NCBI RefSeq assembly: GCF_001194135.2
Contig: NC_068991.1
Coordinates: 32,019,609 to 32,083,608 of the forward strand
Source of the DNA: Octopus bimaculoides
Lineage: Eukaryota
DNA length: 64,000 bases
Direction of reading: 5' to 3'
Part shown: one piece after another, positions 1 through 64,000 of the stretch
Layout of the letters: each line of letters begins with the position of its first letter
How positions within the stretch are numbered: position 1 is the first letter of the stretch
Made by a program: the position numbers and the translations under genes
Notes under the pieces: generated by a model
Databases searched by the model: none
Seen by the model: the letters and a program-made list of their open reading frames with translations, nothing else
Told to the model about the DNA's origin: nothing

Positions 1-6
1 GTGAGT
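1..6 (+). other. Probable 5' splice site (gtgagt) of an exon lying just outside the window
   Basis: Consensus donor hexamer at base 1. The upstream exon cannot be seen. Confidence 0.4.
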
Positions 7-52
7 TTTAACCTGTAAATTTGGATTTTTATCCCTAATATTATTATCATAA

Positions 53-70
53 TTATATATATAATATATG

Positions 71-118
<48 letters not shown>

Positions 119-1010
119 AGAGAGTCTGAAATTATTTGCAATCTCTAAAAGTGCTTCTTTGAGGAGGGATTTTTTGCTGTCATTAAATTGTCTTTTTAAT
201 TGATTGGAGGTCTTTATCCTCCATCTTGTTAGGACTTGTCTTGGGGAATGGTATTTTTGTCTGTAGTCATTCTCTAGAACAAATTTAATGCATATGGCTT
301 GCATTATTGACATGAATTCTTTAAGATTTATATCAATGTCTTGCATAGAGACACTTTTAAGCCAATTTTGCTGGTGTATCTGTTTTTGAATTGACTTCCA
401 CTCAACCTTGTAGAAGTTCAGACTGGATAGGTCTTGTGTGCTTATACATCCTCAGTTCTATCATGTTGTGGTCTGAGAAGATTGTTGGTGATATCTTCAC
501 ATTGTGGATAAGATTCACACTGATGGTGAAACAGAGGTCTAATATGTTATCGTCCAAGGTTGGGGAAAGTATGGTTTGCTCCATGAACAGCATATTAGTG
601 AGATCAAGAAGAGATTCTGCTTGATTGCGCTCCTTGCATTCCATTTCTAAGATTTTGTTGCCTTTAAGCCATCTGATGTAAGAGAAGTTGAAGTTACCCA
701 TCAGAAGTATATTAACGTTTTAATCTTGTTTTGTTATTACTTCTTTTATCATTGTAAAGCTTTCCTCAAATTTGCCATCATGATTTGAGGCATCAAGTGA
801 GCAATATAATGTACATATTACCACATCAAGTTGCTTTAAATGCACAATGAGTGTGTGACAGATCTTGTTTGAATGTAATAACAGGGTTATTGGTGTGACA
901 TTTTCACAGATGTTCATTGCAACTCCACCGTGACTTCTTTCTCTTCTGTCTGCATGGAATACAGCATACATTGGTAAGTTTGTCCTGTAGAGTCAAACTG
1001 CTATTAAATA
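53..1010 (-). mobile_element. Decayed LINE fragment, apurinic-type endonuclease region (CR1/L2-like)
   Basis: ORFs 720-971 and 402-701 give DRRERSHGGVA, MGNFNF, PT..DNILDL and SDHN, the EEP endonuclease motifs. Broken by stops and frameshifts. Confidence 0.8.
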
Positions 1011-2299
1011 ATATATGTAACTACTACCAAATGTGATTTTGTCAAACCAGCCAACTCATGCTGGCATAGAAAAGTTGGTTATTAAATGATGATAAACACA
1101 CACACACACACATGCACTTTACAACTTTACCAAATAGGTGGGTGTTGGTAACCAGAGAAGTGTCTGGCTGTAGAAAATCTACTTCAGTAAATTTTGTTTG
1201 TTGCAAGCAAGTGTGGAAAAGTAGCCATTCATGGTATATATGACATGCTTCTCTCTAGCAAATTTCATTCAAAAGCTATTAGTTAACCTGAGGTTACAGT
1301 AGACACTTGCCCAACATGTGCTGTAGTGGCATCAAATCCAGGCCTTTGTGGTTCTGAAGCAAACTTCTTAACTATGCAACCATATTTGCACTCCTGTTGT
1401 TGGGAGTCAGTTGAAAATTTATTTCTGCACATTGTCCTACATTTTATTTAAAGTTGCAGCACTAAGCATTGACCTTCAGAATTTCTCTTCGGTGTCTTTG
1501 GTAAATTTTTTATTTTCCACACACATCTCTTTCTCTCTCACACACGTTTGAATTTACAGACAAGAAATAGGTATTCTGTACATGAAGTAGAGTTTATGTA
1601 TTTAACAAGAACAATCCAGGCATAACTCGAAGAAGTGACAAAAGGAAGCTACAGCTTTAAATAAAATGTGTTGCAGCCATATATTAGTTTGATGCAGTTA
1701 CAACTAATTTATACATTATTCCTCTTCTAATGTATTGAGTACCTTTTCACTTTATAAAGTTAATTTGTGGGTAATAGCCATTGCAACATGTGCATAGATA
1801 TCTATTGTTGCACAGATTTTACCTTTGTACTTATGACCATACTGGGATGTTATTGATATTGCATTCTTTTGTTATAAACATGTTTAGCTCTAGGTCAGCT
1901 CTGAATAAACAGATCTGTGATCAAAAGTATTCCAGCCATGACAGTCTCATATTTTTATATATCAGAGCCTGTCTTATGTATCTTCCTTTTATATAAGGTA
2001 ACAGAGTATGATTTGAGGGAGATTTGTTGTTTCTGGTGAGTCATTGTTCCCTTGAATTCTTGATGAGCTGGTATATACTACCAGTTGTCACAGTCTTCTG
2101 CAACTGGTTCCAGTTCCAATAGGCCCATAGACATTTCACCTGAAGCACCTCAAATATATCTGGTGTGCTACCATTTGACATAAGAGGTCAGATTACAGCC
2201 ACAAGACAGTAAAGTTTCAATATATGTTGTTGTAGATACCTTCATTGTCCTGTGGAGGGCATGCGCACATTGATGGCAGACCACTCTCTTGGTCTACCA

Positions 2300-2339
2300 T
2301 CATCATCATCATCATCATCGTTTAACGTCNNNNNNNNNN
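2300..2339 (-). mobile_element. 3' tail of an RTE-family/SINE insertion with its body lost in a 10-N gap, flanked by a 24-bp direct repeat
   Basis: Reverse complement of gacgttaaac(gat)n, flanked by gcagaccactctcttggtctacca at 2276-2299 and 2340-2363. Confidence 0.7.
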
Positions 2340-3279
2340 GCAGACCACTCTCTTGGTCTACCAATTTCTACTAATTCTTGAGTAATTGGTTCTTCATCAG
2401 TTTCAATGAACAGATCAGTTGTTTGATAACTGACTTGCTCATTAGCAAGTAAGTGATTGATTATTCCATATATACATGTCTTTAGTGTAATTCTCAAAGA
2501 GAATGAGTGTAACAAGACCAGACCTTTGAATTACCAATACAATTGATCTGATGGGATTTCACATAGTTTTTGTCTTCACAAGACATGACTTGACCCAAGG
2601 AATTAAACCTGAGACTTTAAATTTGCTTCACAATCACAATTCTGCTATTTTCATCACTTTTGTGGTGCTCCTACAACCAACATGCTCACATTATTGTAGC
2701 ATGCTGTCATTCACCTAACCTATTGTAAGAGTGCAACTATGTCTGATTGTATTGAAAGGTCTGTAGTTCAATTCTGCTACAAATATTTCTACGTGTTTGG
2801 ACAATTATTGTTCACCAAGTTAAGAAGAACATTTACTTTTTCTATGAATGCCACTGAAATTAACTGGTTGCCTATCCTATAGGACTTATTTCTCATCTGT
2901 CTGTGGTCAATTATAGAAGTAGATATATACTACCTGGGATATGAGTTAAATTTACTTGTGGACTTTTTCTGCACAATCTCTGTTTTATATTGTTTATGTT
3001 GCTGTTGGGGGAGAAATACCTGAGCAGTCTGGGAATGTTGTCCGACATCTTACCTTTTCTCTCTTCCACTTCACACTATGTAACTGGTCATAAACTCTCC
3101 TTCATCAGGAGGAGATTTATGAAATTCTTTCCACACTCTGAAATTAGATCCAACCCTCATTCAGGTATACTTGGCAATGTGTGTGTGTATGATCATCATT
3201 TAATGCCTGTCTCCTCCCAAATTGGCAGAGTGTATGTATGTATGTATGTATGTATGTGTATATATATATACATATATAT

Positions 3280-3670
3280 ATCAAACCTGTTGTGGCAACT
3301 GTACACAGAATTATTCATGAAGATCTGAACATGTGCAAAATTTGTTCCTAGGGTACTCAGTAATGAACATTCTGGTAAACAACTATTTAACAGAGATGGA
3401 CATCAAAACTGTCCCTCACTCTCTCTCTATAGTCTGGACCTTGCTCTCTGTGACTTTTAGTTCCCAAAGCTAAAGGAGAACCTCTGGGCCAGTCATTTGG
3501 AAGATGGAGATTGTGACAAGGGTCTTCTTTGGAGGACTGCCATGAGGCTTTCACTAAGTGGCCAGAGCGTTACAAGTGCATTGGCGGCAGAGGATCCTAC
3601 TTTGAAGGAAATTAGGAGTTTTGTACTTCTTTGAAATTATTGTCTGCTGAAAACTTCTGGAAAGACCTTA
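3280..3670 (+). mobile_element. Internally deleted mariner remnant (transposase C-terminal part and right end)
   Basis: Frames read TVHRIIHEDLNMCKI, IKTVPHSLYSLDLA.CDF..FPKLKE and GSYFEG. The end resembles a mariner TIR followed by TA. Boundaries approximate. Confidence 0.6.
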
Positions 3671-4595
3671 TATATAATATATATCTGTCCATTCTGCCCA
3701 ATATATTGAGTTCTATACCAGATAATGTGAAATATATTCATATACTTTGTTACATTTACATCTGCTGTGCATTCTGTCCAACTAATGCAAGCATAGAAAA
3801 CTGGATGTTAAAACAATGATAATGTGTGTATGCTATGCTAGCAGAAAAGTAGACATAAATATCTACTATAATAATACTCTTGTGTTTTTCTCCATCACAA
3901 CACATGAATGAGAAAGAAAAGAAGGGGTGATGGATGAATAAGTAAGGAAGGAGTGATGGCAAACTGGTAGTGGGAGAGTTTCAACTGTGTGTGCACATGT
4001 GTGTATGTAAAAGGGAAGTATGTGAATGTGTGTGTAATGGAAGTGGGATGGTGAACATTCAACGCTGAAAAAAAAAATCAAACAGCGTTTCAACTGTGTG
4101 AGTGTATGTGTACAAGGGAAGTATGTGAACGTTTGTATGTGTGAATCAGCGTTCTTTCAGTAACAAACGATGATCGATGTCAGAAGACAACCACTGGATA
4201 ACATTGACAAGTATATTAATTTGATTTACCATCCATATTTATATATAAAATACTACAATTAGCCATCATTTTTGATGGCATGGGGCCAGCTAGTGATGAT
4301 ATAAATATGCATTCATATTCCTTGACTCAGTTTGAAGTCAAAACTATAGAGAAATCGTATTTTGAATGTTGTTAACCACTACCATTGTTTGGTGTATGAA
4401 ACCTATAGAGTAAAACAGTAAACATTATTCTAATTTTATGCACTAGTTTAACCCTAGCTTTAACCACAAAGAACTATAGTTGCCTTCACTTTCAAAAATG
4501 TGTGCCTATCCAACAAAAATTAGTTATAGTGTATTTGCTATCTTTTTCTTGTTTTAAAACTTTCAGTGAAATCAGTTTTTTAATAATAATTGCAG

Positions 4596-4744
4596 AATGT
4601 GCAGCAACAACAGCAGAGGAAGACAAAGAAGAACCAGTAGTAGTGAATGTTGAAAGTAATCAAGTTGCAGCTAATGCAGAATCTTCACTTATCAGGGACA
4701 CCAAGAAGGGTTCTGTCACCACCCAACAATCATATAAAGGATAG
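4596..4744 (+). CDS. Terminal coding exon of an unidentified plus-strand gene: (E)CAATTAEEDKEEPVVVNVESNQVAANAESSLIRDTKKGSVTTQQSYKG*
   Basis: ttttttaataataattgcag acceptor followed by a purine-rich, protein-like open frame to TAG. The window also starts on a gtgagt donor. Family not recognised. Confidence 0.65.
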
Positions 4745-6631
4745 GGTGTGTGTCAAGAATAATGAAATTTAAGAAACACAATAACAACACTAATTAATTT
4801 GAAATATGGTAAAGCAGTCTTTGAGAAAATATTTGGGGTTGTTCAGCCATCATATTGGTGGTGGTGTTTTGGTGTGGCAGCATATATAAAATGAGTTACA
4901 ATTTTGTTTGTTTGTTTATTGTTTTCTTAATGTATTTGTTTGCCTTTCAAATTTCGACATGAATTAACTGCATTACATTTACCTAAACCTCCTTGGGTGG
5001 AATGACCATTGGTTTTAATTTTATGTCTCTGCTGCTGATTCCTAAGTTACACTAGTTCATTAAATCAATAATAATGTCTTAACATAGGTGTGCGTAATCA
5101 GAGCAGACTCAGAGCTCAACAACACACATAGGTGGCCTTCTGCCACCAATGTGTTGTTGACTGAAACAAGGTGAATCAGTATCAAGAGCTAAGTATATCG
5201 ACACAGACAATAGTCTTCTGACACTGATGTTTAAACAATTATTATATGCAGTAATATTTGTAAGGGGTCCACTACACTCAAGTGGATGTGATATATTGAA
5301 CCCAGAGAGAGTTTAAAGTGGCTTCAAGATCATTACTAGATCAATTTCCGATCACATGTTTTTAAGTTGGGGCTTTACCTACCATGACTAACAAATGTTC
5401 ACAGCAAGACACTGTGTTTACAAGTAATAATGTCACATGCTTGTGTGATAGGTTGTAATTAAATTTGATAACTTTTTGTCAAATATATAATTAATCTTGG
5501 AGGGATTTTATTTTGGGGTTTTCAGTTTATTTGGAATGAAATTTAAATAAAAATTAAAGATTAAAAGAAAAATATAAAATTTCATATTTGAGTTTTTTTA
5601 CTTTGAAAATGTTTTCTTGTCTTTATAAATTTCTGTCTAGCTTGTCCATGCAAAAAAAGAAAAAAAGAAAAAGACATTAATATGAAGATCACATTGGCTT
5701 TTACAAAGTTATGAGATGAGTAATTTTTAAAGCAGCTGGGACATTGAAATACAAATATTAAAAACTAACTTTTAATGGGTATGTTAACCACAATGCCACT
5801 GGCTTTTACAGGGTCCCAACCCCTTCTTATCAAAACCAATAAGTGCTGTTAAGTAGAAGAAAGGTTTTGATTTCACGAATGTAGTTTGCTATCTATACTG
5901 GGTTCAAATCCATCAACAGACCATTTATAGTTGTCTTTAAGAAACTATTCCTTTATGAAAACTTTGTGAACAAATCCTAAAACGAGTAGCATCACTATGA
6001 TTTCAAATTTCCTTGTCATGTGTTGCTAAGTAAGCCTCATCAGCCATTAAGTTGTTAGGGACAATGCTAAATACTTTTAGACAGTTTCAATAGTTTAAAT
6101 CAGAAAAATTTAACTGGTTAGAACTTGCTCACCAAGTTATATAAACAATGACATTTTTAAAAATTTCTATTTCTTTTATTTTACGTATAGTACAAAACAC
6201 TTGCCAAAGTGTCTTCTACTATGTAGCACATAAGTATTCATGTGTGTAAACCCTTATCCTGACATGATGGGATGGTTTATTCACAACCATCCCATCATGA
6301 AGTGATGTCAATTTCCAGTCTTCCATAGAAAAATATGCCTGGCTTTGGGAAATATTACTTTGCTTGTAAAAGGTGAATTTTGGCAACAGGAAGGGCACCT
6401 GGCTGTAGAAAACCTGTCTCAACAGATACTAGTTTATCCAAGCAAGCATGGAACAGTGAACATGCAATGATTTGATGACTAATAATAAAGCTAGATAGCT
6501 GCCAGTGTTGGTTATTTACTGCAAATATCAAGGAAGCTTTAGAGATGATGATCATGGTTAGAATGCCTTTATTTAAAATATGTTGATTGGATTATAGCTG
6601 ATATTACAGCTATTTTATTAATACTAATGTG

Positions 6632-6850
6632 GTAAAGGCAATGAGTTGGCAGAACCATTAACAAGCTGGGCAAAACGCTTTGTGGCATTTCAGCCATTTT
6701 TACGTTCTGTGTTTAAATTCTGCTGAGGTCAACTTTGCCTTTCCTCTTTTTGGGGTCAATAAAATAAGTACCAGTTGGGCACTGGGGTTGATATAATTAA
6801 CTTACCCCATCCCTTGAACTTGCTAGCCTTGAGCCAAGATTTGAAACCAT
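6632..6850 (+). mobile_element. tRNA-derived SINE (family B)
   Basis: ggcaatgagttggcagaaccatta...ttctgtgtttaaattctgctgaggtcaactttgcctttc...taagtaccagtt. A more decayed copy follows at ~6860-7150. Confidence 0.75.
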
Positions 6851-9800
6851 TACTGAGGTAGTGGTTTGGTAGCATTGTTACAGCATTGGACAAAATGCTT
6901 TGTGTCAGTTCTGTTTATTCTTTATGTTCTGAAGTGAAAGTACTGGGGGTGGACTTCATGGTATTAATACTATGCCAGAATCAGTGTTAGACAAAATGCA
7001 CTGCAATATTTGTTCCAGTTCTTCATGGTCTCAGTTCAAATCTTGCTGAAGATAATTTTTGCCTGTCATCTCTTTGGGGCTAATAAAATACTAGCCACAT
7101 ACTGAGGTCAAGTTATTCAGTTAACTTGTCCCTTGAATTTCTGGCCATGTACTTGACTAACAGAATCATTAGAATGTACAGCAACTTGATCTTTGTATCT
7201 CCTTCACTGTGGATTGAAGCAGATGGCAGACCATCTGCCATCAAGCTTGTGAAACCAGTGAGACAAGGCATTGTCAGTGGTTTAATGAGTGCTTAACAAG
7301 ACTTGCTGCTGCTACATCACCTCTAACGTCCAGCTCTTTGCTTCCCTGTCCAACCTGTGGAAGACTCTGCTGCTCAGCTTTTGGTCTCTATTCACCAAAT
7401 GTGTTTGGCACCAACTTGATGGAATGTCATCTTCCTTGGAGCCAAGGGACCTCCAAGAATGTACTGTGGAAGAAAGGTGAGAAGCTGTTTATGTTGGGTC
7501 ACAACTGTATGAGACAAGCTGCCAGGTCATACTTTTGAGAGACAACTAAGCTTTCACTCCTCACCAGCCAACACTCCACTCAATATCATCAGGAATATTT
7601 TCTTGGCAGTGGACTTTCTATTTTTTGGTGTCTCTCACCATAACATTGACAATAGCTCCCATCAAACTATAAATTAACCCAGACTGGCAATTAAAATGTG
7701 ACATTCACAACACCATTAGTTCTATGGAACTACCATTATGTCATTTTGCAATCTCTCCATAGTTGCGTGACATGTAAAAATGCAAAATCAGCCAAATTTC
7801 CCTTGTTTCACACTACATCATCTTAAGGAAATGGAGCATCAGATAATGTAGTTGCCTCTTAAAGAGAGGATTGATGATATTCATTGGAATTAAAGTGACA
7901 CACTGAAAAAAAACCCCAAAAAACAACAAAAGCATCAGTCAAGTTTGGTTTAATTTCCTTTATTAGCAATATTCATTCTTTTACTCCAGCTTTAGCCATT
8001 GAATTCTTATGTGTGGAATTTCTAACGTTCAAAATGTAAAATTTTATCAATTTTTTTGTTTTAAATTATAAGTTTCTCTACACAAATTGACGACAACAGG
8101 CAATGCAATAACAAGGGTCTTCTTATCACCTCTGGCACTTAATTCCCACCCTTTTAAGATATTGTAATATTCATGATGTCCTTAATATAATACACAACTG
8201 AAATATATCAGTAAATATATATATATATCTATTTATGTATGTATATATATATATATATATATATACACACAGTAAATATATGTATTTATATACACAACTA
8301 CAACCCACTCCCAACAAAATTTACTAACAGTTTTCAAACCCCATATTTTACCATAATGGAAATAATATTTCACAAGCCACAATTTTAAAATTGGAAAAAA
8401 AATTGTGATCCAAAGTGCAATTATTTATAACAGAAACAAATTGGGAGAGGGGTCAAAAAGGATAATTCTATAGTTGCAAATAAGGAATTTTCTGCTGATA
8501 CCACTACATGAGATAATTCCAACAGTGGTGGCCATTTGCAAAATGTATTGAAGATATACACATGACTGATGTTGTAGTAAAGGTTGAAAAAAGCCACAAC
8601 AGGTGAGCAAACAAAGCTCATCTATTGACAAAATCAAAATAATATAATGTTGGCAATCATTATATAACAACCTGTTAGAAATAGATAAGCTGAAGACAAC
8701 AAAATATTTGAACAATATAGTTAATACACTTTACAATTGTCTTTGCAAGTCTAGTGACAGACATTGCAGCTTAAAAACAACAACAATACCACAGTACACT
8801 TAGCTGAAGCAGAATGGAATAATAAACAAAACAAGCCATTATCATTTGGTGTTATTGATATTCATTTTTAACTGATGGCTATATTATATATATACATTGG
8901 TATAAAGAGTATGGCTAAATGCTGCTTTAAACTCACACTCTGCAATGTTTCAAAGTTGCCCAAACAATCACTAAGCATGTATATTTGAATAGTGACCAGA
9001 ATCTCAGTTGAAATATGTATAAATAAACTCCATGCCATGTATTGGGTACTACCTTCCTTTTTTGTTTACAAACTGCAACATTGTGTGTGTGGCTAGGTTT
9101 ATAGTCTCCTACACACACTGACTGACTGACCGACCAAGTGATAAAGAAATAAATGTGGTCACCATTACATAAATATATAAGTGTTATAGCTTAGAGTAGT
9201 TATAATAAAAATAAGATCTATTATATAATTTTTGATTTTCAAGGAAGAAATAAGACTCAACAATAACAAAACAATCAGTCAAATTCATGAAAGCTGTAGG
9301 GGGAGGGGGATTTTTTTTTTTTTTGCTTCTTGTCATAGGAAATTTAAATTTTGCAAATTATACAAATATAATCATAGTTTAAATAGTTTTTTTTTTTATT
9401 TATAGAATTTTATGTTTTTCACAAAAGGTAAACAGAAGTGTTGATTACAAAGGTTATTTTTAATCAAAAACATGCTAACGAATTTGTATGCGTGTATGTG
9501 AGTGTTCACACATTTGTACATATGTAAATGTTCAGTCAACCTAATATTAATAATATAGACTTATCACTATTATGGTGGTGGTGGTGATGTTGGCAGCGGT
9601 GGTGGCAGTAGTAACAACTGTAATGAGCAGTCACTAGTAAAATTAGTATACCAAAGCAAGACCTGTGGCAAAAGTATATACATATATAAATAAATACACA
9701 CACACACACACATATATATATATACCATACTGTAAAAGACAGCAACATGACAAGTGTAGTATCATAAACTACACACAGGTAGATAATTTTTTTTTTGTTT

Positions 9801-11092
9801 TGGATTATATTCTTTGCATGATATTCATACAATGATTAAACTTGAGAGAGAAGTTGGATAAAATTAATGAGTTTTTTTTTAATATCTTGAGGATGTGTGC
9901 AATGTAACAGTATTTCTAATTATATAGTAGGTTTAATTACAAACTTAGTGTTACCTAGAAAACTATAAATGTTTATGAAAAAGAAAATGAAGAAATACTT
10001 GCAAGAAAGTGAGAGAGAGAGAGATGGGGGTAAAGAGGAGGAAAAAGAATTACCAAACATTTTTTACTGTGATTGCAAGAACACCATCATTGCAAAGAAT
10101 TAGGATCAATTATTATTTAGTTCCAGTGACTTAATAACAGTACACTTGGATATAACAAATTATATGTATAAAAAAAAGGGGGGGGGGCAGGTTAATTGAA
10201 GGGCCACAAAATTGAGAGCAAGATGTGAAGCCAAAGTGGAAAATAAATTAATACTATACAAATAAATAACAGTGTGAATATTTATATATANNNNNNNNNN
10301 NNNATATATATATATATATAGTCACGTATATATGTATAAGATAAAATCTTTATTTTAAAAAAGGAACGAAACTTTAATCCACATTCTGTGCAGGGTGATA
10401 TGAATATGAATAAAGGATTATAACCGTAAATTGTGATTTGTAAGAAACAGTTACAGAAAGGAAGATGGTGAAGGCATTAATGTCAAGTATTTATTCCAAT
10501 TCTCTTTAATTGCTAGGATGTCTAACAAAAAAGTCTCTGCCTAGATATACAACATTTGGTGTTTGGGTTTTCAAAGTATTGTTATTCATAACCTAATTAA
10601 TAATAATAATTATAGATAGGTGAGCCAAGTGACGAAACAGTTTATTTTGCACAGACAAGATTTCTGTCTAGGGGCACCACCAATTCTGATAATTCTTGAG
10701 AAAGAAAAAGTGAAAAAGTGAGAGAAAGAGAAAACTGGATTAAAATATTTTGAACAGAATCAACAACACAGTCTTGAGAAGAATTGTGTGTGTGTATGTA
10801 TGTATGTATATATATATATGTGTGTGTGTGTTTGTGTATGAGTGTAAAACGAGTAGTTTATTTTTTTCTCTTTTTTTGAAATGAGAAAAATGATAAAAAA
10901 AAAAATTTAAAAGAAAATTTAACAAGGATTTATTTTGACAGTTTTGTATTTCAATAATTCTTTGCTGCTGTTGTTGTTTAAAAGAAGAAAATTGTTGATG
11001 TTTTCTTGGCCAAACACTCACATATTAGCATGGAACATAGAGTTGCTGAGATCTTCAACAGATTAACAGAAGCTTTAAGAAAAACAGTTGCT

Positions 11093-11141
11093 TTACTGAG
11101 CTTTGGCCTTCTTTTTCAGGAATGGCAACTTGGATTGGACC
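11093..11141 (-). CDS. RTN: Reticulon terminal coding exon: VQSKLPFLKKKAKAQ*
   Basis: Acceptor tatcttgcacag, phase 2. Resembles the vertebrate RTN4 end IQAKIPGLKRKAE. Ends in a KxKxx di-lysine motif, TAA at 11095-11093. Confidence 0.93.
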
Positions 11142-12048
11142 CTGTGCAAGATAAATGGTAAACAAAAACGTTGTATTTACAGATAACAAAATTGTATAGA
11201 TGTGAAAATGTAGGCCAATCTAGTCAAAACTGAAAACCCTCTTAGCTATAACAATATACATTAATATTATCACACACACACATTAACTGCTATTTCTTAC
11301 ACAAGCGCAAGAAATGAAAAGTGAGAATTTTCAAGCTCTCCTTTGGTCATTATGTGTTATAAAAACAACTGTTCCTTGACTACTCCCATGCAAATATATT
11401 GTATTCACACTGGGCATTTTTGTGTGGCTAAGAAGTTCATTTTCAACCATGTAGTTTCAAGTTCAGTTCTACTGCGAGGTATTGTGGGAAAATGCCCTCT
11501 ACAGTGAATACAACATGGGCTTCTTTCAGTTTCTGTCTACTATATCCCTCACAAAACTTTGGTTGAACCAAGGTTATAGAAGGCACATGCCCAAGGTGTC
11601 ATACAGTGGGGCTGAACCCAGAACAATGTGGTTGGGCAGCAAGCTTCTTACCATACAAACAAATCCACATGTTCATAAAGCTCCAGGTCAGCTGTGATTC
11701 AGTAAGAAACTAACAATAGTCTACGCAGGCATAAAATAACATTTGTAAAATAAGCTAAGTTTAAACAAAGTGGAGGCTTGTGAGAGGGATCTCCTTAGAA
11801 AATAGTCAAAATCAAAACCTTCAAAGAAGAACCATGGCTAAAACATTAAAATTCTTGTCTTCCTGGACAAACTTATCTTATTTTACACACACACACACTC
11901 CCAGTAGTGTGGATTGATCAGGTCTGCTATACAGCATCTTTTCATACATCTTAAGCCTACAGCATCTTAACTGAGATTCAACTTTCAAATGTTTGATCTA
12001 ATAACATCTTTCAAAATTTTTAACTTCCTATACATCACCTACACTTTA

Positions 12049-13277
12049 TGAGGGGTGTTCATTAAAAATTTCCCCTGACTCACTTCGGTTATTGCAGGAA
12101 ACAAAACTTGTACAGGTATATTCAAACATGTCTCTACATGTCATATGAATTGCAGCTTTCCACTAGTATCTGTTTGTCTTTTACGGCTGCTGAAGTGGAC
12201 TAAGGTGTTATAATGGAGGCAGTTGAATGCAGATCAGTGATCAGGTTCTTATTCTTGACAAGTTGTACACCAAAAGAGACTTTCAATGAGATGAAAGAAG
12301 TTTATGGTGACGATGCGTCACCAACTCAAATGTGGTTGAACATCGGTGGAAACTGTTCCTATTCCACCACTGATAATGACACCATCCATAAAGTGGAAGT
12401 CGCTATTTTGGAGGATCATTCGGCAACTATCCCAGGAAGTGAAGATAAGTGTAGGGTCCATAGAGAAAGTCATTCACGACCATTTGCGCATACAGAAGTT
12501 GGCTGTACGATGGATTACCCAGATGCTCACACCTTTAGAGAAGCAGGAATGAGTCAATTACTCTTAGGCTCTTTAGGCGATGTGTCGAGAAAATGAGGAG
12601 AACTTTTTTGGCAGACTTATCACACAGGATGAAACATGGGTCCATCACTACAATCCTGAGGCTAAAGTCCAACTGAAGCAATGGAAGCATGATAACTCAC
12701 CACCTCCAAAGAAGGCTTATGTCCAACCCTCAGCAGGCAAGGTGATGCTCAGTCTTTTGGGGCTAGTGCAGAGTAGTGATGATGGATTTTCTGGCAAAGG
12801 GCAGCACACTTAACAGAGCATATTATGCTTCTCTGCTGCAGAAATTGCGGGACACCATCAAAGCAGAGAGGCATGGCATGCTGTTCAAAGGAGTTCACCT
12901 CCTCCAAGACAACATCCCAGTTTACAATGCGCATGTTGCCCAGATGAGAGCACACTCCTGCAACTATGAAATTTTTCTTCATCCCCTTCACTCTCCTGAT
13001 TTCACACCATCTAACTCCTACCTCTTTCCAGCCATGAAGTTGGTTTTGAAGGGGAAGCACTTTTCAGATGATGAACTGATTTCTGAGGTAAAGTCTTGAC
13101 TCCAGATGCAACCTACCAGCTTCTACAGACGAGGTCTTCACAGCTATATAAACTGATGGGAGAAGTGTGTCACCATTGGTGGTAGCTATGTAGAGAAGGA
13201 CCAATAATTATGCCAAGTTTCGTTTATCCCAAACTTTGGGAAGTGGGTTAAGGGAAATCTTTAATGAACACTCCTCG
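12049..13277 (+). mobile_element. Near full-length (1229 bp) inactive mariner (Tc1/mariner) DNA transposon
   Basis: About 38-bp TIRs (tgaggggtgttcattaaaaatttcccctgactcacttc and reverse complement cgaggagtgttcattaaagatttcccttaacccacttc) with TA on both sides. Transposase pieces ITQDETWVHHY, LLQDNIP and HSPDFTPS.SYLFP lie in several frames. Confidence 0.93.
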
Positions 13278-13373
13278 TATTGCTCTTGTGAATTGTACAT
13301 CATCTATGAGAACATTATTTCATGCATTACTCCCTTTTAAATAAATACTTCACACAATAGTTAGTATACTTAC

Positions 13374-13380
13374 CAAAACT
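13374..13380 (-). other. Candidate 7-nt frameshifting microexon (AGTTTTG)
   Basis: ccaatttctctttctag acceptor, TTG|gtaagt donor. TGCATG (RBFOX-type motif) about 48 nt downstream at 13326-13321. Confidence 0.45.
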
Positions 13381-13404
13381 CTAGAAAGAGAAATTGGTGT
13401 AAAA

Positions 13405-13530
13405 ATTAATGTAGAATATAGGGGCATGTAGTATATTAATGGGGAACATAAGGACAAATAGAGTTAATGTTGAATAAAGGGACAAGTAGCATTAATATAG
13501 AATATAGGGATATGTACAGCAGTTAATGAC
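13405..13530. repeat. Diverged ~28-bp minisatellite (about 4 copies) just upstream, in transcript sense, of the 7-nt microexon acceptor
   Basis: Recurring ttaatgtagaatataggg / ttaatgttgaataaaggg / ttaatatagaatataggg unit. Confidence 0.65.
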
Positions 13531-15056
13531 ACCACAGCCAACAAATCTTACAACAAATGTCAATTGTGAGGGAATAAAAACATTTTGAATTTGTTAACAC
13601 TGAGAAGTTGTCTTGTGAAAGATGTTAATGTTGGTAATGAGAACATATGGTGGAGGAGAAGAACTATTGTTTCACTGTATAAAAAGTAATATATCTGAAG
13701 AAAGGATGGAGTTAGGAGTTGTGGGTCAATGTCGGTTGTACAGATATGATCAGACAGTTCAGTAATAATTATTCCTGTCTAGGACTACAATATTTATTTT
13801 GCTCTTTCCATTTTTAAGATGGTGGATGTAATCTTAGTGAGATTTAGTTGCTACTTGTAGCAGATCAAATGAACATACACAGGTTGGATTGTTTAGCCTT
13901 GGTCAAACTGAATTGAGAATATGTATCAGACACGCTTACTGTGACTATCCTATCTTGAGAGACAGAACAACTTATCTTCTTCAAGATAAAGAGGTGTGAT
14001 TTAAAGGCGATTTGGCTGCTATTTCTAGCAGATTGAGTTACTTAAAGTAATGAACAAGATAACTAAGGTCACATGACAACTTTTAATGAATCTTCAGCCA
14101 TTTGGAAACAAAAGGATTCCATGCAGAAGTGTGATGTTGAATGATAGGAAGCTGTATGATTGGTTGGAAGGAAGGAAGTTGAATATACTTGTTTGGTTGT
14201 GCAATATTAAATAATTTAGTGGACAGAAAATAACAGAGGTAAAAAAAAAAAAAAAAAATGGAAGAGAAACATCAAGACAGGTTTGGGAAGAAATATTAAA
14301 ACAATTATGAATCTTGATTATCTAAATTAATGAAAAATTGTTGATAAAATTATAATTTTTCTAACTTTAGAGATCAAGGGTGTTTTAATATTTACATTAC
14401 AGTTCAATCAGTTTGATCTGATTGAAATGTAATGCAGATGAAAATACTGAAAAATCTTTCAATAGTCTTAAAAATTAACTTAGAATTTAACTTTTGTTAA
14501 TAAACAATTTAAAGAAAAGAAAGAAATAACCCAGCCACCAACCACCTCCTCATGTACTTTTGCTTTTATTATAAAAGATTAAATAAAAAAAGAAGCAAAC
14601 TAAATAGAAAGACCAATGAATAGAAGAACAAGGAAAAATTATGAAAATTATTGGTTTATGGTCATTGTTTGTGTTGGACAACATAAATTAAGACACTAAT
14701 TACATTAGGTAATGAAGGATTCACAATCTAACTATTTTACATATACATGCTCATATTCTTAATTAACTCAATACAAGTCAGAAGAATAGAAAAGTGAAAG
14801 TTAATCTAACATTGCAGTTAGCTCTAGTTACAAAAGTAGGCTAAGAAAGTTTCAGTGACTTTCTGATTAAGGCCAACCCTGTCTTTTCTTATTGACAAAT
14901 GACAGTAGTGCAGAGGAGTTTGTAGTCAAGAATTTGACTATGTCAAGTCTTTCAGGTTTATAGTAACACTTTGCCCTATTTCAGAAGCATGAAACAAGAA
15001 TTCTTCAGGTTTAAACAGAGCTCTATTACCATTTACTGGATTGTTAACAGGCATAC

Positions 15057-15061
15057 ATTGA
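15057..15061 (-). other. Candidate 5-nt microexon (TCAAT)
   Basis: atatttgtgtttcag acceptor and a weaker AAT|gtatgc donor. Frameshifting on its own. Confidence 0.25.
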
Positions 15062-15249
15062 CTGAAACACAAATATGTTCACTCTTTTAAACTATGTTAT
15101 ATTGAAACAAGAGAGTCTAAATCATTAAAACTATGTAAAAATTCTAATAAAAGCAATTATGTAACAATCAATACTCCATAATCACTCAATAATTTTGGGA
15201 GTGAGTCAATAATGGAGTACCAAAGTGGTTGCTTAACCCGCTAGAAATA

Positions 15250-15600
15250 GCAGCTAAATCCCTTTCAAAGTATACACTCTCGACTCCGTCAGTCGTGATT
15301 GACTATGGGTGCATCTAAGAGGTTCCTCTCCAAGGTACAAGTCTGAGTGGAAAATTGCCTCACCGGTGAACACAACCTTGGGTTGTTTTTATGGAAGACC
15401 AGCAGTTGCCCATGCATACCAACCACCCCTCTCCATGCCACTGATGTTATCCAAGGGAAAGGCAAAGGCCGATACAGCTTGGCACCAGTGACGTTGCAAC
15501 TCATTTCTGTGGCTGAGTGAACAGGAGCAACGTGTCTTGTTCAAGAACACAACACACAGCCTGGTCCAGGAATCAAACTCACAACTTCACGATTGTAAGC
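15250..15600 (-). mobile_element. SINE-like repeat
   Basis: The reverse strand has a tRNA-like head (gtgagtttgattcctgg) followed by the tgtgttcttgaacaagacac core seen in many metazoan SINEs. Boundaries approximate. Confidence 0.55.
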
Positions 15601-15865
15601 TCATCTTTAAAAAAGAGGAATATATTAGATAAGTGAGTTTTCAACCATTTTTTACCTATGGACTCCTTTGATCATTATTTTATTCTGGTTGACCCCCATG
15701 GCCATTTTATGTTTAAAAACCATTTTATTGATACTTCTTTCAAAATTTCTATTTTGCTTTTCACCCATTCACTTGTGTTGGTTTGCAATAGCACCCACTG
15801 AAAGAACATGTTTCAGTGGTTGGAAACATGTTAAAATATGTAAAACATTAGAGAAAGAAACATAG

Positions 15866-17970
15866 GCTTAGGGAAAGCCCCCGGCCCATCAGGAATCTCT
15901 GCAGAGATGCTCAAAATATCTGGCAGTGTCGGCTATAGCCTAGTCACCCGTATTGTTAACCAGGTGATACATGAAGGAGTCATACCCAATGACTGGTGTA
16001 GCAGCACCATAGTCAACTGCTACAAAGGTAAAGGTGACGCTTTAGATACAAATAATTACAGAGGTATCAAGTTGTTAGATCAGGTAATGAAAGTCACGGA
16101 GAGGGTCATAGCCCAACTAATTAGGGAGAGAGTCAATTTAGATGAGATGCAGTTTGGATTTGTGCCAGGGAAAAGCACCACTGATGCTATATTTCTGGTA
16201 AGACAGCTGCAGGAGAAANNNNNNNNNNNNNNNNNNNNNNNNNNNNNNNNNNNNNNNNNNNNNNNNNNNNNNNNNNNNNNNNNNNNNNNNNNNNNNNNNN
16301 NNNNNNNNNNNNNNNNNNNNNNNNNNNNNNNNNNNNNNNNNNNNNNNNNNNNNNNNNNNNNNNNNNNNNNNNNNNNNNNCCTCCTATTTATCATAGTCCT
16401 CCAGGCGATAACGGAGGAATTCAAGACAGGATGCCCCTGGGAGCTCCTCTATACTGATGACCTTGCGCTAATTGCTGAGTCACTATCAGAACTAGAGGAG
16501 AAGTTCAGGTGTGGGAGCAAGGACTAGAATCGAAGGGCCTTAGAGTCAACTTAGCTAAAACCAAAGTCCTAATAAGTAGGAAGGTAGACAAAACACAAAC
16601 CCCTTCAGGTAGATAGCCTTGCTTGATCTGGAGAAAAGGCGTAGGTAGAAACTCTATAAGATGTACCCAGTGCAAGCTATGGACACATAAGAAGTGCAGC
16701 ATTATCAAAAGAAGGTTAACTAGGAAGTTAGTTTTTGAATGTGGCAGATGTTCAGGAGCAATAAACACTGAAAATGTGCAGAAAACAACTTTGGCCATAT
16801 TCCATGGAGAAAAACTAGATGTAGTTGATAACTTCCGCTATCTAGGAGACTAAGTTAATAGTGGGGGAGGGTGCGCTGAGAGTGTAGCTGCTAGAATAAG
16901 AATAGCCTGGGTAACGTTCAGAGAGCTCTTACCTCTGCTGGTGACAAGGGGCCTCTCACTCAGAGTAAAAGGCAGACTGTATGACGCATGTGTAGGAACA
17001 ACCATGTTTCATGGCAGTGAAACATGGGCCGTGACTGTGGAGGACATGCGTAGGCTCGCAAGGAATGAAGCCAGCATGCTCCGATGGATGTGTAATGTCA
17101 GTGTGCATACTAGACAGAGTGTAAGTACTTTGAGAGAAAAGTTGAACCTAAGAAGCAAGCATCAGTTGTAGTGTGCAACAGAGATGATTGTGCTGGTATG
17201 ATCATGTGGCGAGAATGGATGAGAATAGCTGTGTGAAAAAGTGCCACACCCTAGAAGTTGAGGGAACCTGTGGAAGAGATCCTGGGATGAGGTGGTGAGG
17301 CACAACCTTCGAACATTGGGCCTCACCGAGGCGATGACTTCTGACCGAGACCTTTGGAAATATGCTGTGCGTGAAAAGACCCAGCAAGCCAAGTGAGACC
17401 TAAATCCAAGGCCTCTGCCAGGGGTGTAGCCAGCCCACTTATGCGTACCTTGCTTTATTGGACACTAAACTCCACTTGCGAAGACCTGTTGAGGCAAGTG
17501 AAATCGGAATCGAACTAAATTCGATGACTAGCACCCATGCCAACGTTGTCTCCTTCATTGGACACGAAACTCGGCTTGCGAAGACCTGTTGGGGCAAGTG
17601 AAAGCAAAATCATGATGGCACCTGTGCCCAGAGTCGCCTTCCTGGTACTTGTGCCGGTGGCACGTGTAAAGACATTTGAGTGAGATCGTCGCCAGTGCCG
17701 CTTGACTGGCTCGTGTGCAGGTGGCACGTAAAATACACCACTTTGAGCGTGGCTGTTGCCAGTACCACCTGACTGGCCTTCATGCCGGTAGCACATAAAA
17801 GCACCCACTACACTCGGAGTGGTTGGCCTTAGGAAGGGCATCTAGCTTTAGAAACACTGCCAAATCAGATTGGAGCCTGGTGTAACCATCTGGTTCACCA
17901 GTCCTCGGTCAAATCGTCCAACCCATGCTAGCATGGAAAGCGGACGTTAAATGATGATGATGATGATGAT
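15866..17970 (+). mobile_element. 5'-truncated, decayed RTE-clade LINE: reverse transcriptase, C-terminal region, long GC-richer 3' end, (GAT)n tail
   Basis: KAPGPSGI, NYRGIKLL, QFGFVPGKSTTDAIF, LLYTDDL and HGSETW motifs across ORFs 15907-16527, 16623-16853 and 16941-17171. The tail ends gttaaat(gat)n. Confidence 0.9.
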
Positions 17971-18735
17971 GAAAGCAAAATTGTTTTCATAAACACTTAA
18001 AATTCTATTCTGGATTCCCAATTTATTATTTTGCTGGTTTGGGCTCCATAAAATCTTATATGGACCCTGGTTGAGAACCGCTGAATTAGAATTTTTTCTG
18101 GGTGGGGGAAGAAAACCCAAACAAAAAGCGACCTTTTAACTAAACTTGAGTAGTGTCTAAAGTGTCTTAAAATCACAACTGCTTAATGTTTGGTTAATTA
18201 CTTTCTTTAATTTAATGTTCACAATAAGATCTAATTTGTTTCCATCCAGAACATACAGTGTGATTTTTTCTGCATAATGTGTGAATAAGTAAGGCTGTGA
18301 TGTTAAAATGTTCACACAGCAATCACATGGTTCCAAAATTGATTCCACTGTATGGTACTATAGGCAAGTGTTTTTTACCCTAGCCTTGCATAGAACAGAA
18401 ACTGTGTGAAAGCCATGTTGATAGGCTAAACCACTTTTGGGATGGTTACACTTGCTTTTACCATCCAGCCATTAATGAAGTCTCTTCTGTGTGCTGTGAG
18501 ATGTAACAGAACCAGCAGTTCCTCCTTCCACTCCCCACTCTCACAGGTACTTGCCATTTATCCCTTCACATCACATCCATCTCCTTCCTATTGACCTTTC
18601 AATATCCACTATGAAAACACAATGTTGACTATGAAAGCACAAACAATGACCACAGACGCAGAAATGGTACCTCAGAACCTTAAGAGCAAAAAATCAAGAA
18701 TAAAAATTTGAAATTGCTGAGGAAGCAAAAACTTA

Positions 18736-18741
18736 CCAAGG
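18736..18741 (-). CDS. Candidate 6-nt in-frame microexon (TCCTTG; LQQVQ becomes LQHPWVQ)
   Basis: About 60 nt of U-rich tract ending tatttcag, donor TTG|gtaagt. Frame-preserving. Confidence 0.5.
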
Positions 18742-19400
18742 ACTGAAATATCAAATATGATAAAAGATTAAAAAATATAAACAAATAAATAAATAAATTG
18801 GTGAAAATAAAATCAAAATATTCTAATTTTTGTTTTTAAAGTTTAATCAGGAAGAAGGGACTGTGGCCTATGACCTCCAGAGGTCAATGTAGTTATGTTC
18901 ACCTTGAATAAATCAAAGTTAGAGTTAAACACAGGTTGAGGATTGACAACACTGCAGATAAAAAGGATTGGGTTAATGTTGTACTTTGAGGCAGGGGAGA
19001 AGATTTGGGTGGTGGTAGTGAAGAGCAGAGACTATTTTAGTATCAGTGCAATAAGCACAGAGAGGAGACACAATGTGTCTATCAGATGTTGGTGAGTTGA
19101 TGCTAGTCAGTAGCAGCACTGACCCTCCTATATGTGGTAGAGAAGTAATCCACAGTTTTTTGTGAATCTGAGATTGTCAGAAGAGATCATTAATCATGGT
19201 GAAGTGGCATGTGTGAGAGCAATTGTCTGTAATTTAATGGAAAAATACTCTGAAAGTAAAGTACCTCTGAAATGTGAATATAAATAGAATAAAACAAGTT
19301 TCGCGTAAATCACATATGGGTTTTGTTTCCACAAATTTATGCAGTGGAAGCTGGAGTTATTGCCCTTTAACGTAAACACCTAGATAGTTTTGTTGGCATA

Positions 19401-20948
19401 CTCCACTGACTTTGTTGCCTCATAACTTCCAGAAAAATGGATACTTTTTAACAAAATTTTCAACAAATACCACTGTGGACTCGGAATTTTTTGGGATTTA
19501 TGGGAAAGAACTTTTCCGAGGGGTTGGGGAGAGGAGTTTCGGAAAATGGATTTCTTTTAATGAAATTTTATACAAATATCTTTATAATCGTAATCTATGC
19601 TGTTTGAAAGGTATTTGTATAAAATTTCATTAAAAGATATCCGTTTTCCTGAAAGTTATGAGNNNNNNNNNNNNNNNNNNNNNNNNNNNNNNNNNNNNNN
19701 NNNNNNNNNNNNNNNNNNNNNNNNNNNNNNNNNNNNNNNNNNNNNNNNNNNNNNNNNNNNNNNNNNNNNNNNNNNNNNNNNNNNNNNNNNNNNNNNNNNN
19801 NNNNNNNNNNNNNNNNNNNNNNNNNNNNNNNNNNNNNNNNNNNNNNNNNNNNNNNNNNNNNNNNNNNNNNNNNNNNNNNNNNNNNNNNNNNNNNNNNNNN
19901 NNNNNNNNNNNNNNNNNNNNNNNNNNNNNNNNNNNNNNNNNNNNNNNNNNNNNNNNNNNNNNNNNNNNNNNNNNNNNNNNNNNNNNNNNNNNNNNNNNNN
20001 NNNNNNNNNNNNNNNNNNNNNNNNNNNNNNNNNNNNNNNNNNNNNNNNNNNNNNNNNNNNNNNNNNNNNNNNNNNNNNNNNNNNNNNNNNNNNNNNNNNN
20101 NNNNNNNNNNNNNNNNNNNNNNNNNNNNNNNNNNNNNNNNNNNNNNNNNNNNNNNNNNNNNNNNNNNNNNNNNNNNNNNNNNNNNNNNNNNNNNNNNNNN
20201 NNNNNNNNNNNNNNNNNNNNNNNNNNNNNNNNNNNNNNNNNNNNNNNNNNNNNNNNNNNNNNNNNNNNNNNNNNNNNNNNNNNNNNNNNNNNNNNNNNNN
20301 NNNNNNNNNNNNNNNNNNNNNNNNNNNNNNNNNNNNNNNNNNNNNNNNNNNNNNNNNNNNNNNNNNNNNNNNNNNNNNNNNNNNNNNNNNNNNNNNNNNN
20401 NNNNNNNNNNNNNNNNNNNNNNNNNNNNNNNNNNNNNNNNNNNNNNATTGGTCTGGAGTGGAATGATGAATGATGAAGGGGTTGTACAAAAAAATTTTTT
20501 AAACATTTTTTCATAAAAAGATGTTCCCTGTCCACATCATTTCGAAGGCTGTGGTTAAAAAAAAATGGGAAAAATTCCCATCAACACGGAGTAGTTCCAA
20601 CTTATATGGTCTTCCTGATCCGAAACTCCATTTTTAAAATTCCTCTTCCCACCTCCTTGGAAAAACTTTTACATACAAATATCTTTATAATCGTAATCTA
20701 TGCTGTTTGAAAGGTATTTGTATAAAATTTCATTAAAAGATATCCGTTTTCCTGAAAGTTATGAGGATAAAAAGTTGGATTGTGTGAATTATCTGAAACT
20801 CCTCACCCTACACCCTCAAAAAAATTATTTCCCATAAATCCCTATTTACTCTGAATCCACAGTATCTAAGCAGTATTTGTTGAAAATTTTGTTAAAAAGC
20901 ATCCAATTTTCTGGAAGTTATGAAGTAACAAAATCGGGTGAGTGGGGG
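19401..20948. mobile_element. TA-flanked foldback/MITE-like element with long TIRs (central 19663-20446 is gap)
   Basis: Left end ...cataacttccagaaaaatggatactttttaacaaaattttcaacaaatac is the inverse of right end gtatttgttgaaaattttgttaaaaagcatccaattttctggaagttatg. Further nested inverted blocks lie inside. Confidence 0.7.
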
Positions 20949-21179
20949 TATACATCTATGTTTATACAGTATAGTATAAAACTATACTGATATATTCACT
21001 ACATAGTAAAAAAAACTGCTTAGATTATAATTTTATTAATATATAATTAGAATGTTCTTTTACCTCAATACTCCTTTATTAATACCAGTATATACCTATT
21101 AATCAATATTCACAGATACCATCTGATGAGTTAGTATTTAAGAGTACAATATGTATAAATATTAAACTATTTCTGAATA

Positions 21180-21960
21180 ATTTCTTTTCCTCCCTCAATT
21201 GTGGTAAAAGTTTGGTATATACTCAAAAGTATCCATAAATTTCTATCCTTTTGTTAATATATTCTTCTTAATAACCCTCTGAATAGCCATAAACTTTATC
21301 TATATACAATATAGCAACATTGTTTGAAAACATTTAACTTTAGTACTACATGATAAGACTTCCCCTGTTTCATTATCAATGGTCTGCTAGTAGGAAACTC
21401 CCTTAGTGGTCAGCCAACATCTTGTTTTAAGTTTTCCTTTACCAAACCTCATGATTTTTATGACTATACCAACTATGATTTCTGTCTGCTCTCTCAGCCC
21501 TACCCCTAACAGATAATGCCCATTATTCTTTCAGCCTTAGATATACAAGGTTTGATAAACTAGTCTATAAATTAAAACTGACTCCATATAAACAAATAAA
21601 ATCAGTGACAGGCAGAGTCTTCTTGACAATTTATTTATTAACTTCTATGCTGTAGTAGAGGCAACATGTTCTATGTCTATCTCCTCAACTTCTTGGAGAT
21701 TTTAGGTATAATTATACTAATGTATCCATCTGTTCTAATTTAAATGAATTCTATGTTTCTGTGCAGCTGAGGATTGCTCTGCATTTTAAATTGATGCAAT
21801 GATTGCATTGTTCAACGATCATGAAATGATCGTACTGCATTACCTCTGGATATCCTTGTTGATTATTTTGATTTTAATCACCTTACTTTGAAATTGTATG
21901 GATAATACCATACTAAATTCTGGTGCCTCAACTTAAGTATCATATTCACCTGAATCTAAA
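21180..21960 (+). mobile_element. Possible very decayed Penelope-like reverse transcriptase remnant
   Basis: One frame reads IINGLLVGNSLSGQPTSCF, reminiscent of the Penelope GL.MGNPLSG motif. Everything else is fragmentary. Confidence 0.3.
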
Positions 21961-22893
21961 TTTTTGCTGAATTCATCTACCATACCCAAAGTATATATAT
22001 ATGTATGTATATATATATATATATTTCTATGTACACATGTATATATATATGTATATATACATGTATATGTGTTATTCTTTCTCTCTCTCTCATACACTCA
22101 CACGCATGCGCGCACATGCACACACAGGTATTTGAGAAATAATGTTTAAAAGTGAGATTAACCGGAAATAACCAAAGTATTATTTTACAAATTGTGAGCA
22201 GACGATAGCTGTGTATATATATTTCTATATACGTGTGTGTGTACACAACACACACATGCTCACTCACTCACACACATGTATTTGACAAACATCATTTAAA
22301 AATGAGACTAACTGGAATTAACCAAAGTGTCATTTTACGAATTGTAAGCAGACGATAGCTTTTTAAAGCTACGCCAATGTTTTAGAATCATCTCACTTAT
22401 GCTTGATAACTATTAATCTCCGAACTCTCCCAAATAAGACATCTAAAGTCAACATTAAGGTGAAGTACATTTCTAAATTCTTTGTTAGACCCTCCAGTGT
22501 TCACATTGTCAGTTACCATTCTCTTCACGAAGAATCCATCTGAAGTTTAAGCTGGATGTACTAGAAATAGCAGCCAAATCCTTCCTGTGAGCGGACAATA
22601 TATTCAATAACGATAATAACTTAAATGGTATATATATATATATAACGATTGCTATGAAAGCAAACAATACAAATTCATTTAATTCCTAATAATATTTAAT
22701 TATAAAAATATAAAAGGATTCTTAAAACATTGAATGAGGGTCCAGCAAAAGAGAATAGGAAAGGGGTCTATAAGCAAAAAAAGGGTTTGAGAACTACTGC
22801 TACTTCTATTATAGCCTTGGGCTGACCAAAGCCTTGTCTTTTTATTAAAATAGAAAAAAGATCCATACAAGAACAGCAAGTTTCCAAACTTAC

Positions 22894-22911
22894 TGGATGG
22901 GAGAGACATTA
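22894..22911 (-). CDS. Candidate 18-nt in-frame microexon (TAATGTCTCTCCCATCCA; inserts HNVSPI)
   Basis: ctctttcatcttcag acceptor and CCA|gtaagt donor. Stop-free in phase 2. Confidence 0.45.
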
Positions 22912-23162
22912 CTGAAGATGAAAGAGAAGGAGGGGGAGAGGTTTTTCTATTTATGGTGAAGTGTCTTCAAGATTGTGAAACATTTCTCATACATCATTTC
23001 TGTTTATAACAAAGATGTGATGTTCTAAACTGTTCCAGTAAGATCATAATAAGATGTTGTTATGTGATCATAAGCACTGAAAGACATCGTAACATGGTCA
23101 CACAACTGCTAGAAAGGTGCCACATAGCATGATCATAACTACAAGGAAGACATCATTACATA

Positions 23163-23953
23163 TATGTAGGATTTTCGAGCGAGATCGTTGCCAGTGCCCC
23201 TGGACTGGCTCTTGTGCGGGTGACACACGAAATACACCATTTTGAGCGTGGCCGTTGCCAGTACCGCCTGACTGGCCTTGTAGGATTTTCGAGCGAGATC
23301 GTTGCCAGTGCACCTGGACTGGCTCTTGTGCAGGTGGCACATAAAATACACCATTTTGAGCGTGGCCGTTGCCAGTACCGCCTGACTGGCCTTGTAGGAT
23401 TTTCGAGCGAGATCGTTGCCAGTGCACCTGGACTNNNNNNNNNNNNNNNNNNNNNNNNNNNNNNNNNNNNNNNNNNNNNNNNNNNNNNNNNNNNNNNNNN
23501 NNNNNNNNNNNNNNNNNNNNNNNNNNNNNNNNCATATATGTAGGATTTTCGAGCGAGATCGTTGCCAGTGCCCCTGGACTGGCTCTTGTGCGGGTGACAC
23601 ACGAAATACACCATTTTGAGCGTGGCCGTTGCCAGTACCGCCTGACTGGCCTTGTAGGATTTTCGAGCGAGATCGTTGCCAGTGCACCTGGACTGGCTCT
23701 TGTGCAGGTGGCACATAAAATACACCATTTTGAGCGTGGCCGTTGCCAGTACTGCCTGACTGGCCTCCGTGCGGGTGACACATAAAAGCACCCACTACAC
23801 TCTCGGAGTGGTTGGCGTTAGGAAGGGCATCCAGCTGTAGAAACTCTGCCAAATCAGATTGGAGCCTGGTATAGCCATCTGGTTTCACCAGTCCTCAGTC
23901 AAATCGTTCAACCCATGCTAGCATGGAAAGCGGACGTTAAACGATGATGATGA
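23163..23953 (+). mobile_element. RTE 3'-end-derived repeat with internal 114-bp tandem units and (GAT)n tail
   Basis: Units start at 23166, 23280, 23394 and 23540, 23654. The last ~170 bp match 17800-17970. Confidence 0.85.
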
Positions 23954-23988
23954 CTCCTTGCCATTGCCAGGTAATTATCAATTTGAAC
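23951..23988 (-). pseudogene. Truncated duplicate of the 59-nt reticulon exon (38 nt, VQIDNYLAMARS) with a dead acceptor
   Basis: Near-identical to 24326-24289 plus flanking acceptor sequence. ttacAG has become ttacTG, and the copy is cut by the (GAT)n tail of an RTE-type insertion. Confidence 0.85.
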
Positions 23989-24109
23989 CAGTAACAGCAA
24001 AAACATATTTGTTATAAACAGAAATAATGTATGTGAAATGTTCCACAATCTTGAAGGCACTTCACCATAAATAAAAAAAAAAAAACCTCTCCCCCTTCTC
24101 TTTCATCAT

Positions 24110-24250
24110 AAAACATGATCATAGCTACTAAGGAGATGTCATATGGCATGATGAAAACTACTATGGAGATTATATTACAAAGCATGGTCATAGCTACAAT
24201 GGAGATGTTATAAAGCATGATCATGGTTAGTAGGGAGATATCATAAAGTA
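24110..24250. repeat. Diverged ~33-bp minisatellite (about 4 copies) just downstream of the 59-nt exon donor; related array at ~23040-23160
   Basis: Recurring catgatcatagctac...ggagatgt unit. Confidence 0.7.
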
Positions 24251-24267
24251 AAAATGAAATATCTTAC

Positions 24268-24326
24268 TGCTGCAATATTTTATTGAATTGACTCCTCGCC
24301 ATTGCCAAGTAATTATCAATTTGAAC
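24268..24326 (-). CDS. RTN: Reticulon RHD exon 5 (59 nt): VQIDNYLAMARSQFNKILQ(Q)
   Basis: Acceptor ttttgttgttacag, donor CA|gtaaga. QID.YL motif of the RTN C-terminal amphipathic helix. 59 nt, phase 0 to 2. Confidence 0.96.
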
Positions 24327-25362
24327 CTGTAACAACAAAAACAGATGTTTAAAACAATATTTAATTAATCAGTTCCACTAATAATCAATATACTAGTAAT
24401 CATATCATCAACACATTGTATTTTCTTCAGTAGTCAAATACAGGTGTTTTTGTGGAAGAATTGTACTTTCCATGGAGTCAGGATGTTGAATGCTTACATT
24501 ATAGACAGACAACTAAATGGTGAAACTGACATTAGAGGGAACTGAACTGAAAAAAGTTAGTCACCAAACTAGATGCAGTAATGCCCCAAATTTGGAGTTT
24601 TACTGATTTTGATTCAAGCTAAATGCAAATATTTTCTTCTCAGACATTTAATATGTTTTGCATATTTAATAAAAATTCTTTCTACTATAGGCCTGAAATT
24701 TTGCAGGAGGAAGCAAGTCGGTTACATTGGCCCCAGTACTTAGTTGGCAATTATTTTATCAACTCTGAAAGGATGAAAGGCAAAGTTGATCTCAGCAGAT
24801 TTGAACCTAGAATGTAACGAGCAAAGCGAAATACCATTTAGCATAATGTCCAGAGCGCTAATGACTCTGCTAGCCCAACAAAGAAGAATAGCAAGTGATG
24901 TCTTCCTCTGTATCAATATTAAAAAAAAAAAATATTTTACAACATGGTTTGAAGCAAAAGTTGTATTACTAATTAATCACAAAATAAACATGCTAGTATC
25001 AACACACTAAATACTCTGAGAGATAGTGATCAAGAATGAGGGCAAAAACAGGTGTGCTGTTGTAAAGGAGATACATGGCTACCCACCCAGAGGGAAGAGC
25101 ATAAAATTTAGTTATGAGGGTTCACTAGAATCAAGGCACATCAACAGGTAGGATGCCAGAAATGGTTAGGTATGATAACATTAAGTTGACAATGTTGTAA
25201 ACAACATTGAAGACGAAGTGTTGGTAGGATATGTTAGACATAGAAGTTATCAAATCCAATTTAAACTGGAGATCCAACTCAGGGGCTGGCCCTTAGTGTG
25301 GCATAGGTATAAACAGCAAACACATTTGTGTTTATTTTATAAATATACATATATACATATTA

Positions 25363-25627
25363 AGAAATTAAAATGAGAAAGGAACAAGAAATTATGTCAT
25401 GAACTTCATTAGCTTACAGCCATTTCTACAATAAGATGCAATGCATTCATAGTTGAATGCTTGTGTATAACACTAGTAAAACTGCACTTCATGTTTGAAG
25501 CTCCGATGAAGCTATAAGGTGATACACAAGCATTCAACTATAAGTGCATTGCACCATATAGCAGTAACTGCTGCAAGCTAATGAAGTTCATGACATAATT
25601 TCTTGTTCCCTTGTCATTTTAATTTCT
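25363..25627. mobile_element. 265-bp TA-flanked palindromic MITE
   Basis: About 58-bp TIRs (agaaattaaaatga..ggaacaagaaattatgtcatgaacttcattagctt) plus an inner ~33-bp inverted pair. TA at 25361-62 and 25628-29. Confidence 0.85.
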
Positions 25628-25896
25628 TATGATTGCTTGGTACTCGACTGACGCTTTGTTCTGAAGTATATGTATACTGAGTTCTAACACCGGGTTATTA
25701 GTAATGCTATGCCTAATAATAATAATAATAAAAATAATTATGGTTTCAAATTCTGGCACAAAGAGAGTAATTTCAGAGTTGAGGGTCAGTTGATTATGTC
25801 ACCTTCAGTGCTCAACTGGTATTTATTTTACCGACTCTGAAAGGATGAAAAGCAAAGTCAAGCTTAGCGTGCTAATTATGCTACCAGCTTGCCACC

Positions 25897-25938
<42 letters not shown>

Positions 25939-25942
25939 TACG

Positions 25943-25985
<43 letters not shown>

Positions 25986-26369
25986 NNNNNNNNNNNNNNN
26001 NNNNNNNNNNNNNNNNNNNNNNNNNNNNNNNNNNNNNNNNNNNNNNNNNNNNNNNNNNNNNNNNNNNNNNNNNNNNNNNNNNNNNNNNNNNNNNNNNNNN
26101 NNNNNNNNNNNNNNNNNNNNNNNNNNNNNNNNNNNNNNNNNNNNNNNNNNNNNNNNNNNNNNNNNNNNNNNNNNNNNNNNNNNNNNNNNNNNNNNNNNNN
26201 NNNNNNNNNNNNNNNNNNNNNNNNNNNNNNNNNNNNNNNNNNNNNNNNNNNNNNNNNNNNNNNNNNNNNNNNNNNNNNNNNNNNNNNNNNNNNNNNNNNN
26301 NNNNNNNNNNNNNNNNNNNNNNNNNNNNNNNNNNNNNNNNNNNNNNNNNNNNNNNNNNNATATATATAT

Positions 26370-26582
26370 TTGCCAGTACCGCCTGACTGGCCTTCGTGCC
26401 AGTGGCACGTATAAGCACCCACTACACTCTCTGAGTGGTTGGCGTTAGGAAGGGCATCCAGCTGTAGAAACTCTGCCAAATCAGATTGGAGCTGGTGTAG
26501 CCATCTGGTTCACCAGTCCTCAGTCAAATCGTCCAACCCATGCTAGCATGGAAAGCGGATGTTAAACGAAGATGATGATGAT
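26370..26582 (+). mobile_element. Short copy of the same RTE 3'-end repeat
   Basis: cacccactacactc...gtggttggcgttaggaagggcatccagctgtagaaac...gttaaacgaagatgatgatg. Confidence 0.85.
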
Positions 26583-27614
26583 TTATATTCCCGAGTGTTA
26601 AACTAATACACCTGCTTTCACCTGTCTTTGCCTTTTGTTTTCTGTAAATTTGAACTATATATATATATAAACATATATATACCTTTATATATGTATAGTT
26701 ACAACCAGAACAATGTACATGAGCGAAAGTGATTGGACTACCAAGTGAAAGGTCTGGAGTTCAAGTCCACTATAGGCAATTCTATGTGTGTTTAGACAAA
26801 CACTTAACTCTTCCCACCTCAATTCATCAAACTGTGAAGAACATGTATTTGATGTTCTGTAATAACCTGGCAGCTTACCCTGAAGGATATCTCTCTCTCT
26901 CATTTGTGGTAGATTATATAGGTAGAGGTGCGTTGATTGAGTGGCTAGAATAATGTATCACCTGGAACACTGCTTGTCAGGGGGACATCTTTATTTTACA
27001 GTGTGTTAATTTCTATAGGGGTAAAGTGCAGTGTTCATGGCCTTTGTAAGCCCTCCCATACAAGTGAGATTAATGGAACTGATGCCTAGTAACAGACAGA
27101 ACTCCATTAGAGGCATCCAATACACAGGATGTGGTGTTAAAGAATAAGTGTGACATCAATCAGGGAATGTTATATGTATGTAATAGACTAGCAACTTATC
27201 CAGGAAGAGATTTATTTCTCATCTACTTCATGTCAAAGACTGGCCTGGGGAGGATGCATTTATGCATAGAAAGAAATTTGGTGGTTTGAAATCATTTCTT
27301 TTCTTTTATATTTGTATTTTTGGATAATTTTCCAGATTGTATGGTTGCCTAATGTGTGAGAGTGATTATATATACACGTGCAGTGTTGTTTAGTAGATTA
27401 GACTGATAGCCTGTATGCACAGCTGAAGAGAGAGCTTCTATCTTGCTACCAAAATTGAAAGCCTCATGCAACAAGATGCAACTAGTTACTTCACTACTAA
27501 AAGCAACCGGAATACTCCTATGTAACTTCAGATAGTTATTACTATACAAGAAATTGAAAGGAATAAATTCCAGACGAAATTAGGATGGTGAAGCTGAGTT
27601 TCAAACCAACGTAC

Positions 27615-27661
27615 CTTGTATGTTTCATAAATCTTTGGGAGTGTGAAAATTATCACAACAC
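27615..27661 (-). CDS. RTN: Reticulon RHD exon 4 (47 nt): (S)VVIIFTLPKIYETYK
   Basis: Acceptor ttttttccctag, donor AAG|gtacgt. FTLPKIYE motif. 47 nt, phase 1 to 0. Confidence 0.96.
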
Positions 27662-28758
27662 CTAGGGAAAAAAGAGAAGAAAATGATGAACATATATAAA
27701 TACACACAAACATCCATCACCTTATATACATATATACACTATTATACATACATACACACTCATAAGCCTCTCCCCACAATCACTGTCATTACAACCATAT
27801 TCTTATTCCTTCTATCCACCTATTCTGGCCCTTCTACTATCTTTCCTATTGCCCCTCCTAGGTCACAGTACCTTAAGCAAACATACACGTCTTAGGGCAA
27901 CAAGTACTCTTTGCCTTTATAGTGTACAGGTAAAACCTCTTGTGCTGTTGCCATGTTGAAATGCAAGCACTGCATTCTCTAGAGTGACAGGCAAGTAAAG
28001 CATAAACTTGAGAGGTCATTTCAATCTTAAGAACTTCATATTAATTTGTCTATAGTGCTAGCAGCATGATAAATTGTATGGAGTGCACTTTTATCTGGTG
28101 ATAAGAAGGGCATCGAGTCTTAGAAACCAAGCCAAACTGAAACGAGTGCCAGCCTGTGAGAGCAATGGCTCTTAATAAGAACTGACTCAGACTGTGACAA
28201 TCTATCCAGTATGTCAGCATGGAAAGTGAATGTAAAACTGACGATGATTATGGTGCACACACACGAGTGAATAAAGAGAGGAGGGAGAGAGAAAGAGACA
28301 GATAGATAATATTTTTAGCACACATTTTCATGAGAAAAAGAGAAGACAATTTTATTTTAGTGAAAGCATGATAAAATGTTGTTGGTTTGGGCAGAATAAG
28401 TATGACAAGGCTGAACCATTTGAATTACAGCTTCAATAAGTGTAACAAAGGCAGCCCATTTCAGTTACAGGTAGACTCTATGCAATAGGTTTTTGCACAA
28501 TTTTCACTCACATGTTTTTAGGTTACCCTGAGGCTAGAGTGACTTACTGTACAATGAGATCCAGCCAAGGAACATATAACTGGGAAGTGAACTTCTTAAC
28601 TATTCATTCATGTCTAGAACCCTTTTGTAATAGATATTAAATAAATACTTAATTATATGTTTATCATTATGATTATACTTTTAATCCTAAATGCCTCTTT
28701 CAGCCAAATTGAACAAAATCACATAAGGAACTTCCCAAAAAATTATTATATTACTTAC

Positions 28759-28828
28759 TGTTAATAATTATTGTCATTCCATTAAACCAGGAACCAATGT
28801 AAGTCAAAACCCACAGGAGGAGGCCAAA
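28759..28828 (-). CDS. RTN: Reticulon RHD exon 3 (70 nt): FGLLLWVLTYIGSWFNGMTIIIN
   Basis: Acceptor catcttttgcag, donor A|gtaagt. Matches the RTN F..L.WV.TY.G..FNG.T segment. 70 nt, phase 0 to 1. Confidence 0.96.
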
Positions 28829-29192
28829 CTGCAAAAGATGGAGAGTTAAAATATTATTATTATCTGCATGCTTATATTTGTGTATGTGTATACACACACT
28901 ATGTAGACCCAACAAAGGCACTGGCTTTTGTGTATTATTAACTAGGCATAAGCCAAAATGTATGAAAAAGAAACCAGTGTTGTCAGTTTGCAAATTAATC
29001 AAGTTCCAACCAGAAATAAAAACTTGGCCAAAACCATATCAGGTAAAACTATTGCAATGGCAAAGTTAATGTTTCCACCAACAGAACCTGAAAAATATTT
29101 AAAATCACTGATACTTTACATGTAACAGGTAAAGTCAATGGCATGGAGTTGGTAATTGCTTTATACAAAATGTCCTGATTTATATTGACCAT

Positions 29193-29229
<37 letters not shown>

Positions 29230-29701
29230 GGAGAGAGAGAGAGAGAGAAAGAGGGAGAGAGAGAGNNNNNNNNNNNNNNNNNNNNNNNNNNNNNNNNNNN
29301 NNNNNNNNNNNNNNNNNNNNNNNNNNNNNNNNNNNNNNNNNNNNNNNNNNNNNNNNNNNNNNNNNNNNNNNNNNNNNNNNNNNNNNNNNNNNNNNNNNNN
29401 NNNNNNNNNNNNNNNNNNNNNNNNNNNNNNNNNNNNNNNNNNNNNNNNNNNNNNNNNNGTCATAATGCTGCAAATACATCTGTACAGATCAATGGAGGTT
29501 TCTTCGATATTTTTATAGCCACTTTAGACAGTCCAGAGGCATATATTTGTCATATTCCAAATATCAGCTTAATAATGGAAAAGTAATTTTATTAAACCCT
29601 TAAAATCCTGGATTATTTTCGAAGTAAACTGAAACACATAACCAATATTCTTCATGGGAAATATGACTGTAAAACAGTTAAGAAATTTTCAAACTTATTT
29701 A

Positions 29702-30584
29702 TGTGGACTGATGAATAAGTATCCAGACTGTTGCCACAGTAGTGAAGCTAAAGCATGCAGAGTAAAGCCGCTTGGCACAGATTGACCTTGAACTCAGCTG
29801 TGCATGTACAGTAAGATTTAATGTTCTAGCTCACTTCTGCTGTTTACAGCAGTGCTTAGAAGGAAGGTGTGTAGAATGTATTTGTTGCATTGACCATGAT
29901 GGAGAAAGTTGAGTAGAGAATCTGCATCAAATTTTGCCAAAAGCTTGGTGATACTTGCTCAGAGGCCTACACAAAGTTTTCAAAAAGTTTTCATTGTTCT
30001 CAACATAATCACGGAGATCTTGTGTAACTGAAGCCCAAGTGTCTTTTTTGTCAGCTGAACACAGTTTTGGCACACATGCGTCTCATACCCAAATCTTTAG
30101 TGATAACAGACTGAACTGAATTGTAACTAATCTACACATCCTCTGATGACTCATGGATGGTGATTCAACTATTTCCCCTCACAGCTGCATGCACATCTGT
30201 GATATTTTTCTCAGTTCTGCTGGTTGTGAGTCTCTCAGAATGTTCATCAATATCGACACTTTTTTGGCTATCTTGGAAATGTCTGAACCACTCGTACACT
30301 TGTGTGCAACTCATACACTCCTCTCCATACACTTTCTGCAACTTTGCATAGGCTTCTGAGCAGGTATTGCCATGACAACTTTCTCTGTCATGGTCAATGC
30401 GACGATCACATGCTACATACCTTCCTTCCAAGCAGTGCTGTAAGCAGCAGAAGTGAACCAGAACATTAAAACTTAGTGCGCATGCACAGCAGAGTGAAGG
30501 TCAATCTATGTTAAGTGGCTTTACTTTGCATGCTTTAGCTACATTACTATGGCAACAGTCCAAATACCTATTGATTAGACCTCG
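29702..30584. mobile_element. Non-autonomous mariner derivative made of two inverted 5' ends
   Basis: Arms 29702-~29985 and ~30340-30584 are inverse copies. Both run into the transposase N-terminus (G.TCSEAY.K). TA on both sides. ORF 30165-30431 continues the helix-turn-helix (QVYEWFRHF). Confidence 0.8.
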
Positions 30585-30910
30585 TAAATTAGTATTCTTT
30601 TTAAGTTTAATGAATTAATTAAAAATACATTCAACTCTATTGCTGAATAATTTAGACAGATGAGTAGAGAGGTTCATAGTTAAAACTTGTAGACTGGTGC
30701 AACAGCTGTTGATTTAGACAAACATCTGCTGATAAGATCTGTTTTGTGTAGTGTGAGAGGGTGGAAAGGAGAGAGGGGAGTGCAAAATTGTTGCCTTGAC
30801 AACCATTCATTATACATATCAAAAGAATTCAAAAGGTATTTTGTCTTGACACACACATTTCATTAAAAATATGTGAGAAATGAGAAAGAACAAAAATTCA
30901 ATGGCTGCAA

Positions 30911-31142
30911 AGTTGTTTTAGTCATTGGACTGTGAACATGCTGGAGCACCACCTTGAAGGCTTTAGTCAAACAAATTGATTCCAATACTTAACATTTTTT
31001 AAAGCCTGGTACTTATTCTATTGATCTCTTTTTGCTGAACTGCTAAGATACAAGGACATAAAAAAACCAGCACCAGTTGTCAAGTGGTAGTTGAGGACAA
31101 ATACAAAGATGCACACACACACACACATATATATGTATGTAT

Positions 31143-31195
<53 letters not shown>

Positions 31196-31489
31196 ACAAA
31201 GGAAAAATTTTATGGTCACTAATTGTGACTGAGGGTGCCAAAGCACCTATATTGTAAGAAATAAGAGTTAAAAACTTAATACTGTATGAAGCACACAATA
31301 TATATACACTGACAGGGGATAGACACAATGATTTTCTTTAGTTTCCATCTACCAAATCCACTTGCACAGCTTTGGTCAGCCCAAAGCTATAGTATAAGAC
31401 ACTTGCACAAGGTGTTACACAATGAGACTGAATCTGGAACCATGTGGTTGGGAAGCAAACCTTTTGCTACACAGTCATGCCTGTACCTA
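30911..31489 (-). mobile_element. SINE (family A) with expanded internal (TA)n
   Basis: Diverged reverse copy, with the microsatellite at ~31110-31193 at the family's usual internal position. Confidence 0.75.
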
Positions 31490-32634
31490 TTTAATTACAT
31501 TTAATAAGGTGCTCAGGCAAAAATCACATGTGCTTACAGTTCAAGAATTAATATGTTTGGAACAGAGATGTTAATGTTTGAAGAATTTATGAATTAGTTC
31601 CTTCTCTAAGCCAAAGCGCTATGATTTATTCTAGATTCCATAAAAGTTTAAACAGGTCAGTTTGGCACCACAAAATCAATTTGATTGGTTGAGTGTGTGA
31701 GTTGAGAAAGTGATTGTACATCAAAGAGGACATTGGTTCAAACAGATTTGGGGGTGAAAAACATAGTTCTTGGGTTATTAGCAGGAAGTCGATAGAACCT
31801 GACAATATTCAGCTTTGCAGAAGAGATGGAACAAGATTGAGATGGTAAACAAGAAATTAGTCAACCTAAGGTAGTAGGAGAACAATATCTGTGGTGTGGT
31901 TGCAAAAACTATCTTTTAATTTGTCACCAACATCAACCTCACTCCCCTTAACCAATACTATATTGATATAGTATTAGAAAAAAAAGTCATGAACATGAAG
32001 GAATTCCCCAGAAAAAGACCAAGGTCTGGCTACCTATCAAAATAGATGTACAAAAGAAATAAACAAGTACCTATGATGCACAGACTTCTCATTAAATTCC
32101 TCAACAATCTGAGAGCAACAGCTGATATAGAAGTGCAGCAGATAATGTATATTTACAATACTGTTTTTTTTTTTGTAACTCAATATGTTAAGTTAAAATC
32201 CAGTTTAAGATAAATTTGACTAAGTATGAAAAGAATGGGTAAGATTTATTGCTGTCTTTTCACAAGTCTGATAAAATAGATTATATTGGAACTAACAGGA
32301 GGAAGAGTGAGTCAGTGCCCACAGCCTCCCAGAATGGTGATGCTGATATAAATGATACCCAATCTGAAACTATACACATCATGATTCTAACCAAGCTCAA
32401 CACTTAATGCCATGATTTCATTTTACATTTAATTACAGACACAAATTACAGGACCCCTGTTATTAACTTTTATTATCTGAACTAATGAGTAATCTGTTTG
32501 AAGTTCCTTAATGTGCTAGAAATAGTAGCCAAAGTTTCATATTACAACTTGTTTTAAAACGAACTCACTAGGTTTGTAGTAGGGATAAATATATAAGCAC
32601 TTTTTCTTCACAACATCTTCATAATCTTTTTCTA

Positions 32635-32841
32635 TTCTAGGTACAAGGCCTGGAATTTTGTGGGAGGGGGCCAGTCAGTTAGATCGACCCCAGCACGCAA
32701 CTGGTACTTAATTTATCGACCCCTGAAAGTATGAAAGGCAAAGTCGACCTCAGCGGAATTTGAACTCAGAACGTAAAGACAGACGAAATACTGCTAAGCA
32801 TTTTGCCCGGTGTGCTAACGTTTCTGCCAAATTACTGCCTT
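32635..32841 (-). mobile_element. SINE (family B), reverse orientation
   Basis: Reverse strand reads ggcagtaatttggcagaaacgttagcacaccgggc...gttctgagttcaaattccgctgaggtcgactttgcc. Related copies lie at ~24680-24866, ~25745-25900 and ~51575-51730. Confidence 0.8.
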
Positions 32842-33427
32842 ACAACATCTTCATAATCACTATAGAATTAATTACATCTCTAATAAATCTGAGAATTAAA
32901 AAATATCTTTGCTTTGTGGTGAAAGATTAATTCTTTCACCACAAAGCAAAGATATTTTTTATTACGGACTTCCACAGAATTTAGCTTCTTGATCAGCCTA
33001 AAGCTATTGTAGAAGACACTTTCTTTAAGTGTTTTATAGAGGGGTTGAACCTAAAACCAAGTGGTTGCCAAGCTAGTTATGTCATTATCTCATTCTGTAT
33101 TTTCATTGTGCACTCACTATTAACATCGGGAAAAAGTTTTGTACAGTCAACAAGTGTACCCTTATGTGGTTGTTCAACCTGCTAGTAATAGCAGTCAAAT
33201 CTCCCTCAAATCAAACACTCTTGAAAAAAATAAAAAGGACACATAAAGTAAGGTAGCATATCTGAATAAAAGATGTTAAAAAAAAAAATGAAGCTCTGTT
33301 TGATCAGAGCTAACCTGAGATTATTCTGTAACAAATACAACTAGTTTTCACCAAAATATAATATATTTATAGTTGACAAACACAAACATCTTTTTAGCAT
33401 TCAACAACATTAATAATTTTAACCAGT

Positions 33428-33471
<44 letters not shown>

Positions 33472-33640
33472 GCTAATAATACATTCAAATGGGTTTCTAA
33501 GTAGTTTCTCATCTAACCACCAATATTTTGCAGTTTATTACAATGAGATAGAATAGTTGTAGAGCTGGAGAAGCTCTTTGTTGTAAACAATAGATAATTC
33601 AATGTGGAATGAAAACAGGAGAGGAAGCAACATTTCTCAC

Positions 33641-33779
33641 CTTAAGGGAGTCTACAAGATCCTCAATAAGAAAAAGTCGTCGCAGTTCTTGAACAGTAGC
33701 ATTGGTATGCTTCAAGATGAGCTTGACAACCTTCTGTGTTTTCTGGTCATTTAACTCAATGTCACATTCCAGATATTCC
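33641..33779 (-). CDS. RTN: Reticulon RHD exon 2 (139 nt): EYLECDIELNDQKTQKVVKLILKHTNATVQELRRLFLIEDLVDSLK
   Basis: Too short for the ORF track. Read by hand: acceptor aatttctag, donor AAG|gtgaga. Contains ELRRLFL.EDLVDSLK, the Nogo-66-like loop. Phase and 139-nt size fit vertebrate RTN. Confidence 0.97.
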
Positions 33780-35971
33780 CTAGAAATTTAAGATTTTTTT
33801 TTTTTCAAATTTAATGAAAAAACATTTACAACAGAGAAAAGAAAAAGCAAAGAAACAAAATTAAAGCAACTTTCTCCATCTCCAATCATTTCTCAAGCTT
33901 GTATAATCTGATTGGATCTTCTGACTCATTACATTTTGAATTCAAATCCTGTCATAAAAAAATCTCCTTCAATAAATTCTGATCGACCCATCCAAGCAAG
34001 GAAAAGTTATTTCAATGCTAGAAATAACAGTCACATTTCCCTCAAATCATACCATACCATCTTAAAGTGTAAGGACACATTGAAAGGGATCGTCATAGCT
34101 GGAATATCTTTGTGTTCACTTGAGACTGTGTATCTGCTGAACCATGGCTGGTTGACTTAGGTCTAAACAACAACATATGTAGTCCATACTTGTGAATTAA
34201 GAGGAATGGGTCACAATCTACAGTGACCATTGTTATGAAGTTTATTAGCTTTCAATTGGACTCTTAATATATTCTTCCAGTATAAATAAAATGATCTTTT
34301 ATCAATCAATACATTACCATGGAAACAGAGAAGTGTATGAAACGTAAGTAATTAGCTAGGTACAAAAATAGACAAAATCAAAATAATAATGATAAAAAAA
34401 CTCCTTTGATTATGTAGATTAAAAAATATGAATAGTTGACTGTTGTTAATGAAGACAACAGATAAGTGTTCATATGTTAATGAGGGAATCTCAACAATTG
34501 AATATATTTGAACATTTGGTCTGCAGAGTCAGAGTTGAGTTGCAGTTAACAAACATGCTCTCAACAAGCTGAAGGTTAACTGCTAAATATGGATTGTGTG
34601 ATAGCAAATAATTAAGAAGTATAGAGAGTCTTGTCACCACATAGTTCCTCTCCAAATGGTAATTTCAGTGAACAATTATATTTGCTGTTATATGATTGGT
34701 GATAAAAACACTTCATAAAAAGTGAATGGCTCAACACATTTCCAGTGTAACACTTTAGAATCCTTCTAGCTACCCAATAACACATCCATTATTATATTTT
34801 TCCACTCCATGAATCCCAGAATTGATCAAAATTTAATCCTTCTCTAAACCTTGCAAGCATCTATAACATCTACAGCTTACTGGTAAACAAAAAATTAGCT
34901 TCCCTTTTTGCCACTCCAAGAAGTTTGTATCATAGAACTAGGTGTGGTCTCAAGTGGGTGAGTACCAAAAGGGTAAAGTGACAGTTCCATGAAAGAGGTG
35001 CTTCAGTTTCAACATTCAGTCTCAGATCAAGCCAATTCCTAGACAACTCCCAAATGAATAAAAACTGATTTTTACCAATCTTTTTCAATTTTATTATTCA
35101 GATGACCTCAGATACAAAATCTACAGCCATCCTTCCATACTGGTATGAATTTCATTAGTCCATAATCAATAGCTTCTTACCAGCTCAAATTTTTAGTTTA
35201 TCAACTCTTTTTAGGTAAAAACTAGGAGTTGATGGCTGTCTTGAGGTCTAATTCAACTCTTTCAGCCAGCCACATTTCCTAGAGTATAATATGATATACA
35301 TGTAGTATCCATTTCAGTCCATGCTTTCTTTAATTAACTAGTGTTTATTATATTAACAACATCAGACACACAAGTACACATACATACACCAACATAATAC
35401 ATGTGAGAAATAACAGGCAATTCATGATGTTTTCAAATGGAAGCATATACTGAAAAATATACTCCCAAGTGCACTATGAGAATAAAGCTGGATGGTCTTG
35501 GCTGGAATGCCTTTGATCATAGGTCTGCTCAGTCAGAGCTGATGTCCAACAACATTAAAAGGACAGGGCATGAATTAAACTGGAATGCCATTGATCATGG
35601 ATGAGAATTGGATCAAAGTTATTAAACAACAACAACAGATGGATTAATTTGATTGTATAATATTTTAATTTCTTCCATCAGACCTACAGACAAACCACTT
35701 CCCAAATTAAAAAAGCAATAGTCAGTTAGCTCTCATGGAGCAAATTTATGGGCAAACTTATTTCAACCAATAATATACAGGGATAGTGTTTCTTTGTGGT
35801 GGTTGTTAGCCGTAGGACTGCTCTGAACATGTAGACCTCCAACCACGACCATCCTGCATTTGCAAGCGATAAAAATTGGCTACATCTATATAGAAGTTGC
35901 CTCTTTGATTATGTATTTATGGTTCCACAGCTGTAGGTGGTAGTGCAGTAAGACAATAATGAGGAACTTAC

Positions 35972-36179
35972 TTGAAAGGATGTCCATCACCAGATTTTTG
36001 GACTGCTTGCATGATGTTCTTGTAAACACGAAAACTGAGAGTGACCGCCAAAATTGCCAGGGACAGATAAGCAATAACAGTGAGTACTGAGTAAATTGCC
36101 AAGGAGAGGAGAATAAAGAGCATGCTGCCAAAGACCACAGCTGTTTTCTTGACATCTCTCCAGTAGATGAGATCCAAGA
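35972..36179 (-). CDS. RTN: Reticulon RHD exon 1 (208 nt): [69 protein letters not shown](K)
   Basis: Acceptor atttccttcag (phase 1) and donor AA|gtaagt read directly. The peptide has the reticulon motifs DLIYWRD and GHPF. 208 nt is the size of the first RHD exon in vertebrate RTN genes. Confidence 0.97.
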
Positions 36180-36459
36180 CTGAAGGAAATGAAAAAAGAA
36201 AAACAAAAAATAGTAAATTTGTTACAATTTTACTTAGAAATTTTTTAAGAAATGGATAAAGCAAATGATATAAAAATGGTTTTTTATGTTGTTGATACTA
36301 AATCACCAAAATAACTGATTAGTGAAAAGACCTCAAACTCACTCAGAATTTAACTAAGAAGGAGAAAGTTTTTTTCTTGAGCAAGAGTATTATTAAAAGG
36401 TTCTATAGCTAACTCTCAAAACATTTTCAGAAATGGCATTAAACAGAAATATTGAAGAT

Positions 36460-36501
<42 letters not shown>

Positions 36502-37539
36502 AGAGAGAGAGAGGGGGGAGTGAGTGAGAGAGTGAGTGAGTGAGTGAGAGAGAGAGAGAGTGGACAAAGGTGTAGAAACAATGATGGACTTCAGAACTTC
36601 ATTATTCCAAACAAATTATAAAGAGCTCTAATGGAAATGAAAAAGAAAAAAAATATTAATATAAAGATAAAAACTAGACCAGTAGTGTATTTAAAAAATG
36701 TTTAAAATAGAAGCTGTGCACCAATGTGTGTATGCAGACATGGCTGTGAAGTTAAGAAACATGTTTAGAAGTAATGAAAGAATTTATAAACTATTTAAGG
36801 AAACTGCATAATGAAGAACTTCAATGACTTGCAGCAGATCAGTAAAACAGCATTAGATGAGAGTGGATCAGATGAAACACATTATATAAGATGATTCTTA
36901 TATATTCATAAATCAATGCTCTAAAACAAACCAGTAAAAACCCAACCATATATCAAAAGATTTCATTTCTCTTAAAATCAGAAGATTTCTTTTTCATAAT
37001 AAACGGAATTTTTTTATTCAATTTTTCATTTTAGTAGTTCCCACCCATCCTTAAACAATTGCAATTTTAAAGCACAAATATTAGTGTTAAGACAGCCTGA
37101 CAAAACTAAACACATGCATATATAAGAAAATTCTTTGGTTACAGCAATATTTCATATTCAAGTAAAACAGAGGAGTCAGTTTTGTCGGCAATTGTTAATA
37201 CAAAAGTTTCAGAAAACGGAAACTACAGCTTCTATCATTTAAGCAACACAAATAATTAAGTATGTTGTATTGATGTTTTTATTACAGAATTGTTTCTATC
37301 GTATAATTTGAGTTTATTCTGCTTCTGCAATGCAACTGTAAACCAGTGGTTAGTTTATACACTATCTGCAGACACATCAGTCTTGTGATTTGAATTTGTT
37401 ACTTTCAGGGAAATACCATTTCACCTAGCTCTGAAGTATATTGTGGTTTTTAACACTATACTCTTTAAGTGGATATTTCTGAAAGAAAGAAAATTTCTAG
37501 CTTTTGAGTATTTAAACAATACACATTAAGTATGTCATT

Positions 37540-37799
37540 GAGGTTGTATACACATATACAAACATATATTCATATGTATATATATACATACATACATACA
37601 GACACACATGTATATACACATATACACAAATATACCCATGCACATATACACACACACACATACATACACATATATACAATATATATATATATACACATAC
37701 ACACACATATATATATATATATACACACATGTAGATATATACGCACACATTTATATATACACCCACACATGCATATACATGTATACCCTCCCCAACCAT

Positions 37800-37832
<33 letters not shown>

Positions 37833-37911
37833 ATATACATACATATATATATAATATACATATATATATATATACATATACATACATACATATACATACA
37901 TACATATACAT
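37540..37911. repeat. Long compound (TA)/(CA)/(TACA) microsatellite field running into a gap
   Basis: Directly visible. Similar arrays lie at 60-117, 25900-25985 ((AAT)n+(TA)n), 29195-29265 ((GA)n), 48165-48216 and 50657-50702 ((TG)n), 56224-56291 and 60780-60830 ((TA)n). Confidence 0.95.
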
Positions 37912-38669
37912 NNNNNNNNNNNNNNNNNNNNNNNNNNNNNNNNNNNNNNNNNNNNNNNNNNNNNNNNNNNNNNNNNNNNNNNNNNNNNNNNNNNNNNNNN
38001 NNNNNNNNNNNNNNNNNNNNNNNNNNNNNNNNNNNNNNNNNNNNNNNNNNNNNNNNNNNNNNNNNNNNNNNNNNNNNNNNNNNNNNNNNNNNNNNNNNNN
38101 NNNNNNNNNNNNNNNNNNNNNNNNNNNNNNNNNNNNNNNNNNNNNNNNNNNNNNNNNNNNNNNNNNNNNNNNNNNNNNNNNNNNNNNNNNNNNNNNNNNN
38201 NNNNNNNNNNNNNNNNNNNNNNNNNNNNNNNNNNNNNNNNNNNNNNNNNNNNNNNNNNNNNNNNNNNNNNNNNNNNNNNNNNNNNNNNNNNNNNNNNNNN
38301 NNNNNNNNNNNNNNNNNNNNNNNNNNNNNNNNNNNNNNNNNNNNNNNNNNNNNNNNNNNNNNNNNNNNNNNNNNNNNNNNNNNNNNNNNNNNNNNNNNNN
38401 NNNNNNNNNNNNNNNNNNNNNNNNNNNNNNNNNNNNNNNNNNNNNNNNNNNNNNNNNNNNNNNNNNNNNNNNNNNNNNNNNNNNNNNNNNNNNNNNNNNN
38501 NNNNNNNNNNNNNNNNNNNNNNNNNNNNNNNNNNNNNNNNNNNNNNNNNNNNNNNNNNNNNNNNNNNNNNNNNNNNNNNNNNNNNNNNNNNNNNNNNNNN
38601 NNNNNNNNNNNNNNNNNNNNNNNNNNNNNNNNNNNNNNNNNNNNNNNNNNNNNNNNNNNNNNNNNNNNN

Positions 38670-39850
38670 TAATGCATTAAAGAAAATCATTGAAGAAAAT
38701 GGGTTTCTTCTCGAACAGATTTTTAACATAGACAAAACTGGATTGTATTGGAAAAAACTGCCAGACTGTTCATTCATTTCCAAGGAGGAGAAAACTATTC
38801 TGGGCTACAAGGTCTCAAAAGAATGTGATCATTATGTTGGGAGGTAATTGTGCAGGAGATTTTCAGTTCAAGTCATTGCTTATGTATCATGCACACAACT
38901 CCGTGCCCTGAAGAACATACCCAAGGCATCTCTCCCTGTTATATGGATGGCAAATTCAAAAGCATGGGTTATTGTTGTTGTTTTTAAAGATTGGTTCTTC
39001 AATCACTTTATTCCAGTAGCAGAGAAGTACTGTGAGGAGAAAGGGATTCCTTTCAAGGTTTTACTTATCTTAAATAATGCTCCTGGCCACCCGCAAAACA
39101 TTGTAGATTTTGATCCCAACGTTACCATTCTATACCTCCCTCCGAACACCACACCCCTTCTGCAGCCAATGGATCAGGGAATAATTGCTATCTTCAAGCA
39201 TTACTATATGAAGCATACGCTGCAGCAAGCAATAGCTACAACTGATCTTGATGAGTCCATCACACTTTGTTACTTTTGGAAGAGATATGATATCTACAAG
39301 GCAGAACATAGCAGTGGCATAGAATGATGTACAGTGCACAGCTATGAATGGTGTATGGAAGAAGCTATGCCCGCAATTCGTGAATGATTTTAAGGGGTTT
39401 GATAATGTTGGCATCAACAAAATGTTGGTGACTACAAGCAAAGAACTGGAAATGGATTTGGAGGAGGAGGATTTCACAGATTTATTTGAAAAAGACAAGC
39501 AGCCCCTGACGAATGAGGATTTGATGGAGCTTCACAAGCAGCAAAATAAAGAAGAGGAAGTCAAACCGGAGCCACATCACTTTACTGTTAAGAAAATGCA
39601 GCAAGCATTTGCATATTTCGAAAAAGGTCTTTCTATGTTTGAAGATATGGATCCAAAATGCTCAATGCTTTTCCAAGATTATGGGGGCTTGTTATGAAGC
39701 TTTTGCTCCTTATAATGTAATCCTTGAGGAAAAGAAGAATACAGTTCAAGGAACTTTCAACCAGTTTTTTAAGCACACTGAACAACAAGAAAAGCCAGAG
39801 TCAGCTGTTGATGTTGATGATTCACAGCCATCTATATCTGCCATGTAAAC
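38670..39850 (+). mobile_element. Decayed Tigger/pogo (CENP-B-like DDE_1) transposase
   Basis: EQIFNIDKTGLYWKKLP, W.ANSKAW, KVLLILNNAPGHP and LYLPPNTTPLLQPMDQGII motifs, split by frameshifts. The 5' part is in the preceding gap. Confidence 0.9.
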
Positions 39851-41311
39851 TACCAAATTGTATGTCTGTATTGGTAAATTTAAAATAATTTAGTTTTTTT
39901 TTACTATTGCAAAATAATAATAATTACTGAATTTGTTTTTTAAGCTTAAAAAAGACTTTTATTTTACCATGTCTTATTGCAAACCGCATTCATAAATAAA
40001 GCGTCTGTGATCTGCTTTTTTTTTTTACTGTATTGTATTAAAAAATAAAAATTATTTGTGTGTAAGCTTAAAATAGGATTTTATTAACCATGTATTATTG
40101 AAAATGCATTCATAAATAAAGTCCAGAACTGGGAATGGTTATTATCAGCTTAGCCTAGAGACAAGTTAATTTGACTTGAGTCGTGTCTCCTGGAACCAAT
40201 TAATGATGTAGGGTGAAGTATATAGTTGGAGCAAGGAAGACATGTTCTTGTTTGTCTCCTGTCCTAGCTTGATTCACACATTCGCCACCACAACCTCGTT
40301 TAGGCTTAGCAGCCCGTGTTTGTTTTCACCTATTTTGACCCCCCACAAAATCTCAAATTTTATTTAATTTGCTTTACAGGAGCAACTGTTTTATTAAAAG
40401 CATATATTGTTGTTAAATGCTCAAAATACGAGACTAGAAAAACAGCCAACAACTGATGAAGGGTCATTCTTCATGTTGTTTGTTTTGTTTTCCATTTGTG
40501 TCTTTTGTTGTTCGAAAGAATAGTTCATGTTCTATGTACTCGTGCTTTGTCCTTTCTTTTGTTGTACACGTTGCATGACGTCCAGTGCCCACATATGCAT
40601 ATATATATATATATATATANNNNNNNNNNNNNNNNNNNNNNNNNNNNNNNNNNNNNNNNNNNNNNNNNNNNNNNNNNNNNNNNNNNNNNNNNNNNNNNNN
40701 NNNNNNNNNNNNNNNNNNNNNNNNNNNNNNNNNNNNNNNNNNNNNNNNNNNNNNNNNNNNNNNNNNNNNNNNNNNNNNNNNNNNNNNNNNNNNNNNNNNN
40801 NNNNNNNNNNNNNNNNNNNNNNNNNNNNNNNNNNNNNNNNNNNNNNNNNNNNNNNNNNNNNNNNNNNNNNNNNNNNNNNNNNNNNNNNNNNNNNNNNNNN
40901 NNNNNNNNNNNNNNNNNNNNNNNNNNNNNNNNNNNNNNNNNNNNNNNNNNNNNNNNNNNNNNNNNNNNNNNNNNNNNNNNNNNNNNNNNNNNNNNNNNNN
41001 NNNNNNNNNNNNNNNNNNNNNNNNNNNNNNNNNNNNNNNNNNNNNNNNNNNNNNNNNNNNNNNNNNNNNNNNNNNNNNNNNNNNNNNNNNNNNNNNNNNN
41101 NNNNNNNNNNNNNNNNNNNNNNNNNNNNNNNNNNNNNNNNNNNNNNNNNNNNNNNNNNNNNNNNNNNNNNNNNNNNNNNNNNNNNNNNNNNNNNNNNNNN
41201 NNNNNNNNNNNNNNNNNNNNNNNNNNNNNNNNNNNNNNNNNNNNNNNNNNNNNNNNNNNNNNNNNNNNNNNNNNTATATATATATACATACACACACACA
41301 CACACACACAC

Positions 41312-42557
41312 ATCACTAAAGTGACAAAAGTTAGTACCAGCATTGTTAGAAATAAGAGCCAAAACAACTCTTAGTCATGAGAACACACTTATCTTATTGA
41401 CTTCACATTTGATTAATGCTCGTCAGTGACTCTTACCCAGCAGCCTAGGGTTAAGCTCACTCACCTTGTCAGTTTATAAGAGTTACTGTGGAAATCTCAC
41501 ACTGATTTCATAAATGGTAAAAGTGCAAATTATAAATAATAATGCTGGCTTATTCGAAACTTAACAACTGAAAGGCAGAACTATAGATGTTACTAAATTG
41601 ACTAAGCGTACTAGTTAGCACCAGCATTGCTAGAAATATGGGTCAAAACAGCTCTTAGCCATGAGAACACACTTATCTTATGACTGACAAGGAAGACAGG
41701 CTCCCTACAACATCTGGAGCATAGTCAGATCACCAGTGACTTTGCATTTGATTAATGCTTGTCAGTGGCCCTTCCTCAGCAGCCTAGGGTTAAGCTTGCT
41801 CACCTTGTCAGTTTATAAGAGTTACCACAGAACTCCCACGTTGATTTCATAAATGGTAAAAGTGAAAATTATAAATAATAAAGGTGGTTTATTTGCAATT
41901 TAACAACCGAAAGGCAGAACTATAGATGTCACTAAAGTAACTAAGAGAACTAGTTAGCACCAGCATTGCTAGAATTAAGAGTCAAAACAACTCTTAGCCA
42001 TGAGAACGCACTTATCTTATGACTGACAAGGGAGGCAGGTTCCCTACAACATCGAGTGCATAACCATATCACCAATGAGTTCACACTTGATTAATGCTGA
42101 TCAGTGGTTCTTACCTGGCTGTCTAGCAATGCTGGTGCTAAGTAGTACCCTTAGTCACTTTAGTGACATCTATAGTTCTGCATTTTGGTTGTTAAATTGT
42201 GAATAAGACACTTTTATTATATATAATTTTCACTTTTACCATTTATGAAATCAGCACAGGATTTCTATGGTAACACTTATAAACTGACAAGATGAGCAAG
42301 CTTAACCCCAGGCTGCCGAATAAGAGCCACTGATGAGCATTAATCAAATGTGAAATCACTGGTGATCTGGCTATGCCCCGGATGTTGTGGGGAGCCTGCT
42401 TCCCTTGTCAGTCATAAGATAAGTACATTCTCATGGATAAGAGTTGTTTTGACTGTTATTTCTAGCAATACTAGTGCTAACTAGTACCCTTAGTCACTTT
42501 AGTGACATCTATAGTTCTGCCTTTCGGTTGTTAAATTGTGAATAAACTACCTTCATT
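41312..42557. repeat. ~338-bp satellite: about 2.6 forward copies then about 1.3 reverse copies
   Basis: Forward unit starts near 41313, 41591 and 41929. From ~42122 the sequence is the reverse complement of the unit (tctagcaatgctggtgcta...gtcactttagtgacatctatagttctgc). Confidence 0.9.
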
Positions 42558-42564
42558 ACTTACA

Positions 42565-43558
42565 TCTACTACATATGTGGAAAATTCTGTCTATGGGTGT
42601 GTTTGTGGAGTTGTTAGCTAACTCCTCCTACATCGTTTTATTGATTTTAATGAAACTTGACACATGAGTAGAAGTCATGTCTGGAAACCTCATGGCATAC
42701 TCAGATTGTTAAAAAAAAAATCGATAATAGGGCGCCTGGAAGGGATCCTTATATATATATATAAACAAATAGTAAATGAGTATATGCATATATACGTACA
42801 GGTATGTGCACACCGACATCCACCTGTATGTATAGGTGCATATCTGGGTACAGGACATTGCAAACCATATATATATATATATATATCTAATATATTTCAT
42901 TTTAACAGCCAAGGGAAACAACCCATTCATTTTCCTAAATCATTTGGTAATAAATCAAATCAAGTATGCTTATTTCTTAGTATTTGAACTGTTAGAGTTA
43001 TTTTCACAATTTATCCAGTACAATCCTTAAACAAGTAAATAGTATTTTTCTAAACAATAGATCCACTTATTTTGGTTAGTCACTTGTTCACGAATATACC
43101 ACGACTAGCGCTGCTGAGGGTAATATTCTCTGGGAACGCACAAAAGCCCTTTTCAGAGTTATTTACTTTGAATTGTTATTATCTCATCAGCCTGTTATTA
43201 CGTAACAGGCTTCACAATTTTAGTATACTTACCTTATTAGTATTTCCTCCTAAGTTCCATATACTATGGGAATGCATTAAAACCCTTTTCGGGGTTACTT
43301 TATTTGAATTTTTACTATTGGGTAACTAATTTCATGTTATTACATAACTGAATTCACAATTTGGGTATTCATAACTTATTGGAAATTCCTAAAAACAAGA
43401 TCCTGTGTAAGACAGTTTGGTATTCTCTGTAAATGCACAAAAACCGTTTAGAGGGCTACATACTTTGTATTGTTGTTATTGGATTAGTGAAACAATTATG
43501 AGAATGGAACCAAGGGATAAGCCCCGCTTTTCCGGGAATTGCCAGGTATGTCAGCTAG
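42565..43558 (+). mobile_element. Probable non-autonomous Helitron
   Basis: A|TCTACTA start and ...ccgggaattgccaggtatgtcagCTAG|T end with a degenerate subterminal hairpin, no TSD. Internal ~140-160-bp repeats near 43128, 43265 and 43427. Confidence 0.6.
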
Positions 43559-44799
43559 TACATACATATGTACACATTCACTCTCTCTGCTGCAACTGGT
43601 GGCTAGACATTTAAAATTAGTGCTTAAACTGGTTTCCTTTCTTCTAAAAAATACCTCTACATTCAGAGGATTGACAGAATCAGTAGAGCAACAGACAAAA
43701 TACCTTCTGTTATTTGGTCATATTCTTTTACATTCTGAGTTCATATCCTGTCCAGTTCTACTTTATCTTTCATCAGTATGAAGTGATACCCCAGTATAGC
43801 AACAGTTTGTGACTGCACCCTTTGCTACCATCAAAAAGAACTAAAACAAAGACAGTAAACGTTTCTATAAATTTTAGGAATTTGTGTTTTGAAAAGGACT
43901 TTTAATTAATGCATTTTAAGTATGAATATTTCTTTTTGTTTTGATATTTTATAAAACTAAAGCTAAGTCATTGCCAGGTGTATCTGTGTAGTCACTGCTA
44001 ATCCACCCAACATATCTTCTAACTAATAGCCATATAACAAATGAAAGGAACTATTAATTCACAATTACATTATGATGATGATGATTCACAATGACATCAA
44101 AAACTACTTTTAAACCACCATATGTTAAAGTTCTGTAAGGAAACTGAAATAAAAGTCAAGATTAAATCCCCAACTCCTATTTAACTGGTACTTTATCAAG
44201 CCTGAAAGGATGAAAAGCAAAGATGACTCCAGGACATGAAGGGATGTAACAAATTAACACAATGTATTTTGTCTGCTGTTGAAATAATTCAACCCACTGG
44301 CTGACTTGAACAATGGAATTATGAAAAACCAAGAGTAATGTGCCTACTTGATAATTTAATAATACAGTCCAGGTGAGAAACATCATCTCATTAATAATAG
44401 ATTAGGCTTTAATGAAAAGATAACAGAAAGAGGAAGAAGTAAAAAGAGAGAACCAATGAAGAAAGTATCTAATGTAAGGAAGCTCAGATTGCTTCCTAGA
44501 TAGACATATCCACTATACTGCTTCTAAGATAGAACAAATGCTAAAAATGCAGGGAGGAAATCTATAGACAATATTATTAGAATGAGGGAAATTCAGAGAA
44601 CTTCAGAACTTTCTATTCTGATGACATTATTTAAAATATATCGCAGTATTATTTGGTAGAATAATGAGTGAAGGTCATGGATGGAGGATATCATTATATG
44701 AAGGGCAACATTTTAATACTCACAGCTTGCATGGAAAGTGATTTTATAAAATGTCAAATGATACTACCCACCTCTTTAACTAAAGCAGTAAATTATCTG

Positions 44800-45260
44800 A
44801 ATTAGTTTGGAGATATTAGGCAGTAGATGATGGCGATAGTGGTGATATCAACTCCAACTTGACACCAGTTTCCCTCCAGGTGATTTGCCAACTCTGAGAT
44901 GGTGCACAGTCTTGTGTCCCATATAAATTCACAAACATAAGTCATGCAGACCTGACCACCAGGGTTGAATATTCCCACTGGGTTATAGAAAAATAAAATG
45001 CAGTGACAGGGTGATCTGTTCAACAAAAACAGCGGCTTGCAAATTTTAGACATCTTTGATAATCTGGATGATGAGTGTAAAGATCCATATAGTGACTTGT
45101 TTGATATATGGTTGACATAAGAGATGTTAAAGGCCTTGTGCAGAAGTTGAGTGTATGTACCATAAAGCAGAACAGATTCTACTGGCATAGTTTTAGGTTG
45201 TGTGACAGTTGTGGTGCTTTCCAAATTGTCCATAGCTTGTCTGATGCAGACCATGTTATT
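44800..45260 (-). mobile_element. Decayed RTE-like LINE C-terminal fragment
   Basis: ORF 44802-45254 contains GTYTQLLHKAFNISYVNHISNKSLYG, resembling the RTE post-RT YTRLLR.ALNISW..HI.N..LYG region. Confidence 0.55.
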
Positions 45261-46371
45261 GCTTTATGAATGTTAACATATGTGCTGGGTCAGCAAATAC
45301 AAGAGGCCAGATAACAGAAATTGACAGTTGACTCAATGGGCCCCAATGGAAGTGTAAGATAACACACAACAGCATTTTTACCAAAGATTGTGGTCTTTGT
45401 CTTCAAGTGGTTTATGGAGAGACCAAATTCAATAACAGCTGACTCCAATCTCACCAATATTCCAACTGATGAAATTACCTTTGATGAAATATCAACATAA
45501 TGATGATGATGATAATATTGATGGTGACAATAATGATGACATTAGGAATAGCTGTGGTAACAATATTGTTACCTCAACAAAAGGAATAAATAAATGTCTG
45601 TCTGTGTGTTACATACACTTTTGGATATTTGTAAACATGATAAACTTTGGAAATTCATTAAAAAAGAGAAATGATGTAAATTATTTGATATTTAGTAAAA
45701 AAGACATTCATAAAAGTCCCTCAACCTAGTAGAAATAGCAGCTAAATGTCCCTCAAAACATACCCTACTATCTAAGGAAATCCACATAATATAGTTGAGA
45801 CATTGTGTTTGAGAATAATAGAGACAGTTATGGCTGGGACAATTATGATCACAGATTGAGTGGGCAGAAGACACTTCCTGTCAGAGACTGACTAAAGTAA
45901 CAAGAAGAATATTTTTATCTAGTTAGAGATGTGAAAATGTAGCAGAACAAGCAATTATTTTGCCCTCCAACCCAACTACTATGCAGGTTTTATGGGAAAC
46001 AACAAAGCCCTCCATATTTTTGTTTTCCTACACTTCGTCAATGTTAGGTTAATCAATTTTAATATGATCATCTGGACATTATTAACCACTTAATTGCAAA
46101 GTATGTGTGTCAGTGGAGCAGAATTCCTGTGGCCTATCAAAAGGTACAAAACCATGTGCTAGGATTTGAACTCATATCAAAAATCTTAACTCTTAACTTC
46201 AGCCTGCTGCCACATAACTATGTGCTTTATACTGTCTGTCTGTCTCTCAAACATCCACCTCCCATAGGTGATATTTATACATTCACAAAACCACATAAAT
46301 TCTGCATGGCTGACAAACATCTCCAAATTAAAGCTGAAGGGCAATAACCCAATGTCTATATCTAATGAACA

Positions 46372-46772
46372 AGGTGCAGGTGTGGCTGTATGGTAAGAAG
46401 CTTGCTTCTCAACCACATGGTTCTGGGTTCAGTTCCCCAGTGTGACACTTTGGACAAGTGTCTTCTACTGTAGCCTCGAGCTGACCAAAGCCTTGTGGTA
46501 GATGGAAACTGAAAGAAGCCTGTCATATATATATATGTATATATCTGTATGTCTGTCTTTGTGTCTGTGTTTGTCCCCCACCACTGCTTGACAACTGATG
46601 TTGATATGTTTATGTCCCTGTAACTTAGCAGTTTGGCAAAAGAGGCTGATAGAAAAAGTACTAGGCTTAAGAAAATTTTTAAAAGTCCTGGGGTCAATTT
46701 ATTTGACTAAAGTTCTTCAAGGTGGTGCCCCAGCATGGCAGCAATCAAAATGACTGCAACAAGTAAAAGATA
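46372..46772 (+). mobile_element. SINE (family A)
   Basis: aggtgcaggtgtggctgtatggtaagaagcttgcttctcaaccacatggttctgggttcag...aagtaaaagata. Confidence 0.8.
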
Positions 46773-48160
46773 AACTTCTTTAGGTTTTTCTCTCTCTCTA
46801 CTCCATCCTTTTCCTGAATGTTTGCAGTCCTCCATGGATCCTAACAACACAGTTACTAATCATCTAATAGCTTCAGTTGCAATTACATACCCCACCTCCT
46901 GGCACCATGGTAGCTACTCTTCCACCCCCACCTTACATCACGCCGACAACCTGAAAATACCAAGTAAGACCTCCCTCCTCCGGTAATGGAGATAACCTCG
47001 TACCTCTTTGTTTCCACAAGAAATTATTGATAAAATTACTTCTTGGTTTAGTGATAACAAAACTTTGTCTTAGAAAGTAATTTTGAATCAGAATTGATAC
47101 AAGGTAAAAATGAGGGTCATTTTATCCCTGCCTCTAGTATGCATGGCATGATAAGGTGAACCCATATATGCTGTAAAGTGGTTGATGGTAGGAAGAACGT
47201 CAAGCTATAGAAACCTTAGACACAAAACTAACACAACAACGATTGGAGCTTTTATCTGTTTTTGTTGTTGCATAACAGACACTGACAGAACACAAGAAGT
47301 AACGTGATAATGTGGGCTATATCTAGCATGGTAAAGTGGATGTTAAATGATGATGATAATGTATTTATAAACTCACACATTGTTATAATAAATAGATTGA
47401 AGGTGTTCAGTTAATTAGTATTGTGATAATTAAAGACGATAATTAACATATCCACTTTGTTTCAGGAATGTTGGTAAATATTGTTGACCACACCTTGTCT
47501 GTTAAACTGTGTAGACATATTTATAGTGAGTAGAAATTTTCAGACATTTGCAGATACACATTTCTAGGAAAGTTAATTTATCTAATTATATCTTTATAAC
47601 CAAATATATGAAAAATAAATGATAAAGCCTGTGGTAATATAAGGATAAATGATATCGATAGCAAACAATGAAATATGATAACAGAATTCAGGATCTTATT
47701 ACAGACATCATTGCTATCAGTCACATCTAATTTCTCACTGAAGTGAGACAGGTTCTACTAGGTCACATTTAGAACAATGACAAATTGTCAATGCCAAGTA
47801 GTTTGTTTTGATTAGAAACTGTGTAGCAAAAACTTATGGATGTTCTAGAAACTTGTTTAGGCTCTCAGGCTACCTAGAAACGTGAGTAACATAAAACAGA
47901 AACTTAGCCAACAATTAACCACCGGTTGATTGATTAAAAGCGTGCTCATTAAGAGCTACTAAAATCTATTGTTTACAATTGGTCTAAACTGTTTTACTAA
48001 CTGAAATCCAAAATATTCATTATAGTTAAATAATGATACTGAAAATCAAACCCAATATAAAAGTACACCTTAATATTTAGCTTTGACTAACTCTCAAAAT
48101 CAAACCCTTGATGATGATCTTAAGCCATAACTAGTCTATAAATAATTCAGGAGTTATAAT

Positions 48161-48219
<59 letters not shown>

Positions 48220-49199
48220 CAATTGAGTTGTGGTCCTCCTTCCTAACTACTGAATGTGACAAACTTTTAACAGTGTTGGCAAAGACATTAAAGAAATACT
48301 CAATGCCAACTTAGTAAAATTATGTTTTCTCTTAACTGGCATAATGGGCATACAGAACACCATGTTAGCATCACTGATTCTATGAGCACTAACAAAAAGA
48401 ACTACTCTAAACAACAACAATGTAACAATCTCTCTCTCTGCTTCTCAGAATATTAAAGAGATACAAACTTTGACTAAAACTGCGACAAATACAATATGTA
48501 TTTGTAGCTATCATAAGTATTTATAAACTTTTGAGAGAACGTAGCATAATTCTTTTTTGGAATTGGATCTTGAAGTACAGATAAAGCTATAAACAATATT
48601 TATATTGAGTTTGAAAATCCTTTTGGATAGCTTTCTACTTGGAGATCCAATTTCAAAAAAGAATAATTCTGCAATATGTATAGTTAGAAGTTACATCATA
48701 TAAATATCTATCAATATATTTCATATCCATGTTAAATAAAACATTCTGTTTTTCTCTCTTAAACATAGGCACATCTGAAAATAAATATGAAAATGAAATT
48801 TGGAAAATGTTTATGTAAAACAGTTCAAATATTTATTCTTCTGTAGGACATGGTAGGTTCTTGTTTTACTGCTAATTCTTCAAACCAAGAAAATGCTTCT
48901 CTTAAGAAACAAGGAAACAATGTAAATAAGAGTAAAAAGAAAACACACACACACACAGTTGTTTTTCCAATCCCATTGCAAGCCTTTTGGGGCAAGTAGC
49001 TTTTGCTCAAGACTTGCCTTAAGCAATGTCTTATAAATGGGGTTTCAGAGGTAGAAACTTGACGCATGTGTACGCGCGTGTATATGCATGTGTCTATTTA
49101 CATTTGCCACTTTTAACTGGTGTGTCAAATTAAGTCTCTTTATGTCAAACAATAACAAAGCTATTTAATATAATGCGTCTGTGAGTGAATGGTGAGTGT

Positions 49200-50400
49200 T
49201 GTCATAGAAACATCTGCAAAATATGAGCAACACTCCATTGTGGATCACACCTAAGATGAAATATTTTCTGACTTTAAAGAAGAAAATTTAATATCTGGGA
49301 TTCTATCATTCATGTGCAAAATAGGGGGCATATAGTGAAAAGGCCAAGGTTATTAAGTCCCCAGGGTGAAGTATCCACTATGTAATCTCTTTTGTATAGG
49401 ATAATAAGGAAAAACTGAAGGGTATGTATATGTCATTAAAGTATAGAAGGAGGGCCATCTTAGTCATACAGCAGGGCTGTTAGAATGTGGATGAAGGAGA
49501 GTCATGTGAAGGTATGCTGTCACAGAGTAGTTTGACAGGAAACTTGTGTACCATGAACATAAGTGCTACTTTCTGAATCGTTTCAGTTTAGAGTTTGTAG
49601 GTAGAGGGATCTGTCTGCTATGTCAGTGGAAACCTTTTTGGTAAAGAAGTAGAAAGCCCAATTACAATATGGGAGGTGTAACAGCTTGCAGAGATGTGTA
49701 ATATGTGAAACCATGGACATATAGCAGATATGATGGTTAAATAACTCACAGAGTCCTTTACTTATGGTTTTCTAAATATGCAAGTCTTGGTAATGGACAC
49801 AGCAATAAGGACGGTGTTGGTCTCAAATAAGTAAATGATGAAGCATATTTGGTGTTGCTAAGTGAGGTCAGAATAGAATCAGAGATAACTTTTGATTAAT
49901 TAGCTTTCTCTAAGAAGCAGAGACTTGGAGAAAGGTTGTTGAAGTGACATGAGATGTGAAGTAGAGTACCTTGATTAGGTGCTATGGGGACATAAACAAT
50001 GATAGCTGGATAAAGATGGTGTTTCAATGTGAGGAAGAACTCAAAAGTAATTGAAGAGTTGATGTGTTGGCCAGAGATAGGGACAGGGAAGGATTCTAAC
50101 TGGTGCAGAGACATTAAGCAAAGCCAGTGCGAGAGGAAAGAGGGAAGAAAGAGAAGTTGTGTTCATTAAAATATCTGAACCTGTAACTACAGAGAGCGGG
50201 GAGTGAAGAGAAATATCTGTAATGGAGAATGGAAGTCAAGTAACATGCATTAGCTGGAGTTCAAAGAGATGAACTTAAAGAAATAGAAAAATGGTGTTAA
50301 CGAGTGTGGTGTGGGGAGTGAATTCTATGAATGTACAGACAGAATTTGGAACGCAGAATGAACAGTAGAGATGGGAAATCAGTAGCCTCTAGTGAACCTC
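49200..50400 (-). mobile_element. Possible very decayed LINE (endonuclease region)
   Basis: Higher-GC, coding-like stretch with fragmentary endonuclease-like peptide (ORF 49896-50114). No clean motif. Confidence 0.3.
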
Positions 50401-50653
50401 TTGCAATCCTGTAGCTATTAGACAATTATGTACCAGCTGCTGAAAAATTACATGTCACCTGTACTCCTCAATAGGACCATGTAACCCCAACAGACAACAA
50501 CCACAAGTTATCTATATTCTTGTAGAGTACCATCTAGCCTCAGCAAACAACAGCTACAAGTCATCTATACTTCCGCAGAGTACCAGCTAACCCCAAGAAA
50601 TACACAACTAAAACCATAAAAATCCCCTGATATCTTAACAGGCTTTTATGCAA

Positions 50654-50709
<56 letters not shown>

Positions 50710-53700
50710 AGGGGGGGGAGAATTTGCGCAGCTGGACTTTTCAAAGGGAAATTACAGATGTTACTACAATTAACAAAGAATAAGCAAATTCAAAGACAGT
50801 CTTCAGTGACATGAGCGTTAATACTTCTTACAACTTCTAAGTGCTTGAAGTTAAATATTGTATTTTAAGCTGATTAAATTAAACAATTACACCTGCCAAT
50901 GGGAATGACAAGTCAAAGAGGGTACGTCAGCATGGTGACTAAAAATAGCAGCCAATTATGGCAAAAGTTACACCATATACCTTTAGAAAATAAAGACAAA
51001 ATAACTAATGTAATCTTAGGACTACTGTGTTTAAGAAAAAGATGAGCAGGTCACACCTGGAATGTCCTTGATTATGGTTCTCGACAAGGACTGATCTGGG
51101 ACAAAACAATATTAAACAACCAATAAATATGTGAAAATATCAGCTGCAACTGAAAGTAAATGAAGGACTTCAAAGATTTTCTCATATTTATGACATCTTC
51201 CAAAGGTTTTAAGACAATCCCACTGGAGAAGCCTAACCTTATTTACATAAAGAATAATTCTTTCTCTTCATCCTCTCCCACTAGCTGTAAATCATTTCAG
51301 ACATTATCTGAGAAAAGAAAATTCACTATAAACCCATTATATGGTGATGATAAAGCATTATCCCTGTCACTAACAATAGAACACAAAGTAAACTGACAGG
51401 TCAGAGATAACAACTAATCTATTAATAAAAGTGGGAGTATGATGGAAAAATAGAACATATTAAACAGAGAAAGCCAGGTTTAATTCCAGCTAGTTTTCTT
51501 CTACCTAAAAGATTCTTATGTGGCCCAGGCAACAGCTACCCTGCAATACAAATTTTAAAAGTAAATATTCTTTTCTACTCTAGGCAGAAGGCCTGAAATT
51601 TTGTGGGAGAGAGGCCAGTCAATTAGATGGACCCCAGTATGCAACTGGTATTTAATTTATCGACCTCAAAAGGATTAAAGGCAAAAGCAACCTCAGTGGA
51701 ATTTAACTCAGAACGTAAAGACAGACAAAAAATAAATATTAAACAAACTTGATTCAGCCACCCCAGCTCTGGATTTGTACACCAAATCCCTCTTTGTACT
51801 AACTATCAACCCTTCTTTCTAAAACTGTTTTACTTTATATCAAGCAAATTCATTTACAAAGTTATTGGTCAACCCACTGCACTTTTGGGTTGACCACACA
51901 CTGGGATTGAACTGGGAACTACGTAGTTATGGGGCATCTTTCTCAACTACACTGCCATAACTGGACCCATTTCCTCAAAATTCCCTGTTTGGTCAAGTTT
52001 AGTTATCTATTTGAAACAAACTAAATACAAACCACACTAACTACCATCAGTGTCCTAAGCTCCACACTATAACAGACATTATGTTTTATTAATTATGGGG
52101 AAAAACATGAGTCTAAAACACACACAAAAAATAAACAAATAAAAAAGTTACTTTACCCCCACCTCAATCAGGCAGTATACCTCTAAATAAAATTACAATT
52201 CTTATTATCTGCCTTTCATCATTCCATGATCAATAAAATACCTGTCAATTACTGAATCAATTGATTCAACTAAAGCCACCACCCCACCATACCTAAGTTA
52301 GTAACAATAATTATTATTTTGACAATAATCTAAGAATAATCACAATAGAATTATTTTTGTAGCCTCAGAAGATGAAATAGTTTGTTTTCTAATAACTGAT
52401 TTATATTTAAATTAAACCACACACTGTGGGATGATAAAGTTGATGGTGTGCATAACAGAACAAAGTGAGTATTAATAATAAATCAATAATTTTATTCTGA
52501 AATGTGATTTAAATGATTTACTTTCCCTCAGAAATACACACCCCAGGTTGGTATTCCCAGCCATTCAGAGATGATTTAGCTTTTCTCAATTCAAATCTCA
52601 CAAAAAATAAAATTAAATTAAAAACATACCAAAGTCCAGAGGAACCAACATAAAAGTGTCTCACCCTGCTAGAAATAGTCTGCAAGTTCCTCTAATTTTA
52701 TTATATCAAATTAAAAGATAAGTTGCATATCGAATAAAGGGGGTTGTTCATCATAAAAAATATATAAAAAAAAGAAAAAATGAACATAGTAGATTCATTA
52801 TTGAATATTTTCCCATGTACAATCTATATGTAATACAATCACTTCCAGATCCTTTGGTTGATACTAAACTGCTGGAGTTTCAGGTATGTATACATACATA
52901 GAGGTCAAAATGAAAGAGGATCAGGGAAAAATGGCACATGATGTGAAATTAACAAAACTCAACATAAAATATTTTCTATAGCTTCTTCACAATCTGTTGT
53001 AGTGGCTCACTTCATAATATACTGATGCACATTAGACATTAGTGTGGGAAAAAATTGACTTGGAATTCAACAGAGAAAAGGATATTGATTGTTAAACACC
53101 AAAAATTATCCAGATGTTTTATTAGCAACCTCAATCAAAATTGGGTCAAAACTGAGGCAAAATTTCTTGGAAAAATAGAACCAGTCACCTGAGTATTCTT
53201 CAAACTCTCTCAACAACAACTATGCTGACCAATTTTTACTGCTAAAGATGACGCAACAGTACAAAATAATGATGCAATTTCAAACAGGTAGGGAGAAAAT
53301 AATGAGAAATCAGAAGTTACTCATTCTGCCCCGACCTCTGATACATATATNNNNNNNNNNNNNNNNNNNNNNNNNNNNNNNNNNNNNNNNNNNNNNNNNN
53401 NNNNNNNNNNNNNNNNNNNNNNNNNNNNNNNNNNNNNNNNNNNNNNNNNNNNNNNNNNNNNNNNNNNNNNNNNNNNNNNNNNNNNNNNNNNNNNNNNNNN
53501 NNNNNNNNNNNNNNNNNNNNNNNNNNNNNNNNNNNNNNNNNNNNNNNNNNNNNNNNNNNNNNNNNNNNNNNNNNNNNNNNNNNNNNNNNNNNNNNNNNNN
53601 NNNNNNNNNNNNNNNNNNNNNNNNNNNNNNNNNNNNNNNNNNNNNNNNNNNNNNNNNNNNNNNNNNNNNNNNNNNNNNNNNNNNNNNNNNNNNNNNNNNN

Positions 53701-54339
53701 NNNNNNNNNNNNNNNNNNNNNNNNNNNNNNNNNNNNNNNNNNNNNNNNNNNNNNNNNNNNNNNNNNNNNNNNNNNNNNNNNNNNNNNNNNNNNNNNNNNN
53801 NNNNNNNNNNNNNNNNNNNNNNNNNNNNNNNNNNNNNNNNNNNNNNNNNNNNNNNNNNNNNNNNNNNNNNNNNNNNNNNNNNNNNNNNNNNNNNNNNNNN
53901 NNNNNNNNNNNNNNNNNNNNNNNNNNNNNNNNNNNNNNNNNNNNNNNNNNNNNNNNNNNNNNNNNNNNNNNNNNNNNNNNNNNNNNNNNNNNNNNNNNNN
54001 NNNNNNNNNNNNNNNNNNNNNNNNNNNNNNNNNNNNNNNNNNTAAGAAAAAACCCAAATTTTTTCCTGAACAAAATATAAGGGGTTTGTGGCATATTAGG
54101 TCAGATACTTGATTCCATGCTAAAATTCCAAGTTTTTTTTTTCTTAGTGAAAATATCGAAATTTACCAAATAAAATCAACGTTTTACTGTTTATACCTAC
54201 CATTAATACCCGCATAAAATACAAGATATATATCTAAGAGTGACAAACGGACTTGAGTGAAGTGGCAAATGTATAAAACATGTGCATGTGCAGTTACTCC
54301 AATATGTTTAAAGAGACTTCAATCTAACCCCACCTCTCA

Positions 54340-54760
54340 GGGATCACTGCCAGAGCAGCTGTCTGGCTTCCTTGCCGGTGGCATGTAAAAGCCCCATTTG
54401 AGCGTGATCGTTACCAGTGTCACCTTACTGGCACTTGTGCCAGTGGTACGTGAACAAAACATTTGAGCGAGGTTGTTGCCAGTGCCGCTGGACTGACTCC
54501 TGTGCAGGTTGCATGTAAAAGATAGCATCTGAGCATGGCTGTTGCCAGTACCGCCAGACTGGCCCTTGTGCCGGTAACACGTAAAAGCACCCACTACACT
54601 CTTAGAGTGGTTGGCGTTAGGAAAGGCATCCAGCTGTACAAACTCTGCCAGATCAGATTGGAGCCTGGTGCAGCCATCTGGTTTGCCAGTCCTCGGTCAA
54701 ATCGTTCAACCCATGCTAGCATGGAAAGCTGATGTTAAACGATGATGATGATGATGATAA
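54340..54760 (+). mobile_element. Further copy of the RTE 3'-end repeat
   Basis: Same GC-rich modules and tail as 17600-17970 and 23700-23953. Confidence 0.85.
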
Positions 54761-56221
54761 TATATNNNNNNNNNNNNNNNNNNNNNNNNNNNNNNNNNNN
54801 NNNNNNNNNNNNNNNNNNNNNNNNNNNNNNNNNNNNNNNNNNNNNNNNNNNNNNNNNNNNNNNNNNNNNNNNNNNNNNNNNNNNNNNNNNNNNNNNNNNN
54901 NNNNNNNNNNNNNNNNNNNNNNNNNNNNNNNNNNNNNNNNNNNNNNNNNNNNNNNNNNNNNNNNNNNNNNNNNNNNNNNNNNNNNNNNNNNNNNNNNNNN
55001 NNNNNNNNNNNNNNNNNNNNNNNNNNNNNNNNNNNNNNNNNNNNNNNNNNNNNNNNNNNNNNNNNNNNNNNNNNNNNNNNNNNNNNNNNNNNNNNNNNNN
55101 NNNNNNNNNNNNNNNNNNNNNNNNNNNNNNNNNNNNNNNNNNNNNNNNNNNNNNNNNNNNNNNNNNNNNNNNNNNNNNNNNNNNNNNNNNNNNNNNNNNN
55201 NNNNNNNNNNNNNNNNNNNNNNNNNNNNNNNNNNNNNNNNNNNNNNNNNNNNNNNNNNNNNNNNNNNNNNNNNNNNNNNNNNNNNNNNNNNNNNNNNNNN
55301 NNNNNNNNNNNNNNNNNNNNNNNNNNNNNNNNNNNNNNNNNNNNNNNNNNNNNNNNNNNNNNNNNNNNNNATATATGTATATGACATCACGTGCATATAC
55401 CCATATACATATTGAAAAATCAACCACAGTACTTATTTTTTAAGCCTGGTACTATCGGTTTCTAATAGCAAACTGCTAAGTTACAGGGATGACAACAAAA
55501 AAAAAACACTAGTTGTCTGAGGAGATGCAAACACAATCATATACACACACACAACAGGCTTTTTTCAGTTCTCCAGTCTAGGGCTATAGAAGACTTTGTT
55601 AGCACAGAGGAAATGAATTCTGAACCATGTCACTTTTATGTACACACACACACACACACACACACACAGTGTCAGATGCAGATGGCAGTGGAACATCTGC
55701 AGTGGTTGTACAGGCTACATGGAGTAGCAGTCTTGCATGCAGTGACTGTAATTGAAGATGCTCACCATCGGCACTAGATATATGGATGGATGGACACACA
55801 CACACACAAACAAACAAACACACTAATGGACATAAATATATATTCTCTCTCTATCTTTTCCTTTCAATCCTTTCTGTTGAAGACTTTTACTTTCTTCCAG
55901 AGCGTCAAACTAATACACCTGCTTTTTGTTCCCTCACCTGTCTTCATCTTTTGTTTTCTGTGAATTTGAACTACACAGCTATATATATGTGCGTGTGCTT
56001 TTCAAAGTGACACACAGTCACTGATCTCATAAGTAGAAAAATTATTATATACAAATATTCACACACAAACATAGATACATGCTAAAGCATGAAACTCTCT
56101 CCCCTTGAGTCACTGTTGCTTTTACTCTGTGTGTGTGTGTGTGCATATACACACACACTCTCTCATGTTTTTGAGTTCTATTTTTCCTGTTTGCATCACC
56201 AAACCTATATATCTGTTTTCC

Positions 56222-56295
<74 letters not shown>

Positions 56296-57543
56296 ATGTT
56301 TTTGCATTTAGTTTGCAAGATTCTTTATGACTCTTCCCAAACACTAAAGGAATGCTAAATGGATGGCGACTGTGGAACATACAGAGTTCTCTTCAGTACA
56401 CACCCTTCAATCTAACATATACACTCACTCCAATAATTATATAAGCTTATGAAGGGGGGACTAGAGAAAGAAAAATGCAAGATTGTGAGATTTATAAAAT
56501 CTGGTTATTACTGAGTCTGAGAAGATTTAGATTACGGTATAATTGTGAAACACTTTTAAAATAGGTGTAAGGGTATTGGTTGTTTGGTCTCAGCTCAATC
56601 CTGATTAAGAAGACCCATAATCAATGACATTCCAGCTACGACAATCTCGTCCAAGTCTTTTGTTTTCTCGTAGACAGTGATTTGTGGGAGATTTACCTGC
56701 TATTTCTAGCAGATCCTGTAATCACATAGAGATTAGTTTGTTGTTGATGCAGGAAATAAACGAGAAATTGTTGCAGAGCTGAAGCGGGGTGGGTGTTTCA
56801 GTGAAATAAAAGATATTTTATTTTCTTGTTTAGTGAAGCACCTTGTTGAATGGTGAGGGGATATTTCAAGCGGTCCGGTAAAATTCGTAAATTATATTTA
56901 TAAATTCCACCCCCACCCGCAACACACATACGCGCGCGTACGTATGTGCTTGTGTATTGATGTGTGTATTTTTTTTATAGAAGACCTAAGATTTGTGAGA
57001 ATTACAACTACGACTTAAGTTACATAAAATAATCGAACAATTTGCTCCCAAAATATAAATTATATTATTATTTAAAGTGAGCCATTACAGTTCCCAGAGA
57101 GACAGTACATAAATAGCTTCAGAACCAAGTAAAACGGCAAGTGTATATTTCAACATACTTGCATACGGTATATCAGTATATTATATGTTTGTGTAGAGAA
57201 AGAGCGATACAGATATTTAGATATATACACACATACATTTGTGAGTACATTATATCATATGTCTGTATTATACGTGTGTGCGCGCTGTGATCGCACATTA
57301 ATGAAATCCGACGAAAAAAAGAAAGAATGGCCAGCGAGGTTGTGAGAAGGGAGAACAATATTTCAATGAAGCGACAAAAGACGGAAGCCAGCAGTTGCTG
57401 CCACAATCCGCCGGAATGGTGAAGAAACAGGAGTAAAAAAGACAATGTTGTAGAGTTAAAAAACAGAAGCAACAAGTCAACATTGTAGTATCCTTTCAAC
57501 GTCTTTAAAGTATGATTAAATGCAGAAAGAAATGGATTTTTAC

Positions 57544-57557
57544 CTGTGGACATGTTT
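57544..57557 (-). CDS. Candidate 14-nt exon carrying the start codon of a short reticulon isoform (AAAC ATG TCC ACA G; M-S-T-V-LDLIYW)
   Basis: Long T-rich tract plus ttag acceptor, CAG|gtaaaa donor, invertebrate Kozak-like AAACATG. It ends in phase 1, the phase needed by the exon starting at 36179. No transcript evidence available. Confidence 0.5.
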
Positions 57558-58294
57558 CTAAATAAATAAAAAAATAAACAAAAGGTTTAACTGGAATGAA
57601 ATAAATCCTGTTTGGAGTTGAATGTCTGAACAGGGTTCAGATTCAGTCCTTCTCCTGTAGTTTCAGTACTACAACTACTATTACATTAATGTCTACATCT
57701 ACCGCTGCTCTGTACCCCTCTCTCTTATGAACCGCCCCCTTTCTTCAATAAATATACCTTTTGTCTCTCCATTCATTCTTTTCATTCAAATCCTGATTTG
57801 TCACAAACTCTCTCATGCAACTCTGCCTGGCATGTCCTTTCTCTCTATGCCTTGTCTGTCAAAACAATTATAATTAAATATAATAATGGACAAATAATAA
57901 TGTGCTCATCGAAAACAGAGAGACACTTTCCTCTTTTAGACTTTGTCATTGTTTGTATAATAGTTCAGTTTATTTATTAGTGACAATTAAAGGTTAGATT
58001 CTGGCTATCTAGGAATAGACATAATCTTTTATTTAGTTTTGCTAATATTAGCGATTGAAAGAGAAAACAGAACGTTACACTCCAACATCGCCTTTATAAA
58101 ACAAATTTACAGGTTGATGTCATGAGAAGCAATGGGGAAATGTTTTGGGCAAAGCGTTTCATATACAGAAATAAACAAACTTTAGATCATTCAAATATGT
58201 CCGAAATACGTTTGAGACATTTGAACCTGCAAACACTGTATGTGTACACACACACACATGCGTATATATTTATTTGTATGCGTGTTTACGTGTT

Positions 58295-58338
<44 letters not shown>

Positions 58339-59492
58339 NNNNNNNNNNNNNNNNNNNNNNNNNNNNNNNNNNNNNNNNNNNNNNNNNNNNNNNNNNNNNN
58401 NNNNNNNNNNNNNNNNNNNAAAACTCAATTAAATTCAATTTATCAAAAATTAAAATTAAATTAAGTTACACAGTATAAGATATATAAATATATAATTTAG
58501 AGAAAAGAACCAAAGTTCATGAACTTATCCATGAAAATCCGCAGTCACATATAGAAAAAATACACGATAAATAAGTATAATAAAATACAAAGTAAAAATC
58601 ATAAAATAATAATAATAATAATAATGATAATAATATATAGATAGATAGATATATACACACACATACATAGAGAGAGAGAGAGAGAGATACACATTTTATA
58701 CACACATACATGTATATAGGATGTCCTAAAAGCATTGTTTAATGCTTGTAATCCACTCTGCCCCACATATCACATATCATTTCCCTTCTCCACTTTCTTT
58801 GCAATACCAGGTACCTCCTTCTCTTGGATCCACTTCTATCCCTTATCCTCCTTGTCTCATACTATTTTTGCCAGATCACCTCTTTCCGGTGCCTTCAGTT
58901 ATCTCTTTCCTCTACCATACTCCATTTTAACACCTCACATATCTGCTGTCATTCTCAACACCCTCTCGTATCTGGCGTCACATTCCACTAAAACCACATT
59001 TATGTACAACAACTCCTTCCTCACTTACTCTTGCACATCACCCCTCTTCCTTCTGGTCTATCCTCCTTCCTGAGCTACTTCTCTCACCCTCTTTCTCTCT
59101 CTCTCTCTCACTTAACCCACTCTCTATACTGGTATTTCACATCAACTGCTCCTCCACTCTTGTTCATCACTCTCTACATTCACCTTCACTCCCATTTCTA
59201 ACCATCTGTTACACTCTTCTTGTATTCTTATAAAACTACACCCAACCCGCTCACTCACCCATCCACAGTCCATATCCTCTCCTATGCTCACCTTGTGAAT
59301 TTGCTTAACTCCATCACTACAATCTTTATCTCCTTCCTAACAACTCCCACCCAAATTTTATGTAATGTGAAGCCATATATCTTTTCTATGTTTGTCTCTT
59401 CTATTATATATATCCCATGCCTGCATGGAAAATGATGTTGATAACACTGATGATTATGCACATGTTATCTAAGTACATCTTATCTTTAATAT

Positions 59493-59871
59493 TTTACTTG
59501 TTTCAGTCATTAAACTGTGGCCATGCTGGAGCACTCCTTTCAAGGGACTGTTGAAACAAATGGAATCCAGTACTTTATAAGCCTAATACTTATTGTAAGG
59601 GCCTCTTTTACTGAACTGTCAAGCTACGGGGATATAAACAAATCAATACTGGTAGTCAAGTAGTGTTGGAGACAATCACAACACACATGTACATACATAC
59701 ATATACATAATGGATTTCTTTCAGTTTCTGTTTACCATATCCACTCACAAGGCTTTGATTGACCTACAGCTTATAGTACAAGACACTTGCCTAAGGTAAT
59801 GTGTGCTAGCACTGAAATCAAAATCACATGGTTAGGAAGCAAGCTTCTTAAACACAGCAATGTCTGCACCT
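59493..59871 (-). mobile_element. Older SINE (family A), reverse orientation
   Basis: ttttacttgtttcagtcatt...catgctggagcac...agacacttgcctaaggt, a diverged reverse copy. Confidence 0.75.
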
Positions 59872-59889
59872 ATGTATGTATGTATGTAT

Positions 59890-60255
59890 AGGCACAGGAG
59901 TGGCTACCAACCACATGGTTCCAGGTTCAGTCCCACTGTGTGGCACCTTGGGCAAGTGTCTTCTACTATAGCGTCGGGCCGACCAAAACCTTGTGAGTGG
60001 ATTTGGTAGACAGAAACTGAAAGAAGCCTGTTGTATATATGTATATATATATGTGTGTGCGTGTATGTTTGTCCCCCTAGCATTGCTTGACAACTGATGC
60101 TGGTGTGTTTACGTCCCCGTCACTTAGCGGTTTGGCAAAAGAGACCGATAGAATAAGTACTAGGCTTACAAAGAATAAGTCCCGGGCTCGATTTGCTCGA
60201 ATAAAGGCGGTGCTCCAGCATGGCCGCAGTCAAATGACTGAAACAAGTAAAAGAG
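59890..60255 (+). mobile_element. Near full-length tRNA-derived SINE (family A)
   Basis: Head aggcacaggagtggct...ggttccaggttcagtcccactgtgtggcaccttgggcaagtgtcttc, internal (TA/TG) tract, tail gtcaaatgactgaaacaagtaaaagag. Confidence 0.85.
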
Positions 60256-60776
60256 TATGCGTATGCATATACACACACACACATAAGATTCTTAAATACT
60301 TAAATTGAGACACCTTGTTAGGTCGGTATAATCCACATACTCAAACAATATTAATTGAATATTGAATATCAAGACTCCATGCAGGGGTGTTTGTACCTGA
60401 TATTCCTGCCATGTGCAGGCAATGCAACCCAGCTAAGTGAAGATATCTTGGTCTTAGTAATTCAGACATGTACTTTTTATAAAGGTACTTTCTATAGTAT
60501 TTCTGAAGTGCAGATTCCAAGCTGAATAGAATATTCACCTAGCTTGTTTATAAGCTTTAAACTTATAAAATATTATTATTATCATTTAGATATGTATATA
60601 AAATACCAACATCCTATACCGCGTGACCTTTCTCGACCAGTAGTAAACATTGACTCTCTTCAATTGAACTCTCATTCAGACCCCAATGGCCGAAGATTAG
60701 CCACATGCTTGAAACCGTTTGATCTATACATGTAACTCCCAATAAATGTGTTGAGTGCTCTTCTTTTGTTTGTCCA

Positions 60777-60838
<62 letters not shown>

Positions 60839-60840
<2 letters not shown>

Positions 60841-61213
60841 CTTTTACTTGTTTCAGTCATTTTGACTGCGGCCATGCTGGAGCGCCACCTTTAGTCGAAC
60901 AAATCGACTCCTGGACTTATTCTTTGTAAGCCTAGTACTTATTCTATTGGTCTCTTTTGCCAAACCGCTAAGTTACGAGGAAGTCAACTTACCAACATTG
61001 GTTGTCAAGCGATGGTGGAGGGACAAACTCAGATACACAAATACAAACATATATACGATGGGCTTCTTTTAGTTTCCGTCTACCAAATGCATTCACAAGG
61101 CTTTGGTTGGCCTGCAGCTACAGTAGAAGACACTTACTTGTCCAAGGTGCCACGCAGTGGAACTGAACCTGGAATCATATGGTTTGGAAGCAAGCTTCTT
61201 ACCACACAGCCAC
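60839..61213 (-). mobile_element. Near full-length SINE (family A), reverse orientation
   Basis: Reverse complement of the 59890-60255 copy along its length. Confidence 0.85.
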
Positions 61214-64000
61214 AGTAATCCCTGGACTGTTGTGGGTGTTACACTCCCCCCTCCCCGCGACAGGTGAACCACGATATGGTGAAGGATTACTGTATACACA
61301 CACACACACGTGTGCATGTATATACACACACAGACTCACACACATATATATAATGAGGAATTAATAGTGAGAACATTTGATTCAACAAGTTGATGGTAAA
61401 AGCTGTTGAGTTTCTGCTTCAATGAAGAAACGAAAGAAGCAACAAGTGGCTGGCAACTTGAATGAGATGACAGCCTGCTGCCATGGCTCCTTTCTTCTTT
61501 GCCAGATAAGAAGATTAAAATACAATGATTATGTTGTGGATGATGAAAGTAATGATGATTATGGTAAGAGGTTGAACAGAGCTCTATACCATAACTTCAA
61601 TAAATTCATTAATTTCACAATTAATTCTATTGACAGAAGTACAAGGAAGGAGAAAGAGAGAGAAAGAATAATATAATAAAAAATGTATACATAGATATAT
61701 ACAGTATGTGTATGTATCTGTCAGATATTTATATATACACACAAGTATGCGTGAGCATCTATCTTTCTGTGAGTGTGAATATGCATACATATATATATAT
61801 CATGCATGTTTGTATATATATATATATATAATCATCCTATATACTCTCATCAACAGACTATGCTGGCATAGATTGGACAAGTCATCACAGTCCAAGTCAG
61901 TTCTTATCTAGAGTTACTACTCTCCCTGATGGGCCATGTTTGCACATGATGTGAACAGAAGAACCAAAAATGAAAGCAAGTGGGAGACTGATGGGAGCAG
62001 CAGAGTGGTTGGGATATGATGGTGATGAGAAGAATCAGAATGATGGGTAATGGTTAGAATAGATGATGAATGTCAATACCATGTGCGAATAAAACTGGAG
62101 GGTATGGCGAACATGCAGATCTGATCTGATTCTTCAAGATGGGCAAGAAAGCTAAAGGAAGAAAGAGTGGAGAGGGAGGTGTTGAGGGTTGAAAAGGTGA
62201 GGAAGTCAGATAAGTCTGGTGATATCTCTAGTTAAACTGGAAGTGTGATCTAGTAGGGAGGAGAAAACCACTACCATCCGCAGTTATACTGACAGTACAG
62301 TATGAGAGTTAGTTCAATTATTTGGTCATGGTTTTATGTCAGTCTTTCTGTGTTTGCAGTTTCCTGACTCTAATAAGTGATCTCTTAAAGAGATCACTTA
62401 TTCAAAAGGACTTTGAAGTGTGCAAAGAATTTGCATTCATTTTCCATGCTGACATAGGTAGGACAATATGACAAGTGTGTGTGTGCATAATTATCTATAT
62501 GTTTCTGTAGGTGTATGTGTGCATATATGTGTTTGTATTTATAGGTCGGTTCAGAATAACTAAATGGTTAAAAAAATTCACTTGGCAACTATGTGATCCT
62601 GGGTACAGTATTTGGGAACATGTCATTTTCTATAGCCTTGGATCAACCTATACCTTCTGAATGAAACTGCTTAGAATCCTGTTGGGTGAATTTTGCTTGT
62701 AACTGAAGAGGTTTGGCCTTGTCACACACACTCTCATGCTGATTCTGCCTGAGAATTATGTTATAGATTCAAACATCTGTGGAATATTCAGCTATTGACA
62801 TGTTAATTCAGGAGCAGAAAATTCAGCTGATTAAATAATTGAATTATTATCATCAAAGGATAGAGATCCACAACTACAGAAGATGGGATAAGCAGAGAGA
62901 GAGAGGGGGGCAGGGAGACAGAGAGTTAGGGTGAAGCTTTATTTCTTTGACTTTATTTTTTTATATAAACCTAGGGACAGTAGAGTCACATCTTGATACA
63001 CAACAGTAGCTGCTATGGAAACCACAGTGATATTTTTTGTTTTATTTCTTCATTATTCATCCTCCACCCAGACTCCTGAGAAGAAAAATATGACCAGACA
63101 GAAAGTGTATGAGTATGGATAGTTGGGGTGGGGTGGGGTTGTACAGTGTACAGAGAGAAAGAGTGTGTGTGTGTGTGTTTGTGTGTGTACAGGAAGGTAC
63201 ATAACAAGTATATTTGAAAGAGTGAGCAACAGTATGTCTGCCAGGGTTAAAATGAGAAATACAAAAGTCATTTCTATGAAAATGCATCCAAAGCTGTGTA
63301 CGTGCGAGCACGCGCACGCACACACACACACAAGGGATGTGAGCTAGTTCATCATTCTAAACTGTTGCAGCCCAACAAACAGAGGTTGACTGTTTGAAAT
63401 TGTGACCTCTGTTGTGATGCCCATGCCTTCATAACATCAAGGACAGAGAATAAGATAAAAATGAAAATAATCAAAGGAGACTGAAAAACAGAGTTGATAA
63501 AGGAAAGATATTTAGATAGGGGAAATGACGTAGTGGCATTAAGGAAAAAAAATCACATGACTGTAAATAATGAATGGTTTCATATTTAGTCATAGTGAAA
63601 AAACAAATAAGAACTATATAAAGCTGTCTCCTTCTCTCTCTCTCTGTAGACTAGGAGATCCTGCTGTAAGAACAATAAGGTTCCTTCCCATCCTCTTTCT
63701 GTAAAACGGGAGATCCTTCTGCAAGAGCTATAAAGTTGCATCCCACCCCCCTCTCTCTCTTAAACTAGGAGATCCATTTCTGTGTGTTTTGACAATACAG
63801 GATTGAGGAAACCTGTGCTATGTTTCAGGAAACTCACTGAGTGAGCCTTTCTGTGGTCAATCAACCATAGCAGTTAAATCTTTCTCAAATCACACTTTAC
63901 CTACTGTCCTAGATTAAGGAAGATATATTGGACAATGTGATCACTAATGTGTAAAAAAGATGTGATGATCATAACTGGAAAGCTTTTGATTATAACTCTG

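Follow-up and report, generated by a model that had tools for sequence, protein, structure and literature searches.

The last intron of the reticulon-1-A gene of Octopus bimaculoides contains what is very probably a genuine alternative cassette microexon of 6 nt (c6), the only one of its kind shown in that intron. The isoform that includes it, in which a single glutamine close to where the putative C-terminal amphipathic helix ends gives way to His-Pro-Trp (HPW), is already present in UniProt and RefSeq; what is new here, from sequence comparison, is that cuttlefish conserve c6 and that animals other than cephalopods apparently lack it. An earlier note on this DNA had proposed a combinatorial switch built from four microexons, and the single annotated Q-to-HPW toggle is what remains of that proposal.

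Gene structure at the last junction

The window, a 64,000-nt stretch of O. bimaculoides DNA, carries the reticulon-1-A gene on its minus strand. The encoded protein is 100% identical to O. bimaculoides reticulon, and P0124 scores 150.5 bits on the Pfam Reticulon homology domain PF02453, where 31.8 bits are required (E=4.8e-44). No N-terminal alternative exons were located within the window; the reticulon gene of O. sinensis spans 166 kb. Two exons flank the last intron, which runs from 24267 to 11142 (minus strand; 13.1 kb; splice borders are given as slashes throughout):

24268..24326, minus strand: exon E, 59 nt (VQIDNYLAMARSQFNKILQ + CA), ending ...CAG CA, with donor CA/GTAAGA
10808..11141, minus strand: terminal exon F, coding from 11141 to 11093 (G GTC CAA ... 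KAKAQ stop), with a 3′ UTR extending at least to 10808

The cDNA contig L002 joins E directly to F and confirms the exon structure and reading phase, in agreement with the boundaries and the phase 2 after ...LQ-CA that had been read earlier by eye. The junction had been placed in the last part of the reticulon domain's C-terminal helix, ahead of KAKAQ, and this placement also holds. Three assembly gaps interrupt the intron (16219–16379, 19663–20446 and 23435–23532); because L002 joins E to F directly, they leave the frame unaffected, and each candidate described below lies at least 900 nt from any of them. The gaps could have room for further exons. The intron was also scanned for Rfam families and tRNAs, with no matches.

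A 6-nt microexon with annotated isoforms

All four candidate sequences that had been claimed for the intron were found on the minus strand. For c6 the sequence was right and the coordinates, 18741–18736, were one base off. The microexon and its surroundings are as follows:

18737..18742, minus strand: c6, cassette microexon TCCTTG (tatttcag/TCCTTG/gtaagt), with public isoforms and Sepia conservation
18743..18770, minus strand: c6 acceptor region, a T-rich tract ...cttttatcatatttgatatttcag without UGC, its TCAG kept in Sepia
18726..18736, minus strand: c6 donor GTAAGTTTTTG, identical in Sepia
18685..18698, minus strand: conserved intronic block CTTGATTTTTTGCT, 34–47 nt downstream of the c6 donor, 13/14 identical and equally spaced in Sepia

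In phase 2, inclusion of c6 turns CA/G (Q) into CAT CCT TGG (H-P-W), through the predicted junction ...TTGCAGCA/TCCTTG/GGTCCAATCC. When c6 is skipped, the C-terminus reads ...NKILQ-Q-VQSKLPFLKKKAKAQ; when it is included, one Gln is replaced by His-Pro-Trp, a gain of two residues that leaves the frame and KAKAQ intact, so that both forms end in ...KKKAKAQ, with its di-lysine KxKxx signal. The predicted included isoform, ...NKILQHPWVQSKLPFLKKKAKAQ, matches UniProt A0A0L8HVA1 exactly, and two RefSeq proteins, XP_014769076.1 from O. bimaculoides and XP_036363384.1 from O. sinensis, share the HPW C-terminus; this evidence for inclusion consists of annotated isoform models. The skipped form is represented by L002, by A0A0L8HVD6 and by isoforms X3–X5. 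Thus c6 has a length within 3–27 nt and canonical AG/GT borders, and its included and skipped forms both exist. The expectation that gene predictors would miss such exons proved wrong for c6, given its one UniProt and two RefSeq (XP_) entries. When HPW was placed behind eight other N-terminal contexts, among them the decapodiform transcripts P0004–P0006 and the Sepia protein, exact look-up found none of the resulting sequences in the collection.

Conservation of c6 between octopus and cuttlefish

The homologous intron of Sepia pharaonis contains an ortholog of c6, cag/TCCATG/gtaagtttttg, with identical borders; the sole exonic difference, CCT to CCA, changes one proline codon synonymously. Its predicted included junction is ...CAGCA/TCCATG/GGTGCAATC. 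When the 13.1-kb octopus intron was compared with the 4.4-kb Sepia intron by blastn, the best match was exactly c6. A 20-mer at c6 is identical at 19 of 20 positions, the sole 20-mer outside low-complexity sequence to reach at least 19/20, and 18/20 was reached in none of 2,000 shuffles. The microexon is the only non-repetitive conserved island between two introns that otherwise do not align, and its Sepia ortholog is the only GT[AG]AGT in that intron with an upstream YAG and pyrimidine tract. The other three candidates (c18, c7 and c5) are no more similar to the Sepia intron than shuffled sequence and have no counterpart there.

As judged from these sequences, c6 has been kept since the common ancestor of octopus and cuttlefish with the same splice sites and peptide. 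In Sepia the protein as annotated lacks the insertion, and the exact look-ups yielded no decapodiform transcript with HPW. Since c6 is missing from the corresponding introns of one annelid and two gastropods, the microexon looks like an addition of the cephalopod lineage.

Three further candidates and the role of chance

The remaining candidates and the repeats beside c18 are:

22894..22911, minus strand: c18, 18-nt in-frame candidate (HNVSPI), ...ctttcatcttcag/TAATGTCTCTCCCATCCA/gtaagt; unsupported, with strong sites on paper; predicted junctions ...GCAGCA/TAATGTCTC... and ...CATCCA/GGTCC or ...CATCCA/TCCTTG
13374..13380, minus strand: c7, 7-nt frameshifting candidate, ...ctctttctag/AGTTTTG/gtaagt; unsupported; predicted junction .../AGTTTTG/GGTCC
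15057..15061, minus strand: c5, 5-nt candidate, ...gtgtttcag/TCAAT/gtatgc; weak donor, unsupported; predicted junction .../TCAAT/GGTCC
22917..23018, minus strand: 3′ arm of an inverted repeat and source of the c18 pyrimidine tract, with 86% identity to 24107–24003 in reverse complement
24003..24107, minus strand: 5′ arm, the 105-nt partner of 22917..23018

Every translation given earlier for these exons and their combinations (HNVSPI, HPW, the frameshift tail, HP-stop, HQ-stop and HQWSNPSCHS-stop) was reproduced. Exactly three GTAAGT hexamers lie in the last intron in sense orientation, and, as had been noted, all three have a YAG and a pyrimidine-rich tract 6–18 nt upstream. The accompanying statement, that the non-exonic GTAAGT noticed in the upstream introns lack such an acceptor, is true of six of the seven non-exonic sense-strand sites elsewhere in the window, the site at 42563 being borderline. 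The earlier caveat about UGC was also well placed: the 40 nt preceding each of the four acceptors contain no TGC, so that none of them shows the UGC close to the 3′ splice site that serves as the SRRM3/4 (eMIC) criterion, and the Sepia ortholog of c6 likewise has no TGC motif upstream of its acceptor.

A shuffled-intron null model had been asked for in the earlier note. Shuffled introns are expected to contain 3.2 GTAAGT, against the 3 observed, and 2.2 with a plain AG within 3–20 nt; because 2.2 of about 3.2 are already expected with it, the plain-AG criterion is uninformative. When a YAG and at least 8 pyrimidines in 12 are required, 0.40 sites are expected, with P(≥3)=0.009 and P(≥2)=0.059, the acceptor criteria having been chosen after the data were seen. 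Once c6 is taken out, the pair c18 and c7 stands only marginally above chance.

One alternative is that c6 is the old and conserved member, whereas c18 or c7, or the two together, arose recently from repeats as cassette exons peculiar to octopus, with low or narrow inclusion. We consider this unlikely. The sites of c18 are strong: it has an excellent pyrimidine tract, a CAG acceptor, a CCA/GTAAGT donor and an open 18-nt frame with no stop, and an acceptor window as strong as its own is found at fewer than 1% of intron positions. The two configurations beyond c6, with P of about 0.06, also speak for it, but the acceptor criteria were set after viewing the data. The c18 pyrimidine tract is a purine run in reverse complement, and folding prediction places it in the paired part of a 105-nt stem (predicted duplex about −140 kcal/mol; 81% of the tract paired). 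Next to c7 lie a 28-nt minisatellite (13404–13510; pyrimidine-rich, just upstream of the acceptor), to which its pyrimidine tract is traced, and a decayed mariner-like element. Inclusion of c7 would shift the frame and delete the conserved PFLKKK/KxKxx tail. Both exons lack Sepia conservation and a public isoform by exact look-up: none of ten c18, c18+c6, c7, c5 and canonical variant proteins was in the collection, and the pairing of included and skipped forms seen for c6 was not found for c18, c7 or c5. All three are most likely chance juxtapositions of AG and GT in pyrimidine-rich, repeat-derived sequence.

The original proposal, in which tissues would use all four candidates, alone or combined, as a regulated switch to tune the helix or to remove KxKxx, is very improbable. 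The excess of acceptor-bearing GTAAGT sites (3/3) speaks for it, with one of the three real, as does a scallop RefSeq isoform (P0074) with a frameshifted C-terminus at the same junction, a possible precedent for di-lysine loss. Yet Sepia conserves only c6, and only the c6 variant is present in a collection from which the ten others are absent; annotation pipelines that catch a 6-nt exon should catch an 18-nt exon more easily; the c5 donor is poor; and the conserved tail is lost when c7 is combined with c6 or with c5. The combinatorial idea, which held most of the original interest, is thus unsupported. That the HPW isoform is itself an annotation artefact (for example, of misaligned reads) and c6 never spliced in is almost certainly wrong: the single assembled cDNA contig retrieved is indeed the skipped form, but the isoform stands in UniProt and in RefSeq entries of two species, and exon and splice sites survive in an otherwise unaligned Sepia intron with a synonymous change only.

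Possible mechanism and effect on the helix

For c6 as a single toggle, a mechanism can be outlined. The exon would be too small for definition across the exon, and its inclusion probably depends on the consensus donor GTAAGT, the conserved U-run after the donor and the conserved block about 40 nt downstream; that block, at 18685..18698, is a candidate splicing enhancer. The reticulon homology domain comprises two hairpins and an amphipathic helix (PMC7835363, PMC7973432). With Pro-Trp inserted, the helix after the second membrane hairpin is probably disrupted in its final two turns, which would alter how it is seated on the endoplasmic reticulum (ER) membrane. In AlphaFold models of low confidence (pLDDT 67–70, pTM about 0.3), the canonical form has an unbroken helix at 158–182, and the HPW form has a break in it at H178.

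A bolder reading would make c6 a coleoid innovation, a regulated (perhaps neural) Pro-Trp kink that would provide neurons or other cells with an ER-tubule-shaping variant of reticulon, to which the younger, repeat-derived c18 and c7 of octopus would add further C-terminal variants, some without the ER retrieval signal. We regard this as quite improbable as a whole.

Relation to known systems

In the literature searched, no paper relevantly linked reticulon to microexons and none discussed the HPW isoform; the text of one octopus microexon preprint makes no mention of reticulon. Membrane curvature requires the C-terminal amphipathic helix, and a conserved splice toggle within it would amount to a natural experiment on this part of the protein.

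Recursive splice sites are AG/GTAAGT ratchet points in long introns, at which acceptor and donor are directly juxtaposed. The candidates resemble them in having an acceptor closely before a consensus GTAAGT in a long intron, but AG and GT are 5–18 nt apart in all of them and c6 is kept in the mature mRNA; this identity was accordingly rejected.

Irimia et al. in 2014 are said to have described animal microexons as cassette exons of 3–27 nt. Like these, c6 is short (6 nt) and frame-preserving, has conserved flanking intron and a consensus donor, and alters a few surface residues beside a functional element. It differs in lacking a UGC near the acceptor and in its location: typical microexons lie in signalling or interaction domains, c6 in the putative amphipathic helix of a membrane-shaping protein.

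The octopus protein shares with the reticulon family (RTN1–4 in vertebrates, Rtnl1 in flies) the conserved reticulon homology domain with its two hairpins, the di-lysine tail and, putatively, the amphipathic helix. To our knowledge, the reticulon isoforms described so far owe their differences to alternative promoters and exons that change the N-terminus, whereas the variation introduced by c6 lies inside the conserved C-terminal helix region. A further parallel is the Pecten maximus reticulon-1-A-like isoform X4 (P0074), for which alternative splicing is annotated at the homologous last junction; its tail is frameshifted and truncated (...NKCRLKYRS-stop) and lacks KxKxx, whereas c6 provides an in-frame gain of two residues.

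Reticulon gene structure and the last intron

A tblastn search with a human RTN4 domain placed the reticulon exons of the window on its minus strand. The 190-amino-acid domain assembled from them shares 100% identity with UniProt A0A0L8HVD6 (Octopus bimaculoides reticulon) and 99% with isoforms X4 and X5 of RefSeq reticulon-1-A. Because the Logan RNA-seq contig L002 aligns to them (99–100% identity across the reticulon exons), the 47-nt exon, the penultimate exon (exon E) and the terminal exon (exon F) are confirmed. In this transcript E is spliced straight to F, across an intron of 13,126 nt (24267–11142).

Exons, alignment blocks and gaps
36181–35968, minus, L002 block 1 (Logan RNA-seq alignment)
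33779–33641, minus, L002 block 2 (same alignment)
28830–28757, minus, L002 block 3 (same alignment)
27661–27613, minus, L002 block 4 (same alignment)
24328–24267, minus, L002 block 5 (same alignment)
11152–10808, minus, L002 block 6 (same alignment)
24326–24268, minus, exon E, 59 nt, ending CAG CA/gtaaga (L002)
from 11141, minus, exon F, terminal, G GTC CAA ... KAKAQ stop (L002)
16219–16379, intronic N run
19663–20446, intronic N run
23435–23532, intronic N run

The N runs, more than 900 nt from the closest candidate microexon, have no effect on the finding because the cDNA-confirmed exon junctions fix the reading frame; they could hide further exons. A 114-nt tandem repeat (23165–23766, 94–96% matches) flanks the run at 23435–23532 on both sides, and this run probably falls within the array.

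Candidate microexons and chance expectation

All four motifs that the earlier note had described in this intron are present: c18 (22911–22894), c7 (13380–13374) and c5 (15061–15057) lie where it placed them, c6 lies at 18742–18737, one base from its placement, and every translation was reproduced. As it had also cautioned, none of the four acceptors has UGC nearby. The sense strand carries exactly three GTAAGT hexamers, each (3/3) with a YAG and a pyrimidine-rich tract 6–18 nt upstream. Against dinucleotide-preserving shuffles of the intron, the hexamer is not enriched (3 observed, 3.2 expected) and a plain AG 3–20 nt upstream is uninformative (3 versus 2.2; P(≥3) = 0.37); requiring a YAG together with 8/12 or more pyrimidines left 3 observed and 0.40 expected (P(≥3) = 0.009; P(≥2) = 0.059). 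Such acceptor windows occur at about 13% of last-intron positions and accompany 6/60 GT[AG]AGT sites in the rest of the window.

c6 is a conserved microexon

Hypothetical isoforms were constructed and searched by exact sequence look-up. The 193-amino-acid UniProt model with c6 added is the public entry A0A0L8HVA1 (195 amino acids, ...NKILQHPWVQSKLPFLKKKAKAQ), and its C-terminus is shared by XP_014769076.1 (O. bimaculoides isoform X3, earlier RefSeq annotation) and XP_036363384.1 (O. sinensis reticulon-1, 715 amino acids). In the cuttlefish Sepia (Acanthosepion) pharaonis, the ortholog (locus L001; exon E at 21877–21935, exon F starting at 26325) has a gap-free last intron of 4,389 nt, and c6 is the best blastn match between the two introns: TCAG/TCCTTG/GTAAGTTTTTG in octopus and TCAG/TCCATG/GTAAGTTTTTG in Sepia. 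Among all octopus 20-mers, only those from c6 and from simple repeats reach 19/20 or more against Sepia, and when the Sepia intron was shuffled 2,000 times the c6 probe scored at most 17/20. The Sepia c6 is the only GT[AG]AGT in its intron with an acceptor-like site upstream; in phase 2 both species encode His-Pro-Trp, differing solely at the third position of the Pro codon. Thus, c6 is a real, conserved and previously annotated 6-nt microexon. The block CTTG[A/G]TTTTTTGCT, conserved 34–47 nt 3′ of the c6 donor with the same spacing in both species (window 18685–18698; L001 about 22497–22510), is a possible intronic splicing enhancer.

The corresponding introns of Lottia (406 nt), Capitella (about 70 nt) and Bradybaena (1,905 nt) contain no in-frame microexon, and among the matches listed, 120/120 non-Octopus homologues show the skipped junction. 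From sequence comparison, c6 therefore appears to be a cephalopod addition. A scallop protein, P0074 (Pecten maximus reticulon-1-A-like isoform X4), has an alternative C-terminus, ...GVMNKCRLKYRS followed by a stop, whose tail from CRLKYRS on would, judging by the protein sequences alone, fit a frameshifted reading of the terminal exon, which does not account for the Asn-Lys before it; if so, scallop would splice alternatively at the same junction, losing the di-lysine tail.

Among proteins P0003, P0123, P0127 and P0129, an alternative N-terminal exon, EQEPEV(S/N)VKDLHGYRL, is present in both fuller-length HPW models and is also paired with the skipped C-terminus (X3, X4). Neither N-terminal alternative exon was found in the window.

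c18, c7 and c5 are probable chance configurations

Against the Sepia intron, probes for the other candidates did not rise above shuffled sequence, the observed score being reached by 971/1000 (c18), 991/1000 (c7) and 170/1000 (c5). Exact look-up in the protein collection found 0/10 variant proteins (c18, c18+c6, c7 and c5 in three N-terminal contexts), a weak negative. The c18 pyrimidine tract, the end of a 105-nt inverted copy (23018–22917) of 24107–24003 (86% identity), is thus a purine run in reverse complement; 81% of it is predicted to be base-paired, in a stem of about −140 kcal/mol. The c7 acceptor is just 3′ of a pyrimidine-rich 28-nt minisatellite (13404–13510), and about 95 nt separate it from a decayed mariner-like element; the c5 donor, gtatgc, is weak. 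These three are most likely chance configurations within repeat-derived sequence, c18 being the least unlikely. The combinatorial switch for the C-terminus proposed in the earlier note is consequently unsupported: only c6 is conserved and public, and the others have neither a Sepia match nor, in the ten look-ups, a public variant.

The inverted repeat (24003–24107 and 22917–23018) encloses a repeat array and a dead partial duplicate of exon E (23951–23989, minus, 95% identity to the cDNA), whose acceptor is mutated from ACAG to ACTG and which is cut off by a SINE-like insertion (TCATCATCGTTTAACGTCC...). In the pre-mRNA, the 105-nt repeat could give rise to long dsRNA. Long dsRNA is the kind of substrate edited by ADAR in cephalopods. 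The mariner-like transposon (about 12047–13279, plus) has 40-nt terminal inverted repeats (13240–13279 and 12086–12047) and frameshifted ORFs with weak Pfam matches to HTH_48 and Transposase_1.

Predicted effect of c6 on the protein

In low-confidence AlphaFold models (27-sequence alignment, pLDDT 67–70), helix 158–182 is continuous in the skipped form and broken at H178 in the HPW form, where confidence is lower; the PFLKKKAKAQ tail is the same with or without c6. Inclusion of c6 would therefore likely break the C-terminal helix and keep the tail. In reticulons and REEPs, curvature requires the amphipathic helix that comes after the two hairpins (PMC7835363, PMC7973432).
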